Shown: positions 1 to 64,000 of the stretch, piece after piece | Layout of the letters: the number at the start of each line of letters is the position of its first letter | How positions within the stretch are numbered: position 1 is the first letter of the stretch | From: a virus | Strand: one strand, 5' to 3' | DNA: 64,000 nucleotides | Virus record (IMG/VR): IMGVR_UViG_2875473743_000002 | Span: 12,292-76,291 of that record | Notes under the pieces: model-generated | Told to the model about the DNA's origin: nothing | Databases searched by the model: none | Seen by the model: only the letters and a program-made list of their open reading frames with translations | Made by a program: the position numbers and the translations under genes

Positions 1-20
1 TCGTCCATACCTCCTTAAAA

Positions 21-34
21 AGAATGTATGTTCG
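21..34 (-). promoter_or_regulatory. LexA (Cheo/SOS) box-like site upstream of the next leftward gene
   Basis: Minus strand reads CGAACATACATTCT vs consensus CGAACRNRYGTTCG; followed by SD AAGGAGG and ATG at 8-6. Confidence 0.55.
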
Positions 35-43
35 ATTTTTAGG

Positions 44-511
44 TTAAAAAGAATTGTCAATCCACTCTATTACACCAAGTGGTTCAAAACAAATGGTGTA
101 TCCACCGTAGTTAACAGTAGCACCGTATTTTTCTTTATAGCGCTTAATGGCGTCATCTAAAAATTCTTCTGTAATCTCAAGGTACTGAGCAAGCTCATAC
201 CTATTTTTTATAGCTTCTTTGTGGGCTTGAACAATTTTGGACAAAGGTACTAGCTTTTCGTAAGCCCACGTTCTCGCAATTTTTTCTTGTCTTCGCTTTT
301 CAATTGTATCTTGATCAACTATATCCCCACTCGATGTATAATAATGACCAAGTTCTTCGGCAAGTATACAAGTTTTTTCATAAGAGGTTTCCATGTTTTT
401 ATTAATCAAAATAACATTTTTTGAGTACAATCCCTTGAGTCTATGAGGCATTTGTTTTTCATAGGTGTCTATACCAAGGTGAGTAGCCTCCGAAAGTAAT
501 GTTTCGTACAT
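44..511 (-). CDS. immA: ImmA/IrrE-family metallopeptidase (antirepressor)
   Basis: CILAEELGHYY motif, then RQEKIARTWA; SD AGGAG before ATG 511; adjacent to XRE repressor. Confidence 0.85.
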   Translation of the reverse strand: MYETLLSEATHLGIDTYEKQMPHRLKGLYSKNVILINKNMETSYEKTCILAEELGHYYTSSGDIVDQDTIEKRRQEKIARTWAYEKLVPLSKIVQAHKEAIKNRYELAQYLEITEEFLDDAIKRYKEKYGATVNYGGYTICFEPLGVIEWIDNSF

Positions 512-516
512 CTCAA

Positions 517-846
517 CTACTCCTGTTGTTTTCTTTTTAAGCGGACAAACTCTTTGAAACGTTCGATCTCCCTTAACTCTTCTTCTGTCCAATCTTCACC
601 ATCGTGATGAGCGGCTATAGTATCTATGTCGTATTGGCCTTGTATTTTCGGATCATCGGTACGGCCAAGTAGGTAGTCAACAGATACATTGAAGTAGTCG
701 GCTACTTTTTTGAGTTTGTCACTCGAAGGGTTATTCTGCTTCCATGAATAAATAGAGTTTTTTCCGAATCCTACATTTTCTTCTAGTCTTGAGAGGCTTA
801 TGCCTCGATCTTTACAAAGTTTTTTAACTCTTTCAAACGTAATCAT
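517..846 (-). CDS. XRE-family phage repressor (ImmR-like)
   Basis: N-terminal HTH ending VADYFNVSVDYLLGRTD; C-terminal IAAHHDGEDWTEEE typical of ImmA-cleaved repressors. Confidence 0.88.
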   Translation of the reverse strand: MITFERVKKLCKDRGISLSRLEENVGFGKNSIYSWKQNNPSSDKLKKVADYFNVSVDYLLGRTDDPKIQGQYDIDTIAAHHDGEDWTEEELREIERFKEFVRLKRKQQE

Positions 847-879
847 ATCAACCATCCTTAATGGCTCATGAAAACAAAC

Positions 880-925
880 TAAAGAAATCTTTAAAAAACA
901 AGTTGACATTTAAAGAAATCTTTAA
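880..925. promoter_or_regulatory. Two identical palindromic operator-like sites TAAAGA-AA-TCTTTA (880-893, 911-924)
   Basis: Exact 14-bp repeats with dyad symmetry flanking a -35 hexamer. Confidence 0.75.
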
Positions 926-931
926 TAAACT
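903..931 (+). promoter_or_regulatory. SigA-type early rightward promoter
   Basis: TTGACA(903-908)-17 bp-TAAACT(926-931). Confidence 0.7.
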
Positions 932-1040
932 GTGTTCATAAGCTATTTATTCAGCTTCTTAGACACTACAAATTAAAGCCTTAAGCTACGTCTCCCAACG
1001 TTTCAGGCTGTTTTTGTAGGGTTTATTTAGATATGTCTAT

Positions 1041-1069
1041 ACTCTACAATATTCTTTAATTTATGTCAA
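1041..1069 (-). promoter_or_regulatory. SigA-type leftward promoter for the repressor operon
   Basis: Minus strand TTGACA(1069-1064)-17 bp-TAGAGT(1046-1041). Confidence 0.55.
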
Positions 1070-1185
1070 CAAAAAGCTAAATAATTAGCAAAAAAAATAA
1101 AGATAAGAAAAAATTCCGGAAACGATGTCCCAAAAGTAAATGCCAACTACGTGTTATATAGTGTAGGGCAAAGGAGGAAAAACAT

Positions 1186-1713
1186 TTGAAAGAAAAACAA
1201 TTGAATAGGATTAAAATTGCTTTGGAGAGCGGTGCCGTTCCATATGTCATAAGGGAGTCAGAAAGAATCGCTCATCTAATTCCAGATTTCACTTCTTTTG
1301 AGCAAGAATGCTATTGGCGAATCGGAAAAGCTTTGTTGGCATTCAGAGACAACGGGAGAGAGAAGAAAGCTCTCATTCAAAAAATAATCAGAAGTGTAAG
1401 AGCTGACTTTTTAACCGGGAAAAAGAGAAGAATCAGATACGACACCTCATTCGAAGGTGAGGATGGAACTGTATGGGAACCTGAAGACATTTCGGCGAAC
1501 GTCGTAGGCGAGGTTTTATTAAAAGAAAAGATCGCCCTGTTGGCGCAGGACGACCCACGAAAAAAAACGATATTGGCAATTTGGAACCGAGGATGCACAA
1601 ACGATTCGGAAATTTCATCGCTTTTGGCGAAGCGATTTGGAGGAAATCCCGAGTCTCACCGTAAGTTCATCCAACGGTTCAGGGCACACTGCCAATCCCA
1701 ATTAACAGCGTAA
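1186..1713 (+). CDS. Putative ECF-like sigma factor / transcription activator
   Basis: Region-2-like DFTSFEQECYWRIGKAL and region-4-like NDSEISSLL...RKFIQRFR; SD AAGGAGG. Confidence 0.45.
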   Translation: MKEKQLNRIKIALESGAVPYVIRESERIAHLIPDFTSFEQECYWRIGKALLAFRDNGREKKALIQKIIRSVRADFLTGKKRRIRYDTSFEGEDGTVWEPEDISANVVGEVLLKEKIALLAQDDPRKKTILAIWNRGCTNDSEISSLLAKRFGGNPESHRKFIQRFRAHCQSQLTA

Positions 1714-1854
1714 TTTTCTATACGTAACTAGCCCGGAAGGCATTCGTTACATCCTCATCATATACAATCTGTTGTCAAAAGACAAGCGAACAGTATGCGA
1801 ACACACCTTTCGGTCTAGTGCGTTTTACCTAAACAATATGGAGGCGAACGTACT

Positions 1855-2007
1855 ATGAATATCCCCAAATTTATCGATTTTAATACGTATCCAGCGCTAG
1901 ATCAGCGCAAACTTACCGAAATTTTATATCAAGGCGCATGGCCGGTCGACGAAGATCCGGCGGACTACTACCGTCCACTTTCGATCCAGGTGGTGCGCGT
2001 CGGATGA
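1855..2007 (+). CDS. Small hypothetical protein (50 aa)
   Basis: SD GGAGG, ATG 1855; stop overlaps next start (ATGA). Confidence 0.6.
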   Translation: MNIPKFIDFNTYPALDQRKLTEILYQGAWPVDEDPADYYRPLSIQVVRVG

Positions 2008-2528
2008 AAGTAACGCTATCCCACCACGCAAAGAAACGAATTACCAAGCGCTTTAAGATCGGCAACCAAACGCCGGAAGCATGGGCGTCGCAGATGTTAT
2101 CTAATGCGATTTACTGCGGCATCGGTCCGGACAACAACGGAAAAGATGCTCGGATGTATTCCCATCGTGGAGCAACGTTCATGCTTGCGGTAGATGCAGA
2201 CGTTGTTAAGACCGTGATCCCACCGAATAAAAGCTACATCAATCGAATTCGGCGTAAAGTGACGAATTTCATTGCGGAAGAAATTACGAAAATGTCGCAA
2301 CAAATTACGGAAGAGGTGGCTAGGATCGATAAGTTTCGCGATGAACTCGAAGAAGAGATCGCACATTTAGAAGACCGTTTGTCGCGCGCCCGGTCATTAT
2401 CGACTAAATTGGCGTTGCAGGCCCGAATTAATGCGGTTCGTATGCGTATTGACGAATTGCCGGCGGAATCGCACGAATTAAGACGCGAACTGACGCGTAC
2501 AGCGAGAGGAGTCGCCGCCTATGTCTAA
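2004..2528 (+). CDS. Hypothetical protein with C-terminal coiled coil
   Basis: Open frame; ATGA coupling at 2004. Confidence 0.7.
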   Translation: MKVTLSHHAKKRITKRFKIGNQTPEAWASQMLSNAIYCGIGPDNNGKDARMYSHRGATFMLAVDADVVKTVIPPNKSYINRIRRKVTNFIAEEITKMSQQITEEVARIDKFRDELEEEIAHLEDRLSRARSLSTKLALQARINAVRMRIDELPAESHELRRELTRTARGVAAYV

Positions 2529-2616
2529 CGCATGGCTATTCGAAATATTTGCGGTGATTGCGTTGCTTTGTATTTGTCGACTTATTTACGAAGTTAATCG
2601 CGAAGAAGGAGAATAA
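2521..2616 (+). CDS. Small membrane peptide (31 aa, MSNAWLFEIFAVIALLCICRLIYEVNREEGE)
   Basis: SD GAGGAG; one hydrophobic helix with charged tail. Confidence 0.55.
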   Translation: MSNAWLFEIFAVIALLCICRLIYEVNREEGE

Positions 2617-2776
2617 GGGCGGCGGACATTGCGGCCCGGCGCTCGGAGAATGTCGGGGCGGCCGTTAAGTAACAGAGTCGCGTCGCTACTGCTTAGCGCT
2701 GGCGGCGTTTCGGACGCAGATACCGGCATTTTGCGAGGGCGAAAAGCCTCAAAATTAAAACGTAGGGGGAAATCGA

Positions 2777-3532
2777 ATGAGCATTAGAGACATTTTGAAA
2801 GAGCGCGAAGAAGAACGTGATAAGGCGGCTAACGGCGAAAGCGAATTCCCGGAGGGCGTTACGCGTTATGTCCGCGTCGGAAGTCGCGGGGAGATCAACA
2901 AAGAAGGACGTACGTTGGTTATGCTTGCGCCGTACGATGAGTGGTACGTCTATTTCGTACATGAAAACAGAGAATACACCGGAAAGGGCTACGATCATAA
3001 ATTCCGAAAGCATACGTGCTTGCACTCCCCTCGTAGTACCGTCAGCGTTGACGAGTTAAAAAAATACTTCCAGCCAGGAAAAAATGAGTGCATTTCGTGC
3101 AAAGCGGGAGCAAAACGAAAAATGTTCTTTATGATACCGGTGTACGATCCGACATACAAAACTTATCGCGTTATAGACATTGCGGAATTCCACGCAAACA
3201 GTTTAATGGATGATTTTGATAAAGCGGAGAAGCCGGTCAAGAAAATCAAGTCGGATTATACACTCGTAGGTCAAGCGGTGCATTTTAAGCAGTCCGACAA
3301 GACCTATTCGTTAGAAACTGGAGATCTACCTGGCGATGTTCTTGAAGAAGCAAAAGCGTTTATCGGCATCGACTACAAATACGAAGAACTCGCTAACTTC
3401 CGCGATGAAGAAGACATCGTTAAGATTCTTCACGAAGCGAAAGAGGGCGTCAAGAAAGCCGTTCTGCCACCATTAGCGGAATCTAATAACGAAAAATCTA
3501 ACGAAATCAGTGACGATGATCTGCCGTTTTAA
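2777..3532 (+). CDS. Single-stranded DNA-binding protein, T4 gp32-like
   Basis: H...C...CxxC putative Zn ligands (HEN, HTCLH, CISCK); acidic tail EISDDDLPF. Confidence 0.7.
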   Translation: MSIRDILKEREEERDKAANGESEFPEGVTRYVRVGSRGEINKEGRTLVMLAPYDEWYVYFVHENREYTGKGYDHKFRKHTCLHSPRSTVSVDELKKYFQPGKNECISCKAGAKRKMFFMIPVYDPTYKTYRVIDIAEFHANSLMDDFDKAEKPVKKIKSDYTLVGQAVHFKQSDKTYSLETGDLPGDVLEEAKAFIGIDYKYEELANFRDEEDIVKILHEAKEGVKKAVLPPLAESNNEKSNEISDDDLPF

Positions 3533-3555
3533 TAAAACGAAGGGGGGACGATTGA

Positions 3556-3990
3556 ATGGCGCATCTAACCGAAGTTGTCGGAAAATACTCGGAGGTTGTC
3601 GCAGAGTTGGCGCTGTTAGCGAATGGGTACGCAGTATCGCGCCCCCAACTCGCGCAGCCTTACGATTTCAAGGCGGAAGACCCGCTGAATGGTCGCGAAT
3701 ATAAAGTCCAGGTCAAGACGTTTCGACGTAGGCCTGACCGCAAAAATGAACTCGTTCTATACGCAACGAACGGAAAAGGCGAGCCCTACGATCGGTCCGA
3801 CGTTGATTATTTTATCGGCGTATTGGGTGATCCGGGGGAAATGCCTCGCGTTTGGATGTTTGAAAACGAAGGAAATCAGCGCGAATATTGGGCGAAATCG
3901 ACTAATCGTGCGAGCAAGCGGTGGGTAGAACTGCCGCTGTCCCTTAACCGGGAACTTTACGAAGTTAAAAACGAAGCGGAGGCGGTATGA
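3556..3990 (+). CDS. PD-(D/E)XK endonuclease (free-standing)
   Basis: SEVVAELAL...PYDF...VQVKT motif pattern. Confidence 0.7.
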   Translation: MAHLTEVVGKYSEVVAELALLANGYAVSRPQLAQPYDFKAEDPLNGREYKVQVKTFRRRPDRKNELVLYATNGKGEPYDRSDVDYFIGVLGDPGEMPRVWMFENEGNQREYWAKSTNRASKRWVELPLSLNRELYEVKNEAEAV

Positions 3991-4027
3991 TGGCGAAACA
4001 TTTATTAGGTTACATTGTAGGCAAGGG

Positions 4028-4291
4028 GTGGATTTAGTGAAATCGTATCTAATAAAAGTGAACGGTTCTTATTATGCAGGAGAACATGAAGATACAACGC
4101 CTACCCCTCGACCAAGTGATGGTTGGTGCACCAGCAGAGGAGAATCAAATGTCATATTCTTCATGACGGATAGAGGAGAAGCAAAAATTTGTGAGGGTTT
4201 GACTAACTTAAATAGCCATTGGCAACGAATATATAACGCTATGAGATATGACGGATTAGACGTTAAATCAATTGTAATTGAGGAGGTTTAG
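4028..4291 (+). CDS. Hypothetical protein
   Basis: ORF in an AT-richer segment. Confidence 0.6.
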   Translation: MDLVKSYLIKVNGSYYAGEHEDTTPTPRPSDGWCTSRGESNVIFFMTDRGEAKICEGLTNLNSHWQRIYNAMRYDGLDVKSIVIEEV

Positions 4292-4430
4292 TAAAAGGTG
4301 ATTACACATATCACTATCACTTAGATTATTGGAATTATTTCAACGTTTCGGAATTTCCGAATAGTCCAGAGTGGGATGGTCATAAGCCAGAAGATATAAC
4401 TCGTTTATTAACTTTGGTAGGTGAAAAATG

Positions 4431-4586
4431 ATGACGAAGAAGAAAAAATTAATGCTTCCGATGTATTGTAATAAATGCGGTAAAGAACCTCAAAAAGAAA
4501 AGAAAGACGGTTGGAATGTAATGAAATTAGATTGTCCATGTGGAGGAAGAGTAGTAATGGATTACACAAAACCGTACTACGAGTAG
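4431..4586 (+). CDS. Small zinc-finger protein (CNKC...CPC)
   Basis: Manual translation, 51 aa, SD-like TAGGTG. Confidence 0.55.
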   Translation: MTKKKKLMLPMYCNKCGKEPQKEKKDGWNVMKLDCPCGGRVVMDYTKPYYE

Positions 4587-4627
4587 TATTACATTCCAGA
4601 AATAAACACCATAAGCCACACTGATAG

Positions 4628-4780
4628 TTCACCAATGCTTATACAGAGAGTGTTAATAACATTATTAAAGCAGTTGAAAAGGAAGGAAAGGGGTACTCAT
4701 TTGACGTGTTAAGAGCAAAGGTTTTATACGGTACAGAAGCAACAATTAAGAAGCCTAAGTACACAGAAGTAGAGGATGCG
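4628..4780 (+). pseudogene. ISL3-family transposase C-terminal remnant fused in frame to a phage ORF
   Basis: Translates FTNAYTESVNNIIKAVEKEGKGYSFDVLRAKVLYG, the ISL3 C-terminal signature; stop at 4625-4627 upstream. Confidence 0.6.
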
Positions 4781-5593
4781 CACGGTAATGCGCTTATTGC
4801 GGGTTCTGTGTTCCGCAAAGTCTCCGCATCCCAGCCGTCAATAGAAGATCGCGTCAGCACAAACGAAAAGGATATAGAGGCATTAAAATCCGACGTTGAT
4901 GCACTAAAAGGCGAACCTGAGGCTGGGTACGTACGGATTGCCAAGAGCGAGGCGAAAGCGGGCGATTTCGTTAAGTTTGACGAAGCTCCGAGCAGATATC
5001 TAACCGCAGGGAAGTATTACGAGATTGAGTTCGTAGATGATTATGGGGATCCGATCATCATAGATGACGACGGATACGATCTTGATACCCATGGAGAAGT
5101 ATTCGAAGTCTACCGTAAAGTTAGCGCCGCCGAGCCGAAGCCTGAACGCCTGAAAGTCGGTGATTATGCGAAGGTGGTCGGTACTGCACGGAACGGCTGC
5201 TGTGACCGAGGGGATATCGTCAAAATTACAGAAGACGATGATTCGGCGGTTCCGTTCAAGCTTGCTTTTGTCAACGGGGAGTATGCCGGATGGGAAGACG
5301 AAAAGTCCCTCGTTCGCGCCACCGACGAAGAGGTTGCCGAAGCTAAACGAAAGCAGGCCGAAGTGAAAGAGTGTAAGAGATGGGCCGCAATCGGACGCGA
5401 GGTTGGCGAGTATAAGGTCGGTGATATTGTTCAGTATTTATATGATGGGGAAATTTGCGAGGTTGTGGCTGTCGGCGAGGACGGTCGCGTAAAAGTCGCT
5501 ACTCAGAACCACGGAAATTGCACAGAAAATCAGTCAAGCATCGAACTAATAGCGCCAGTCGAAGCGCGTTTCGATCGAAAGGGCGACGAGTAA
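4706..5593 (+). CDS. Hypothetical phage protein with repeated KVGD-type modules (probably chimeric 5' end)
   Basis: ORF track; repeats AKAGDFVKF / LKVGDYAKV / YKVGDIVQY. Confidence 0.6.
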   Translation: MLRAKVLYGTEATIKKPKYTEVEDAHGNALIAGSVFRKVSASQPSIEDRVSTNEKDIEALKSDVDALKGEPEAGYVRIAKSEAKAGDFVKFDEAPSRYLTAGKYYEIEFVDDYGDPIIIDDDGYDLDTHGEVFEVYRKVSAAEPKPERLKVGDYAKVVGTARNGCCDRGDIVKITEDDDSAVPFKLAFVNGEYAGWEDEKSLVRATDEEVAEAKRKQAEVKECKRWAAIGREVGEYKVGDIVQYLYDGEICEVVAVGEDGRVKVATQNHGNCTENQSSIELIAPVEARFDRKGDE

Positions 5594-5761
5594 GTGGCCG
5601 CCATCTGCGCCGAATGTAACCGGGTAATAAACGAAGGGCAGTCCGTAACCTACGATTCGCTCTTCGACCGGTACTTTTGTGACAACGCTTGCTGGTCGGA
5701 TTGGTATGCGGATAACGAGGCGGAATACAAGCGGAAGTACGTAAGCCGCGAAGATTTATAA
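5594..5761 (+). CDS. Small Cys-rich protein (CAEC...CDNAC)
   Basis: GTG directly after the upstream stop; 55 aa. Confidence 0.6.
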   Translation: MAAICAECNRVINEGQSVTYDSLFDRYFCDNACWSDWYADNEAEYKRKYVSREDL

Positions 5762-5780
5762 CGTCGTAAGCGGAAGGAGG

Positions 5781-8045
5781 ATGCGAATGGAACTCGGTAA
5801 TCTACGGTTGAATCTTAGCGCTTTGACGCCTAAAAATGACGAAGTTAAGAACGAAAAAGTTGCCGAAACAGCCAAGCGGAAGAAGAAGGCGAAAACGGCC
5901 GAACCGATCGATGAGAGCTGGCGTCGCATATTCGCAAGCAAGCTATCGGAAACAGACCGTCAACGATTAAACGAAGTCAAGGCGGCAATGGACGCGGGCA
6001 AACTCGCCAGGAACCCGTCTGACTGCGTGAACAAGGCCGGAAACCCGAAGGCGTTCAGCAAGGCGGAGGCCCTGCGATTATGGAAGACGCTGCAAGAATC
6101 CCAGCGCGAAGAAACTTTGCGGAAGATGGTCGAGAATACACCGGCAAACTACTGGCTGATTACGGACGATGCCCGGCTCGACGAATTCCTCGCGTTGCTT
6201 GCTGACGAAGAAGAGATCGTATTCGACGTTGAGACGACGGGCACAGACGTATGGAACGACTACATTGTCGGCCATGTGCTGACGGCTATTAAAGCGGACA
6301 TCCACGCGTATATCCCAACGAAACATAAGACGAGTCATCCGCAATTGGATAACGGCTATGTAGTCGAAAAACTGCGGCCATTTTATGAAGATGAGTCGAT
6401 CGGAAAGCTCGCTCATAACGCAAAGTTCGATATTCACATGCTGGATCGCGAAGGAATTACATTGCGCGGCCTTACGTGGGACACACAGGAAGCGATGAGG
6501 CTGCTTAACGAAAACGAGCCGTCCTTTGCGCTGAAGAACCTCGTCACGAAATATCTACGGATTAAATCGGACACATACGAAGACTTATTCGGAAAGATCG
6601 GATTCGATGAAGTGAGTGATCTAAGAATTGCGCTTGCTTATGCGGCAAAAGACGGTGATGTGACGAGGAAGCTCCGCGATTTCCAACGCGAACACCTGAA
6701 GAAGTTTCCGGATATCCTTCGCTACTATGAGACGGTAGAAGTTCCATTAATCACCGTCGTACAGAAGCTCGAGTCAACCGGGTTCGACATCGACCTAGAT
6801 TTCGCGGAGGAATACGGTAAAGAGATCAAAGCGGAAATCGATCGTTTGTATGCGGAGATTATCGACGAGTTGGGCGACATCAACATTAACTCCCCGGCGC
6901 AGTTAAAGCCTGCGCTAGAAAAAGCGACCGGAGAGAAGCTCGCATCAACCGACGCAAAGAAAGTCCTGAAGCCACTCGCGAGCAAACATCCGATCATTAA
7001 GAAGTTGCTTGAGTATAAAGAGAAATTCAAACTGTATTCAACGTACATCAACGCTTTGCCGGAATTAATCGACAAGAGGACCGGCAAACTCTATACGAAT
7101 TTCAATCAGAACGGCGCAAAGACTGGCCGATTCTCATCCGGTGGAACAGGCGTCAACCTACAGAATCAACCGAAGGAAGCCCGGAAAATGTTCGTAGCTC
7201 CTAAAGGATACGCGATATTAGGCGGAGACTGGAGCCAGCAAGAATACCGATGTCTGGCGTACTTCTCGCAAGATCCGAAGCTAGTCGATAACTACTTACA
7301 GGGCAACGATCTATATGCGTCAATCGCTGCGGAGGTTTTCAATAAGCCGATCGAAGAGTGCGGCGACGGATCAGTATACCGGAAACAGGCGAAGGTCATC
7401 ATGCTTGCGGTTGCTTACGGAGGCGGCGCGAACATGCTCAAGGACGCTATCGGAATATCGAAGAAAGAGGCGCAGAAGTTCCTCGACAACTTCTTCGAAA
7501 GGTTTCCGGTCGTCAAAAAGTGGGTCGAAACGAATCAAGCTTTCGTTAAGAAGCACGGATATGTTTGGATGGATCGCGGCCAACGTAAGAGACGCTTGCC
7601 TGACGCGAAGGACCGAAACGCGAAAGGCCATTACTCGGCTGTTTATACGCAGTCAACTAACGCAAGAGTCCAGGGGTCCGCAGCGATTCAGACAAAAGCG
7701 ACGATGATTGCGTTGCAAGAGTTGTGCGATAGGAAGACGGCTGAAGGTCGTGGAGAATGGCGGATATGGTGTGTGGTGCATGACGAAGCGCTGCTTTTAG
7801 TTCCGGACACCATCACGCGAGAAGACGTTAAAGACTTCGAGGATGTCATGCTGAATACGTACGTTTTCGGCAACATTCCGAACAAGACTGATATCGAGAT
7901 CTGCCGCAGATGGGGAAACGGAATGAAAATCAACGAGTTCTTCACCGGCAGAGTCAATAGCGATGATTATCCTAAAACGGACGATTATGAAAAACAAAAA
8001 CGGATTGTTAGCGAAGGCTGGCAAGGAAAAACGGAGGCGGTTTAA
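5781..8045 (+). CDS. polA: Family A DNA polymerase with 3'-5' exonuclease
   Basis: FDVETTG, HNAKFD, YAAKD exonuclease motifs; DWSQQEYR, RKQAKVIMLAVAYG, VHDE polymerase motifs. Confidence 0.95.
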   Translation: MRMELGNLRLNLSALTPKNDEVKNEKVAETAKRKKKAKTAEPIDESWRRIFASKLSETDRQRLNEVKAAMDAGKLARNPSDCVNKAGNPKAFSKAEALRLWKTLQESQREETLRKMVENTPANYWLITDDARLDEFLALLADEEEIVFDVETTGTDVWNDYIVGHVLTAIKADIHAYIPTKHKTSHPQLDNGYVVEKLRPFYEDESIGKLAHNAKFDIHMLDREGITLRGLTWDTQEAMRLLNENEPSFALKNLVTKYLRIKSDTYEDLFGKIGFDEVSDLRIALAYAAKDGDVTRKLRDFQREHLKKFPDILRYYETVEVPLITVVQKLESTGFDIDLDFAEEYGKEIKAEIDRLYAEIIDELGDININSPAQLKPALEKATGEKLASTDAKKVLKPLASKHPIIKKLLEYKEKFKLYSTYINALPELIDKRTGKLYTNFNQNGAKTGRFSSGGTGVNLQNQPKEARKMFVAPKGYAILGGDWSQQEYRCLAYFSQDPKLVDNYLQGNDLYASIAAEVFNKPIEECGDGSVYRKQAKVIMLAVAYGGGANMLKDAIGISKKEAQKFLDNFFERFPVVKKWVETNQAFVKKHGYVWMDRGQRKRRLPDAKDRNAKGHYSAVYTQSTNARVQGSAAIQTKATMIALQELCDRKTAEGRGEWRIWCVVHDEALLLVPDTITREDVKDFEDVMLNTYVFGNIPNKTDIEICRRWGNGMKINEFFTGRVNSDDYPKTDDYEKQKRIVSEGWQGKTEAV

Positions 8046-8342
8046 TTGGTTAAAATGACGATTGAACAACTGGAAGATATGACGTTTGAAGGCGGAATTG
8101 ATATTGGCGATGTGACCTATACAGTCGTAGAAGAAAGCGAGTGGGAGCACGAACACAAACACCAAAGCAAAACCGTTATTTTCACCGATGGAAAGAAGCA
8201 TTATAGAGGCGAAATCGGCAGGTCGGGATCGGAATGGACTGACTGGACGTATGACAGCGAACTCCTCGGAGCCGACGATCCGGCCGAAATTACCGAAGTA
8301 GAAAAACGAGAAGTCGTAGTAACGAAGTGGGTGGCAGTTTGA
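8046..8342 (+). CDS. Hypothetical acidic protein
   Basis: ORF with SD GGAGG. Confidence 0.65.
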   Translation: MVKMTIEQLEDMTFEGGIDIGDVTYTVVEESEWEHEHKHQSKTVIFTDGKKHYRGEIGRSGSEWTDWTYDSELLGADDPAEITEVEKREVVVTKWVAV

Positions 8343-9382
8343 CGAACACAAACGGAAGATCAGCCGCAAATTCACTGCGGGCACACATAAAAGAACCGAC
8401 CACATACGCGCAGCAGATTGCGGACGAATTGGTCGAATATCTAAACGAATGGCACTCGCTGCCGGAGACGTGGGATAACGCCCTGGACGCGCAGATTCAT
8501 AAATGGTACGCCAATGCTCCGAAAGTCTTTCCGAAGAAGCCGTATTTCTCGCCGTCATCTGCTAATGCTTGCCCTCGCGAGCTTTATCACAAGGCGATCG
8601 GATCTCCGAGAGACGAAACGAAAAAGCCTCCGTATCAAGGGCGATGGACTCGCATCGGTACGGCGATTGGCGATGTGATCCAGCGCGACATTCTCTTCAT
8701 GGAAAAACACTTCGAGAAGAAGACCGGCCGCCCCTGTCCGTTCAGCTTCGAAAAGAACGAAGATGGCACGCCGATGTTCGAGGATTTCGCGAAAAGGAAT
8801 CATCCGGTCACACATCGCGGATACTCGTTCAACCTCTACGGAACGTGCGATGGCATCATGCGCTACGTAACGGAAGACGGCGAAGTGCTGCGCGTTGGAC
8901 TCGAAATCAAGTCGAAGCAAACGACCGCCGCAAAGACGTCCCTCCATTCGATGCGACAACCGGAAGAAAAGCACGTCAAACAATGCGTCGCTTACGGTCC
9001 GATGTACGGCGTCGACCTTTACGTCATCCTCTACGTGAACGCGGCTAAGAAATCGTGGGTGTATCCGGAAGGGGAATTCGAAAAGTCGCCGGACATGCGA
9101 GCGTTCGGCATCGAAATTACGGCAGAAGACGTCGAGCAGCTATTCGATAGATTCGTAGATATCCGCAAGTCTGTCGAGGAGGGCTCGCCTTTACCGTTGG
9201 ACCTGAACGGATGGACGTTTAACGGATACAAGACGGCTATTGCGAAGTCGCTAACGGATGAAGAACTGGCGGATCTTCGCGCAAAAGTGTCGCGAGTATT
9301 GAGGTCGAACGTATACGAATCTACGAAACGGCAGTACGTTGATGCGCTCGAATTTATCGAAAGAGTGCGGGCAGATGAGTAG
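8339..9382 (+). CDS. PD-(D/E)XK (Cas4/RecB-like) exonuclease
   Basis: FSPSSANACPR, GTCDG, LEIKS, HVKQCVAY motifs. Confidence 0.75.
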   Translation: MTNTNGRSAANSLRAHIKEPTTYAQQIADELVEYLNEWHSLPETWDNALDAQIHKWYANAPKVFPKKPYFSPSSANACPRELYHKAIGSPRDETKKPPYQGRWTRIGTAIGDVIQRDILFMEKHFEKKTGRPCPFSFEKNEDGTPMFEDFAKRNHPVTHRGYSFNLYGTCDGIMRYVTEDGEVLRVGLEIKSKQTTAAKTSLHSMRQPEEKHVKQCVAYGPMYGVDLYVILYVNAAKKSWVYPEGEFEKSPDMRAFGIEITAEDVEQLFDRFVDIRKSVEEGSPLPLDLNGWTFNGYKTAIAKSLTDEELADLRAKVSRVLRSNVYESTKRQYVDALEFIERVRADE

Positions 9383-9932
9383 CGCCAAGCCTATCCGGTG
9401 CCTTGCGTTCGACACCTCGATGACCTGCCCAGGCGTGGCGATCATCGAGGTACGCAACCGAAAGCCAACGATCAAAGCGCTATCACACGTCAAGCCAAAC
9501 CCTAGCCGGTCACACGCGCATCGAGCCGAAGTTATCGAAGGGTGGGCGCTGATGTTCCTCGATAAAAACTACCCGCGAGATGGATTCGACTATGTGGTAC
9601 GGGAGGACTTCGCAGGCAAAACGTCGACCTCGAACTATCCGGTTCTGGCGGCGTGGAACGCGTGCGAACGAGCAACGTCGCGATTCGGGTTAACGTTCGA
9701 TAAGCATTGGAAGACTCCAACCGCAAAGCAACCGCAACTCGGAATATCAGCAACGCGTGTTAAGTCGTTGGTTGCCGGATCAGGCAACGCAGAAAAGGAC
9801 GAAGTTGAGGCGGCGGTGCGGCGTATGACCGGATATACCGGCGAGTTCGCTAATTTCGACGAGAGCGATGCGGCTGCGATCGGACTTGCGTGGCTGATTC
9901 ATGTTGGCGTAATAGATAAACCGAAGGAGTGA
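9375..9932 (+). CDS. RuvC-like Holliday junction resolvase
   Basis: LAFDTS, VVRED, AEKDEV, DESDAAAIG acidic motif set. Confidence 0.8.
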   Translation: MSSAKPIRCLAFDTSMTCPGVAIIEVRNRKPTIKALSHVKPNPSRSHAHRAEVIEGWALMFLDKNYPRDGFDYVVREDFAGKTSTSNYPVLAAWNACERATSRFGLTFDKHWKTPTAKQPQLGISATRVKSLVAGSGNAEKDEVEAAVRRMTGYTGEFANFDESDAAAIGLAWLIHVGVIDKPKE

Positions 9933-10303
9933 TTCGAATGGATAAAGCGATGGAGTATATCGACAAGCTGGCAGCAAAGCTCGGAGTCGCGGCCGAGCAT
10001 GTATACGGAGTTCTCGTAAAGCAGGCGTTTGCTAACGGTGTGACTGATTCGATTATCGGGTTCGTTTTTCTAATGATCGCAGTTATTGCGGGAGTCATAA
10101 TTACGAAGGTGACTGTAAAATCGTATGAGAAGAGCCATTGTAGTTGGGATTACGAATGGTTTCCCGTGGTGCTTGCTGTTTGTTTTTTAGTGGTTACTCC
10201 GGGAGGATTCGGTATTTATTCGATCACCGAAGGAATCAAAGCGCTAATCAACCCGGAATACTACGCGATCAAAGAAATCCTCGACACGATCGGAGGGAAG
10301 TGA
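9929..10303 (+). CDS. Hypothetical membrane protein
   Basis: Two hydrophobic segments. Confidence 0.7.
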   Translation: MIRMDKAMEYIDKLAAKLGVAAEHVYGVLVKQAFANGVTDSIIGFVFLMIAVIAGVIITKVTVKSYEKSHCSWDYEWFPVVLAVCFLVVTPGGFGIYSITEGIKALINPEYYAIKEILDTIGGK

Positions 10304-10306
10304 TCG

Positions 10307-10537
10307 GTGGAAGAGCATAGAAATATGATGATTCTTAAACAGGAGATATTTGATGGCTTTATTTATTCGGCGGTTGCTTTAACTCGCCAAATTCAAGCTA
10401 AGCAAGGTAAAGAAAATGAAATAATAACGCAGGAAGAGGCTGATTTTGTCAATGCGTTTCTTGTGTACGCTAAGGAACTCGCAGACACATTGCATGAACG
10501 ATATAAGGATGAATTAGGAGGCGGCTCGAATGTTTAA
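10307..10537 (+). CDS. Hypothetical protein
   Basis: ORF with SD, coupled to neighbours. Confidence 0.6.
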   Translation: MEEHRNMMILKQEIFDGFIYSAVALTRQIQAKQGKENEIITQEEADFVNAFLVYAKELADTLHERYKDELGGGSNV

Positions 10538-10799
10538 ACAGCGACTTATCGGAGCATTAGCGCACTTGGCTGCGCTCACCTTATTACTCGGACTGTTTTC
10601 TGCGGGATGCCTGACCGGCTTTGTCATCGTGACGGCACTGTTATCGGTCCCAGCGGTTGGCACAGTCGTTAAAGTCGGAATTACAATTGCAGTGGTTTTC
10701 ATGGTAACCGCGTTACTCGTCGGATTAGCTGACCGACTGTACACCGCATACCGCGAACATAAACGCGTTCAAAATGACGTAGAGGAGGAAACGCAATGA
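10530..10799 (+). CDS. Hypothetical membrane protein
   Basis: Hydrophobic segments; coupled ORF. Confidence 0.65.
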   Translation: MFKQRLIGALAHLAALTLLLGLFSAGCLTGFVIVTALLSVPAVGTVVKVGITIAVVFMVTALLVGLADRLYTAYREHKRVQNDVEEETQ

Positions 10800-10996
10800 A
10801 ATACGAATGCTACGGCGTCCCGGCCGCACAGTTGCGACAGTCCTTGCGATGGCTTGACGAACAGCTTACCGATGTTGATTACGCAATCAGTCGGCATGAA
10901 CGGAAGAGGGTCGAGTTGGAAATCGAACGTGACCGGATTCTGGCGCGAAAAGACGAGATCGAGGCGGAACTAAAACGGAAGGAGTCGATCGAATGA
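10796..10996 (+). CDS. Hypothetical coiled-coil protein
   Basis: ATGA overlaps at both ends. Confidence 0.65.
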   Translation: MKYECYGVPAAQLRQSLRWLDEQLTDVDYAISRHERKRVELEIERDRILARKDEIEAELKRKESIE

Positions 10997-11142
10997 CATA
11001 CGTTGCGATAGCGTGCCTATTACTTTTTACGCTGCTAGCACTCGTAGAGGAAACGAAAACAAAAGCGGAAAGACTCGCGAAAATTATCGTCCTAATTATG
11101 TACGCAATTCCTATCGGAGTGTTGGTGGCGTCGTTATGCTAA
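10993..11142 (+). CDS. Small two-helix membrane protein (49 aa)
   Basis: Manual translation MTYVAIACLLLF...IPIGVLVASLC; not in ORF track. Confidence 0.6.
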   Translation: MTYVAIACLLLFTLLALVEETKTKAERLAKIIVLIMYAIPIGVLVASLC

Positions 11143-11498
11143 TCGCCTACTACTCGCTGGCCGGCAACGTACGCCGATTCGTAGCCAAGACCGGTCTGCC
11201 TGCTGTCGAAATTAAGGCGGATATGCTTTTAACGGAGCCGTTCGTCTTGGTAACGGGAACTTACGGCTTCGGCCAGGTCGCCGGCACCGTTTGGGATTTC
11301 CTCGCAGACAATGGCGATTTAATGGCGGGCGTGGCTGCGTCAGGCAATCGCAACTGGGGCGGTAACTTCGCAAAGGCGGCGGATCTGATTGCGGAAGAAT
11401 ACGGAGTGCCGATCGTTCACAAGTTCGAGTTGGCGGGCACTGCGGAGGATGTCGCTAAAGTTCGCGAGTTTGTGAGCGAATATTTACGGAAAGGGTGA
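11136..11498 (+). CDS. nrdI: Class Ib ribonucleotide reductase flavodoxin
   Basis: YYSLAGNVRRF, GTYGFGQV, ASGNRNWG, KFELAG. Confidence 0.93.
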   Translation: MLIAYYSLAGNVRRFVAKTGLPAVEIKADMLLTEPFVLVTGTYGFGQVAGTVWDFLADNGDLMAGVAASGNRNWGGNFAKAADLIAEEYGVPIVHKFELAGTAEDVAKVREFVSEYLRKG

Positions 11499-11504
11499 GA
11501 GCTA

Positions 11505-12224
11505 TTGACGAATAAGCATGCGAAGTATATCGAACTTAATAACGAAATTATGATACGGAAGAACGGCAGCTTTCAATTCGAAAAGGATGCCGAAGCCGTC
11601 CGCAGTTATTTCATAGATTACGTAAATCAGAATACGGTCTTTTTCCACGATCTGCGCGAAAAGCTCGACTATCTGATCGAGAACGACTACTACGAGCGCG
11701 AAGTCTTCGAGCCGTATACATTCGATGAAATAAAAGCGGTCTACAAGGCAGCCTACGCGAAAAAGTTCCGTTTCCCTTCGTTCATGAGTGCGTTCAAGTT
11801 TTACAACGATTACGCTCTGAAGACGAACGATAAGAAGAAGATCCTCGAACGCTACGAAGACCGCATCGCCATCTGCGCGCTATTCTTCGCGAAAGGAGAC
11901 GCAGCCAAGGCGATCGAGTTTGCGGAAATGATGATCCGGCAGGAATATCAACCGGCCACACCGACGTTCTTGAATGCCGGACGGAAGCGACGCGGCGAAC
12001 TCGTATCGTGCTTCCTTCTCGAAGTAGGCGACTCGCTAAACGATATCAGTCGCGCGGTAGATATGGCGATGCAGCTTTCGAAACTTGGCGGCGGAGTGTC
12101 GTTGTCGCTATCGAAAATCAGGGCGAAAGGCGAGTCGATTAAAGGCGTTGAGAATTCGACGAAAGGCGTCGTCGGCGTCATGAAGCTGCTCGATAATGCG
12201 TTCCGATATGCGGATCAAATGGGT
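11505..12224 (+). CDS. nrdE: Ribonucleotide reductase alpha subunit, exon 1
   Basis: YQPATPTFLNAG, LVSCFLL, GGGV; ends ADQMG at intron. Confidence 0.93.
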
Positions 12225-13161
12225 TGAATTGGCCCCTTTCGTCAGCAATGGCGATCGAAAACCTCTTTAATTCATGGGAACTCCTCAAAGCGGTAGGGCC
12301 AAAAACTACTAAAGGAGGACGATCATGAGCGAAGCAAGACGACCGCATAACAAATTGGATATCGATGAGGATTTTATTCGCGAGAATTACTACAAAATGA
12401 GCGCTAGAGAAATCGGTGAGGTGTTAGGGGTTTCAAGAGAAGCAATAAATCATCGGGTGATGAAGATGGGGCTGCGGAAGACGAAAATACCCTTCGTTCT
12501 GGAAGATGGAGAAGAGTTGGTTCCTATAGAGGGTTTTCCTGATTACGGAATCACCAACCATAGTCGAGTTGTTAATTTGAGACGTATGACTTTGGTCAAA
12601 ACAAAGAAAGATCGAGAAGGGTACGTCAAAGTAACTCTCTACAGAGACGGTAAAGCTGTTGGCAGACGGGTTCACCGTTTAGTAGCTCTTCACTTTATAC
12701 CCAACCCGAACAAGCTACCGCAAGTAAATCATATTGACGGGGATAAGTCAAACCCTAGCATCGATAATCTGGAGTGGGTGACACCAAAGGAGAATGCTCA
12801 GCACGCCTCAAAACACGGGTTGCTTTGCGTCGGTGAAAGTCATCCGTCTTCCAAAATCACCGAACAACAAGCGCGATCTATATTGCAAGAGTATCAAAAC
12901 GGTAAGAGCATTTCGGAAATACGAAAAGCTCACTTATACGCGAGTAAATCGATAGTCGAGAAGATCTGTTGGCGGCATAGATGGAAACATCTCGATAAAA
13001 CGTCTTGAACGTGCAACGACTAGGCGAAAGCCGTAGGCTGCAAGCGATTGGCAGTCGAAACAGGAGGCGCCCCACGCGGGCGAAGATATAGTCTAATCTT
13101 CGTGGTAACACGGAGCAGCCGAAAGGCGGGGCGTGCGAAGCGAACACGTCCGAATGGTCTG
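12225..13161 (+). ncRNA. Group I self-splicing intron in nrdE (937 nt)
   Basis: Exon 1 ends in T, intron ends in G; R element CAACGACTAG (13014-13023) and S element AAGATATAGTCT (13083-13094); splicing restores ADQMG|QRQGAGAAY. Confidence 0.92.
12325..13008 (+). CDS. Intron-encoded NUMOD4-HNH homing endonuclease
   Basis: PIEGFPDYGITN, VHRLVALHF, VNHIDGDKSNP..NLEW; N- and C-terminal HTH-like segments. Confidence 0.9.
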   Translation: MSEARRPHNKLDIDEDFIRENYYKMSAREIGEVLGVSREAINHRVMKMGLRKTKIPFVLEDGEELVPIEGFPDYGITNHSRVVNLRRMTLVKTKKDREGYVKVTLYRDGKAVGRRVHRLVALHFIPNPNKLPQVNHIDGDKSNPSIDNLEWVTPKENAQHASKHGLLCVGESHPSSKITEQQARSILQEYQNGKSISEIRKAHLYASKSIVEKICWRHRWKHLDKTS

Positions 13162-14541
13162 CAAAGACAGGGAGCCGGCGCAGCGTATCTCAACGTATTT
13201 CATGCGGATATTGATGCGTTCCTGGATACGAAGAAGATCAGCGCAGATGAAGACGTCCGGGTCAAGACGCTGTCGATCGGCGTTGTCATTCCGGATAAGT
13301 TCATCGAATTGGCTCGCGAAGACCGGGACGCATACGTTTTCTATCCGCACACGGTCTATAAGGAATACGGAGAGCATCTTGACGAAATGGATATCGGAGA
13401 AATGTACGATAAGCTCGTCGAGAATCCGAACGTTCGGAAAGATAAAATCAACCCGCGACAGCTGCTCGAAAAGCTTGCGATTCTGCGGTCTGAGTCAGGC
13501 TATCCGTACATCATGTTCGAAGATAACGTAAACGCGGCTCATGCGCTGAATCACATTTCGAAGGTAAAGTTTTCGAATCTCTGTAGCGAGGTGCTTCAAG
13601 CGTCGCAGGTATCGGAATACACCGACTATGGCGAACCGGACGAAATTGGCCTCGACATTTCGTGTAATCTCGGCTCGCTGAACATTGCGAACGTCATGGC
13701 GAATAAGTCGATCGAGCAAACGGTTAAGCTCGCAGTCGATTCGCTGACGGTCGTATCAGAATCAACGAATATCAAGAACGCGCCAGCCGTCGCAAGAGCT
13801 AACCGTGAGATGCGTTCGATTGGACTTGGCGCGATGAACTTACATGGTTATCTAGCGCAGAATGGTATCGCATATGAATCGGAAGAGGCTCGCGACTTTG
13901 CTAACGTATTCTTCGCGTTGGTGAATTATTGGTCGCTTGTAAGATCAAATATGCTCGCAAAGAAAACCGAGAGCCCCTTCGAAGGATTTGAAGGATCTAC
14001 GTACGCAGACGGAAGCTATTTCGATAAATACATTAGCGGAGACTTCAGCCCTAAAACGGATAAAGTAAAAGCGTTATTCGACGGTATTTGGTTACCTGAC
14101 GAACAAAACTGGTTATACCTTTCGCAATGTGTTAAAGACTTCGGACTCTACCATTCGTATAGACTAGCGATCGCACCGACGGGATCTATTTCGTACGTTC
14201 AGTCAGCGACGGCGTCAGTCATGCCGATTATGGAGCGGATTGAGGAGCGGACATACGGAAATTCCAAGACGTATTATCCGATGCCGGGGCTTAGCGCGAA
14301 GAATTGGTTCTTCTATAAGGAAGCGTACGACATGGATATGTTCAAAGTCGTCGATATGATCGCGACAATTCAGCAGCACGTCGATCAAGGCATTTCATTT
14401 ACGTTGTTCTTAAAGGATACGATGACGACGCGCGATCTTAACCGAATTGACCTTTACGCGCATCACAAAGGAATCAAGACGCTGTATTATGCGCGGACTA
14501 AAGATACGACTGCGGAGGGTTGTCTATCATGCGTAGTTTAA
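13162..14541 (+). CDS. nrdE: Ribonucleotide reductase alpha subunit, exon 2
   Basis: FSNLCSE, CNLGSLN, AIAPTGSIS, C-terminal CLSCVV. Confidence 0.93.
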   Translation, partial: QRQGAGAAYLNVFHADIDAFLDTKKISADEDVRVKTLSIGVVIPDKFIELAREDRDAYVFYPHTVYKEYGEHLDEMDIGEMYDKLVENPNVRKDKINPRQLLEKLAILRSESGYPYIMFEDNVNAAHALNHISKVKFSNLCSEVLQASQVSEYTDYGEPDEIGLDISCNLGSLNIANVMANKSIEQTVKLAVDSLTVVSESTNIKNAPAVARANREMRSIGLGAMNLHGYLAQNGIAYESEEARDFANVFFALVNYWSLVRSNMLAKKTESPFEGFEGSTYADGSYFDKYISGDFSPKTDKVKALFDGIWLPDEQNWLYLSQCVKDFGLYHSYRLAIAPTGSISYVQSATASVMPIMERIEERTYGNSKTYYPMPGLSAKNWFFYKEAYDMDMFKVVDMIATIQQHVDQGISFTLFLKDTMTTRDLNRIDLYAHHKGIKTLYYARTKDTTAEGCLSCVV

Positions 14542-14561
14542 ACGAAAAGGAGGACGAATAA

Positions 14562-15530
14562 TTGACGCAATATACAGCGGCCAACTGGTCGCAACACGAC
14601 GACGGATTCACGCAGATGTTTTACGAACAGAACGTTAAGCAGTTTTGGTTGCCGGAAGAGATTTCGCTAAACGGCGACCTCCTGACGTGGAAGTATCTCG
14701 GAGCCAACGAACAGGATACGTATATGAAAGTACTCGCGGGGCTGACACTGCTCGACACGGAGCAAGGGAATACAGGTATGCCAACAATTGCTGAGCATGT
14801 GGAAGGGCATCAGCGCAAAGCGGTGCTGAATTTCATGGCGATGATGGAAAACGCAGTTCACGCCAAGTCCTATTCAAACATCTTCATGACGCTTGCGCCA
14901 ACGGAGAAAATCACGGAACTGTTCGAATGGGTGAAGACGAATCGCTACTTGCAGCGGAAAGCCGAAATCATTGGCGGACTGTATAACGCGATTGAGGCAG
15001 GCGATGACATTTCGTTATACAAGGCGATGGTTGCGTCGGTCTACCTCGAAAGTTTCCTTTTCTACAGCGGATTTTATTATCCGTTATATTTCTACGGTCA
15101 AGGGAAGCTGATGAACAGCGGCGAGATCATTAATTTGATTATCCGCGACGAAGCGATCCACGGCGTCTATGTCGGTTTGCTTGCGCAGGAAATTTACAAT
15201 CGCCAGTCACCGGGCGTACAGATCGAATTGCGCGACTTTGCCGTCGAATTGCTTGCGGAACTCTACGAGAATGAGGCCGCCTACACCGAAGACCTGTACG
15301 ACCAAGTCGGACTGACTCACGACGTTAAGAAGTTCGTGCGATACAACGGAAACAAGTCGCTTGCTAACCTCGGATTTGATCCGTATTTCGAAGATGAAAC
15401 GGTAAATCCGATCGTGTTGAACGGGTTGGATACGAAGACGAAATCGCATGACTTCTTTTCAATGAAAGGTAACGGATACAAAAAAGCGACGGTCGAGCCG
15501 TTGCAGGACAGCGATTTCTGCTTCGAGTAA
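14562..15530 (+). CDS. nrdF: Ribonucleotide reductase beta subunit
   Basis: [29 protein letters not shown]. Confidence 0.95.
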
Positions 15531-15580
15531 GCGTCCATTAACGAAAGTATATTCGCAGTTATTAACGAGGAGGGTTTCGT

Positions 15581-16135
15581 ATGAACGTAAACATTAAACG
15601 CCTATCACCCGATGCAAAAATCCCGCAATATGCTCACGCTTCAGACGCCTGCTTCGACCTGGTTGCGGCAGAAGACGTCGTTATCGAGCCGGGAGAAACC
15701 GCGCTAGTCAAAACGGGGCTAGCGTTCGAGGTTCCGGAAGGCTACGAAATGCAGATTCGGCCACGCTCCGGCATTACGCTGAAGACGAAGCTTCGCGTTC
15801 AGCTCGGTACAGTTGACGCGGGATATCGGGGCGAGGTCGGAGTGATTGTCGATAATATTGCGCCATTAAATATGGAAGTTCCTTTCGACTACGGACCGTT
15901 AATGGTTACCGGAGAGATTTATAGAATGAACGGAGACTTGCCGCAGTTTTCGTACATCATCCGCAAAGGTGATCGCATCGCCCAGGCCGTAATTAAGCCG
16001 GTCGAGCAGGCGGCTTTTACAGAAGTGACTGAGTTGGGCGATAGCGATCGGGGAGCGGGCGGCTTCGGGAGTAGCGGTGTCGGAAGTCCCCATCCGGAAT
16101 ATTTCGGAGAGCCGATCGGAAAGGAGCTGATATAA
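15581..16135 (+). CDS. dut: Trimeric dUTPase
   Basis: CFDL, RPRSG, GTVDAGYRGE, GDRIAQ, RGAGGFGSSG. Confidence 0.93.
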   Translation: MNVNIKRLSPDAKIPQYAHASDACFDLVAAEDVVIEPGETALVKTGLAFEVPEGYEMQIRPRSGITLKTKLRVQLGTVDAGYRGEVGVIVDNIAPLNMEVPFDYGPLMVTGEIYRMNGDLPQFSYIIRKGDRIAQAVIKPVEQAAFTEVTELGDSDRGAGGFGSSGVGSPHPEYFGEPIGKELI

Positions 16136-16362
16136 TGCCGCAAACATACGCATGTTTCATTAACGGAAAGTTTTACGGCGCGGGCGATCTCGAATACATG
16201 AACGAACTGTTTCGCGATTATGTTGTCACTTCCGAAATGTACGGAAAAGACGATTGCACTTTTCGGATCACAACGAAAGAGAAAGCGAGAGAAATAGTTA
16301 CGCAATCTATTAACGACCAATACCGAAGAGTTTTCGAAAGTCTAGCGAAGGAGGACGAATAA
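16135..16362 (+). CDS. Hypothetical protein
   Basis: Coupled ORF with SD. Confidence 0.65.
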   Translation: MPQTYACFINGKFYGAGDLEYMNELFRDYVVTSEMYGKDDCTFRITTKEKAREIVTQSINDQYRRVFESLAKEDE

Positions 16363-17187
16363 ATGGCGGAAACCAAAATGAACGTACAGCTAATCGCCCA
16401 TACACTAGTTTCAGAGAAATTTGCGAAAATGTTCGCGCTTAACGAAACTGAGGACGCATTGACTGACGTTGGCGAATTATTTCGTGAGGGCGTAACTGAC
16501 GGTCAAGCGGTCGCCCTAACCGCAATCAGAACGTGTTATTCACCGAACAAGCCGTCCGAAATCGTCGCAAAGGAAGGCGTCAAGTATTTCGGATCCAAAG
16601 CGTCAGATGGCGGTGCAGGCACGGACGCCGACCGGCTATTCCGAATGATCGTACGTTCCGGCCACACGTCAACACTCGAACACCTTTCGTTCACCTTTGC
16701 GATTGAAGGCGTCAGCCGGGCGTTATTGGCGCAACTTACACGGCATCGCGTCGGTTTTAGCTTCAGCGTCCAGTCACAGCGCTATGTACGGATGGGAAGC
16801 GATGATAAGATCGGTGGGTTCGATTACGTGGTCCCTACGACAGTAACCGAAGATAAAACTGCAGACATGTACGATTTTGTATACGGAGCACCGATGGAAG
16901 ATCGCCCTTCACCGGAAATATTTGCGGAAGCTATGGCGATCGCTCAACAAACATACGACAAGCTCCGGGAAGCCGGTGTTCCAGCCGAAGATGCCCGCGC
17001 CGTCCTCCCGCAAGCAGCCGCAACGAATCTCGTAATGACTACGAATCTACGGTCGTTACTCGAATTCTATTCGAAACGTAAGCCGGGCAAAGGTGCGCAA
17101 AAGGAGATCGCTGACCTGGCGGAAGCCTTACGCCAGGAAGTCGTTAATGTAGAGCCGTGGACCGCGCAATTCTTCGAGGAGGTGTAA
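16363..17187 (+). CDS. thyX: Flavin-dependent thymidylate synthase
   Basis: GHTSTLEH, RHRVGFSFSVQSQRY (RHRx7-8SxR), EDARAVLP. Confidence 0.92.
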   Translation: MAETKMNVQLIAHTLVSEKFAKMFALNETEDALTDVGELFREGVTDGQAVALTAIRTCYSPNKPSEIVAKEGVKYFGSKASDGGAGTDADRLFRMIVRSGHTSTLEHLSFTFAIEGVSRALLAQLTRHRVGFSFSVQSQRYVRMGSDDKIGGFDYVVPTTVTEDKTADMYDFVYGAPMEDRPSPEIFAEAMAIAQQTYDKLREAGVPAEDARAVLPQAAATNLVMTTNLRSLLEFYSKRKPGKGAQKEIADLAEALRQEVVNVEPWTAQFFEEV

Positions 17188-17189
17188 GC

Positions 17190-17735
17190 ATCGGAATCCT
17201 AACGAATTTCACGCTAACAGCGCAGCTATTCTCCGGCCACTGTCCGGCAGATCAGCCGCCAGAACCGCCAAGGATAACGCCAGAGCAGGCCGCCATCCAA
17301 TCGGCTGAATCGCGCAACAGAGAATTAACGAAAGAGATAACGAAAAAAGACGAGAAGATACAGGCGCTTGAGGACGAAATCAAGGCGTTGAAGAAAACGA
17401 AGAAGCCGGCTTCGTCCGCTACTAAAACGTCAGCCTGGCGGGCATATGAGGTCACCGCCTACACTAACGGCTTCTCATCGACTGGTAAATCTAAAGGCGA
17501 TCCCGGTTATGGGATAACAGCTAGCGGAAAGAAAACAGCAGAAGGAAGGACGATAGCATGTCCGCCGTCCATTCCCTTCGGAACAAGAGTTCAAATCGAA
17601 GGTGTTGGCGTTAGAGTTTGCGAGGACAGGGGCAGCGCAATAAAGGAAGGGCATCTTGATGTTTACGTACGATCAGAAAAAGAAGCGCTCTCATTCGGAA
17701 GGAGGTCGCTACGTGCCAAAATTATTAACAACTGA
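17190..17735 (+). CDS. 3D-domain peptidoglycan-binding/hydrolase protein with coiled coil
   Basis: VTAYT, ITASG, IACPPSIPFGT, CEDRGSAIK...LDVY; start inferred at ATC after strong SD. Confidence 0.8.
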   Translation: MGILTNFTLTAQLFSGHCPADQPPEPPRITPEQAAIQSAESRNRELTKEITKKDEKIQALEDEIKALKKTKKPASSATKTSAWRAYEVTAYTNGFSSTGKSKGDPGYGITASGKKTAEGRTIACPPSIPFGTRVQIEGVGVRVCEDRGSAIKEGHLDVYVRSEKEALSFGRRSLRAKIINN

Positions 17736-18486
17736 CGGAACGGAAGTTTTAGTAGATCAAGATATCCTAGAAAAATACGACGAATACAAATGGTCTATCA
17801 GTAAACGAGGAGATGTCTTGTCTTGGCAGCCGATTCACGGTAAGAGAGGCCTTTTCTTACGTAAGTTGGTTTTAGGTGAGACGAAGAGGAATATTCATAT
17901 CAGACATATCAACGGGGATAAGCTTGATTGTAGAAGAGAGAATTTGAGTAGAACAAATTTAGAATTCAAAACTTATGAGGGGCATATTATTGCAACGATC
18001 CCAGGTAAAACCTCCTTTCTTATCGATGAACAAGACAAAGAGGTTGTATCAAAATATTTTTGGTCAAAGATGAAATGTGGCTACATCTATTCCCCGACAT
18101 TAAAAACGTATCTTCACAGACTGCTAACCGATTGTCCAGACAATTTGTATGTAGATCACGCGAACGGAAATAAACTTGACAACAGGCGCTCAAATCTGAG
18201 GATCGTAACTAACTCCCTCAATCAAGTCAATAGGCCAAAACAGAGAAATTCTAGCAAAAGAACATACTCTAGCGTGTACAAAGGTGTCTCGCGAACAAGA
18301 GAAGGGAAGTTCGTTGCTCGAGTTAAACGAAAACATCTCGGAACTTTCAGTACTGAAGTTGCGGCAGCAAATGCCTATAACTATGAAGCTATAAAACAGT
18401 TTGGGGAATACGTGGTTTTAAATGACGTCCCTGAAATACCTCAAGAGAAATTAAAGTTTTATCGTATTACGAAAGGAGCTCGATAA
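17713..18486 (+). CDS. Free-standing HNH endonuclease (tandem HNH) with AP2 domain
   Basis: HINGDKLDCRRENL and DHANGNKLDNRRSNL; SVYKGVS...HLGTF...AANAYN; SD GGAGGT before GTG 17713. Confidence 0.85.
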   Translation: MPKLLTTDGTEVLVDQDILEKYDEYKWSISKRGDVLSWQPIHGKRGLFLRKLVLGETKRNIHIRHINGDKLDCRRENLSRTNLEFKTYEGHIIATIPGKTSFLIDEQDKEVVSKYFWSKMKCGYIYSPTLKTYLHRLLTDCPDNLYVDHANGNKLDNRRSNLRIVTNSLNQVNRPKQRNSSKRTYSSVYKGVSRTREGKFVARVKRKHLGTFSTEVAAANAYNYEAIKQFGEYVVLNDVPEIPQEKLKFYRITKGAR

Positions 18487-18487
18487 A

Positions 18488-19357
18488 ATGACTAAAACTA
18501 ACGAAAAAATCCACGTACTGGCTGACGAATCACTTGGCGGAATCAAACGCGAATATGTAGAGGTCGACAGGAATGCAGACGTAGGGGATCGCGTCATTGC
18601 AGACGGAACTTACCGGGAAGTCGTCGCTATCTCTTCGAGGTGTGGCGTTTGTTTAGACGGAGACGAAAGCATAGGAATTCCCCATTCTTATCGCGTCCTC
18701 GAACCGACCAACATCGTCCACATTGACGGCCCTGACGGTACGGAGCGCTACGAAATGGTCGACCGCAAGGCGGAAGTAGGCGAGAAGATTGTCGTTGTAG
18801 ATGACGAGGATTCTTCGGAGGAGTTCGGAAATTTTCGAATTGGTGAAGTAGGTACGGTTGAAAGCTACGCAACGGATGACACTTACTTCGGTGAATACGT
18901 TAATGTGCGAGTGTCGGACGAAAGGGGTATTCCACTATATTTACATGAGTATCGCGTCCTCGTCCCGGTCGAATCCTCCGAAGAAGAACCGCAGCCATCC
19001 GACCCGATCGACGTTATCGCTAACCTAGCGACGCGTGTTGCGGAATTGGAGCGCGAGAATAAGCGCATCAAAGACGAAATCGACACGCTACACAAAGACA
19101 ACCGGAGGCACGGCGAAGAGATAGCGCAGTTAGAAAAAGGCGTACACGCGCAATCACAGCGCCATCTATATCGCCAACAAGAAATTGAGCGCGTCTGGGA
19201 ACGTATGGATCGCATAGAGTCGGAAACGGAGTCGCTGAAATATGCCGCAAAGGAAACGGACGGAAAGGTGGCGAACCTCGAATCCGACTCAGATACGCGC
19301 TTGTTCACTGCCGAAGAGGTTGCCGCACTTCTTAACGCAATGAGGGAACGCCGATGA
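18488..19357 (+). CDS. Hypothetical protein, two internal repeats plus coiled coil
   Basis: VDRNADVGDR...YRVLEP / VDRKAEVGEK...YRVLVP. Confidence 0.7.
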   Translation: MTKTNEKIHVLADESLGGIKREYVEVDRNADVGDRVIADGTYREVVAISSRCGVCLDGDESIGIPHSYRVLEPTNIVHIDGPDGTERYEMVDRKAEVGEKIVVVDDEDSSEEFGNFRIGEVGTVESYATDDTYFGEYVNVRVSDERGIPLYLHEYRVLVPVESSEEEPQPSDPIDVIANLATRVAELERENKRIKDEIDTLHKDNRRHGEEIAQLEKGVHAQSQRHLYRQQEIERVWERMDRIESETESLKYAAKETDGKVANLESDSDTRLFTAEEVAALLNAMRERR

Positions 19358-19917
19358 AGTCGCCTATCAAGATCGCGCTAACTGGTCGCCTAGCTTCCGG
19401 AAAAGATATCGCAGTAAATTACATCGTCACTATGTTCGACTTTCAGCCGTATAGGTTCTCTGCAAAAGGTAAGTCGTTCTTTTACGAACTGTTTCCCGAA
19501 TTGAAAGACGAAAGTAAACCACGCCAGCCAATGAGAGATTTTATCGACGGCATCACGACTCTTCCGGTTCCGGGAGCCGAGTCTGTTTGGGTTGACTACA
19601 CATTTCGCCAGATTGACGACCATATTAAACGTCAATGTTGCCAACAAGCAAAGGTATTAATTACTGACGTTAGAAAGCCGATCGAATACGCCCGTGTACG
19701 GAAAGAAGGATTTACGACCATCCGAATTACTGCGCCGGAAGACATTCGTATCGAGCGCGCAAAGAAGCGTGGCGATGAATTCGACCTCGCCGACTTGGAG
19801 CATCCGACTGAGCTTGCCGTTGATCATTTCGAAGTTGATTACGAAATTGAGAACGCAGGCAAGCCGGAAGAGTTATACGAGAAGCTGGACGCGATTATGG
19901 CGGAGCTACTCGTCTAA
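19354..19917 (+). CDS. P-loop deoxynucleoside-monophosphate kinase-like protein
   Basis: IALTGRLASGKD, ITDVR, RIERAKKRGD. Confidence 0.7.
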   Translation: MKSPIKIALTGRLASGKDIAVNYIVTMFDFQPYRFSAKGKSFFYELFPELKDESKPRQPMRDFIDGITTLPVPGAESVWVDYTFRQIDDHIKRQCCQQAKVLITDVRKPIEYARVRKEGFTTIRITAPEDIRIERAKKRGDEFDLADLEHPTELAVDHFEVDYEIENAGKPEELYEKLDAIMAELLV

Positions 19918-20292
19918 CTGAAACGCGAATGTGTGCTTCGGATAGGCCAGATACGGCTGTTTTGACGCCTCGCCATCGCCGATCAAATAATAGCGTTGCG
20001 GAAGCTTATCGATATTAATGCCGATCTTACGCAAGAACGGCCATGCCGAAACATTACCGCGTTTATCGAACTTAAACGGTTTGGCGTCCGGCTGATTCAC
20101 TAATTCGGGTTTGCCCACAACAATGCGCTTTTCAGCCGCGTCATATGCGACGGATAAATAAAACGGTCCGTCCATAGGCAGTCCGATGACGCGCCGCGCA
20201 CCGGCCGAAATAAATAAACGTCGTTGCTTTTCGATTGTTATATACGCTTTGGTGTTGCGCTCAAAGTCGTTAGATATCCACGTAAGAGTCAT
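19906..20292 (-). CDS. Hypothetical protein
   Basis: ORF with SD AAGGAG. Confidence 0.65.
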   Translation of the reverse strand: MTLTWISNDFERNTKAYITIEKQRRLFISAGARRVIGLPMDGPFYLSVAYDAAEKRIVVGKPELVNQPDAKPFKFDKRGNVSAWPFLRKIGINIDKLPQRYYLIGDGEASKQPYLAYPKHTFAFQLDE

Positions 20293-20406
20293 ATCGAGTC
20301 TCCTTACGAAAGTATTTACGTTAAGTATAGACGGATTAGTTACCGATAGTCAACAGTAGTGTGCGGATTGTTAACGAAGTTATTAACGAAAGAGGAGGCG
20401 GTTGTT

Positions 20407-20796
20407 ATCGGAACAGTCAAAATCGATCTACACCGAAAGGATCGCGAATTTGAGGCGGCGTATGCGCTAGACAATGCGGAGGGTGTCAAAACGCTGCTCT
20501 CCGATTATCCGAAGTTCGTCAGCCGCAAACGACTCGGAGAATACGAAGCTGCCGAAGTGCTTCTCGATCTGCACAACGCGATCGAGCTTGCGAAACTGAC
20601 CGACAGACAGCGCGAAGCCATCCGGCTCGTATATTTCGAAGATCTGACGCAAGTGGAGGCGGGAAAACGGATGGGAGTTGGCAAGGATTCGATTAATCAT
20701 CTGATAAATCGTGCAGCCGATTCAATTGCGGATATTTACTACTATTGGGCGGGACATGGCGAAGGATACTCGACGGGAGGACGAATTAATGGATAA
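20407..20796 (+). CDS. Sigma-70 region 4 HTH protein
   Basis: LTDRQREAIRLVYFEDLTQVEAGKRMG; start inferred at ATC after GAGGAGG. Confidence 0.75.
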   Translation: MGTVKIDLHRKDREFEAAYALDNAEGVKTLLSDYPKFVSRKRLGEYEAAEVLLDLHNAIELAKLTDRQREAIRLVYFEDLTQVEAGKRMGVGKDSINHLINRAADSIADIYYYWAGHGEGYSTGGRING

Positions 20797-21277
20797 GGCG
20801 CTACTACACGAAATGATTACCGAATTACAGAAGCGAACGAAGGCTGGAGAATTGGATCGTATTGAACGTATTAAGGAAATTAACGCACTTGTGGAAGCAT
20901 ACCACGATTCAGTCGGTAAATCTCCGGACTCCACGGAACTTGAACATATGGCAAATCTTATTATCTACGAAGAGCTAACGAATCCCCATCCGGATAAAAT
21001 GACCCGCGAAGAGTACCCGATCATGAGCGAGACACAGCGAGAGGAGCGTATTAAGTCTGAAGCTTCCGAAAAGCTCGCAGAAGAGTACGGGGCAGATGGT
21101 CGAAATTATAAAGTTCCGACGCGAAGAAAACGCTCTTCATACGAGGAAAAGTTCGTTGATAGGGTGGCTAGGGCTCGGAATAAAGAACGAAGAAACCGCT
21201 ATAACGATTTCGTAAAAGGAAAATCCGAAGGACAATTTACGGTCAATATCGCAACGGGCGAAAAATTCATTCATTAG
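20789..21277 (+). CDS. Hypothetical protein
   Basis: SD GGAGG before ATG 20789. Confidence 0.7.
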   Translation: MDKALLHEMITELQKRTKAGELDRIERIKEINALVEAYHDSVGKSPDSTELEHMANLIIYEELTNPHPDKMTREEYPIMSETQREERIKSEASEKLAEEYGADGRNYKVPTRRKRSSYEEKFVDRVARARNKERRNRYNDFVKGKSEGQFTVNIATGEKFIH

Positions 21278-21365
21278 TTGTTCCGTTTTAATCCGTTTTG
21301 CTGGCTATACGTTATGAGGGCGCCAAATCCGCGCTCTTTTATTTTGCTAAAAAGGGGACGATATT

Positions 21366-22166
21366 TTGAAAAGATTACGAGTAGTAAACGCAGAGACAGG
21401 CGAGGACCTATCAACAGACTATACGCTCAGACACCGGAACCAGGACGAAGCTTTCCGGGAACAGCAGAAACAGACAACGGACAGACGCGACTTTTCCAAC
21501 GCCAATATGTCTTATATTCACGAAGTCTATGACGCTCTCACAACGGCACAATGCGGGTATTTGATGTTGCTACAATGCTACGTCGACTATAACGGTGTTC
21601 TCGTTAAATCTAGCCGCGATAAAACTCCGATGAAGACAGCGGATATGATGTCCGTTCTACAGCTCACGAAAAAGCGTATGACATTCTACGATTTTCTGAA
21701 CGCGTGTATTCAGCACGATATTATCCGGGAAGAAGGCGGCATATACTCGGTGAACGAGCGCTACCACTTCAAAGGTAACTTCGGTAGTCAGTACGTTGTC
21801 AAACTCTATACTGCGAAAATTAAGAAGGTATACAGCGAAGTGAAGGCGGCAGACATCGGCCTGATCTATCGGATGCTACCGTTTGTACACTACGAAACTA
21901 ATGCGCTTTGCGAAAATCCTTTCGAGAAGAATCCGAAGCATATACGGTGGTTCAATAAGAAAGAGCTTGCGGTAGCGATCGGAGTAACGCCAGATACGCT
22001 TGGCCGCCGACTGAAGCAGATGAAATTCGACGGAGAGTTCGTTGTCGCGCGAATAAAGGTCGGCAGCGAACCGGAACGATATACGTTTAATCCTAACGTG
22101 TTTTATCGTCAGTCAAAGGCGCCGGATAAGACGCTACTTGCGATGTTTAACGTTAATAAGCCGTAG
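21366..22166 (+). CDS. Replication-initiator-like (RepL/wHTH) protein
   Basis: Two wHTH-like segments, each ending in a Y/F-x-x-N motif (YSVNERY, YTFNPNVF). Confidence 0.5.
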   Translation: MKRLRVVNAETGEDLSTDYTLRHRNQDEAFREQQKQTTDRRDFSNANMSYIHEVYDALTTAQCGYLMLLQCYVDYNGVLVKSSRDKTPMKTADMMSVLQLTKKRMTFYDFLNACIQHDIIREEGGIYSVNERYHFKGNFGSQYVVKLYTAKIKKVYSEVKAADIGLIYRMLPFVHYETNALCENPFEKNPKHIRWFNKKELAVAIGVTPDTLGRRLKQMKFDGEFVVARIKVGSEPERYTFNPNVFYRQSKAPDKTLLAMFNVNKP

Positions 22167-22199
22167 ATGAACGAAAAAAAGCGCCTTAGACTGGCGCCT

Positions 22200-22532
22200 C
22201 TATCTCGTCTTAAATCCGTTCACAAAGCTCTCTCCGTCTTTCTCCGTGTTAATAAGCTGCTGGGCGCTTTGGCTGATTCGTTGAGCAAGCGCCTCTTGCG
22301 CTTTTCCTTCGAAGCTGTAGAGAAGCGATGAATAAACGCTGTTCATTTCTTTTTGTATATCGCCTATTTTAAACTTCGGTCTTAGTGTCGTTTTAATGCC
22401 TTCAAGCTTAGTTGCGGCCGTTACTCTCATGCCCGTTTTCAGCATTTGAAGCTGGTTGCGCCGTATGAAGAGGGTATCTTCTTGATCTCCGTTTAAGTTG
22501 TTGAGTGAAGCCAGTTTGTTGAAATTTTCCAT
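22200..22532 (-). CDS. WXG100-like small helical protein (type VII secretion partner)
   Basis: 110 aa, helical, central FEG-AQEA motif; directly downstream of the lipase. Confidence 0.6.
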   Translation of the reverse strand: MENFNKLASLNNLNGDQEDTLFIRRNQLQMLKTGMRVTAATKLEGIKTTLRPKFKIGDIQKEMNSVYSSLLYSFEGKAQEALAQRISQSAQQLINTEKDGESFVNGFKTR

Positions 22533-22543
22533 TGTTTCATCTC

Positions 22544-23983
22544 CTAAAGTTTAAGCCAATTTGCCAGCATTTTATCTTTCGATTTAAAATCTTTTGCAAT
22601 CTGCGCCAGGTACCCGCTGATGTCTTCTAAATCTGAAATCGTATTTTTTAATGAGGCGATGTACGCTTTTTCGGCATGAACATCGTAAAATAGCGGATTG
22701 CCTTTTTTGTCAAACGACTGCGCCAGGTTTTTCAGCGTATTGTTTACATCCTCGAGTGTCAGCTTGTCGTATAAACCGTGGCCGACCTGACGGTAGGTAT
22801 CGTGCTTCAGGTCGTTGATCTCGGCGTCGTGTTCCTGATAAGCGTTTTCGGCTTCCCGTTTCATCGTCCGCAAGTCATCGATGATCGCATTTACTTTTTG
22901 CGCGAGCTGCTTGGCAACTTCGGGTGTTACTTTAATTGCGCCACTTCCGGAGGCAACTTCCGGTGGGAGCATCGCTTTTAAATTTTTGTCATAAACGAGT
23001 TCATCGCCCTCTATATTTTGAACGTTGCCGTTTTCGTCGAAAGAGAAATTCGACTTATTTATCCCATGTGTATCCGGATTTTGAAAGATTAGTGTATTAG
23101 CGAAATACAGAAGGTTTCTTCCAACCTGTTGGAGTTTATTGCCGTCAAGTCTTTCTTCGCGATTAGCCGTTGCAATAGAAGGGTCTTTTGTGTAGATGGT
23201 AGTCCCATTGTGGCGATCGAATTCGTCCCACCAACCGGCACCGACCATATCATCCGGATTAATGATAGATTTTACATAAGAGTTATAATCTCCGTTATTA
23301 ATTTCTTTCTGTTTTTCATCAGAATGCAGGTGAACGATTGAGGGGCTATTAAACGCGACGGCATAGATATCATTGTTGACCGCGCTGTATTCAGCCTCTG
23401 CGCCGCCGAGCGAGTGTCCGGTGGTTGAAATAACTGTCGAGGTGCCTTTATACTTTTGTTTAACTTCCCGCACAAGTTGATCGGCTTGATCGATTTGCGA
23501 TGTTTTTGTAATTAATTTATAATCTCCGGACTCAAGCATGGCAGTTTGTTCCATCGAACCAATATATCTACCGAACGTCTTAGACATATCTTTCGCATCT
23601 TTCTTGACGACATATTGTGTTTTATCTTTCGGATCGTTTCCTAAGACGATATGATTAATGTCTGCTTGCTCTACGTCACTTAACGGGTCCTTCCCCGGAT
23701 CAGTTCCCGCAAAAGCTACAACGACGTTTTTGGGGTGGTCGGATTTCACCCACTTGCCGTTTTTATTTTCGGCCTGGGATAGAACGGCCGCATCTAACCC
23801 GGTGTCTTCGTCTGTTTTAATTTTATCAACATACCAGTAGGTGGCTCCGGAAACAGATGAATTTATCCGTATGTACTCTTTGTTTTTTAATTTTTTTCTG
23901 AGATAATCGTAGTTGTAAGAACGTTGGCTTATACGATAATAAGTCTCATCCGTAAGATTGGACTTCTTAATCTTCTTACTCAA
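22544..23983 (-). CDS. Lipase (class 3-like) toxin with C-terminal helical T7SS-type domain
   Basis: VVVAFAGTD, TGHSLGG, AFNSP, DDMVG; C-terminal IKVTPEVAKQLAQKV helical region; start TTG 23983 after GAAGGTG. Confidence 0.8.
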   Translation of the reverse strand: MSKKIKKSNLTDETYYRISQRSYNYDYLRKKLKNKEYIRINSSVSGATYWYVDKIKTDEDTGLDAAVLSQAENKNGKWVKSDHPKNVVVAFAGTDPGKDPLSDVEQADINHIVLGNDPKDKTQYVVKKDAKDMSKTFGRYIGSMEQTAMLESGDYKLITKTSQIDQADQLVREVKQKYKGTSTVISTTGHSLGGAEAEYSAVNNDIYAVAFNSPSIVHLHSDEKQKEINNGDYNSYVKSIINPDDMVGAGWWDEFDRHNGTTIYTKDPSIATANREERLDGNKLQQVGRNLLYFANTLIFQNPDTHGINKSNFSFDENGNVQNIEGDELVYDKNLKAMLPPEVASGSGAIKVTPEVAKQLAQKVNAIIDDLRTMKREAENAYQEHDAEINDLKHDTYRQVGHGLYDKLTLEDVNNTLKNLAQSFDKKGNPLFYDVHAEKAYIASLKNTISDLEDISGYLAQIAKDFKSKDKMLANWLKL

Positions 23984-24040
23984 GATATACAACACCTTCC
24001 GTGTAATGTAAAATAATAATAGGAAAGGAATGAATTTCAT

Positions 24041-24355
24041 TTGAAAAAATACATTATTATCCTACTATTGTTAATTATAGCAGGTGGAGGGTTGTTTATG
24101 AAGCATCAGTATGATGTGAAAAAAGAAGAAACTGTTCTTTTTGAGAAGGCGAAAACTAAGATGACTGAATATCTACATAATGAGTACAAAGGTATTGATA
24201 CTATTACTTATTATGATGATTACTTTATTGATCCAACCGGTGCTATCACCGTTGAAGGATATTTGAACGGTGATAAATCTAAAGAGTTCGACGGTTTATA
24301 TGATCCGGCGAGTGATAAGATAGGAAGCTCGTCTGTAGATGCAGAAGAAAAATAG
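24041..24355 (+). CDS. DUF1433-like membrane-anchored protein (candidate immunity)
   Basis: N-terminal signal/anchor; AKTKMTEYL, IDPTGAITVEGYLNGD pattern. Confidence 0.6.
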   Translation: MKKYIIILLLLIIAGGGLFMKHQYDVKKEETVLFEKAKTKMTEYLHNEYKGIDTITYYDDYFIDPTGAITVEGYLNGDKSKEFDGLYDPASDKIGSSSVDAEEK

Positions 24356-24386
24356 CCCACTCAATCGAGTCGGGCCTTTTTCGTAT

Positions 24387-24560
24387 TTATATACTCTTTT
24401 TCATACCGCAACGTCGACACTCACGTAGGAAAACGCCATCCTTCACCGAACTTTTAAACAGCGTATAGTCGCAGTTATCGCAGCGCCCGTAATGGACGTC
24501 TGGGTACTCTTTATAATCGTATACAATCGTCGTATCATATCCTTTTGTTTCGTAATCCAT
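24387..24560 (-). CDS. Small zinc-ribbon protein (57 aa)
   Basis: CDNC...CRRC; SD GGAGG before ATG 24560. Confidence 0.7.
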   Translation of the reverse strand: MDYETKGYDTTIVYDYKEYPDVHYGRCDNCDYTLFKSSVKDGVFLRECRRCGMKKSI

Positions 24561-24606
24561 TCGTCTCAACCTCCGACTATTAGGATACGACAATAGTACG
24601 GTCAAT

Positions 24607-25416
24607 TCAACGCCATTCATGAAACGAAGGAATCCGCAACAAACCGTTTTTCGTCTTGAACCGGTGCTTGACGCGGCACCCAATTGGCTCGATGTAGGCG
24701 TATTTCTCCGTTTCTTCTACGATTAGCCGCTCCGCATGAAACTTCCGCCGCGCATCATACGGCATAAACTCCATAATGCCGGCATACTGGCCGTCCAGGT
24801 ACGAAAGAAGCAGCGCATTGTCTTCCTTGCGGAGTCCTGATATCAGAACGTCAGTATATTCGTAGTTAACGATCTTCAGCCAGCGATCTGACCGCTTATT
24901 TTCCGCATACGGAGCGTTTGCCTGCTTCATAACGATGCCCTCGATCTTATTTTCGCGGACTAATTCGAAATAATCCGTAGCATGGCCGCGCACGCCCTCG
25001 ACTATTTTAACGTTAGGATGATCGAGTTTTAGACCGGCCAGCAATTCTTTTCGTTCACTTAGCGGCTTAGACGTAACTGAAACGCCATTTGTTCGCAGGA
25101 CATCAAAAACGCAAAATACTATCGGATGAAAATTCTTGCGCGACTGGAATCGTTCCATGGTGGCCTCAAAATCGCCGGCTCCTGTCGGACCAGGTACGAT
25201 AAGCTCGCCGTCTAGTATGGTGCCGTCCGGTATGTCGAGCGTTAATAGTTCCGGAAATTTAGCGGTGACTTCGTTGTTGTGGCGTGTGTAGAGGCGGATT
25301 AAACCGTTATTCCTGGACGCGATCAGACGGATGCCGTCGAATTTGGTTTCCGTGATATAGTCGTCCGAGTTAAACGGCTCCTTTGCGGATTCAAGCAGCA
25401 TGGGCGAAATAAACAA
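24607..25416 (-). CDS. ATP-dependent DNA ligase (SPbeta LigB-like)
   Basis: ETKFDG, ILDGEL, VFDVL, EGIVMK, WLK motifs. Confidence 0.9.
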   Translation of the reverse strand: MFISPMLLESAKEPFNSDDYITETKFDGIRLIASRNNGLIRLYTRHNNEVTAKFPELLTLDIPDGTILDGELIVPGPTGAGDFEATMERFQSRKNFHPIVFCVFDVLRTNGVSVTSKPLSERKELLAGLKLDHPNVKIVEGVRGHATDYFELVRENKIEGIVMKQANAPYAENKRSDRWLKIVNYEYTDVLISGLRKEDNALLLSYLDGQYAGIMEFMPYDARRKFHAERLIVEETEKYAYIEPIGCRVKHRFKTKNGLLRIPSFHEWR

Positions 25417-25511
25417 AAAGAATCACCTCGTTTCAGCGTAGTTACTATAATGATATAGTAAGAGGCCGCCGAGACAAAGTGATCCGGTTCCGGTAAATTA
25501 TTCCTTTAGCT

Positions 25512-25928
25512 CTATTTTATATCATAGAATAGCTCTTCCATTATAATGTTAAATAGCTGAGCAGACTGAATGTTCTCTTTGTCTTGTTGGCTACTTCGTA
25601 CAACCCAGATACTGTCGCTTCCTTTTACTTCAATTTTTACGTATGTATCATCAGGTTGATCTAATCTATTTGCGATAATCTTACTACCTTCGTATTTTAT
25701 ACTTGCTGTTTTTCCATCTAGTATTAATGATATCTCGTTTTCATCTGTTTCAGGGTCAAAACAGACTTTGCTTTCAGATACTTTAGAAATTAAAGCCCTT
25801 TCCATCATCTCTTGGAAGTTAAGCAAATGTCTTTTTATTATTATGAAAACCTTGAATGTGTTAATCTCTATTTGATATTTATTTCGTAAACTTTCAAGCA
25901 GTTGTTTCGACTTTTCGTTGTTTGCCAT
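25512..25928 (-). CDS. Hypothetical protein (AT-rich accessory gene)
   Basis: SD AAGGAGTG; own extended -10 promoter. Confidence 0.7.
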   Translation of the reverse strand: MANNEKSKQLLESLRNKYQIEINTFKVFIIIKRHLLNFQEMMERALISKVSESKVCFDPETDENEISLILDGKTASIKYEGSKIIANRLDQPDDTYVKIEVKGSDSIWVVRSSQQDKENIQSAQLFNIIMEELFYDIK

Positions 25929-26186
25929 TATTAATCACTCCTTTTATATTTTTTGGATTTTCCGAGTTTGAAAAACTGGATTATGTGTCTGACATGGTAC
26001 TCTCTCCTCTCGCAGTCGAATTCCTCATGTGTCCTACTCGTAGTATAGTTATATTATAGCATAATTGCCTTGTTAATCCTTTTTTGTAAACGAAAATTTT
26101 ACCACGGAATTAAAGCGTATGAGCCGCCGGAAAGTATTGCGGGTATATTAGGGTATCGGCGGCCGCTTAACGCCTGATTTCGTGTG

Positions 26187-26507
26187 TTATTCGATAACCT
26201 TAATCGCTTTAAATCTGCTGCCATTTTCGTACTGATCCTTCGTAAAAATCACGCTAATCCGATCGCCTGGCTTTGCGTCCGTGGCTGCCGGATCGAAAGA
26301 GAAGCCGCCGTCGTCCGCTGAAACCGCGTAGTCTTTACCTTCGACAATTTCCTGGGCGTCCTTGGCTTCCGCTGCCATGTCGTCAGCCACGCGATAAGCA
26401 ATATCGACATCTTCGTTTAGTTTGGCGGCGTAGATTCCGAGAGCCGCGTTGCCTGCGATTGATAGGCCGAGGATGGCCGTTAAGAGTTTCGTTTTATTCA
26501 TCGTCAT
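26187..26507 (-). CDS. Hypothetical exported protein
   Basis: N-terminal signal/anchor; SD GGAGGT. Confidence 0.7.
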   Translation of the reverse strand: MTMNKTKLLTAILGLSIAGNAALGIYAAKLNEDVDIAYRVADDMAAEAKDAQEIVEGKDYAVSADDGGFSFDPAATDAKPGDRISVIFTKDQYENGSRFKAIKVIE

Positions 26508-26618
26508 TACCTCCGTATCTGTTTGCGATTAAATAGCCGAGATTGAAGCCGATCTGATACGCTTTGCCGGCGTCAGGGCGTTGATATAGATCGAGAAGTT
26601 GATCGGCCTGCTGCGGTT

Positions 26619-26792
26619 TCAGCGGCGGTGTGACCGATTCCCCCTCGATCTAAAGAATAGAAGCGCGATAAAAACGACAGCCGAGCCGAGACCGACGTAG
26701 TCCAGGACGGAAAGCCGGCCGAAGTTCGTATCCGCAATCCAGGCGAGCAAGACGACGATTAACAAAATTTCCGTGGTATCAATTCGTTCCAT
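26619..26792 (-). CDS. Small two-helix membrane protein (57 aa), YoyJ-like position
   Basis: Manual translation MERIDTTEILLIVVLLAWIAD...FIALLFFRSRGNRSHRR. Confidence 0.6.
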   Translation of the reverse strand: MERIDTTEILLIVVLLAWIADTNFGRLSVLDYVGLGSAVVFIALLFFRSRGNRSHRR

Positions 26793-26810
26793 TCGTGTTA
26801 TAATTGATTG

Positions 26811-26890
26811 ACAAGGGGCGAAATGCCCCTCGGTGTTTATTGTCGGCGACGGTGCTTCTTGGTCGGAGGCCGTCGCTCCTTACTTTCGGC
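26811..26890 (+). ncRNA. Candidate antisense antitoxin RNA (SR6-like); ends approximate
   Basis: Extended -10 TGtTATAAT (26796-26804); hairpins 26814-26830 and 26846-26876; complementary to 3' end of the toxin ORF. Confidence 0.5.
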
Positions 26891-26995
26891 TTTGGACTGA
26901 TCGTCCTTTCGCATCTTCCGGATTTCTAAGACGATTTTTAGAATTCCGAGCCAAGTTGCGACGATTGCCGAAAGTTTCATCACGGTGTCAATCAA
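26837..26995 (-). CDS. YonT-like type I toxin peptide (52 aa)
   Basis: MIDTVMKLSAIVATWLGILKIVLEIRKMRK...KKHRRRQ; SD AAGGAGGTG; promoter TTGACA(27051-27046)-17-TATATT. Confidence 0.65.
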   Translation of the reverse strand: MIDTVMKLSAIVATWLGILKIVLEIRKMRKDDQSKAESKERRPPTKKHRRRQ

Positions 26996-27113
26996 TTACG
27001 TTCACCTCCTTTCGTTACCTTAAATATACGATATCGCATAACGCATGTCAATTGGATTTGCGGAAATTTATTCGTTATCGTATAATCGAATTATCAAAAC
27101 GAGGTGAGTACGG

Positions 27114-27332
27114 ATGAAAATAACGGTAAGACCGCGACTGTCGGAGGTAATGAACGCGAAAGGGTGGAAGCAGATTCCGTTGTCTGAAGCGTCAGGAGTT
27201 CCGCAAGGCAGCATAAGCCGGTTCGATAAAAACGAAAGGCATCTCGATTGGCACGTATTTGCCCTTGCGCGAACACTCGGCGTGGGTGTCGAGGAGCTAT
27301 TCGAGGTGAAGATCGAAGACGCTGACGAATGA
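27114..27332 (+). CDS. XRE-family HTH regulator
   Basis: RLSEVM...LSEASGVPQGSISRF; divergent from the toxin gene. Confidence 0.85.
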   Translation: MKITVRPRLSEVMNAKGWKQIPLSEASGVPQGSISRFDKNERHLDWHVFALARTLGVGVEELFEVKIEDADE

Positions 27333-27997
27333 TTGGCGTCTTTTTCTTCGTATATTAATACGTTTATATGAATAATAATACGATAGATATGACGGTTAGA
27401 GCTCGGGTGATTATCGGCATATTCTCAATTAGAATAACATAATTGATAATGAACACGACGTGATTCGTACAAATCGGCCAAAACCACGACTTTATTCGTA
27501 CATGCGAAAATGGGGTTCGCGCTTACAGCCGCAAGGGATACAGCGATTTTCAGTCTGTAATCACTTCTTAGTCTTCTGAATCCGAAGACTAGCGGGAACT
27601 ACGTTTCACTCCGTCCCGCAGAAACGCAATCATGTATATTGTATAAATAATTGTATCGCGATAAGGTCTTAATAATATCCGCGGACACGGAGGAGCGTAA
27701 GCGACGGAGTGGGCGCTATGTTTTAAAACATTCGAAAATATTCCGTTAATATATCAACTTTTACACGCGTAGTTGTCTATACGTTATGAGAAGGACGCTA
27801 CAACTACGGAGCAACAACGGGCACTAGCCGCACACTTGGCGTCCTTTTAGTACATATTGCGGCGAAGTCATTAACGAGCACAAAGCGGAATGCGCAAATC
27901 ACACGGAATTAGACGTTTTAGCCTTCTCCGAGGGTATTCGGTAGGGTGACGGTTAGAAGCGCTAATTTCGTGTAAATTCGAAGGGAGGGACGTAAGG

Positions 27998-28285
27998 GTG
28001 GCGAAATACAAGAAAAAGCCGGTTGTAGTTGAGGCGTTTAAATATGGCGCACCATGGCCGGATTGGTTCCACGACAAAGTAACGAGTAATGACGTTATTA
28101 CACATGCGGCGTATGAAAGCGGAAGCCCGTTTGAACGAAATACCGGTCTTTGGTGCGAAATTAAAACGCTAGGGGGCGTTATGATCGCTAAAGAAGGCGA
28201 CTATATTATTCGCGGAGTAGAAGGCGAGTTGTACCCGTGTAAACCGGATATTTTCGAAAAGACTTACGAAAGAGTTGACGAATAA
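27998..28285 (+). CDS. Conserved phage protein (KKPVVVEA...GDYII...YPCKPDIFEKTY family)
   Basis: Recognisable motif family. Confidence 0.75.
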   Translation: MAKYKKKPVVVEAFKYGAPWPDWFHDKVTSNDVITHAAYESGSPFERNTGLWCEIKTLGGVMIAKEGDYIIRGVEGELYPCKPDIFEKTYERVDE

Positions 28286-28420
28286 AACGCAATCAGAACG
28301 AGGGCGATCCGAATAAGGGTCGCTCTTTTTGTGCTTGCGTTGCCTACGGGCCTTTCCGGAATGTGCTTCCGAGCCTTCCGGTGCGCAGGCGATAAAGAAA
28401 CGAAAAAGGAGACGATGTGA

Positions 28421-28699
28421 ATGGCGGAATCAAAGCGCGAATCAATCGGCAAAATTAAAATCGACTTGGATGTATCCGACGCGATAACCGGACTCAAGGC
28501 GGTTCAACGCGAAGCAAAGGCGGCGACTAAGGCGCTGGCCGAATTTCAGGACCTAGCTGAACGGCTCGGTGAGGAACCGTTAGCTGACGGTTGGGAGACG
28601 ACCCGATCATTGCGGTCTATATTCGATAGGTTAGACGAAGAGCCTACCGTTTATCTGGTCGGAAAGGAAATTCGAAGGAGGAGCGCTGATGAGCGGTAA
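28421..28699 (+). CDS. Hypothetical protein
   Basis: SD AAGGAG; coupled downstream. Confidence 0.65.
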   Translation: MAESKRESIGKIKIDLDVSDAITGLKAVQREAKAATKALAEFQDLAERLGEEPLADGWETTRSLRSIFDRLDEEPTVYLVGKEIRRRSADER

Positions 28700-29063
28700 A
28701 ATAACCGTTAAACTTACCGCCAGCGACGAATATGACGAACAGCTCGATGAATTGCGCCAAGCCTTTTTCGCTCTGTCCGACGGCCCTGAACAAGAAGAGT
28801 GGCGACTCGCTCTCGTTGTAGGAAGGACCGTTAGCGAAGCCAAAACGATATGGAAACGGGTGAAAACGAACTATCCGAGCTATAAGTACACGCAATTTGT
28901 ATCGCGTAATCCTTACGTACTGGACGGCATAAATCCGGAAAACATATCGCTATTTATGCTACCGGGCTACGCGGATAATCCGATTGTAAACGATCCAATG
29001 TTTCGATGGATTATCGATAATGCAGCCGAAGTTATTTACGTTGAGGAGGGGGCGGATGAGTAA
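28689..29063 (+). CDS. Hypothetical protein
   Basis: Coupled ORF. Confidence 0.65.
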   Translation: MSGKITVKLTASDEYDEQLDELRQAFFALSDGPEQEEWRLALVVGRTVSEAKTIWKRVKTNYPSYKYTQFVSRNPYVLDGINPENISLFMLPGYADNPIVNDPMFRWIIDNAAEVIYVEEGADE

Positions 29064-29595
29064 CGTTGTAGCGCTGAACAGCAGAGACCAACCAGACCGC
29101 AAGCCAATGCCGAATGACAAAGCCGCGCTCTTAGACAATCCGCAAGGGTTCGAGGTATACAGTCGGGAGCTTATGCGCAAGGTATTTCCGCGTTTGATTA
29201 ACGAAGCTTATGATGTAGTCTATGCGGACTACAAACGAAAGCCTGAGATACGCGATGTGGTGGCGTTTTACTTTCTGTTGCAGTCGTATATCGACGGTAA
29301 CTATACGCGCAGTGACGGAAGCCTTAACGATAGGTTCGGCGCTTGCTTCTTAAACTACGAAACTATTCAGCAGCACCTTCGCGTCGATCGTAACCGGATT
29401 AATCTGCTGGCCGCGATCTTAGAGACTAACGGAATCATACGAACGACCGGACATTACGAAGGGACAAAGCGTTTCAAGTGGTACTTTCCGTCGTTCTGTC
29501 CGCACATAACTGACGATGGATATATCGTTAATGAGTTCGGCGAAACGGTGAGGCCGGACTTCAGTGTGTACTTGCCGAAGCGTCGAAAACGTTGA
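29056..29595 (+). CDS. wHTH replication-initiator-like protein
   Basis: FYFLLQSY...CFLNYETIQQHLRVDRNRINLLAAILETNGII. Confidence 0.55.
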   Translation: MSNVVALNSRDQPDRKPMPNDKAALLDNPQGFEVYSRELMRKVFPRLINEAYDVVYADYKRKPEIRDVVAFYFLLQSYIDGNYTRSDGSLNDRFGACFLNYETIQQHLRVDRNRINLLAAILETNGIIRTTGHYEGTKRFKWYFPSFCPHITDDGYIVNEFGETVRPDFSVYLPKRRKR

Positions 29596-29607
29596 TATGA
29601 CGCATAG

Positions 29608-29720
29608 TATGTACAGGACATACTACCGGTAATATGCGCAGGACATACTATCGATCGTATGCACAGGACGGATTGTAAAAAGAGAAAGAAGTAAAAGAGC
29701 AATATGTAAAAGAGAAACAA
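29608..29720 (+). repeat. Three iteron-like repeats (TATGYRCAGGAC, 25-bp period) followed by A-rich GTAAAAGAG repeats
   Basis: CAGGAC at 29614, 29639 and 29664; A-rich tract to about 29720. Confidence 0.65.
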
Positions 29721-29900
29721 ATAATAGCGTCTCTATTCGCTGCGCTCATACGATACGCAGATATTAGTAGTCTATTAAGTACCTTATCGCGATAAAGAAC
29801 TTATATAAAAGATAAAGACAAAGTGCAACGATATTGGTGGGGCGCGTCGGATTGGTAAATCACCGTAGAGTGATTGACACTTTAGTACGAGAAAGGAGGG

Positions 29901-30230
29901 ATGACGTTGGCTAATCCGATTAATGCTGCGCTTAATGCGGTCAAGTATATACGTAGTAAGTACGGCAGTACGTCCGGCAGTACGTCCGGCAGTACGTCCG
30001 TATCTACTAAGCCTTATACCGGCTATGTAACGCCTATCACGTTTACTACAGCGAAGCGAGAGAATTACGTTAAGGTAAAGCTTCCGGGATACAGTACGGA
30101 AGAAGAACGGGAGGCAACGAAAAGCGTCATATCCGGACTAATGAACGATGGAGCTAACGAGTTTATCTTTGCGGTAAATGACGATGGAGGATTAGAAGTA
30201 CGCTATAAACGGAAGGAAACGGAGGGATAG
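29901..30230 (+). CDS. Hypothetical protein with SLT-like N-terminal helix and GSTS repeats
   Basis: NPINAALNAVKYIRSKYGS-TSGSTSGSTS. Confidence 0.65.
   Translation: MTLANPINAALNAVKYIRSKYGSTSGSTSGSTSVSTKPYTGYVTPITFTTAKRENYVKVKLPGYSTEEEREATKSVISGLMNDGANEFIFAVNDDGGLEVRYKRKETEG
29964..29999 (+). repeat. 12-bp tandem repeat x3 (GGCAGTACGTCC)
   Basis: Exact copies at 29964, 29976 and 29988. Confidence 0.95.
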
Positions 30231-30232
30231 CG

Positions 30233-30475
30233 TTGGAGGTCAAACCTAAACCGAACTTACTAACGATAGAACTAACGGATGAACAATCGATACCGCGCGT
30301 TGTATATAAGGGCGAAGAGATTACCGGCCGTATTGCGGTAGACTTCGAGTGGCGGACTAAAAACGATAAACAGATCGGTGGTACTTATTTCCGTATCAAG
30401 CACGCCAATACATGTACTAAGCTTCCGGTAACAGAGACAAAGGAATTGTGCGTAGGAGAGAAGGCCTGTGAATAG
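30233..30475 (+). CDS. Hypothetical phage protein
   Basis: SD GGAGG; LTIELTDEQSIPRVVYKGEEI. Confidence 0.65.
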   Translation: MEVKPKPNLLTIELTDEQSIPRVVYKGEEITGRIAVDFEWRTKNDKQIGGTYFRIKHANTCTKLPVTETKELCVGEKACE

Positions 30476-30644
30476 AGAACGTAAGCAGCGCTATAGATAC
30501 CTACGAGAGCAACGAAGAGAACGCGACTATGAGCTTGGACTTATACAACTGGCTGGCCGTCCGTTCTGCAAGCCATCCATAACGATAGTACCAGGGCGCA
30601 ATGCGCTAACCCTATCGAGATTCATGGCGGGGGCAAGGCGATGA
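30468..30644 (+). CDS. Small basic hypothetical protein
   Basis: GTG 30468, stop overlaps the HNH start. Confidence 0.45.
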   Translation: MNRERKQRYRYLREQRRERDYELGLIQLAGRPFCKPSITIVPGRNALTLSRFMAGARR

Positions 30645-30979
30645 GTAACTACTACGACAGACATAAGCGTGACCCGGAAGCACGTGCTTTCTATAAGTCT
30701 ACAGCCTGGGCTAAGTGCCGAGCCTTAGTGCTCAAGCGCGACCATCACCTGTGTCAAGACTGTCTCGCAAATAAAACGATCACTAAAGCAGAGACTGTAC
30801 ACCACATAAAGGAGCTGCGAGAATACCCTGAATTAGCTTTAGATGCATCAAATTTGGTCAGCCTTTGCAATTCCTGCCACAACAAACGCCATCCGGAGAA
30901 GGGACAGAAAAGTGCCAAAACAGAGAGGAAACAGAGAAAAATTAGAGTTGTAAAGACAGAGGCTAACCCTGAAATATAG
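30641..30979 (+). CDS. Packaging-associated HNH endonuclease (HK97 gp74-like)
   Basis: FYKSTAW...CQDC...VHHI...LCNSCHNKRH, just before terminase. Confidence 0.9.
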   Translation: MSNYYDRHKRDPEARAFYKSTAWAKCRALVLKRDHHLCQDCLANKTITKAETVHHIKELREYPELALDASNLVSLCNSCHNKRHPEKGQKSAKTERKQRKIRVVKTEANPEI

Positions 30980-31080
30980 CCCCCTCCCCTCTGGACTAAA
31001 AAACAAAAATACAAGGGACCGGCGGGCCCCCTTCGCTTGTTGCGCGACCAGAAATTTTACATTAAAGGGGGGTCTCCCCG
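30980..31080. other. Probable cos region
   Basis: GC-rich GGGACCGGCGGGCCCCC element between HNH and terS, the usual cos position; exact overhang unknown. Confidence 0.45.
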
Positions 31081-31098
31081 AATGAAAGGAGTGTTTTA

Positions 31099-31422
31099 AT
31101 GGCGGTACCGACAGCGAAAAAAATCCGGGAATACCTCGGAGACAGGTATAAAGAATCGGATGAAGAACTGATCGAACTCTACGTTGACACTCATAAGTTT
31201 TACCGCCGACTAAAAAAGGAAGTAGCCGAGAACCCTTTAATGATGCGGCATACGAACAAAGCAGGCGCGGAGAACCTTGTCAAAAATCCGTTAGCGATTG
31301 AGCTTACGAAGACGGTGACGACGTTAAACAATCTTCTGAAATCGCTCGATCTTACGCCGGCTCAAAGAAAAGAATTAAACGCGGGCGGTGAAGAAAATGA
31401 CGACGGTTTCGATCAGCTCTAA
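31099..31422 (+). CDS. terS: Terminase small subunit (P27 family)
   Basis: NPLAIEL...LKSLDLTPAQRKEL. Confidence 0.85.
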   Translation: MAVPTAKKIREYLGDRYKESDEELIELYVDTHKFYRRLKKEVAENPLMMRHTNKAGAENLVKNPLAIELTKTVTTLNNLLKSLDLTPAQRKELNAGGEENDDGFDQL

Positions 31423-33178
31423 CCCGACAGACATCGAAAAATGGTATAAAAACTGGCTAAAAACGCAAAAAATAGCCGGATTTATACGCGAAAAACCGGC
31501 GGAAAAGTTGCTTACAACATGGTATGCGGAAAAAGTAGTCTCCGGGGAGATAATCGCAAGTAAGAAAAATATTCTCGCTTGTAAACGACATCTTCGCGAT
31601 TTAAAACGCGCAGGAACAGACGAATTTCCATACGTTTTTAACGAAGAAAAAGGGCATCGCCCCATACAGTTTATCGAGAAGTTTTGTAAACCGTCTCAAG
31701 GACAATACAACAGTTTGACGCTTCAACCGTGGCAACATTTTGTGATCGGATCACTGTACGGTTGGGTTCATCGCGATACCGGCCTTCGGAGATTCCGTGA
31801 AGGCCTTGTTTTTGTTGCGCGGAAGAACGGAAAAACAACGAAAATCAGCGGTTTAGCCAATTTTGCGATAACAAAGGACGACGAACCGGGCGCTCGGGCC
31901 TACGTCTTAGCAAACTCGAAGCAACAAGCGGGTGTTTTATTCGAGGAAAGTCGTGCAATGGTTCAGAAGTCACCGGTACTTCGGAAGCGTCTGCGCGAGA
32001 ATCAAAAAGGCATCTATCATGACGCGTCTATGAGTCAGATCGAGGCGCGGGCGTCTGATAGCGAAAAGTTAGACGGTTTGAATACGCATCTCGGCATATT
32101 CGATGAGATACACGAATTCAAAGATTCAAAATTGATCAGCGTAATCAAGAACTCAAGGGCAGCTCGACGGCAGCCATTAATTATCTACATCACGACGGCC
32201 GGATATCAACTCGACGGGCCTCTCGTCGAATATTACGAAATTGCTTCCGATGTTTTGGACGGATCTAACGTTCAGGAGCGGAATTTTTACTTTATGGCCG
32301 AATTAGACGACATTTCTGAGGTGGAAAACCCGGAAATGTGGATCAAAGCGAACCCTAACATTGGAGTAACGATGGATATTCCGTCAATGATTCAGGACTT
32401 CAATGCAGACCGCCACGTACCTCGTGAATACAACGACTGGCTGGTCAAACGGTTTAATATCTTCGTGGATAACGGAGAGGAAAGCTTCATAGACTTCGAA
32501 GTCATCAAGCGCAATAACGGACATGTCGATCCGGAATCGTTGCGTGGTATGAGATGCATTGGCGGCTTCGACTTATCACAAACGGAAGACTTTACAAGCG
32601 CGTGTCTGGAGTTTTTGCTGCCGGATAATCGCGTTTTTGTTTTGTCTCATTCGTGGGTACCGGCGGCAAAAGTACAAAAAGATAACGAAAAAATCGACTA
32701 CCGTGGGTTTGAAGCCGACGGTTTTTTGACGATTATACCCGGAAATTACGTTCAGTACGAGTACGTTTACGACTGGTTCGTTGAAATGTCGCGTAAATAT
32801 CAGATCGATAAGATCACGTTTGACCCAGCGAATGCGATGCGATTGGTTCACGATCTTCAAAACTACGGATTTCAAACCGAAGTTGTGCGACAAGGGTACA
32901 TTACTCTGAGTGACCCGTTAAAGCATATCAAAGAATTATTGCTTGACGGAAACGTCGTTTACAACGAAAACAAGCTTTTCACATGGTATCTAAACAACGT
33001 CAAGCTCGTCGAAGATCGGAACGGTAACTGGTTGCCGACTAAACAAACGAGGTACCGGAAAATCGATGGCTTTGCGGCTTTTCTGAACGCACATACACAG
33101 GTTTATCTCGATATGACGAAGCCGGTTGAGGGCGGAAGCGTCGGATTTATCTCAATTAGCGATCTATTAAACGGTTAG
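31388..33178 (+). CDS. terL: Terminase large subunit
   Basis: LQPWQ, ARKNGKT, IFDEIHE, ITTAG, GFDLS, KIDGFAA. Confidence 0.95.
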   Translation: MKKMTTVSISSNPTDIEKWYKNWLKTQKIAGFIREKPAEKLLTTWYAEKVVSGEIIASKKNILACKRHLRDLKRAGTDEFPYVFNEEKGHRPIQFIEKFCKPSQGQYNSLTLQPWQHFVIGSLYGWVHRDTGLRRFREGLVFVARKNGKTTKISGLANFAITKDDEPGARAYVLANSKQQAGVLFEESRAMVQKSPVLRKRLRENQKGIYHDASMSQIEARASDSEKLDGLNTHLGIFDEIHEFKDSKLISVIKNSRAARRQPLIIYITTAGYQLDGPLVEYYEIASDVLDGSNVQERNFYFMAELDDISEVENPEMWIKANPNIGVTMDIPSMIQDFNADRHVPREYNDWLVKRFNIFVDNGEESFIDFEVIKRNNGHVDPESLRGMRCIGGFDLSQTEDFTSACLEFLLPDNRVFVLSHSWVPAAKVQKDNEKIDYRGFEADGFLTIIPGNYVQYEYVYDWFVEMSRKYQIDKITFDPANAMRLVHDLQNYGFQTEVVRQGYITLSDPLKHIKELLLDGNVVYNENKLFTWYLNNVKLVEDRNGNWLPTKQTRYRKIDGFAAFLNAHTQVYLDMTKPVEGGSVGFISISDLLNG

Positions 33179-33189
33179 GAGGTGAGAAA

Positions 33190-34488
33190 TTGGGCTTTTG
33201 GAGCAATGTTCGGAATTTTTTTCGCAAACCATCCGATGTCAAGGCGGAAACGAGAAGAGATCTAACACACTGGTTTATTCCTCGTGCTACTATTCTAGGA
33301 AATTACGGAGAACATGCGCTAGTTGACAACGAAACGGTTTTCTCGGCTGTGTCGCGATTATCAAACACAATGTCAAGCCTACCGATCAAAGCGTATAAAA
33401 ATTATCAACCGATTGAGTCTCAGGCTTCCGAGCTTCTGACATACGCGCCGAATCATAACATGACATCCGGGCAATTTATCGGCCTTTTGGAGACGCATCG
33501 GGCCGTATATGGCAATGCTTACGCAATAAAACGGTACGGAATGCGCTATGAAGTCGTCGGATTAGAGGTTTTGGATCCTTCGAGAGTGCAGCCGGTGATT
33601 GAAGAGACTACTCGTGAACTTTGGTACGAGATTTTAGGAGACAACGGAAATTATTTCGTTCACAACATGGACATGATTCACGTTAAATATACGTCGGTAG
33701 ACGGGTTGAAAGGAATCTCACCGCTAAAGGTTCTGCGGAACGCTCTCGACTTTGATCGCGACGTCCGGCTGTTCAGTCTCGAACAAATGGACGGAGCAAA
33801 GATATCGTTCATTCTGGAATTGGCGAATCAGCTCGACGATACACGCAAAGAAAAGATGTTAGAGAACTTTAAAAGTTTCTATAAAGACAACGGAGGCCTC
33901 TTAATTCAGGAACCGGGGGTAAAAATACGCGAATTAAAGAAGGAATTCATCGATACAAAGGCGTTTGAGGTCGAAAAAGTGACACGTTCAAGAGTCGCGC
34001 AGGCCTTTAATATTCCGTTGTACATGCTTGGCGAGACACAAGGCAGCGTCTCCAATATGGAGCAGCTTTATATCGATTATGTACAAGGCACGCTAATGCC
34101 TATCGCAACTCAATACGAAAAAGAATTTAACCGGAAGCTGCTGACCGAAAAGGAACGCAAGTCCGGTTATTATTTTAAGTTCAGTATGAACGCGTTACTG
34201 CGTGGGGACATGCAGACCCGCGGTAATTTTTATCAACAAGGTATCCGGAGCGGCTGGTTTAAGCCGAATGAGGTGCGTGCGTGGGAGGATTTGCCGCCAG
34301 AAGAGGGCGGAGATACGCTTTATTTAAGCAAAGATTTATTCCCAATCGACCAGGTTGCGCAACAGAAAATAACATCGGCGGATGTACCGACGCCTCCAAC
34401 GTTAGAAATTAACGAAGGTGATAACGAAAACTCGAAAGGAGGTGAGGACGATAAAGAAGTTCTGGGAAATCAAAGCGGCGAAGAATGA
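33190..34488 (+). CDS. HK97-family portal protein
   Basis: LETHRAVYGNAY, GLKGISP, VAQAFNIP, KPNEVRAWEDLPP. Confidence 0.93.
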   Translation: MGFWSNVRNFFRKPSDVKAETRRDLTHWFIPRATILGNYGEHALVDNETVFSAVSRLSNTMSSLPIKAYKNYQPIESQASELLTYAPNHNMTSGQFIGLLETHRAVYGNAYAIKRYGMRYEVVGLEVLDPSRVQPVIEETTRELWYEILGDNGNYFVHNMDMIHVKYTSVDGLKGISPLKVLRNALDFDRDVRLFSLEQMDGAKISFILELANQLDDTRKEKMLENFKSFYKDNGGLLIQEPGVKIRELKKEFIDTKAFEVEKVTRSRVAQAFNIPLYMLGETQGSVSNMEQLYIDYVQGTLMPIATQYEKEFNRKLLTEKERKSGYYFKFSMNALLRGDMQTRGNFYQQGIRSGWFKPNEVRAWEDLPPEEGGDTLYLSKDLFPIDQVAQQKITSADVPTPPTLEINEGDNENSKGGEDDKEVLGNQSGEE

Positions 34489-35188
34489 CGCTAAAACAGG
34501 CGAGATTTACATTTACAGTGAAATCAGTTCGGCCCAGTTCTGGGGTGACGAAGTGACTGCGCAAACTTTCAAGGAGGATTTAGACGGACTTGGCGAAGTT
34601 TCTGCGCTAAATATCTATATCAATTCGCCAGGTGGCTCTGTTTTCGAAGGGAATTCGATCTACAACATCATAAAGCGGCACAAAGCCCATGTTAACGTCT
34701 ACGTCGACGGGCTGGCTGCCTCTATCGCAAGTGTCATCGCAATGTCCGGTGACACTATTTTTATGCCCGCAAACGCGATGATGATGATTCACAACCCAAT
34801 CATTACCGTCAACGGAAACGCTGAAGAGCTTCGTAAGTGGGCTGACGACATGGATCGCATTCGCGAAAGTCTTATCGAAGCTTACCTCGAAAAAGCAGGC
34901 GGAAAACTCGATCGTGATCGTTTGATCGAACTTATGGACGCAGAAACGTGGCTGTCGGCGCAAGAATGCCTCGATTTAGGGCTGTGCGATTCTATCGAAG
35001 CTCCTAGCACTGCCGTTGCGAAAGTAGACACGCAGTTATTTGCGAAGTACCGGAACACTCCGGAATCACTTCTTAATCAGACGAAAGAGGACGAAAAGCA
35101 GGCGGAAAAAGAGCGCCTGTTCCGTGAGCAGCTTATCGCGGAAGCACAAACGAATTTACTAAAACTTCAAAACGGGGGAATCATTTAA
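34451..35188 (+). CDS. ClpP-type prohead protease
   Basis: INSPGGSV, GLAASIAS, MMIHNP, ETWLSA; start inferred at ATA after AAAGGAGGTG. Confidence 0.9.
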   Translation: MKKFWEIKAAKNDAKTGEIYIYSEISSAQFWGDEVTAQTFKEDLDGLGEVSALNIYINSPGGSVFEGNSIYNIIKRHKAHVNVYVDGLAASIASVIAMSGDTIFMPANAMMMIHNPIITVNGNAEELRKWADDMDRIRESLIEAYLEKAGGKLDRDRLIELMDAETWLSAQECLDLGLCDSIEAPSTAVAKVDTQLFAKYRNTPESLLNQTKEDEKQAEKERLFREQLIAEAQTNLLKLQNGGII

Positions 35189-36342
35189 TGGAACTATTTG
35201 ATCTGAAGGCAAACTTAAACACTGTAGGTACACAATTAGCATCGGTTGAAAAAGAAATCATGAACAAAGCAGCCGACCCTAACGCTTCTATCGACGAAGT
35301 ACGGTCTTTAAAACAAAAAAGAGACGATCTTAAAGAACGCATGGATATCCTGCAAAACCAACACGATGCTTTAGAGCAGGAACAAAAAGCTAAAATTCAA
35401 GCAAGCCTTGAAAAAGCAAAAGCAGGCGCGTCTGCTGGACTTAACAGCGAAGATCCAAAAGTTAAGAAAATTTCTGCTAAAGCTGGATTAATCCGTGCAA
35501 CAATGCGAAAAGAAGTACCGGCTCCTGAGGTACGTGCTGCGTTAGGAGATAATAACGGAACAGGCGGGGAAAAACTCCTTCCTAAAACAGTTTCGGAAGA
35601 ACTTATTCACGAACCTTTTGTAAAGAATCCGTTGCGTGAGCTTTCAACGTATACGAGTGTAACAAATCTCGAAATCCCTAAAGTTGATTTTTCCCTTGAC
35701 GATGATGACTTCATCCAAGACTTGCAGACTGCTAAAGAACTTGAAGTAGACGGAGATGTAGTTACTTTCGGACGTCGCAAATTCAAAGTCATGGCAAAAA
35801 TCTCCGAAACTATTTTGGCAGCTACTGATACTGATCTGGTCGCTACAGTTGAGCGCGCTTTACAATCCGGCCTAGCTGCAAAAGAGAAAAAAGTTTCTTT
35901 CGCAGTAACACCGAAACAGGGAGAAGAGGAAATGTCCTTCTACGCTGCCGGAATTAAGCAAGTATCTGCGGAAGATAAATATAAAGCAATCAAAAAAGCT
36001 ATTGCTGATCTTCCGGAGGACTTCCGTGAAAACGCAAAAGTAATGATGACATACGCAGACTATCTCGAAATCATTGAAACTTTGGCTAATGGAAGTGCAA
36101 CTCTTTACGGTGCACAACCGGAACAAATCATCGGTAAACCAGTTGAATTCTGTGACGCTGCGGTTGATCCTATCGTCGGTGACTTCCGTTACTCTCACTT
36201 CAACTATGATCCAGCAATCACTTACGAAAGCGATAAAGACGTTAAAACTGGCGAAAATGTATTCGTTCTTACTGCGTATTTCGATCACAAAATTAAACTG
36301 AAATCTGCATTCCGTATCGCTAAAGTAGACACTACTCCCTAA
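35188..36342 (+). CDS. HK97-fold major capsid protein
   Basis: N-terminal coiled-coil delta domain; GGEKLLPKT...; position after protease. Confidence 0.92.
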   Translation: MELFDLKANLNTVGTQLASVEKEIMNKAADPNASIDEVRSLKQKRDDLKERMDILQNQHDALEQEQKAKIQASLEKAKAGASAGLNSEDPKVKKISAKAGLIRATMRKEVPAPEVRAALGDNNGTGGEKLLPKTVSEELIHEPFVKNPLRELSTYTSVTNLEIPKVDFSLDDDDFIQDLQTAKELEVDGDVVTFGRRKFKVMAKISETILAATDTDLVATVERALQSGLAAKEKKVSFAVTPKQGEEEMSFYAAGIKQVSAEDKYKAIKKAIADLPEDFRENAKVMMTYADYLEIIETLANGSATLYGAQPEQIIGKPVEFCDAAVDPIVGDFRYSHFNYDPAITYESDKDVKTGENVFVLTAYFDHKIKLKSAFRIAKVDTTP

Positions 36343-36880
36343 AGCACCCCAAGGGCTAAAGGCATCTTCGACTGACTCATCGGTGTCCCTAAGTTGGGAT
36401 GCCGTAGCCTTTGCTGGGGGAATCAAAGAATACGAAATCTTTAGGGACGGGGTTTCCGTCGGGACCCGCGTTGGCACGTCGTTTAATGAGAGTGGTTTAA
36501 AGCCGGAAACTACGTATAAATACCAAGTTCGGGCGATCTCAATGGCGGGAAATCCATCGGAGCTGAGTGACGAGCTTTCCGTTACAACAGAGTCGACGCC
36601 TGTTCCTGATCCGGAAAGCATCAGCGTCAGTCCATCGTCTAAGACATTAAACGTAGGTGAGACGCAGCAAATTACCGCAACAGTATCGCCTAGTGGGGCT
36701 GATCAGGGCGTAACATACACGTCAAGCAACACGTCAATCGCAACGGTGACTAGCTCCGGTAAGGTAACTGCGGTTGCAGCTGGTTCTGCTACGATTACTG
36801 TAAAATCGAAAGTGAAGACAACAGTTAAGAATACCGTATCGATCACTGTCGTCGACCCGGCGCCGTCTGGCGGTGAGTAA
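36341..36880 (+). CDS. FN3 + Ig-like (Big_2) capsid extension reached by +1 frameshift
   Basis: CCC-TAA at capsid end; +1 frame PKAPQGLKA..SVSLSWD (FN3) then SISVSP...YTSSNTSIATV (Big_2). Confidence 0.8.
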   Translation, partial: KAPQGLKASSTDSSVSLSWDAVAFAGGIKEYEIFRDGVSVGTRVGTSFNESGLKPETTYKYQVRAISMAGNPSELSDELSVTTESTPVPDPESISVSPSSKTLNVGETQQITATVSPSGADQGVTYTSSNTSIATVTSSGKVTAVAAGSATITVKSKVKTTVKNTVSITVVDPAPSGGE

Positions 36881-36882
36881 AC

Positions 36883-37122
36883 ATGGATATATCTCTGGAT
36901 GAGGTAAAAGAATATCTGCGTATTGATGGAGATGAGGAGGATTCCCTTATCTCCTTTTTTATTTCCGCAGCGAAGACGCATCTGGAAAACGCCGGTGTAA
37001 CCGACAAGGAATCTGAATTATATAAATTGGCCGTCCTCATATACGTCACAGACGCGTATGAAAATAGATCAACGGCATTGAGTGGAAATAAAGTAGCTGG
37101 AATCGTATTGCAACTGAGGTGA
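36883..37122 (+). CDS. Head-tail connector (gp6-like)
   Basis: LDEVKEYLRIDGDEED..I..FISAAK. Confidence 0.85.
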   Translation: MDISLDEVKEYLRIDGDEEDSLISFFISAAKTHLENAGVTDKESELYKLAVLIYVTDAYENRSTALSGNKVAGIVLQLR

Positions 37123-37126
37123 TCTC

Positions 37127-37462
37127 GTGAAAACAGGCGATTTTAACAAGCGAATCACATTTCTTCGGTTTACCGAAACGACAAACGGTGAGGGATTCGA
37201 AATAAAGGAATGGTTACCGGTTGCGACCGTCTGGTCAGCGGTTAAGACGGTCCAGGGGCGTGAATTTTACCAGGCTGGCGCAGTACAGGCGGACAGAACA
37301 GCACGATTTGTTATTCGGTATTCAAAACGGATGAAGTCGCTTCTTAGAAATGACTTGCGCATTTCATACGCGGGAAGGACGTTCGAAATAGAAAGCTTTA
37401 TAAATGACGATGAACGTAACGTCACCTTTACGTTAGTGACGAAGGAGGTCGGAATCAAATGA
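37127..37462 (+). CDS. Head closure protein
   Basis: FNKRITF...TVWSAV...GREFY...RFVIRY. Confidence 0.85.
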   Translation: MKTGDFNKRITFLRFTETTNGEGFEIKEWLPVATVWSAVKTVQGREFYQAGAVQADRTARFVIRYSKRMKSLLRNDLRISYAGRTFEIESFINDDERNVTFTLVTKEVGIK

Positions 37463-37881
37463 GCATTCAGATTTCCGGGCTTGACGAAGTAATGCGAAAC
37501 ATCCAACGTATGGGCAATCGGGCTAATTCATTAAAATCCGGCGCATTAGATGCCGGAGCAAAGCCTATCTATAAAACTATGGAAGATAACAACCCAAGTA
37601 AAAGATACAAGATCGCTGTCGAAAAAAGTAAGTCAGACGAAGTAGTAATCGGTCCTGAAAAAGACTTTTTCACAGCGCATTTTCTTGAATTCGGCACAAG
37701 CCCACACCTTATAAAACTGCGAAAAGCCAAGATACAAACAGACGGCCAAGTTGTTTACGGTAAGGAAATTAACCACCCAGGGCACGCTCCTCGACCATTC
37801 GTTGAGCCGTCTTTTATTGCGTCTAAGGAAGATGCGCAACAAGAGATTGTTAACTACCTGAGAAGGAATTTATTGCCATGA
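37459..37881 (+). CDS. HK97 gp10-family tail-completion protein
   Basis: ISGLDEV...HFLEFGT...PRPFVEP. Confidence 0.85.
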   Translation: MSIQISGLDEVMRNIQRMGNRANSLKSGALDAGAKPIYKTMEDNNPSKRYKIAVEKSKSDEVVIGPEKDFFTAHFLEFGTSPHLIKLRKAKIQTDGQVVYGKEINHPGHAPRPFVEPSFIASKEDAQQEIVNYLRRNLLP

Positions 37882-38222
37882 GTCTACGGAGTCTAGTAAT
37901 GGCGACTTTAAAGGATATTGGCGTACCTGTTCGATTTATTACGTATTCGGGCGACGAGGATACGTACATTCTCTTTTATGTTTATACCGTATCTGACGCA
38001 CTTTCAATGGAGGATGAAGAAACTTTCGCTAATCACTATGTTCAGATTAGTATCTTCACAAAAGACCCGACAAAATATTCAGAATTAGAAAAAGAGGTAA
38101 AGAGCCGGCTCAAACGAGCTGGCTTTTTTCGTTCAAACGAGCAGGACCTTTATGAAAACGAAACCGAGCTTTTTCACAAAGTCTTGCGTTATGGGACGAC
38201 ACTAAATACGGAAGAGGAGTGA
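37878..38222 (+). CDS. Tail terminator protein
   Basis: Position; YVQISIFT, DLYENETELFHK. Confidence 0.75.
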   Translation: MSLRSLVMATLKDIGVPVRFITYSGDEDTYILFYVYTVSDALSMEDEETFANHYVQISIFTKDPTKYSELEKEVKSRLKRAGFFRSNEQDLYENETELFHKVLRYGTTLNTEEE

Positions 38223-38230
38223 AGCAACCT

Positions 38231-38812
38231 ATGGCAAAAGGCGTACGCGTAGGTTTAAAAAATATACACTTTGCGAAAATTCTAACGGAAGATGAGAACG
38301 GAGTTACTTACGATACTCCGGTTAAAATCGGAAATGCGATCGAAGCAAGTATCACACCGAACACAAACAGCGAAACTCTATATGCTGATGACGGCCCTTC
38401 AGAAGTTGAATCTTCGTTGGGAGAAACGGAAGTTGAAATCGGTATCGATCAATTATCAACTACTGCACAGGCGTTGTTGCTCGGTCACACTATTCTTAGC
38501 GATGGTGTACTAGAGAAGAAAGAAACGGATATCGCACCGTACGGAGCGTTGCTTTTTGAGTCAGCTACTACTGGAGGGAAATCTAAACTTTACGCGCTAT
38601 ATAAAGGGAGATTCCAGCCGCAAGAGGAGTCTTTTGCAACTAAAGGAGATAGCCCGGAATTCCAAACCGACTCTATTTCTGGTGTATTTGTACGACGCGA
38701 TCACGACAAGGTTTGGCAACGTAGCGTATTTACGGGAGATGAGGGCGTGAAAGCAGAGGTTATTGAAAACTGGTTTAAGAAAGTTTACGAACCAACAACC
38801 TCTACTCCCTGA
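38231..38812 (+). CDS. Major tail protein (phi13 family)
   Basis: VGLKNIHFA, LYADDGP, LYKGRF. Confidence 0.9.
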   Translation: MAKGVRVGLKNIHFAKILTEDENGVTYDTPVKIGNAIEASITPNTNSETLYADDGPSEVESSLGETEVEIGIDQLSTTAQALLLGHTILSDGVLEKKETDIAPYGALLFESATTGGKSKLYALYKGRFQPQEESFATKGDSPEFQTDSISGVFVRRDHDKVWQRSVFTGDEGVKAEVIENWFKKVYEPTTSTP

Positions 38813-39077
38813 TGCGCCCCAGAATCTACGGTACGACAGTACGACAGATTCTATTACAGTTGAATGGGATCCCGTAGATGGGGCGACTTCATACAACGTT
38901 TACAGAGGCGCAGACAAGAAATTCGCTGAAAACGTGACGCAACCTAAGTATGTAACAACCGGCATGAGTCCGGATACTAAACTCACAATTAACGTAACGG
39001 CTGCTAATGAGTCCGGCGAGTCTCCTATGAGCGAAATTGTGACACAAACGAAGACGAAAATAGAAACGGAGAGCTAA
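38811..39077 (+). CDS. FN3 extension of the major tail protein reached by +1 frameshift
   Basis: CCC-TGA at tail end; +1 frame PDAPQNL...ITVEWDPVDGATSYNVY. Confidence 0.8.
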   Translation, partial: DAPQNLRYDSTTDSITVEWDPVDGATSYNVYRGADKKFAENVTQPKYVTTGMSPDTKLTINVTAANESGESPMSEIVTQTKTKIETES

Positions 39078-39095
39078 GTTTTTAGCTCTCTTTTT
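39069..39095 (+). terminator. Intrinsic terminator-like hairpin inside the late operon
   Basis: GAGAGCTA...TAGCTCTC followed by TTTTT. Confidence 0.65.
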
Positions 39096-39128
39096 ATTAA
39101 AAAAATAAAGAAATTAGGAGTGTGGGTT

Positions 39129-39464
39129 ATGCAAATCACATTAATGATTGATGGTGAAGAGAAGGTATTTCAAGCACCTTTCGTAAAGGGGCGTATGTTG
39201 CGGGAAGCTATTAAACTTTCGAAGTCGAGCAACTTTGATGATTTGGATGTTGAAGATTTGGACGCATTGGTAGGTTACGTAGTCCGAGTTTATGACGAAC
39301 AATTCGATATCGATCAATTTTATGACGGGATTTCTTCTGAAAAACTAATTCCTACAATTACGGAAACAATCCAACAAGTCGTTGGAACTGTAGCTGTTCC
39401 AAATGAACAAGTTGGCGAGAACAAAGAAACTGAAGCGCAGGCAATCGGTGAGGTAAAAAACTAA
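39129..39464 (+). CDS. Tail assembly chaperone (gpG-like)
   Basis: Between tail and tape-measure genes; ends at A AAA AAC slippery heptamer. Confidence 0.8.
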   Translation: MQITLMIDGEEKVFQAPFVKGRMLREAIKLSKSSNFDDLDVEDLDALVGYVVRVYDEQFDIDQFYDGISSEKLIPTITETIQQVVGTVAVPNEQVGENKETEAQAIGEVKN

Positions 39465-39475
39465 CACCGGGGTAA

Positions 39476-39688
39476 ATTTTACCCCTTGATGTTTTAGATC
39501 AACTTGATAGGGATCTCAAAAAGCTCTATCTCGACAACTCCGAAAAACCCTCGGATATCTATTACCTAGACGAAATGGACATCGGGTGGTTTTGCGAACT
39601 AATGAATTTTAGTGATGGTGGTAGCTCTCACGGAAGCGGAAAAACACAACAAAAACTCGGCTATATCGATCAGATACCGGGTTTTTAG
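39476..39688 (+). CDS. gpT-like -1 frame ORF without its own start
   Basis: 70 open codons (LDVLDQLD...LDEMDIGWFCEL...YIDQIPGF) in the -1 frame. Confidence 0.55.
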   Translation: MLPLDVLDQLDRDLKKLYLDNSEKPSDIYYLDEMDIGWFCELMNFSDGGSSHGSGKTQQKLGYIDQIPGF

Positions 39689-39706
39689 AAGGGAGGTATC
39701 GGAGAT

Positions 39707-42700
39707 TTGGCGACTGAATCAGTCGGATCTATACGCGTTAGTTTAGGTCTAGACAACATTGACTTCTCTCGCGGCCTACAGGACGTTAACAGAAAATTAA
39801 AGGTACTAAACTCGGAATTCAAAGCGGCAATGGCTGGAGCTGGCCGATTCGATAACAGCCTGGATTCATTGCGTAATAAGACCGACATATTAAATCGGAC
39901 TTTACAAACGCAAAAGGCGAAACTTAACGAGTTGAAGCGGCAATATGAAGAGAGCGTAAGGACGACGGGAAGGTATTCGGCACAATCTGAAAAGCTCCTC
40001 GCCCAGTATAATCGAACTGTTGCAGCGGTTCGGAAAACTGAGGATCAATTAGACCTTCTTAACCGTAAAATGCGAGAGCAGAGCAACGGCTTCAGTCAAT
40101 TAGGCGCTAAAATTAGCGCAAGCATTAAGACGATCGATACGAAGTTACGCGTATTGGATTCGTCATTTGAGGCTGCATCAGCCGGCATAAGGGATTTCGG
40201 TTCTACTACCGAGCAACTACGACAAAAATCGGAACATCTTACGCAATCGATCTCGTTACAAGAGCAGCGTCTTAAAAACATCCGCCGATTGTATCTCGAA
40301 GCTAAACGAGCAAAAGGCGAAGATGCTCAGGCGACTCAAGAATTGCGCGTTCAAATGAATCAAGCGACGGCACAACTTCGAACAACTCAAGCCGAACTGG
40401 CCGCAACAAACCGGCAGATCCAATCGAACACAGGCCGTTGGAACGAGCTCGGCAACCGGATGGGCGAAGTCGGAGATCGGATGCGGGACGTTGGCGGTCG
40501 GATGCAATCTGCGGGATCTGAAATCGCGATGTCATTCGGCGTAGCGACAGCGGCTTTAGGCGGAGGTCTTGCGGTTTCAACGAAAAAAGCGATGGACTTC
40601 GAGCAGCAGATGTCGAGCGTGAAGGCGGTCATGAATCCGGCAGAAGCCAACCAATACAGCGCTGCCCTTACGGAATTAGCCATTAAACTCGGTGCTGATA
40701 CGAAATACAGTGCGCTTGAAGCTGCGCAAGGTATGGAAGAACTCGTAAAGGCCGGTGTATCTACGAAGGACATACTGAATGGCGCACTTAAGGGCGCGCT
40801 ATCGCTTGCGACAGCGGGAGAGTTAGAGCTTGCGGATGCGGCGGAAATTGCGTCGACTGCACTGAATGCGTTTAAAGACGATAACATTAGCGTTGCACAG
40901 GCAGCAGATATTCTCGCAGGGGCCGCAAACTCTTCTGCAACAACGGTTGGAGAGATGCGGTATGGTCTTCAAATGACATCCGCAGTAGCGGCTGGAATGG
41001 GTCTTTCTTTTAAAGACACGGCTACTACATTGGCTCTTTTCGCTCAGAATGGACTGAAAGGGTCCGACGCAGGTACTTCAATGAAAACGATGTTAAGTCG
41101 TTTAGTACCTATGACAAAGGCTCAGTACGAGACAATGCACGATCTTGGTCTAGTCACCCTTGATACTTCCGAAGCTTTTAAACGTATGGCTGATAAAGGC
41201 TTCAAACCAGCGAGTAAAAATATCGGCGATATATACGAGGCACTTAACAAGTATGTTGAAAAGACGACAGGAGCGAAGCAAGGGACCGAAAAGTTCGAGA
41301 AGGCCTTTGACAAAGCCACTCGGAGTCTTGGAATCATGGACAATAAATTTTTTGATGCTAACGGAAATATTCGGAGTATGACAGAAATATCTGGAGAGCT
41401 TTCTAAAGCGCTTGACGGTTTGTCCGCAAAAGATAAACAAGAAGCCCTTTACAATATTTTCGGTAGTGACGCTATTCGAGGCGCGTTGATTCTTGGTAAG
41501 GAAGGAAGTAAAGGCTTCGATAAAATGGCGGCTGCAATGGATAAAATTAAGGCCGATAATGTTGCTGCTGAAAAAATGAATAACCTTAAGGGTAAAATCG
41601 AAGAGCTTTCCGGTGCCGTAGAAACTGCACAAATTTCATTTGGTAATGCGCTAACCCCAGCTATCTCTGCACTCGTTTCTGTGCTTCAGAGCGCGACGGA
41701 CTGGTTTAACGGTCTATCTAAAGGAATGCAATCGTTCGTAGCTATTTCTTTAGTGGTTACAACTGTAATTATGGGCATTGTTGCAGCGTTAGGTTTTTTA
41801 ATGCTAGGTGTCGGCCAAATGATATCTGGACTCGGGACTGTAAGCGGTCTTTTAAAAGGTTTGATAAAAAGTGAAAAGTTTATAAAGGTTTTAGGTGTTG
41901 CATTCGGAGCACTTACGAGTCCGATCGGCCTTACGGTTCTTGGCATAACCGCGGTAGGAGCAGCACTTGTAATCGCGTACAAAAAGTCTGAGAAATTCCG
42001 TAATTTTGTGAACGGTGCCTTTGAGTCAGTTAGAAATGTGACGGTTACGGCATTCAGCAGTATTGCGGCAGTGGTAGGCGACACATTTAATTTTATACAA
42101 AAAGCTTCGGTAGCCGGATGGGAGAGATTTGCTGACGGCGTCTCCGTTATTGTTCCGGCAGTACGACAGCGATTTGCTAACGTGGTTAATTCGATAGGTG
42201 AATTCGTTTCAAACATCGGATCGTCGATCGCAGATAGATTCGGTTCCGGACTAGCGGATAGAGCCGGCTCCGCAGTAGATTTATTCATTCAGAATTTAAG
42301 GGCTGCGTTTTCGAGCGTGGGCGGAATCATATCGATTTTAGCGCCAACCGTGACTGCGTTAGGGCTGGCGATGGCCGGAGTTTCCGGATCTATTGGTTTT
42401 GTCATCACCTCTCTTGTTAGTCTAGCCGGTTTTTTATTCCGACTATATCAAACAAACGAAGAGTTTAGAGCGTCTGTACAGAACGCCTGGTCACAGATTA
42501 TGTCGGTGATCGGTAACGTTGTAGTTGCGATTCAGCCAATCATAAATCAATTTATCGGGTATTTTTCGGATATTGCAGCAGAGCTTGCACCTGAATTCGC
42601 GAAAACGGGCGAAGTCATAATGTCCAGCATTAGTTCGTTAGGACCAACGTTTACTGAGCTCGGAAATGCTTTTGGGGAATTGTGGACAACGTTAGGTCAA

Positions 42701-45007
42701 TCATTCTCTGAAATTGCGGTTCAGATAGCGCCGGTAATCCAGGAATTAGGCGTGACTTTCGCGGCGTTTCTACCGCAAGTTGTAACTTTGGTTGGACAGT
42801 TGATTCAGACATGGGCATCTTTCCAAGTCCAATTCGCACAACTTATTATGCAAGTCGCATCGGTACTATTGCCAATGTTAGCTCAAGCATTTACATCTTT
42901 GCTTCCGCTGATTTTACAAATCGTATCGTCTGTACTTCCAATAGTGCTACAGTTGATTCAGTCCCTTGTTCCAGTAGTAACCACTATTGCGACTACCTTG
43001 TTACCAATTTTGCTACAGGCGTTTCAATCAATTTTCCCGCCAGTACTGGCGATAATTCAGTCTGTAGTGCCTATCGTCGCTAATCTGTTAACATCAGTTG
43101 CTCAAATCTTGAGTCAGTTGGCTGTAACCTTGCTACCACTCATTCTGCAAGTTGTTCAGGCTGTTTTCCCTGTTGTAACAAGCATCATTCAGATTGCCAT
43201 GCAGGTAGCCGTAACGGTTTTACAGTTAGTGGCAACTATAATTCGTACTGTTCTTATCCCAGCGATCCAATTCGTGCTGAAAATTGTGCAAGTCGTGTTC
43301 CCTGTAGTTGTTAGTGTAATCCAAAACGCACTCAATATCGTGATCAACGTAGTTAAGTTTTTCACTGCGCTACTAAAAGGCAATTGGAGTGCGGTCTGGA
43401 ATGCGATACTTGGGATTCTGAAAAGTATTTGGAACATAATCACCGCAGTAATCCGAGGAGCTGTAAATGTAGTCCTCACACTCTTTTCTGGATTGGTCAA
43501 TGGGGCAGTTAGCGCCTGGAATTTCTTGAAGGACAGAACAGTAGGTTTGTTCAAATCAATCGGGAAATTTGCGGCCGACACGTTCCACAACATGATCGAG
43601 GGAGCAAAGGCGCTACCAGGTGAAATTGGTGACGGAATAAAAAATATGGCCGGCAGAGCTCTATCCGGAGTTAAATCTCTAGGAAATACGATGATCGGCG
43701 GACTTGAAGGAATTATCAATGGCTTGACGCAAAAAGGGATTAACAAGCTACTCGATACATTCGGGGTGGATAAAAAACTCCGGATCCCTAAACTCGAAAT
43801 TCCGAGGTTCGCTAAAGGTACGCCAGCAGGTGGGCACAAAGGCGGTCTTGCTATCTTAGGAGATGGAGGCGGTCCGGAGTTATTCCGTACACCTTCCGGT
43901 TTCACAGGTTTAAGCCCTGGAACCGACACGCTCTTTAATCTGCCAAAGGGGACGCAAGTCTTGCCGCATAAAGAAACACGCGAGGTACTATCTTCTGGAA
44001 TCCCCGCATTCAGGAAAGGTACGAAGAACAAAAGTTTCTTCGATTCTGCTATCGATGTTGGAAAATCCGCTGTTGATGCGGGTAAAGCTGCCGTAAACAG
44101 TGTTAAGGATTTCGCTTTTGATGCGTGGGAATACGTAAGCAATCCGTCAAAACTTATCGCTAAAACGATAGAAAGTCTCGGACTGAAGTTGCCGGATATT
44201 TCCGGAGCTTTCGGGACAATTGCGAAAGGTGCCTTCGGTAAAGTCAAAGATTCCGCCGTCAGCTTTATGAAAAAGAAACTCGCTGACTTTGGTGGAGCTT
44301 TCGGAAGTGGCGATAAAGCGTCCGGAAACGTTAAGCAATGGATTCGGGCGGCGATGGCTAAAACGAATTCGCCAGCTTCTTGGTTCGCCCCACTCGTTAC
44401 AATTGCGATGAAAGAGTCCGGAGGCCGTACGGGTCCGTCTACAATTAACCGTTGGGACTCGAACTGGAGACGTGGTACACCGTCAATGGGTCTTATGCAA
44501 ACGATCAAACCAACGTTTGATGCGTATAAGCTTCCGGGCATGGGCGACATCATGAATCCGGTCCACAACGCGGTTGCGGCTATCCGTTATATCAAATCTC
44601 GCTATGGAAGCCCGTTTAATACTCCAGGCATCAGATCGATGGCGAAAGGCGGTCCGTACAAAGGATATAAAATCGGCGATATTGTGACGCAAAAGCAGCT
44701 CGCCTGGATTGCGGAAGAAGGTCCAGAAGCGATTATTCCGTTGCAAAACCATAGGCAGCGGGCGCAGCAATTATGGACGGCGGCAGGAAGAGAAATCGGT
44801 ATGGATCCGTCTGGTGGAAGTAACGAGGAGGAAATTGCTTTGCTACGGGGACAAAACGCATTACTGCGCCAAACCAACACGTTGCTAACAGGTATTCTAC
44901 GTAAGGATCCGAATGTTATTGTCGACTCGACGGCGCTTACAGACAGTGTAGAAAAAGGCCAAGCACAGAACATCGGATTCAATAAATTGTTGTGGGGTGA
45001 TCGATAA
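39707..45007 (+). CDS. Tape measure protein with C-terminal lytic transglycosylase
   Basis: 1766 aa helical; TP901-type core; KESGG...GLMQ...NPVHNAVAAIRY. Confidence 0.95.
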   Translation: MATESVGSIRVSLGLDNIDFSRGLQDVNRKLKVLNSEFKAAMAGAGRFDNSLDSLRNKTDILNRTLQTQKAKLNELKRQYEESVRTTGRYSAQSEKLLAQYNRTVAAVRKTEDQLDLLNRKMREQSNGFSQLGAKISASIKTIDTKLRVLDSSFEAASAGIRDFGSTTEQLRQKSEHLTQSISLQEQRLKNIRRLYLEAKRAKGEDAQATQELRVQMNQATAQLRTTQAELAATNRQIQSNTGRWNELGNRMGEVGDRMRDVGGRMQSAGSEIAMSFGVATAALGGGLAVSTKKAMDFEQQMSSVKAVMNPAEANQYSAALTELAIKLGADTKYSALEAAQGMEELVKAGVSTKDILNGALKGALSLATAGELELADAAEIASTALNAFKDDNISVAQAADILAGAANSSATTVGEMRYGLQMTSAVAAGMGLSFKDTATTLALFAQNGLKGSDAGTSMKTMLSRLVPMTKAQYETMHDLGLVTLDTSEAFKRMADKGFKPASKNIGDIYEALNKYVEKTTGAKQGTEKFEKAFDKATRSLGIMDNKFFDANGNIRSMTEISGELSKALDGLSAKDKQEALYNIFGSDAIRGALILGKEGSKGFDKMAAAMDKIKADNVAAEKMNNLKGKIEELSGAVETAQISFGNALTPAISALVSVLQSATDWFNGLSKGMQSFVAISLVVTTVIMGIVAALGFLMLGVGQMISGLGTVSGLLKGLIKSEKFIKVLGVAFGALTSPIGLTVLGITAVGAALVIAYKKSEKFRNFVNGAFESVRNVTVTAFSSIAAVVGDTFNFIQKASVAGWERFADGVSVIVPAVRQRFANVVNSIGEFVSNIGSSIADRFGSGLADRAGSAVDLFIQNLRAAFSSVGGIISILAPTVTALGLAMAGVSGSIGFVITSLVSLAGFLFRLYQTNEEFRASVQNAWSQIMSVIGNVVVAIQPIINQFIGYFSDIAAELAPEFAKTGEVIMSSISSLGPTFTELGNAFGELWTTLGQSFSEIAVQIAPVIQELGVTFAAFLPQVVTLVGQLIQTWASFQVQFAQLIMQVASVLLPMLAQAFTSLLPLILQIVSSVLPIVLQLIQSLVPVVTTIATTLLPILLQAFQSIFPPVLAIIQSVVPIVANLLTSVAQILSQLAVTLLPLILQVVQAVFPVVTSIIQIAMQVAVTVLQLVATIIRTVLIPAIQFVLKIVQVVFPVVVSVIQNALNIVINVVKFFTALLKGNWSAVWNAILGILKSIWNIITAVIRGAVNVVLTLFSGLVNGAVSAWNFLKDRTVGLFKSIGKFAADTFHNMIEGAKALPGEIGDGIKNMAGRALSGVKSLGNTMIGGLEGIINGLTQKGINKLLDTFGVDKKLRIPKLEIPRFAKGTPAGGHKGGLAILGDGGGPELFRTPSGFTGLSPGTDTLFNLPKGTQVLPHKETREVLSSGIPAFRKGTKNKSFFDSAIDVGKSAVDAGKAAVNSVKDFAFDAWEYVSNPSKLIAKTIESLGLKLPDISGAFGTIAKGAFGKVKDSAVSFMKKKLADFGGAFGSGDKASGNVKQWIRAAMAKTNSPASWFAPLVTIAMKESGGRTGPSTINRWDSNWRRGTPSMGLMQTIKPTFDAYKLPGMGDIMNPVHNAVAAIRYIKSRYGSPFNTPGIRSMAKGGPYKGYKIGDIVTQKQLAWIAEEGPEAIIPLQNHRQRAQQLWTAAGREIGMDPSGGSNEEEIALLRGQNALLRQTNTLLTGILRKDPNVIVDSTALTDSVEKGQAQNIGFNKLLWGDR

Positions 45008-45829
45008 TTGGCGTACCTGACGATTATAAAGAACGGTGAGACTATCGATCACCGTAAGTACGGCTTAAAGCTTTTGAGCTTTCGTAAAGAATCATTAACA
45101 CACCGGACTAACTACGAGGAAGTAGACGGTCGTCACGGCACGATTGATACCGGAACAACGTTCGGTGAGCGAAAGCTCAAAGCGAAGTTTATGATTCAGG
45201 GCGTAGACCATCTCGATTACCAATTGGTGATCGATGAGGTTTACGCTTTATTTGCGTGCGAAGAACCTATAGAACTAATCGATTCGAGACAGCCCGGAAA
45301 AGTGTGGACGGTAAAACCGAGCAGCACCTTCGAGCCAGAAGACGTAAACCCAAGGACCGGTACATTTGAAATTGAATTTACGTCTCCGATACCGTTTGCG
45401 AGTTCAGTCGGTTCGACACTTGATCCTTTCACATTCGGTGAAAATATTTGGCAGATAGGTCAGGGACTTATACCCGCGGATGAACTTGTCTATATCCATC
45501 GCACTAAAAAATTCAGAATCTATAACGCTGGTAACGTAACAGTCGATCCTTGTAACGAGATGCCTCTGAATATCGTATATTCCGGATCATCCACAAATTT
45601 TGCGATCAAGAATATAACAACGGATCAAACTGTTTCATACAACGGAACAACGAAATCAACCGACAAGATAAAACTCGAGGGGTTGCGCCATCTGAAAAAC
45701 GGTATTAGCGTTTACGGAAATACTAATCGAGGATACATTTCGTTGAAACCTGGGTGGAATGACATCGAACTTTCTGGTACATCTGGAAGTTTCGAAATCT
45801 CGTTTGATTTCTTCTTTTTCTATAAGTAG
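45008..45829 (+). CDS. Distal tail protein (Dit)
   Basis: Follows tape measure; NAGNVTVDP, ISLKPGWN. Confidence 0.85.
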   Translation: MAYLTIIKNGETIDHRKYGLKLLSFRKESLTHRTNYEEVDGRHGTIDTGTTFGERKLKAKFMIQGVDHLDYQLVIDEVYALFACEEPIELIDSRQPGKVWTVKPSSTFEPEDVNPRTGTFEIEFTSPIPFASSVGSTLDPFTFGENIWQIGQGLIPADELVYIHRTKKFRIYNAGNVTVDPCNEMPLNIVYSGSSTNFAIKNITTDQTVSYNGTTKSTDKIKLEGLRHLKNGISVYGNTNRGYISLKPGWNDIELSGTSGSFEISFDFFFFYK

Positions 45830-47365
45830 GTGAATCAATTGAAAATATTAGCGGTTAAAGATGCAACAGGTGTAATGGAGCCGTTGCCAGGCTTTGTGAC
45901 AACGCGAACTGACGGTAGTGACGGTGCGCGGTCGTTAAAAGTTACGGGGGTCAAGACTAAGAATAATCAGTCTGGCTATAACCTTGTCAAAAATGAAAAT
46001 ACACTTATTTTTGATAACGAAGAATATATCATCAAAACCCACCGAGAACGAACGTACCGGAAAGGCGTCGGAGTTGAAGTAACGGCCATCCATCGTATCT
46101 TCGACGACTTAATGAATAACTATATATACGAAGAAAAGACGGGCACGCTTCGATTGGATGCGATGCTCTCTTTTGCATTAGCGGGAAGTGGGTACACTTT
46201 CGAAATAGATACGACAGACTTGCCGATATCTGTCAGGGTAGAAAATTTCGGTTGGAACAATTCGCTTGCTCTTTTTCGTGATATTCTCGAAAAGTTCGGA
46301 GCGGAGTTCGACTATAGAGGCAAGAAAATCTACGTTGCTAAAAAATTCGGCATTCAAAGAGATGATTCATTCTTGCGATATAAGTTCAACGTAAAAGATC
46401 CGCAAAAAGAGATCGATACCAGTAGTTTTTCGACATATATTCGAGGATATGGGAAGAAGGACGAAAAGGGCAATTATTTGTTCGCTGAATATAAGAGCCC
46501 GTTAGCGGAATTCTACGGCATCAAACATGCGGATCCGGTTAAAGACGAACGATACACAGATAAAGAAAGTCTTCTAGCGGCCATGAAAAAGCAGCTAAAC
46601 GATAGCATGGATATATCCCTCACGTTTACTGCAATTGAACTTAAAAGCATGGGGCTGTCTGATATTAAAAAAGGTGATTATGTATGGTGTGTTATTGAGC
46701 CTTTTGATTTGAACGTTCAGCTACGAGCGGTGAGTAGGGAGGATTACTCTGACGAATCCAAATCGCCTACATTTACTTTCGGGTCGATAGCGAAAAAGGC
46801 TTCTGACATAATCGCAAGTTTTAATACAACAAAAAAAGCGGTCGACAAAGTTATTGATACTTCAACTGGAAAAATAAAAGACTCTGCAATAAATATGAAT
46901 GGAATCGCAACCAAGGCGGAACTTCAGTCCCACATAAGTAATACTGTTGTCCATATAACCGCAGAAGAAAGAGCGACATGGAATGCGGCTTCGAATTCCC
47001 TGGATAATCTAGATTCGATTACATGGGCAACTCCAATTCTTAAAAATGGCTGGGTGCAGTACCCAGATCAAAGTTGGAATTATCCGATTCAGTACGGAAA
47101 AGATTTCGTTGGTACAGTCTACCTTCGAGGCGCCATATCCTCAGGTACAATTGGTAACGCTATACCAGCTTTCACTCTTCCAGTTGGATATAGGCCTCCT
47201 TTCCCGTACTTGTTTATCGGAGTTTCGTCAGTGTCTCCAGATGGGATTCCACAGTATTTCCGAGGCGTAGTCACTCCTAGTGGAGATGTGTGCATCGAAA
47301 ACAGTTCTAGTGCAGAGTTGTCGAACCAATTCATCGGTATTTATACGCAATTTAAAGCTGTATAA
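45830..47365 (+). CDS. Tail hub/spike protein (Tal-like) with C-terminal beta-sandwich
   Basis: FSTYIRGYG, HADPVKDERY; C-terminal LKNGW...TVYLRG...FTLP.GYRP. Confidence 0.8.
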   Translation: MNQLKILAVKDATGVMEPLPGFVTTRTDGSDGARSLKVTGVKTKNNQSGYNLVKNENTLIFDNEEYIIKTHRERTYRKGVGVEVTAIHRIFDDLMNNYIYEEKTGTLRLDAMLSFALAGSGYTFEIDTTDLPISVRVENFGWNNSLALFRDILEKFGAEFDYRGKKIYVAKKFGIQRDDSFLRYKFNVKDPQKEIDTSSFSTYIRGYGKKDEKGNYLFAEYKSPLAEFYGIKHADPVKDERYTDKESLLAAMKKQLNDSMDISLTFTAIELKSMGLSDIKKGDYVWCVIEPFDLNVQLRAVSREDYSDESKSPTFTFGSIAKKASDIIASFNTTKKAVDKVIDTSTGKIKDSAINMNGIATKAELQSHISNTVVHITAEERATWNAASNSLDNLDSITWATPILKNGWVQYPDQSWNYPIQYGKDFVGTVYLRGAISSGTIGNAIPAFTLPVGYRPPFPYLFIGVSSVSPDGIPQYFRGVVTPSGDVCIENSSSAELSNQFIGIYTQFKAV

Positions 47366-47407
47366 TAGGCAGTCATGCCAGGGTGAAAATAGCAAAGGAG
47401 GAGACAG

Positions 47408-49456
47408 ATGCCGAATTACCCTTATAAAAAAGCAGGCAATGCTTTCGATCGTGATTTTAGAAACAGCTACAATGACAATCTAGTGGATATTGCGGAAGAC
47501 ATTAGTGGATCATACAATGGATTAAAATCTCATATTAAAGGTCAGGCATCCCATACGTCCGATCAAATAAGCCACCTTGACGGGTTAACAGTCTCAGATG
47601 AGATTGAGAAAACGAAAAAACGGATCAATAACCTAATTTTAAACGCGGACGGAACAAATATAAAAGAGGTTGTAGACCTCCGAGTGAATAATAAAGGGGA
47701 AGTTTTCGATACAGCCAACGATCGATTATTCAATACAGAAAGTAGAATTGATAACCTTTATGGGGAGCAAGTAAAAAGAGATCGAAAGTTCGAGGAGTAC
47801 CTTAATTATCAAAAAATTATATTCTCTGTTTTGGCCAGGGATAACTCTCTGCCATTCCCACAAGCCATTTCTATAAATCAAGAAGACGATGAGTTGTATA
47901 TTGCAAGGCAAGAAAACGGTGGTAGTGTTTGTATCATTTCGCGCTATGAACTATCTACATCAGCTCTGAAGGATTCCCAACAATTTACGATCACAAGTTC
48001 AACGTATAACGAGGGTATTCCTTGGTTTAAGAACTCAGAAGGGGAATTGTGCTTTCTTGTGAGGCAGCAGTTTGAAAATGAGCTTTCTATCTTTAACTAT
48101 ACCACTGGGGAAATAGAAGAAACGATGGAAGTTCTCGGATCATATAAGACGGGAAATGATATCGATAAAAAATACTTCGTTTCCGGAAACTCAACGAATG
48201 AGAGAATGGACCGGATATACATTTATGATTTTCAAAGTATTATCGCAGGAAGTCCTAGATTGCTAATGGAGGTCTCAGTAAACAACCAAGAGATTATGTT
48301 TGAAAAGGTACAAGGGATTACTTTCCATGATAATAAAATTGTCTTAGGACAAGGAAAAGATTACCCTGCGATTACCGTCCTTAATCTAGACGGAAGCATT
48401 GCTAAGTCGTATTCATTCTCGAAAGAGTCATTCGCTGACTTAATTGAGCAGAACTACGATTTTGACAGAGTCAATTACGCCTTCGAAAATGAGGGTGTTT
48501 GTATGTTTAATTATGATGGATACGTTATTCCGGCTCTGATGCAAATAGCGGTTGAAAGAAGCGGTAGGGAACTGGTATTTGTGACGTTAGCTGGAGCGCA
48601 AGACGGAAAGCTAATCGAGACTGCTCCGCGACCGCGGCCGAATATCACAGATATAACGTACGATAAAGTCGCATTGCATATGCCGAACAGGAACTTCGTA
48701 ACTAACGGAGCCTTCGACGTATGGCAGCGTGGAACTAGTTTTACTGATGATGGTGTATTCACTGCTGACAGGTGGCTCGTTAATGCTGTTGGTACCAATG
48801 AGAGCGGGATCAATCGGACTGAAAGAGTGAAAAAGCCGATGAGTGCTCCTTTTTCTAATAAGTATGGTTTAAGAATAACGAAATTGAAAAATGTTCCGGA
48901 TCTCTCGAGAACTGATTTAATACAGCGAATAGAAAATCCGACTCAATTTAGAAGCGGTGAGGAGTACACCTTGGCTTTATGGGCAAGAACCAATAAATCC
49001 TCACATAGAATCAAACTCCATCTCGATTTAGCGCACGATGGAAAACACGATAATCTTGCGGTTAGATCTTGCCAAGTGACAAGTCGATTCACATTCTTTG
49101 TGTTGAATATAAAGATGCCCGATATGTCCTCATATAAATTTTTGGAAGAAGATTACGTAGAGGTCCAAGTTGATGTTGAAACAGCAGGCAGCTCATCATA
49201 CGATAGTTTGGCTCCTGGTGAATGGGTAGAATTTTATCTCGTCAAATTAGAAAAAGGAAGATTTGCTACGCCATATGTCGCACGTCCTCTAACTGAAGAA
49301 ATAGCCGAGTGTCAAAGATATTACCAAGTCCTCAGCACCGGCTCTGTAAAGCAAGTTGATCTTAGGCCGATGATGCGTAAAGCGCCAACAGTTACACAAA
49401 GATCTGACGGGAATTACGGGTACGATGCGGAGCTACCTGAAACTCCAACATACTAA
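47408..49456 (+). CDS. Receptor-binding protein (beta-propeller plus C-terminal carbohydrate-binding-like domain)
   Basis: EVVDLR linker, FPQAISIN..DDELYI propeller-like start, RNFVTNGAFDVWQRGTSF domain. Confidence 0.65.
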   Translation: MPNYPYKKAGNAFDRDFRNSYNDNLVDIAEDISGSYNGLKSHIKGQASHTSDQISHLDGLTVSDEIEKTKKRINNLILNADGTNIKEVVDLRVNNKGEVFDTANDRLFNTESRIDNLYGEQVKRDRKFEEYLNYQKIIFSVLARDNSLPFPQAISINQEDDELYIARQENGGSVCIISRYELSTSALKDSQQFTITSSTYNEGIPWFKNSEGELCFLVRQQFENELSIFNYTTGEIEETMEVLGSYKTGNDIDKKYFVSGNSTNERMDRIYIYDFQSIIAGSPRLLMEVSVNNQEIMFEKVQGITFHDNKIVLGQGKDYPAITVLNLDGSIAKSYSFSKESFADLIEQNYDFDRVNYAFENEGVCMFNYDGYVIPALMQIAVERSGRELVFVTLAGAQDGKLIETAPRPRPNITDITYDKVALHMPNRNFVTNGAFDVWQRGTSFTDDGVFTADRWLVNAVGTNESGINRTERVKKPMSAPFSNKYGLRITKLKNVPDLSRTDLIQRIENPTQFRSGEEYTLALWARTNKSSHRIKLHLDLAHDGKHDNLAVRSCQVTSRFTFFVLNIKMPDMSSYKFLEEDYVEVQVDVETAGSSSYDSLAPGEWVEFYLVKLEKGRFATPYVARPLTEEIAECQRYYQVLSTGSVKQVDLRPMMRKAPTVTQRSDGNYGYDAELPETPTY

Positions 49457-49476
49457 AAGAAAGGGAGGTAATACTG

Positions 49477-50700
49477 TTGGCTATTTATAAAACCGGCTCT
49501 TACACGTTTGATATAAACCCGATAACAGAAGGAAATTATAATTCAGCTTTTATATTTTCGACGCAAGATATTAATACGGCAAAGTTGATATTTTATTTAC
49601 GCAAGGACGGCATCCCTTTGCCCCTATCAGCTGTGACCGGGAAAGTAATCCTCGTTCCGCCAAGCGGCAAGCAAAGAATACGGGACGTCACGATAGTCGA
49701 TCCGTTGAATGGTGTCGCAGAGTACGTATTGGATGAGGACGAAATCAAAATGTACGGTAAATTCAACTGCCAGCTAATTTTGAAATACACGAACGGCCAA
49801 TCACTCTCTGCGCATAAATTCGGCTTTGAGGTATCGCAAAGTCTTGTTGACCAGAATATCGCACCTCTTGCGGAATATTACGTCGATGATTTCGAATCGT
49901 TAAAGGCGTTAATCATAGCGATGTATGACGAAGAAACAGTAATGCTTGACGAGTTAAAAGCGAAGTTCTCGGACCTCGGACGGATTGAGACGAAAGAGGG
50001 CGCGCAGGAAAAGGCAGATGCTGCGGAAGCTCATGCAAAGGCCTATACGGATGCACACGCAGCCAAGACGAACAATCCGCACAAGGTAACAAAAGCTCAA
50101 GTCGGCCTGTCCAACGTCGATAACGTCAAGCAAGCATCGAAAACAGAGTTTGATAGCCACGTCAATGACACGAGTAACCCGCACGATGTGACAAAAGCGC
50201 AAATTGGTTTATCGAATGTAGATGACGTGCAGCAGGCGAGTAAGATAGAATTTGATGCGCATGACGACGATACTACACGGCATATCACGGCTGATGAGCG
50301 CATTGCCTGGAACGCTAAAGAAACAACGAATGGCGCGCAAGAAAAAGCGGATAAGGCACTGGCCGACGCCAAGACGTACGTATCTAACTTTTCGTGGGTT
50401 GTTGCGACTATGCAGAACGGGTGGGCTCACTACAACGGTGGCGAAGATGTGGTCTTCGGGATAGACGCGACAAAGACGGTATATGTGCGGGGTGCTGCGA
50501 AAGGCGGCGTTACTGGAACGACAGTTTTCACACTTCCGGAAAACATGCGTCCGATTCGCGATATGGGTTGCATCCAAATAGCGTCGGGTACCGCGCAGGT
50601 GGCTAGGTTGCTCTTTAGGGCGACTGGTGAAGTAGTAGTTGAGAACGTATCAAGCAATACAAATTATATTCGATTTGATTTTTCATTTAAAGCTCTATAG
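49477..50700 (+). CDS. Baseplate upper protein (BppU-like) / tail fibre
   Basis: FSTQDINTAKLIF N-terminus; NPH.VTKAQ.GLSNVD repeats. Confidence 0.8.
   Translation: MAIYKTGSYTFDINPITEGNYNSAFIFSTQDINTAKLIFYLRKDGIPLPLSAVTGKVILVPPSGKQRIRDVTIVDPLNGVAEYVLDEDEIKMYGKFNCQLILKYTNGQSLSAHKFGFEVSQSLVDQNIAPLAEYYVDDFESLKALIIAMYDEETVMLDELKAKFSDLGRIETKEGAQEKADAAEAHAKAYTDAHAAKTNNPHKVTKAQVGLSNVDNVKQASKTEFDSHVNDTSNPHDVTKAQIGLSNVDDVQQASKIEFDAHDDDTTRHITADERIAWNAKETTNGAQEKADKALADAKTYVSNFSWVVATMQNGWAHYNGGEDVVFGIDATKTVYVRGAAKGGVTGTTVFTLPENMRPIRDMGCIQIASGTAQVARLLFRATGEVVVENVSSNTNYIRFDFSFKAL
50074..50277 (+). repeat. Two 34-aa (102-bp) tandem repeats in BppU
   Basis: NPHKVTKAQVGLSNVDNVKQASK / NPHDVTKAQIGLSNVDDVQQASK. 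Confidence 0.85.
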
Positions 50701-50715
50701 AGGGGGCGACGATCT

Positions 50716-51009
50716 GTGAAACTTATCTATAAATACGACAGCAAAATGAATTATGTGCCGTCTGAAAATAAGATCATCAATGACGGAGAGGATATTCCGA
50801 AAGGCTACACGGATATCCCTCCGGTTAATCCCGTCGGTGCCGGTATGTATAAACCTGTATTCGATAAAGACAAATCAGAGTGGCGAGAAACGGCCACGCA
50901 AGAGTATATCGATAGTCTCCAACCGCCTGATCCCGGACCGTCAGAAATGGAAGTTCTCCGGAAACAAGTGGCGGATTTATACTACTTAATCGCGTTAGGA
51001 GGTTCGTAA
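50716..51009 (+). CDS. Tail-fibre-associated small protein
   Basis: YTDIPP...YKPVFD...W.E pattern; position. Confidence 0.65.
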   Translation: MKLIYKYDSKMNYVPSENKIINDGEDIPKGYTDIPPVNPVGAGMYKPVFDKDKSEWRETATQEYIDSLQPPDPGPSEMEVLRKQVADLYYLIALGGS

Positions 51010-51204
51010 ATGCCAATCGATTGGTACACGTATATTAAAGGGTTCTATGAAGACGGTCTTTGGACGAAAAAGCAAGTGCATGACGTTGTGGCTGCCGGAC
51101 GGATCACGCCGGAACAATACGAGGAAATTACCGGAGATCCTTACGATCCTGATTCGCCGCCAAACGAAGACGAGAACGTAACTAATAGCGAACAGGAGGC
51201 GTAG
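51010..51204 (+). CDS. XkdX-family protein
   Basis: WYTYIK.FY...V.AGRIT.EQYEEITG. Confidence 0.85.
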   Translation: MPIDWYTYIKGFYEDGLWTKKQVHDVVAAGRITPEQYEEITGDPYDPDSPPNEDENVTNSEQEA

Positions 51205-51207
51205 TCA

Positions 51208-51411
51208 TTGGGCGAGCTGGACGTAATCAAATATTTTTTAACGCAAGGGCCGTTCGCGGTCCTTTTTACGTGGCTGCTAATTTACGTCATGAAATCGAAT
51301 CGTGAACGTGAATCGCGGCTACAGGATCTACTCGATAAATTCAGCGATAAATACGACGTCATTATCGACAAGCTCGATAGGCTCGAAGAGAAGTTTCGCG
51401 GAAGAGAATAA
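51208..51411 (+). CDS. BhlA/UviB-family holin-like protein
   Basis: TQGPFAVLFTWLL.YV.K....RE.RL. Confidence 0.85.
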   Translation: MGELDVIKYFLTQGPFAVLFTWLLIYVMKSNRERESRLQDLLDKFSDKYDVIIDKLDRLEEKFRGRE

Positions 51412-51480
51412 CACGCCCGTTCGGTGAGAGTCCGGCGGGCTTTTTATATACGCAAAATTAACGAAAAGGGAGACGATTAA

Positions 51481-52473
51481 ATGGCGATTTCAGTTACGAA
51501 AAACCTCGTCGCGTCAAGTAAGTATTCCGTTAAGTGTCCGTATTCAATGGATGCGAAGTATATCACGTTCCACAATACGGCGAACGACGCTTCAGCAGCG
51601 AATGAAATTGCGTACATGATCCGCAATAACAACCAAGTATCGTATCACTTTGCGGTAGACGATAAAGAGGTCGTTCAGGGACTTCCGACGAACCGGAACG
51701 CCTGGCATTGCGGAGACGGAAACGGACCAGGCAACCGTTCATCTATCGGTGTTGAGGTTTGCTATTCGAAATCAGGCGGCGCTAAGTATAAAGCGGCCGA
51801 AAAACTTGCGATTAAATTCATTGCTCAGCTATTAAAAGAGCGCGGCTGGGGCGTTGATCGCGTTAAGAAACATCAGGATTGGAGCGGAAAATACTGCCCG
51901 CACCGTGTACTCGATGAGGGACGTTGGGATGCGGTGAAAGCGGCCATCGCTGCGGAATTGAAGGCGCTCGGAGGAAAGTCGTCTAGTTCAGCGTCTAAGC
52001 CATCCGGCGCAACTTACACCGTTAAGAAAGGCGACACGCTTTCCGCTATTGCTAAAGCGAACGGAGTAAGCGTGGCGAACCTTCAGAGCTGGAACAACAT
52101 CAAGGACCCGAATAAAATTTCCGTTGGTCAGGTGCTGAAGCTTAAAGGGGCGTCTTCGCCGGCTGCGGCTCCGAAACCGTCCGGATCATCTAAAAAGACG
52201 TTCACGCTACCGGGCGGAGTCCTTAAAGTAACGAGCCCACTGACGAAAGGGACGAAGGTAACGCAAGTTCAGACCGCGCTTGCTTCCGTTTACTTCTACC
52301 CGGACAAAGGCGCCAAGAATAACGGAATCGACGGTTATTACGGTCCGAAAACGGCGGACGCGGTCAAACGGTTCCAGTCGATGTATGGATTGAGCCAGGA
52401 CGGAATTTACGGACCTAATACGAAAGCTAAACTCGCTGCTGCGTTGAAAAAAGCCGGCTATACCGTAAACTAA
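51481..52473 (+). CDS. Endolysin: amidase_2 + LysM + PG-binding domain (XlyA/B-like)
   Basis: [44 protein letters not shown]. Confidence 0.95.
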
Positions 52474-52493
52474 TCGAAAAGGGAGACGATATT

Positions 52494-52724
52494 ATGAACG
52501 TAAAGACAATCGAAAATATTAGCGCGGGTACAGTCGCCCGGTTCGTACTACTTGCGCTGGCACTCGTTAACCAGACGCTTACAATGACGGGGCACAGTCC
52601 GATTCCGGTCGATGAGGAAGGCGTGCAGCAATTTATTTCGCTCGCGTTCATGGGCGTTACTTCGCTGTGGGCGTACTGGAAAAATAACGACGTGACGAAG
52701 AAAGCGCGGACAAAAGGCGAATAG
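52494..52724 (+). CDS. SPP1-family holin
   Basis: GTVARFVLL.LALVNQ...WAYWKNNDVT. Confidence 0.9.
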   Translation: MNVKTIENISAGTVARFVLLALALVNQTLTMTGHSPIPVDEEGVQQFISLAFMGVTSLWAYWKNNDVTKKARTKGE

Positions 52725-52860
52725 ATAGCGGAACTTTTGGCGGGCGCCGATAAGCGACCGCCTTTAATTTAGTCAATGGGGTGCCCATAGTCGTTAGTAC
52801 ATAAATTACTCTGTTTTGAAATGGAAGAGGGGAGGAAATAAATTAATAAGGGGAAAAGTA

Positions 52861-52910
52861 TTGATTTATCCTTGTGCGATAGTTAAAATTAGGTAAACCC
52901 TTAGGGTTTA
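52861..52910 (+). promoter_or_regulatory. SigA promoter with downstream palindromic operator
   Basis: TTGATT-17-TAAAAT (52861-52889); TAAACCCT-T-AGGGTTTA (52894-52910). Confidence 0.6.
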
Positions 52911-52966
52911 ATAACTGGTCTTTTCCCTATACTGATGTAATAGGTTAGTGTAAGGGAGGACATAAT

Positions 52967-53236
52967 ATGAACAAAGACGAAAGAAGAAAAAATCAGACAA
53001 GAGAAAACGAGAGAAGCGACGAAAAAAGACGAAACAAAAAGATAAGAGAAGACAAAGGGAGGCAAGAGAACATGTTCTCTAACACATTGCCTAAGCGGAG
53101 GTCAGTAAAAAAACCTAGATTAACGAAAAATAAATTTGCGAACTTGACTAAGGATGATTGGAAAGAGACAAACGAACAATCAAAAAAAGATCGAGGGATT
53201 TCAGGTTTGACTTACCGAGATATTTATGGGAGGTAA
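52967..53236 (+). CDS. Highly charged 89-aa protein, candidate antitoxin
   Basis: SD GGGAGG; directly upstream of the PemK-like gene. Confidence 0.6.
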   Translation: MNKDERRKNQTRENERSDEKRRNKKIREDKGRQENMFSNTLPKRRSVKKPRLTKNKFANLTKDDWKETNEQSKKDRGISGLTYRDIYGR

Positions 53237-53243
53237 TTTAGCT

Positions 53244-53804
53244 TTGTCGGATTTTCGGTCAAAAGAAAGCTGGGGAAATATAGAAAGGGGCACTGAATTT
53301 GAAGCGGCATTCATGTTTCCGAGTGATTCAAAAAGACCCCTTTCGTTTTTTATTCCGGAAAAATCGAATCCTCAAAAGGGGAGATTAGTAAATAAAGACG
53401 GGGATTTTAGTCCTCGATTAATAGATGGAAGGCTAAGAGCGCAAGTTCAACAAATAGTAGTTTCATTGAAACCTAGAAGAGTTGTGGTAATTTCATCAGA
53501 TGACATAAACCAAAATGATGAATTTGAGTATATTTTAGTTGCCCCAATTAACACCATAAAAGAACAAGAAAGAAATAAAGATTGGTATTCAATTTTAAAA
53601 GACGATGAGCACCCAATCTATACGTATATTCCTAACGAGAAGTTTGAAAGATATGTTGATCTTAGCCAAACTGCTAGCATACATAAGAGTTTATTGTTAA
53701 AGAAGTACAATAAAGTAGACCAAGAAAGATGGTGTGTCTTAGAAGAAAATTTATTGCATTGTCTATCTCTAGGGATCTTTGAGGGTGATGCTCCAGGTGA
53801 TTAA
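53244..53804 (+). CDS. PemK/MazF-like endoribonuclease
   Basis: IERGTEF.A, KPRRVVVISSDDIN, ILVAPINT, VDLSQTASIHKSLL. Confidence 0.7.
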   Translation: MSDFRSKESWGNIERGTEFEAAFMFPSDSKRPLSFFIPEKSNPQKGRLVNKDGDFSPRLIDGRLRAQVQQIVVSLKPRRVVVISSDDINQNDEFEYILVAPINTIKEQERNKDWYSILKDDEHPIYTYIPNEKFERYVDLSQTASIHKSLLLKKYNKVDQERWCVLEENLLHCLSLGIFEGDAPGD

Positions 53805-54013
53805 TGATTGTAAAGCAGGAAATAACTGCCGAATATTGGGCTAAAGAAATTATTGAAGAGCATATAATGTTGAGGTCAACGCGTTAAATTCCTTAAACCG
53901 ACCCGTCCTCCGTCTGGTGGGGCGCTTTTTTGTGTGATCGCAAAAAGATTGCCGACATCTTGGCGTAGGCTCTTCGAGTTCGGCGTGAAACGCGAAGAAA
54001 CGACTAAGTAAGC

Positions 54014-54040
54014 GGAACTTTTTGCGGACGCCTGCGTATA
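54014..54040 (+). promoter_or_regulatory. ECF-sigma-type promoter
   Basis: GGAAC(54014-54018)-16 bp-CGTATA(54035-54040). Confidence 0.5.
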
Positions 54041-54098
54041 ATTCGTAGGTGCTCGCATACATAAATCAGCTATAATATAAATAACGGAGGTTGATCGA

Positions 54099-54416
54099 AT
54101 GGATTTCGTACGTGTAGAAGTACTGAAGAGGCGGATGTCGGTTGGGCGTATAATTCCTCGCGTTCTTTCAGGCCTAATTGGATTGTTCTTGTTGTTGATC
54201 AGCATAATATTGTTCGTTACTATTATCGGTATACTGCCAGGAATAGGTTTAGGCGGCATCGGACTCCTCTTCTTAGTCGGAGCATTTACGGGCAGTGAGC
54301 AGTTCGAATGCCCTCGTTGCGGATTCAAAAAGAATATTATTCTATACGGAAAACATAACGCAAGCTGTCGAAAATGTAAACAAAACATAGCGATAGACTG
54401 GATAAAGGATAAATAA
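54099..54416 (+). CDS. Membrane protein with C-terminal zinc ribbon
   Basis: Hydrophobic hairpin; CPRC...CRKC. Confidence 0.75.
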   Translation: MDFVRVEVLKRRMSVGRIIPRVLSGLIGLFLLLISIILFVTIIGILPGIGLGGIGLLFLVGAFTGSEQFECPRCGFKKNIILYGKHNASCRKCKQNIAIDWIKDK

Positions 54417-54447
54417 AAACTCTACCCTTATCCGGTAGAGTTTTTTT
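54415..54447. terminator. Bidirectional intrinsic terminator
   Basis: AAAAACTCTACC-loop-GGTAGAGTTTTTT. Confidence 0.8.
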
Positions 54448-54453
54448 CTTTCT

Positions 54454-54720
54454 TTAATATATCTCATTTTCGCCGATTTTATCGGCTGCTACATACACCA
54501 TTTCATCCTTATGCAGAATACTTCCTTTATACGAAGGTGACCCAAGAACGCTTTCTTTCTCTGTTTCACCATACAATTTAATGTTATAGACATCAGAGCT
54601 ATGATTTTCTGTGGTGTTGAAATAAAGGTATAGTTCGTCTCTCTCGCTTTGTAGAGAAACTAATTCGCTACCAGACGGAACTACGATTACATCACTGTAT
54701 TTTTGTTTAATAATAGACAT
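54454..54720 (-). CDS. Hypothetical protein co-oriented with the glycosyltransferase
   Basis: SD GAGGAG; 88 aa. Confidence 0.65.
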   Translation of the reverse strand: MSIIKQKYSDVIVVPSGSELVSLQSERDELYLYFNTTENHSSDVYNIKLYGETEKESVLGSPSYKGSILHKDEMVYVAADKIGENEIY

Positions 54721-54740
54721 TTTATTCTCTCCTCGCGTTG

Positions 54741-56255
54741 TTACTTCGAAAGTTGTTTAAACAGGCCTAACCAATTCTTCTTATAACGAGCATAACTAAA
54801 CCGCTTGTACACATCCAATGAATTTTTCGCGAACTTTTTCTGTTTCTTGCTGTCCAACATTAATTCAATTACTTTTTCCGCAACTTCTTCGTAGTTATTG
54901 TATTCTGTTAGGTATCCGTCTTTTCCGTCTCTGATAAGTGTTTCCGGTCCGTACTTCGTCCGGTAACTAACTACTGGCGTTTGGTTGGCTAGACTCTCCA
55001 TGATCACTAGACAAAAGCCTTCAAAACGGGACGTCATAATAGACAATCCATGTTTTTGGATTTCTCTATTAACGTTATGGGTGAACCCGTGAATATAAAC
55101 ATTGTTTTCGAGTTTTAACTCCTTTATTAACGCTTGTAAATTTTCTTTCTCTTTTCCATAACCAAAGATGTGATACTCGGCTTCTTTAATAGTATCGACT
55201 ACAATACGGAAAGCTCGAATTCCGTCCGCGATATTTTTGCTGTCCTCCAAGCGAGCTAGTGTTATGGCTGATTTAGGATTTCGCTCAATTGATTCATCTA
55301 GTATTTCATCTTTGTCCAATGTGACCGCATGAGGAACTACAACAAATCGTTTATCCTTACCGTAGTCTTCCTCGACATCCCTTTTTTGTTCTTCAGTTAA
55401 GAAAACAATCGCATCGAATTCATCCCTGTGATCAAATATCTCTTTATACACGCGCCTATATGGAGATCCTTTAACGTGTGGCTTATCAAGATGCGTATTA
55501 TGCAAGGTTACGATTTTATAACAATCGTTGCTCACCTTACGGAAAACATCTAGTAATCCCAATTCATCAAGCATTAAAAACGGATTCGTGTAATCTTTTA
55601 GAACAGACTCAACCCAATAGACGTGCGCATCAGTTATATGATTAAATGCTTTGTTAATTCCAGCGTGAATAACACACTTCGTTCTCTTCCCTGAAGAATT
55701 TACCCAAACAGATAAATAACATTCCTCATTAATATCATAATATTTTTCAAACGCAGGTTTGTTGTTCTGAAGGTTGTATCTAATCTCACGTCTCTTTCTG
55801 CCGTTAAGATCATACTCAACTCTATGGGTACGTTGGAGATTAAGGTCACGATAATCAATGAACTTAAGTCTCATTTCTTCGTCGAATAGTTTGTACTTTA
55901 CATAGTTCCCGTCCTTATCATAGTACCTGTAGCCATTTGTATTAGGGCGTTCATCTATATAGTGAGAAAGCCCATCCTCGACCAACCCAAGCTCAGGAGA
56001 TTTATCCTTATTAGAGATGCGCTCAGGTAAGTTGTAGAAGTGCTCGTGAAAATTGTATACCTTGATATTCTCCGCGAGTCTCCCTCTTTCTTTCATTCTA
56101 GAGATAATGTGTTCGTGGTTATTTTGAAAATTAAGAGTTAGAAACGAGACTTCTCCCCGCTCTGTAGCAACCATATTAGCACGTCTTTCGGTTGCGAGAG
56201 CCATTCCGGATCTAACTTCGTCTAAGAAATCAATAAGTATAAAATTATGATTCAT
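54741..56255 (-). CDS. GT4 glycosyltransferase, TarM/TagE-like wall teichoic acid glycosyltransferase
   Basis: ARLEDSKN and TSRFEGFCLVIMES (EX7E) C-terminal GT-B motifs; TarM-like N-terminus and middle domain. Confidence 0.85.
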   Translation of the reverse strand: MNHNFILIDFLDEVRSGMALATERRANMVATERGEVSFLTLNFQNNHEHIISRMKERGRLAENIKVYNFHEHFYNLPERISNKDKSPELGLVEDGLSHYIDERPNTNGYRYYDKDGNYVKYKLFDEEMRLKFIDYRDLNLQRTHRVEYDLNGRKRREIRYNLQNNKPAFEKYYDINEECYLSVWVNSSGKRTKCVIHAGINKAFNHITDAHVYWVESVLKDYTNPFLMLDELGLLDVFRKVSNDCYKIVTLHNTHLDKPHVKGSPYRRVYKEIFDHRDEFDAIVFLTEEQKRDVEEDYGKDKRFVVVPHAVTLDKDEILDESIERNPKSAITLARLEDSKNIADGIRAFRIVVDTIKEAEYHIFGYGKEKENLQALIKELKLENNVYIHGFTHNVNREIQKHGLSIMTSRFEGFCLVIMESLANQTPVVSYRTKYGPETLIRDGKDGYLTEYNNYEEVAEKVIELMLDSKKQKKFAKNSLDVYKRFSYARYKKNWLGLFKQLSK

Positions 56256-56318
56256 GAAATTCTCCTTAGTAATTTATTACTATTAGTATACATTAAATTC
56301 GAATGCAAGTGTTACTGT

Positions 56319-56534
56319 TTACCTGTCCTTTTCTATTTCGATAATTTCCCGAACATCATCAATCTCAAACGTATTTACAATTCGTTCTAAGTGGTCGATT
56401 GAAACGCGGACAACATGGTTTCGAGAAAGTTGCGAAATTGCGGCTGGTCTGATCCCGACCTTTTCGGCGAATTCACCCTGATTTAGTCCGTAGCGATCCA
56501 TTAGCTTATCGATTCGTAGAACTACTCGTCTCAT
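56319..56534 (-). CDS. XRE-family HTH regulator
   Basis: NQGEFAEKVGIRPAAISQL. Confidence 0.85.
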   Translation of the reverse strand: MRRVVLRIDKLMDRYGLNQGEFAEKVGIRPAAISQLSRNHVVRVSIDHLERIVNTFEIDDVREIIEIEKDR

Positions 56535-56580
56535 CGTTCTGCCTCCAATCGTTTTATTTAATTATAATGCACGAAAGTGT

Positions 56581-56657
56581 TTTCGTAAATACGTAAAAAA
56601 GAAATTTACGCAAAAACGAAAATAATCGTTGACTAGTATTACGCATAAACGTAAAAT
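56581..56657 (+). promoter_or_regulatory. Promoter TTGACT-17-TAAAAT with TTACG-N6-CGTAA operator-like sites
   Basis: Palindrome at 56639-56654 in the spacer; related sites near 56581 and 56605. Confidence 0.6.
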
Positions 56658-56693
56658 ACGTATTAACAAACGATACGTAAAGGCGGAATCATT

Positions 56694-57512
56694 ATGCATT
56701 ATTTAGCGGAACACCAAACGTTCGACTCGACGGCCGAACTCAACGCGGCTGTCTACGAACACATCAAGCGCAATACATACGAATTAAACGACACCGACCG
56801 GTTCACGCTGAAGACGATCGCTCGCTATGCGGTCAAATTTGCCGGAGCTGCGCATCTCAAAGCGGAGACACTTGCGGACCTGATCGGAAAGTCCGTCAAG
56901 ACTGCGCGTCGTGCCGTCAACAAACTCGCATCACTTTCGATCATCCAGAAGATCGCAACAACTCGGAAAATAAACGGCGGCCACGGCGCCAATATCATCG
57001 TCATTCTCCCGGTCGGAAGAAGAGTCGAGGACACGCAACTGTCCGAAGATGACCAGTCGACAATGACCACGCGTGGGGATGCCGAAAAGCCAACGGAGCC
57101 AACGGATGAAGCGCCTAAAATTACGAATGAACCATCGGATTCTATAAATCTTTCAAAAAATCACGTAATAGATACGGTGCCGGCCTGCGGTCTTAAAAAT
57201 GCGTTACCAAGCGAAATCTACTCCGCAATGGCGCGCTACTTCGAAGCAGACGAAATTTATAAATACTACGGAATCTTATTGCGGGCTAAGGCAAGCGTAG
57301 ATCCGACACTGATACTCGAAGAACATCCGCAGCCATTCGTTGAAGCGTGGCATGCAGCGATTCTCAAACGAAAACAGCGGAAAATTAGACGCTTTGACGA
57401 CTACCTATACGCTAGCTTCCGACAAGCCGCATGGACAGTAAAAGCCCGTGAAAATCGCGTTAAAAACGTTGGGCTATTGGCGGAGTTCGAAACGTTCCTC
57501 CAAGCGGAATAG
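56694..57512 (+). CDS. wHTH replication-initiator-like protein
   Basis: LKAETLADLIGKSVKTARRAVNKL HTH; helical C-terminal domain. Confidence 0.6.
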   Translation: MHYLAEHQTFDSTAELNAAVYEHIKRNTYELNDTDRFTLKTIARYAVKFAGAAHLKAETLADLIGKSVKTARRAVNKLASLSIIQKIATTRKINGGHGANIIVILPVGRRVEDTQLSEDDQSTMTTRGDAEKPTEPTDEAPKITNEPSDSINLSKNHVIDTVPACGLKNALPSEIYSAMARYFEADEIYKYYGILLRAKASVDPTLILEEHPQPFVEAWHAAILKRKQRKIRRFDDYLYASFRQAAWTVKARENRVKNVGLLAEFETFLQAE

Positions 57513-57520
57513 ATTGCGTA

Positions 57521-57534
57521 AGAACATTTGTTCG
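57521..57534 (+). promoter_or_regulatory. LexA box overlapping the yolD-like promoter
   Basis: AGAACATTTGTTCG between TTGCGT and TGtTATACT. Confidence 0.8.
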
Positions 57535-57584
57535 TGTTATACTTTCGTCATAGATAACGAATAGGACCGAAGGAGGAACCACGA

Positions 57585-57914
57585 ATGACATTACGCGATA
57601 GAGGGACGATGAAATGGACGTCTATATTCTTGCCGGAGCACATTTCACAGCTTAGGCGCCTTAAATCCGAAATCGATCACGCATATGAGCGGAAGCCGTC
57701 GATTGATCCGGAGCAGTGGTCGGACTTTGAATCGAAAATACAATACGCATACAGGACCGGCCAGGATTGTGAGATCCGTTACTGGCGGAATTGGGTGACG
57801 GAAAGGGTGAGCGGCGTGATTGAATCCGTGGATCCGGTCGGAGGGACATTGCGGATTGACGGCGTTGACATACCGTTCAGGGAGATCGTGTGGGTTGCGT
57901 TGGAGGACGTGTGA
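57585..57914 (+). CDS. YolD-like protein
   Basis: RDRGTMKWTSIFLPEH signature. Confidence 0.88.
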   Translation: MTLRDRGTMKWTSIFLPEHISQLRRLKSEIDHAYERKPSIDPEQWSDFESKIQYAYRTGQDCEIRYWRNWVTERVSGVIESVDPVGGTLRIDGVDIPFREIVWVALEDV

Positions 57915-58049
57915 TCTCGTCACAATTTACGACAAACACATCAGTGCGCACGATTTTTATTTTGCGAAACTTAAAACGTAGCTACTAATGGAGGAAAAAC
58001 GTTAATATTGCACGGATTTAATATTTCGCAAAAAATTTGGTCGTGCGTA

Positions 58050-58078
58050 TTGACACCTACGGAATACCGTGATATATT
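58050..58078 (+). promoter_or_regulatory. Strong SigA promoter upstream of the tRNA
   Basis: TTGACA-17-TATATT with TG extension. Confidence 0.75.
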
Positions 58079-58218
58079 AGTATTCGTCGGTGACGATCCG
58101 GATGCGTACGATTGACATAGCGCTTAATATGACGCGCGATAATCGTATATCAAACGAATCATACGCACATACACCGAATCTTACGAAACGGTATAGGGTC
58201 AGATCGCCCAACACACAT

Positions 58219-58300
58219 GCCGGTGTGGCGGAATTGGCAGACGCGCACGACTCAAAATCGTGTTCCTTCGGGAGTGTCGGTTCGACCCCGACCACCGGTA
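58219..58300 (+). tRNA. tRNA-Leu (CAA)
   Basis: Acceptor GCCGGTG/CACCGGT, anticodon arm CACGA-CTCAAAA-TCGTG, long variable arm, TTCG T-loop; CCA not encoded (TCA follows). Confidence 0.97.
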
Positions 58301-58328
58301 TCACTAAACATCGTATTGCCAAACGATG

Positions 58329-58361
58329 AAAGAGCGTTCCTACAAAAGGAGCGCTCTTTTT
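58329..58361 (+). terminator. Intrinsic terminator after the tRNA
   Basis: AAGAGCG...CGCTCTTTTT. Confidence 0.8.
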
Positions 58362-58629
58362 ATTTATTCCTTATCTTGGAACGAAGCCGTAAGAATTTTT
58401 TCTTAAGGACTGCGAGCTCCGGAAGCTACGGGAACATACCGTGAGATTTATCGAAATGAGCTTAATACGGTGCAGAAACTTTTACAAAAGCAAAAATATA
58501 TCTGATGATTTATTATCTATTTATAGGGCGAAAAGTAAATTATTGATACAAACTTCTTTGCAAAGATTGGTAACTTTCTGTAAAATGTTCTCATAGCGAT
58601 AGAGGCAGTAAAGTGTGGGAGGTTTGACA

Positions 58630-59670
58630 ATGAAAGCAGCAGCCTCTGTGAACGTAGCCAATCTCATCAATCAGTGGTATGTTCACATAAAAAAGAGAGA
58701 TGTTTCAAATGCCGTAGAACTTAGGGACAGAATAAAAGGCCTTTTAAACGTAATGGAAGAAGATCAGGATGTTTTGCTTTACTTTAATCTACTTGATTAC
58801 AGGTTCAGAGTATTAATGGAAGACGTCGCGGGGGAGCCGCAGCTTCCGCCTATTGCTGAAGATAAGGCGAAGACAGACGGTTTGTTACGATACTATTACT
58901 TTCTCTTTAAAGGAATGTATGAAAGTGCGAGGAGCAACTACTCTAAAGCGCTTAATTGTTTTAGAGTTGCCGAGCGGCAGCTCGATAATGTCGAAGATGA
59001 AATCGAAAAGGCCGAGTTTCATTATAAGCTTGGAAATCTCTATTATTTTACGAAAACAACTCTACTTTCTTTTCATCATCTTTCAATCGCGAAGAGCATT
59101 TATAGGGCTTATGAAGAATATAAGACACAGTCGATAAACTGTACGGTGCTGCTCGCACTCAATTATATAGACGACGGACGTTTAACAAGAGCTGAAAATA
59201 TGCTTAAGAGTTGCGCAGAAAGACTGATCAAGATGGGCGATAATCATCTGCTGGCGGCTGTCTACTATGATCTCGGCTTTTTAAAAATTCAAGAGGATAA
59301 ACATGAAGAAGCACTCGAGTATTTCGACCTCTCATTTAAAACGGATGATATCGAAAAAAATGCGCCTATTATGTACATGCAGTGCATATACGAGTCAGCT
59401 AGGTCAACTTATAAGATAGGTGAGGTTGATAAGGCGCTTAAGTGGGTTCATCTTGGTTTTGAGTTTGCTCAGAAAACGGATAATATCAACTTTTCGCTCA
59501 AATTCTCGATTCTAAATATATGCTATAGCGCTCCCATCGAGGGTGTACCGCAAGTAAAAGAGTTTATCGAAATGCTCGAGGAGAGAGAGGCTTACGTAGA
59601 CATTGAGGCGCTTGCTGAGGATGTGGCCAACGTCTACAGCTCATTAAATAATTACAAATATTCCACATAA
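58630..59670 (+). CDS. rap: Rap-family TPR regulator, truncated by a premature stop
   Basis: MEEDQDVLLYFNLLDYRF, EKAEFHYK; frame continues past TAA to 59724. Confidence 0.9.
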   Translation: MKAAASVNVANLINQWYVHIKKRDVSNAVELRDRIKGLLNVMEEDQDVLLYFNLLDYRFRVLMEDVAGEPQLPPIAEDKAKTDGLLRYYYFLFKGMYESARSNYSKALNCFRVAERQLDNVEDEIEKAEFHYKLGNLYYFTKTTLLSFHHLSIAKSIYRAYEEYKTQSINCTVLLALNYIDDGRLTRAENMLKSCAERLIKMGDNHLLAAVYYDLGFLKIQEDKHEEALEYFDLSFKTDDIEKNAPIMYMQCIYESARSTYKIGEVDKALKWVHLGFEFAQKTDNINFSLKFSILNICYSAPIEGVPQVKEFIEMLEEREAYVDIEALAEDVANVYSSLNNYKYST

Positions 59671-59724
59671 TTCTTGGAAAAAGCAATAAAATCAAGTAAA
59701 CTAACAGGAAAGGAGGTTCTTTAA

Positions 59725-59862
59725 ATGAAAAAACTTATTGTAACTGCTTTCCTTACTGCATCGCTTGGACTCGTTTTAACCAGCGCAGCAGACTTCCTCG
59801 CAGAAAGTATCCAAACAGCAGACTCAGTAACATTACTTGCCTCAAGAGGAGCGGGCTCATAA
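59725..59862 (+). CDS. phr: Phr signalling pro-peptide (45 aa, C-terminus LASRGAGS)
   Basis: SD AAGGAGG inside rap 3' end; MKK plus hydrophobic signal; terminator follows. Confidence 0.85.
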   Translation: MKKLIVTAFLTASLGLVLTSAADFLAESIQTADSVTLLASRGAGS

Positions 59863-60041
59863 AACAAAAATACAACAGTAAGAGGGCGGCTATTACAGCC
59901 GTCTTTTTTATGATTTCAGTTTTCTTGGTAACTTGAATGCTATACTATAGTTATATCTAAAATGCGAAGTTAACGCTATGCTAGACCGTAATGGCTTATT
60001 ATATCGAATATACCGCGGGCTAGGGCTTTCCGATAGAATCG

Positions 60042-60098
60042 GCACGACTCAAATTCGTGTTCCTTCGAGAGTGTCGGTTGACCCCGACCACCGGAATC
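60042..60098 (+). repeat. Degenerate copy of the tRNA-Leu 3' portion (att-like)
   Basis: Matches 58245-58302 with 3 substitutions and 1 deletion. Confidence 0.9.
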
Positions 60099-60099
60099 C

Positions 60100-60400
60100 T
60101 TAGCTCTTTTTAAAGAATTGGATAGAAAACGTTATGATTTGAAATGGTTTTGCACATTCTTTACACATACACATCCTCAACTTCTTCAGGCTTTTCAACT
60201 TCCTCAACAGCCTATCTTCAAAAATGTTTACTGTCTCAGTTTCATCTCTTTCCCGAAGCTCTTTAATTAAGTGAGCATATGTATTTGACGTGGTTTCTAT
60301 ATCAGCATGTCCTAATTTCACTTACATAATAAATTGACACCTTTCTATAAAGCTGCACGCTTGTGAGTGTGCCTTAATCCATGAATTGTAGTCGGTTGAA
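60100..60400 (-). pseudogene. Tyrosine integrase C-terminal remnant
   Basis: IHGLRH...LGHADIETTSNTYAHL with frame disruption. Confidence 0.8.
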
Positions 60401-60479
60401 ATACTCAATTTCGCTAGTACGCCATTCTATATTCGGGATTCAAACGGTGAAATTGGTATCGCGCGCCGGCAATGTACAA

Positions 60480-60840
60480 GTGAATATAAAATACAGCCTG
60501 TAAACAGGGAAATTCGCTTGTTGCTTGGCTACAAGCTAAGGCAGCTCATAAAAGAAGTAGTACATCTTTGTAAAGGGATCAGCACTGACGAGACTCAAAG
60601 AGTTAAGCCGAGTCGGGAATGCTGGCAGATAGCTGAGCATCCACTGGTTGATGTGGCTTTCATAGATCGATCGCGCTACATCACTTATGTTGAACGCGAG
60701 GGGTTTATAACACATGCAAAATCTAATTGTATCGGCTGTCCTTTCCATGTTTTCAATACATGGCAAAATATGAATATAAAAGATCCAGTTTCATGGAATG
60801 ACGCGGTGGAAATAGATTGACTCATCAGGCGGCTCCCGCA
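60480..60840 (+). pseudogene. Decayed phage gene (CIGCPFH-containing, PAPS-reductase-like family)
   Basis: SNCIGCPFH..W....KDPVSWNDAVEID fragment, no intact N-terminus. Confidence 0.4.
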
Positions 60841-61929
60841 CTTTAAAAATAATGCTTTTCTTCATAAGTCCGGGAAGACGGTGGAGGAAGTTGATTTCAA
60901 CGAGAATTAGCTCAACATTGATCACTTTTTGAATGAATTTGAGGGGATGTTGGTGTTGATCGAATACAGCTGACGTGAGTAAAAAGGCCTGCTGTTCCAA
61001 CTATGGGTGCAGCAAGGGGCATTGAGGAGGATATCATATCTTGATAAAATTAGTAGGATAAAGAAAAAGAAGGTGTTAATAAGTGAATCTTTTGGAAATC
61101 TTTAATGAATTATTGAGTTCTTTTGGAGTTCCGACCGTTGTTATTTTTTTATTTTATTTATAATAACAGCTTTTAGAGTATTCCAGCCGATACTTTGTTT
61201 TCTTCAGTTGTTTTTGAACAAAAGCTTTTTTCAAAGGAAAGAATGTTCATTGTCAGAGCATGTATGTATGTGGTTTATACGTTTGCTTGGATGGTCATTT
61301 TTGTATCTTTAGGTGAGACATTAAAAAAAAGTTTAATTTGGATTATAACGAAAATTTGTCTGTACGGCTGAAATATTAATTGCAGTAAACGTCTTTGTTC
61401 TTTTAACTTTGAATCTAGTAAAAAAACCAGAGCATACTTTATTTAAAATAAAGTCTAATAGATACTTCAAATTTTTCATGACTTGTTCATATTTGATTTT
61501 TTTATTCATTTTTTATACTGAGATATATTTGTTGCTTTCTTTTTCTCAGTTTAATGATGTTAAATCTTTAACTGTTGGGATAGTAATGTATTTTATTGCT
61601 TGTGCTCAGTGCCTATCTTTTCAACAATTGTATTAAATACGGTTGACTAGTCAACTAAGAAAAATGTATTCATAGAGGATGAAAATAATCAAGTTTGGTA
61701 TATATTGCATCCAATCAATAAGGAAGTCATTTTATTGGGAAACGAATCTGAGCCTACGCTGTGTAATGAAATTAGAGGAACTATATAAAGTACCCATTAA
61801 GATTGAGAAAATTAATAATTAAGTCCAAGATGGAATGCCTGCGGACACTGAACTTACAGCTTTTACGCTGTTTGTTTGGTGTCCGTTTTTTATTTGTCAT
61901 GCATGTGGTTTTAGTGAAAGGAGAAGAAG

Positions 61930-62470
61930 ACATGAAACCCAATAAAAGAAAACCACCTTGAAAAAACGCAGGAGCACTCTGAGCGCTTTTGGCGAGAGAT
62001 TACGGACAAAAACAAGCAAATTCTTAAAAGAGGCAAAGGCGGCGCTTAATTACAGAGTGGTTCTTCTGCAAGTACCAGATGATCTTCTGCCGAAAGTCAC
62101 GGCGGGCTTTAACCATTTCCTCGCGCTGCTAGCTCGTGATTCCTAAAAAGGATGACGACAAGCCGAAATCAAAAGAGGAAGAGCGGTTCGGGGGCCGGAT
62201 GTAATGCAAGAGGTCACCTCTGAAATTCTGATTGAGCGTTATGGGCTTAGCGAAAAAATACTTTCCGGTGAGATAAAGGCTTGTCAAAAGCATAAATGGG
62301 CTGTGCAGCGATTTTTTAAAGATGTCGAGGTGTTAGCGGACCCGGATTGCCCCTATTATTTTGATGCTGAAGCGGTGCTGGATTTTTACGAATGGGCGCG
62401 GCAGGTTCAGACATGTTGAGGGGATGCATCGGGTATTTATTGCCGGATGCTCACGGGAGCAGACAGACGA
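61930..62470 (+). pseudogene. Terminase small/large subunit remnants
   Basis: ILSGEIKACQKHKWAVQRF...FDAEAVLDFYEW, then frameshift. Confidence 0.65.
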
Positions 62471-62579
62471 ATTTTACCAGGCAATTTTTGAACAGGTATT
62501 GCGAAATATCTCGGCCTTTGTGGTGGATCAAGCAACCGGCAACATCGGCCCCGAAAAAGAAAGCACGAAAAAGCAGGAG

Positions 62580-62763
62580 CAAAAAAGTACCCATTCCGCC
62601 CGGAATTTACAAAAGCCTAATTATGAAGGGAACGGCCGTCCGACAGATTCAGGAGGCTTTAGCTGCCCTCTATTTCTATCCGGACAAAGGCGCTAAAAAT
62701 AACGGCATTGATGTCTATTACGGAACGAAGACAAAGGCGCAGCTCGAGTCGCTATTGGTTTAA
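62580..62763 (+). pseudogene. Endolysin PG-binding domain remnant
   Basis: [23 protein letters not shown], near-identical to the endolysin at about 52270-52350. Confidence 0.75.
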
Positions 62764-62821
62764 TACAAAAAGGCCCTCTTTCAAGAGGGCCTAGATTTTA
62801 TAAATTCCAACGTGTCAATTG

Positions 62822-63160
62822 TTATTCATCACTGTCTAATTCCCATATTGTGTTACCGTCTACTAAGATCTTATTCGGTGTATCTTCATAAAGAGAAATT
62901 TCAACTAGGGAGTTTTTCTCTTCCAATAGCCAATTATATAGACTATCTTCTTCATTATTAACGGGAGGAGATAAAACCTTATTTACTTGAAAAGCCGTTG
63001 CGTAATATTCTTTATAATTGATATCATCATCCTGCAGACCGTTGTCTGTTTCGAAAAATGTATCAGTTTTACCAATTACTCTTAATCCATTTTCCCATTC
63101 TAATATAAGTTCTCTATCTTTGTATTTTAATAATGTTTTGAATAAAGAATCAGGTTCCAT
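62822..63160 (-). CDS. Candidate immunity protein for the upstream toxin
   Basis: Acidic 112-aa ORF immediately downstream of the toxin; SD GAGGA. Confidence 0.65.
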
Positions 63161-63185
63161 GTATATCCTCTTTTCCTATATTTAT

Positions 63186-64000
63186 TTAAGACGGTTGTGA
63201 AGGTACTATATGAGCGCCGTTTTTTCCATAATGTATCATGCCTCTTGTAGTCTCTTCATATTTACGGGTCTCTGTATTATAGTATTTTCCTATTACTTGA
63301 CCAAAATCCACTCTTTCTTTGTTTCCTTTTTTTAACATATCTCCTGTGCCAGCATATTTATCAAGCAACTCTTGCGCTTTTTTATTATCCCCGTAGAAGA
63401 TACTCTTGGTTCTGCCATTTGCAACTTCTTGTTTATAATTTGGTGTTCCTGGAATATGTTTTTCTTGAGCTCCTGGTTTAACTTTTGCAGGGAAACCATT
63501 TACTTCACGGTACGGACCTTTTGGTACGGATTGTTTGCCATAGGAAGGTGTTTTATCTACCTTCGCAACTTTCTTTCCCGCCTCTTCACCTTTAAATAAC
63601 TTAAATCCTTTTTTCCCGTACTTTAGCAACCGACCAACAGGTGTTAAAGAAGTTCCGGACGCAGCACGCTCGACATTAGAGACTTTTTCACCTGTGTCCG
63701 GATCTCTGCCTGTTATGACCCGAACCGCATCATTACCGCCCGCTATTTCTTTTGCAACAAAATCCCCTATATCATTTACTGGTTCTAAAGGAGTTCCTTC
63801 AAAATCTCGCTTAAGATTCCCTTGGCTTCGACTTTTTGGAATACGTTTAACAGCTTCCATCTCTACTTTACCGTTTACAATGTACTCTCTTACGATTTGA
63901 CCATTTTCATATACATGGTAACGCCCACCGATATATTTAATGTCTGCCGGATTTTGAACCACTTCATCGGCGACATCAACTGTTTTGACCCTTTTCCATC
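63186..64000 (-). CDS. Polymorphic toxin 3' part (pre-toxin TG + Ntox50-like nuclease), 5' end outside window
   Basis: ITGRDPDTGEK (PT-TG); QEKHIPG...IHYGKNGAHIVP; frame open to the window edge. Confidence 0.8.
   Translation of the reverse strand, partial: WKRVKTVDVADEVVQNPADIKYIGGRYHVYENGQIVREYIVNGKVEMEAVKRIPKSRSQGNLKRDFEGTPLEPVNDIGDFVAKEIAGGNDAVRVITGRDPDTGEKVSNVERAASGTSLTPVGRLLKYGKKGFKLFKGEEAGKKVAKVDKTPSYGKQSVPKGPYREVNGFPAKVKPGAQEKHIPGTPNYKQEVANGRTKSIFYGDNKKAQELLDKYAGTGDMLKKGNKERVDFGQVIGKYYNTETRKYEETTRGMIHYGKNGAHIVPSQPS

Follow-up and report, generated by a model that had tools for sequence, protein, structure and literature searches.

Organisation of the three-gene cassette

The window, a 64,000 nt stretch of the IMG/VR provirus record IMGVR_UViG_2875473743_000002, contains a cassette of three genes, and all three ORFs were found in the window ORF list where the original prediction had placed them. 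A lipase gene and a gene for a small helical partner lie on the minus strand, and a gene for a DUF1433 protein is transcribed divergently from them. The features are as follows.

22177..22201, minus strand: intrinsic-terminator-like hairpin and T-run closing the lipase-partner operon; stem of 9 pairs, 5 of them GC
22200..22532, minus strand: partner gene, tla2-like; 110 aa, all-helical; first codon 11 nt past the lipase stop
22544..23983, minus strand: putative reverse lipase toxin gene, tsl2-like; 479 aa, TTG start
22547..22936, minus strand: C-terminal helical domain of the lipase, predicted to serve targeting; aa 350–479
22949..23983, minus strand: N-terminal class-3 lipase (alpha/beta hydrolase) domain; aa 1–345
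23066-23068, minus strand: His306, lipase triad residue
23249-23251, minus strand: Asp245, lipase triad residue
23411-23413, minus strand: Ser191, lipase triad residue
23984..24040, no strand: divergent intergenic region, 57 bp between the lipase and DUF1433 genes
23986-24014, plus strand: candidate promoter, TATACA-17-TAAAAT; consensus match only
24041..24355, plus strand: DUF1433 immunity candidate, til2-like; 104 aa
24102-24074, minus strand: candidate promoter, TTCATA-17-TATAAT with TG; consensus match only

All three genes are intact and have ribosome-binding sites, and the terminator-like hairpin overlaps the stop codon of the partner gene. The candidate back-to-back promoters necessarily overlap the coding starts of both the lipase and the DUF1433 protein. 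The same three-gene arrangement is repeated in 18 IMG/VR provirus loci and 15 Bacillus genome loci, and it is no chance juxtaposition.

The longest ORF for the lipase (22544..24040, minus strand) begins at ATG 24040. A good ribosome-binding site, GGAAGGTG, is found just 5′ of TTG 23983, database gene calls start the lipase at this position with lengths of 473–479 aa, and most relatives carry ATG where the window lipase has TTG 23983. The upstream extension is not conserved, as the frames in relatives are unrelated or closed by stops. Judged from these sequence comparisons, TTG 23983 is most likely the start of a 479 aa product, and the 19 aa hydrophobic N-terminal extension would therefore be an artefact and the protein would have no Sec signal.

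The lipase head and its C-terminal domain

The protein was predicted to combine an N-terminal GHSLGG lipase with a helical C-terminus, and this reversed order is borne out by a match to Pfam Lipase_3 (23.7 bits, cut-off 22) and by the structural model. GHSLGG corresponds to aa 189–194 of the 479 aa form (window 23402-23419), and Ser191, Asp245 and His306 are invariant in an alignment of 44 diverse members of the lipase family. The lipase domain was modelled with pLDDT mostly >90, and Foldseek matched the model with a probability of 1.00 to M37 lipase, the Rhizomucor and Yarrowia Lip2 lipases, plant PLA1 and T6SS lipases. Yarrowia Lip2 is also cited in the description of TslM (PMC13560087). A sequence search against the PDB gave weak matches to plant PLA1 only. 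Membership of the NCBIfam family SA1320_fam was considered and rejected, as the score (40.8 bits, cut-off 230) reflects a common lipase core. One database name for the protein is 'phage hydrolase protein'. In BLASTP, the lipase matched a 504 aa S. xylosus lipase (30% over 131 aa, E 1e-10) that comes from a DUF1433-lipase-99 aa locus.

The C-terminus (aa 354–476) was modelled as two long helices, 354–399 and 435–476, with pLDDT of ~86–91. The domain begins with I-K-V-T-P-E, a WXG100-type start, and closes with F466-x-x-x-D470 (window 22574-22588). D470 is invariant and F/YxxxD/E occurs within the last 30 aa in 41 of 44 members, where a rough estimate from typical residue frequencies gives a chance expectation of roughly 0.2 per sequence. 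WXG100 and T7SS EspC were the commonest sub-threshold Pfam matches of the C-terminal domain among 40 members (14 and 10 members, respectively), and the C-terminus of S. xylosus Tsl2 gave a colinear match to that of the window lipase (25% over 132 aa, E 0.008). Motifs of the F/YxxxD/E class are needed for T7SS targeting (PMC10730906, PMC13560087). No conserved L-x-G column of the LXG/LFG type was found in the inter-helix region of the 40-member alignment, which aligns poorly, and the window lipase has no Pfam match to LXG (PF04740), its domain order being reversed relative to LXG toxins.

The helical partner

The AlphaFold2 model of the partner (pLDDT 79) is all-helical, with helices at 2–50, 56–71 and 77–105. 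A conserved turn, F74-E75-G76 (window 22305-22313), lies in the loop between the second and third helices, and an hxG-x-A motif is conserved in the partner alignment. By hhalign, the partner profile matched staphylococcal 99 aa TlaM-like proteins (probability 81.6%, E 1.1e-5), some of which carry the database name WXG100 family T7SS target. A search of PHROGs matched the partner to phrog_38349 (E 6e-47) and gave no family for the lipase or the DUF1433 protein. Pfam WXG100 (PF06013) did not match the window partner at E up to 1, and the S. pettenkoferi homologue of the partner scored 16.5 bits (cut-off 27.3). Esx proteins dominate the top of the Foldseek lists for the partner at E values of at least 0.4, which are not significant, a wide VIA-align search with the model gave generic helical matches only (Z <8), and a search of the profile against PDB sequences gave designed helical bundles only. 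The partner had been predicted to be WXG100-like, and this description holds only by way of the modelled helical hairpin, the F-E-G turn and the homology to staphylococcal TlaM-like proteins, while the sequence falls below the Pfam WXG100 threshold.

The DUF1433 immunity candidate

The adjacent gene was expected to encode a membrane-anchored DUF1433-like protein, in agreement with a marginal Pfam DUF1433 match (31.2 bits, cut-off 30.8) over positions 1–52 of the 88 in the model and with a hydrophobic N-terminal transmembrane anchor at ~aa 4–20 (window 24050-24100). The short domain past the anchor is predicted to be extracellular. The protein matches the S. xylosus DUF1433 protein that adjoins tsl2 (27% over 90 aa, E 2e-7). 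A DUF1433 gene is adjacent to and divergent from the lipase gene in every locus examined, and in 12 sampled genomes it often forms rafts of 2–7 copies. In the case of TslM, immunity is cognate-specific.

The prophage carrier

The predicted prophage location was confirmed by an integrase, phage structural genes and a CheckV completeness of 100% for the provirus record. The window amounts to a complete temperate siphophage and encodes integrase, terminase, tail proteins and endolysin. The integrase of the provirus is a tyrosine integrase, and PHROG matches in the window include DNA polymerase, RNR, sigma factor, terminase, portal, capsid, tape measure and endolysin. The cassette occupies a minus-strand cargo slot between the phage regulatory and packaging modules. 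Its transcription runs counter to that of the lytic genes, and the lysis module of this phage does not include it. Phage phi18-2 carries different cargo at the same site. The cassette was said to bring no secretion machinery, and indeed no EssC, YukE or WXG100 genes were found in the window or the provirus.

In other prophages the cassette adjoins the endolysin gene or sits at the prophage end, and in B. tequilensis it adjoins a reverse transcriptase and a PRTase-CE gene in surroundings with the look of a defence island. Outside phages, the same three-gene module also occurs in loci of staphylococci and Listeria that have immunity rafts. When 50,697 GenBank phage records were searched with the lipase by tblastn, only two Listeria records matched. 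Both are flagged UNVERIFIED_ORG and have chromosomal-looking neighbours (threonine-aldolase-like, McrB-like and GmrSD genes), and carriage by Listeria phage was rejected.

RNA-labelled runs containing the stretch numbered 14, and the four examined were all assembled contigs. DNA carry-over is likely in these four, since they include contigs of 29–138 kb that span silent phage genes. Contig depth was ~threefold higher over 22.0–23.5 kb, probably reflecting copy number because this part is conserved among paralogous prophage copies. In one run (X6), contig depth was higher over the minus-strand block than over the late genes, though contig depth cannot rank genes.

Co-occurrence with host T7SS and variation among relatives

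YukB/EssC and YukE are present in 5 of 5 host species genomes. In a sample of 401 Bacilli genomes, EssC was detected in 30 of the 33 with the lipase family and in 58 of the 368 without it (odds ratio 53, Fisher p 6e-19, uncorrected for phylogeny), the EssC search giving no match in the other 3 of the 33.

Divergence of the lipase head is correlated with that of the DUF1433 protein (rho 0.61) and divergence of the C-terminal domain with that of the partner (rho 0.87), while head and tail are uncorrelated (rho -0.04). The correlation between head and DUF1433 protein is indirect evidence for the proposed neutralisation of phospholipase toxicity by the cognate DUF1433 protein, but this pattern of co-divergence could come from physical linkage alone. 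Among the licheniformis-group copies the targeting domain is 88–100% conserved. The partner gene is lost or truncated in about a quarter of related loci (L004, L005, L007, L010, L013, L025 and L032) while the lipase is intact, and the partner-less relatives have a different terminator directly after the lipase gene. In these loci the partner may be dispensable or supplied in trans, or the copies may be decaying. One further locus (L015) has a frameshifted lipase, and in S. pettenkoferi, where EssC gave no match, the lipase is in three pieces within a DUF1433 raft.

Comparison with known systems

The Tsl2 family comprises type VII-secreted antibacterial lipases of S. aureus (Higginson et al., Microlife 2026, PMC13560087), and shorter homologues in Bacillus and Listeria are mentioned in the same study of TslM. 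The closest known system is TslM, as the window cassette resembles staphylococcal Tsl2/Tla2/Til2 loci in the sequences of all three proteins and in the order and orientation of its genes. The shared features are an N-terminal GXSXG lipase with a Ser-Asp-His triad and a C-terminal helical domain for T7SS targeting, one small helical partner gene directly downstream of the lipase on the same strand, and a divergent DUF1433 protein with an N-terminal membrane anchor. The published order and orientation of tilM-tslM-tlaM are those of the window cassette (PMC13560087). However, the window lipase is shorter than TslM (479 versus 536 aa) and is without the long disordered linker, and the DUF1433 protein is 104 aa compared with 149 aa for TilM, with a Pfam match confined to the first half of the model. 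The partner differs from the TlaM system in its F-E-G turn and sub-threshold WXG100 score, and no LFG-type turn was found. The carrier also differs, being a complete temperate siphophage, whereas TslM-type loci are on a genomic island or an SaPI; TslP is carried on SaPI mobile elements (PMC13560087).

The cassette had originally been likened to TslA-TlaA1/TlaA2-TilA (Garrett et al., Nat Commun 2023, PMC10730906), and the resemblance extends to a reverse-order lipase with helical partners. TslA is exported with its partners and is toxic only from outside the cell (PMC10730906). The likeness stops at the partner and immunity genes, as the TslA system has two partners and a DUF576 lipoprotein for immunity whereas the window has one partner and a DUF1433 membrane protein. 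No second small helical ORF was found between the window lipase and the terminator, unlike in Tsl1 systems with their two Tla partners. Furthermore, the TslA partners are without a clear F/YxxxD/E, while the C-terminus of the window toxin itself has one.

The B. subtilis LXG toxins YokI (SPβ), YobL and YqcG (Kobayashi, PLoS Genet 2021, PMC8321402) are likewise found as toxin-immunity pairs in prophages or phage-derived elements. Their delivery depends on the YukE/Yuk T7SSb of the host, and they mediate strain competition (PMC8321402). They differ in having a canonical N-terminal LXG domain, a C-terminal nuclease or deaminase toxin and cytoplasmic antitoxins, in operons without a dedicated WXG100-like partner. 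EsxA and EsxB are, like the window pair as modelled, helical hairpins, in which the WXG turn of one chain and the C-terminal YxxxD/E of the other make up a composite export signal. The window pair has F-x-G at the turn of the partner and FxxxD in the lipase tail, but both proteins are below the Pfam WXG100 threshold and the larger chain carries its hairpin C-terminal to an enzyme domain.

Proposed function and alternatives

We consider it probable, at about 0.75, that the cassette belongs to the Tsl2 family, is carried by a prophage of Bacillus (licheniformis group) and encodes a reverse type VIIb substrate that acts as follows. The 479 aa protein would be a phospholipase-type toxin with a Ser-Asp-His triad and no Sec signal, and its two-helix C-terminal domain would form a helical bundle with the co-transcribed 110 aa partner. 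Together, F466xxxD470 of the toxin and the F-E-G turn of the partner would give a composite signal of the EsxA/EsxB type, to be recognised by the YukB/EssC ATPase of the host. Once exported, the lipase would attack the membrane phospholipids of neighbours without matching immunity, while the DUF1433 protein, held in the membrane by its anchor and exposing its domain on the outside, would block the cognate lipase head and so protect the lysogen. The phage would supply only the substrate, helper and immunity genes, with the Yuk/Yue machine coming from the host. Binding of the partner, export by the T7SS, the lipase activity and toxicity of the protein, immunity, and expression of the cassette in the lysogen are all inferred. 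The support for contact-dependent killing, dependence on the host Yuk/Yue system and protection of the lysogen, all part of the original prediction, is comparative.

A more tentative extension, which we regard as possible and rather doubtful, is that Tsl2 toxins bear the F/YxxxD themselves and the partner only the WXG-like turn, that intragenic recombination in Bacillus prophages has swapped heads and DUF1433 genes onto a shared targeting-partner platform, and that partner-less cassettes use the partners of co-resident prophages.

It is unlikely that the lipase serves the phage or acts inside the cell, either as a lysis or entry esterase or as the membrane-damaging enzyme of a toxin-antitoxin pair, restrained by the DUF1433 membrane protein and serving abortive infection or prophage stabilisation. 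The phage origin and hydrolase name of the protein, the copies beside endolysin genes or at prophage ends, the defence-island-like neighbours in B. tequilensis and the existence of partner-less copies are all compatible with such a role. However, the cassette is oriented opposite to the lytic genes and is no part of the lysis module, its C-terminal domain has T7SS-type features, and the DUF1433 domain is predicted to face the outside of the cell. The strong co-occurrence with EssC and the same module in non-phage loci with immunity rafts also argue against it, and the characterised homologue TslM is harmless unless the T7SS exports it.

An equally small probability is given to the cassette being an eroding hitch-hiker, non-functional in many prophages and kept mainly for its immunity gene. 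The frameshifted lipase, the deleted or truncated partners and the fragmented S. pettenkoferi locus described above would fit a pattern known from the literature, in which toxin genes are often lost and immunity genes retained, but the window genes are intact with their ribosome-binding sites, 11-nt junction and terminator, and the catalytic and motif residues and the licheniformis-group targeting domain are conserved. Very improbable is a Sec-dependent, signal-anchored exolipase starting at ATG 24040, with a helical C-terminus for oligomerisation or cell-wall binding, for although the longest ORF does add a hydrophobic N-terminus, ATG 24040 abuts the DUF1433 start codon with zero intergenic space, and the ribosome-binding site, the relatives and the database gene calls all point to TTG 23983.

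Prophage-encoded T7SS toxins (YokI in SPβ of B. subtilis) and the Tsl2 family have already been published, so the gain from the preferred reading, a prophage-borne Tsl2 cassette, is incremental. The new details are the FxxxD in the C-terminus of the toxin itself, the apparent swapping of toxin/immunity against targeting/partner modules, and the partner-less cassettes. With this cassette the Tsl2 reverse-lipase family is extended to complete temperate Bacillus phages. Genes for substrate, helper and immunity can travel on a phage in a single cargo module that would rely on the host T7SSb, a route for the horizontal spread of interbacterial weapons among soil and industrial Bacillus. The near-universal C-terminal F/YxxxD of the toxins and the natural partner-less variants are leads for the study of T7SS targeting, and the apparent exchange of whole domains would make the natural copies a panel of toxin-immunity specificities. 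If the targeting-partner platform is shared and partners act in trans, a lysogen with several prophages would build an assortable arsenal.

Gene content of the cassette

The cassette consists of two adjacent minus-strand genes and a divergent plus-strand gene.

22200-22532, minus strand: partner gene, 110 aa, beginning 11 nt past the end of the lipase ORF (ORF scan)
22544-24040, minus strand: lipase gene, longest ORF (ORF scan and Pfam)
24041-24355, plus strand: DUF1433 gene, 104 aa, divergent from the lipase gene (ORF scan and Pfam)

The long ORF matches Lipase_3 (23.7 bits, cut-off 22), and the plus-strand ORF matches DUF1433 (31.2 bits, cut-off 30.8), as expected from the original prediction of an adjacent DUF1433-like gene. 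The Pfam scan found no family for the 110-aa minus-strand ORF, whose stop codon is overlapped by a terminator (hairpin and T-run).

In its longest reading, the lipase starts one base away from the DUF1433 start codon. This start, at 24040, was rejected because the upstream frames of relatives are unrelated or closed and database gene calls give lipases of 473-479 aa. Several results instead place the predicted start at TTG 23983, giving 479 aa, since GGAAGGTG lies 9 nt upstream, the database lengths agree and most relatives have ATG at this position. With this start, the lipase has neither a hydrophobic N-terminus nor a Sec signal.

Lipase domain

The predicted N-terminal GHSLGG lipase is upheld by the Pfam match, the catalytic triad and the fold. 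Gly189-His190-Ser191, Asp245 and His306 are invariant in an alignment of 44 family members with identities down to about 22%. The AlphaFold2 model built on this alignment, for a protein (P0001) differing from that of the window by one linker residue (S345F), is confident (mean pLDDT 86.9, pTM 0.71). It comprises an alpha/beta-hydrolase domain that ends near residue 345, a short linker of low confidence, and two long helices (354-399 and 435-476) separated by a small folded insert. Foldseek pairs the head with class-3 lipases at a probability of 1.00 (M37 lipase, Rhizomucor miehei lipase, Yarrowia Lip2 and plant phospholipases A1), and also with Serratia PLA1 and the type VI lipase toxin TseL.

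In a search of AFDB Swiss-Prot, B. subtilis YvcB (O06966, 636 aa) aligned to residues 2-474 of the lipase model, and the NCBIfam 'SA1320 family protein' matched the lipase core weakly. YvcB/SA1320-type proteins may represent another lipase-plus-helical-tail architecture and are possible candidates for reverse T7SS substrates.

C-terminal domain and partner

The C-terminal domain had been described as a WXG/LXG-like helical region. Its two-helix model and its opening I-K-V-T-P-E, a typical start of WXG100/LXG proteins that NCBIfam WXG100_ESAT6 matches weakly, agree with this description. When the C-terminal domains of 40 diverse family members were scanned singly, the commonest Pfam matches were WXG100 (14/40) and the T7SS substrate family EspC (10/40), but all were sub-threshold, and no conserved LXG/LFG-type turn motif was found in the C-terminal domains of the family. 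The strongest signal lies at the extreme end, where 41 of the 44 members have F/YxxxD/E among their final 30 residues, in one common alignment column. The Asp at 470 never varies; at 466, 33 members have Phe and 4 have Tyr. Staphylococcal relatives also carry the motif. T7SS targeting requires a C-terminal F/YxxxD/E, usually borne by the Lap or Esx partner (PMC10730906; PMC13560087).

Homologues of the partner were found only in the B. subtilis group, as proteins without names, and share an invariant Y-S-F-x-G-K-A-Q block; in other genera, the small ORFs that follow related lipases keep h-x-G-x-A/T at the equivalent place. The partner model (pLDDT 79) is all-helical (2-50, 56-71 and 77-105), with F74-E75-G76 in the last turn. 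Esx proteins dominate its top Foldseek rows (B. anthracis EsxB, CFP-10/ESAT-6 and S. aureus EsxA), none of them significant (E >= 0.4). In a profile-profile comparison, the Bacillus partners match staphylococcal proteins of 99 aa (probability 81.6%, E 1.1e-5, 82 columns), some of which bear the annotation 'WXG100 family T7SS target'. The description of the partner as WXG100-like thus holds for its helices and this profile link, but not for Pfam membership or a significant Esx fold match.

Relationship to Tsl2

The Tsl2 family was described by Higginson et al. (Microlife 2026; PMC13560087). It has an N-terminal phospholipase and a helical C-terminal domain for T7SS targeting, and its EssC-dependent secretion needs one partner, TlaM, a 99-residue WXG100-type protein. 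TilM, a divergently encoded DUF1433 membrane protein, neutralises the secreted toxin and is cognate-specific. Bacillus and Listeria have shorter homologues, and SaPIs carry one paralogue, TslP (PMC13560087).

A Staphylococcus xylosus locus of identical layout encodes a DUF1433 protein, a 504-aa lipase and a 99-aa protein. The window lipase shares 30% identity with the S. xylosus lipase core (131 aa, E 1e-10) and, colinearly, 25% with its C-terminal domain (132 aa, E 0.008); the DUF1433 proteins share 27% (90 aa, E 2e-7). Because all three proteins match staphylococcal proteins of such loci and the layout is that of PMC13560087, the cassette is classified by sequence as a Tsl2 member. The original prediction of a TslA-like lipase was right about the reversed order, lipase then helical tail, but not about the family: TslA (Tsl1) has two partners and DUF576 immunity, whereas this cassette has one partner and DUF1433, and Tsl1 membership was rejected.

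Secretion machinery

Neither EssC nor a Pfam WXG100 gene was found in the provirus, in line with the view that the cassette carries no secretion machinery. An intact EssC/YukB (>1780 bits, cut-off 778) was found in each of the five host species genomes examined, with YukE about 2.6 kb away. Among 401 evenly sampled Bacilli genomes, the lipase family gave strong matches in 33; EssC is present in 30 of these versus 58 of the 368 others (odds ratio 53, Fisher p 6e-19, phylogeny ignored). Of the 17 genomes with DUF1433, 12 have it next to the lipase and divergent from it, often in rafts of 2-7 copies.

Phage context

The prophage location is confirmed: the IMG/VR provirus that includes the window is 77.8 kb long, has a completeness rating of 100% and encodes a tyrosine integrase at the left end. 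Its PHROGs matches cover DNA polymerase, ribonucleotide reductase, sigma factor, large terminase, portal, major head protein, tape measure and endolysin. The minus-strand block that contains the cassette is flanked on one side by regulatory genes (sigma factor and phrog_9501) and on the other by an HTH gene, which the packaging module follows.

22167-27113, minus strand: variable cargo block, compared with 5409-7060 of L045 (phage phi18-2)

This block holds the cassette, an ATP-dependent DNA ligase gene (24607-25416), and small unknown and membrane ORFs. As the related B. subtilis phage phi18-2 has a DUF2786 gene and unknown ORFs at the same position, the block between the phrog_9501 and HTH genes is, on gene order, a variable cargo slot of this phage family. 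In other prophages the cassette adjoins endolysin or sits at the prophage edge.

In a B. tequilensis locus (L026, 5705-8151), the genes immediately upstream of the cassette are those of a retron/DRT-like defence pair, a reverse transcriptase gene and a PRTase-CE gene, suggesting a conflict-system island. GenBank OR846725.1 ('Listeria phage LM 4-11-1', flagged UNVERIFIED_ORG; L046, 2510-4601) has a DUF1433 gene (70.9 bits), a 385-aa lipase and a small ORF, flanked by McrB-like, threonine-aldolase-like and GmrSD genes, and looks like host chromosome, not phage.

Variation among loci

Eighteen IMG/VR provirus loci and 15 genome loci share the three-gene arrangement, in B. glycinifermentans, B. 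paralicheniformis, B. haynesii, B. sonorensis, B. tequilensis and B. stercoris, often with several copies per genome. Between licheniformis-group copies, lipase heads are 60-74% identical and targeting domains 88-100%. Across loci, divergence of the head follows that of DUF1433 (Spearman 0.61) and divergence of the tail that of the partner (0.87), with head and tail uncorrelated (-0.04). This pattern fits polymorphic-toxin logic and intragenic recombination; it could also arise from physical linkage and shared ancestry.

In four RNA-labelled public runs, the contigs of which probably include DNA, contigs over the partner and the 3' two-thirds of the lipase (window 22051-23465) break at about 23442-23465, with about 3-4 times their neighbours' depth in 3 of the 4, consistent with collapsed paralogous copies of a conserved targeting module in those strains.

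Several loci have no partner gene, the terminator lying directly 3' of the lipase; in others the partner is truncated, and one has a frameshifted lipase. A Staphylococcus pettenkoferi locus (L043, 3064-6001) has a tsl2-like lipase in three ORFs (4602-4916, 4198-4425 and 3374-4030) within a raft of four DUF1433 genes, and an intact 99-aa partner; with no EssC match at E<=1e-100 in that genome, it appears to be an orphan raft of immunity genes whose toxin has decayed. Upstream of the lipase, the Bacilli genomes G279 (L040) and G242 (L041) have rafts of four and seven DUF1433 genes, respectively. Many of these proteins have a lipoprotein-type signal peptide with a Cys lipobox, not a plain membrane anchor, and may be a lipoprotein form of Til2-type immunity. 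Genomes of 6.4-7.6 Mb in the Bacilli sample (e.g. G097, G233, G362) have strong full-length lipase-family matches, often 2-4 per genome and several broken by a single TAA. DUF1433 was not detected near them, and this branch probably uses another immunity protein.

Implications

Besides Tsl2 itself (PMC13560087), prophage toxins that use the host Yuk T7SS were already known, namely YokI in SPβ and, on phage-derived elements, YobL and YqcG (PMC8321402). In the present cassette, the partner is predicted to bind the toxin, and the lipase to be active, exported and toxic; immunity and expression from the prophage are likewise predictions. Three modest new observations are added: a C-terminal F/YxxxD motif borne by the toxin, modular swapping on phages, and partner-less variants.
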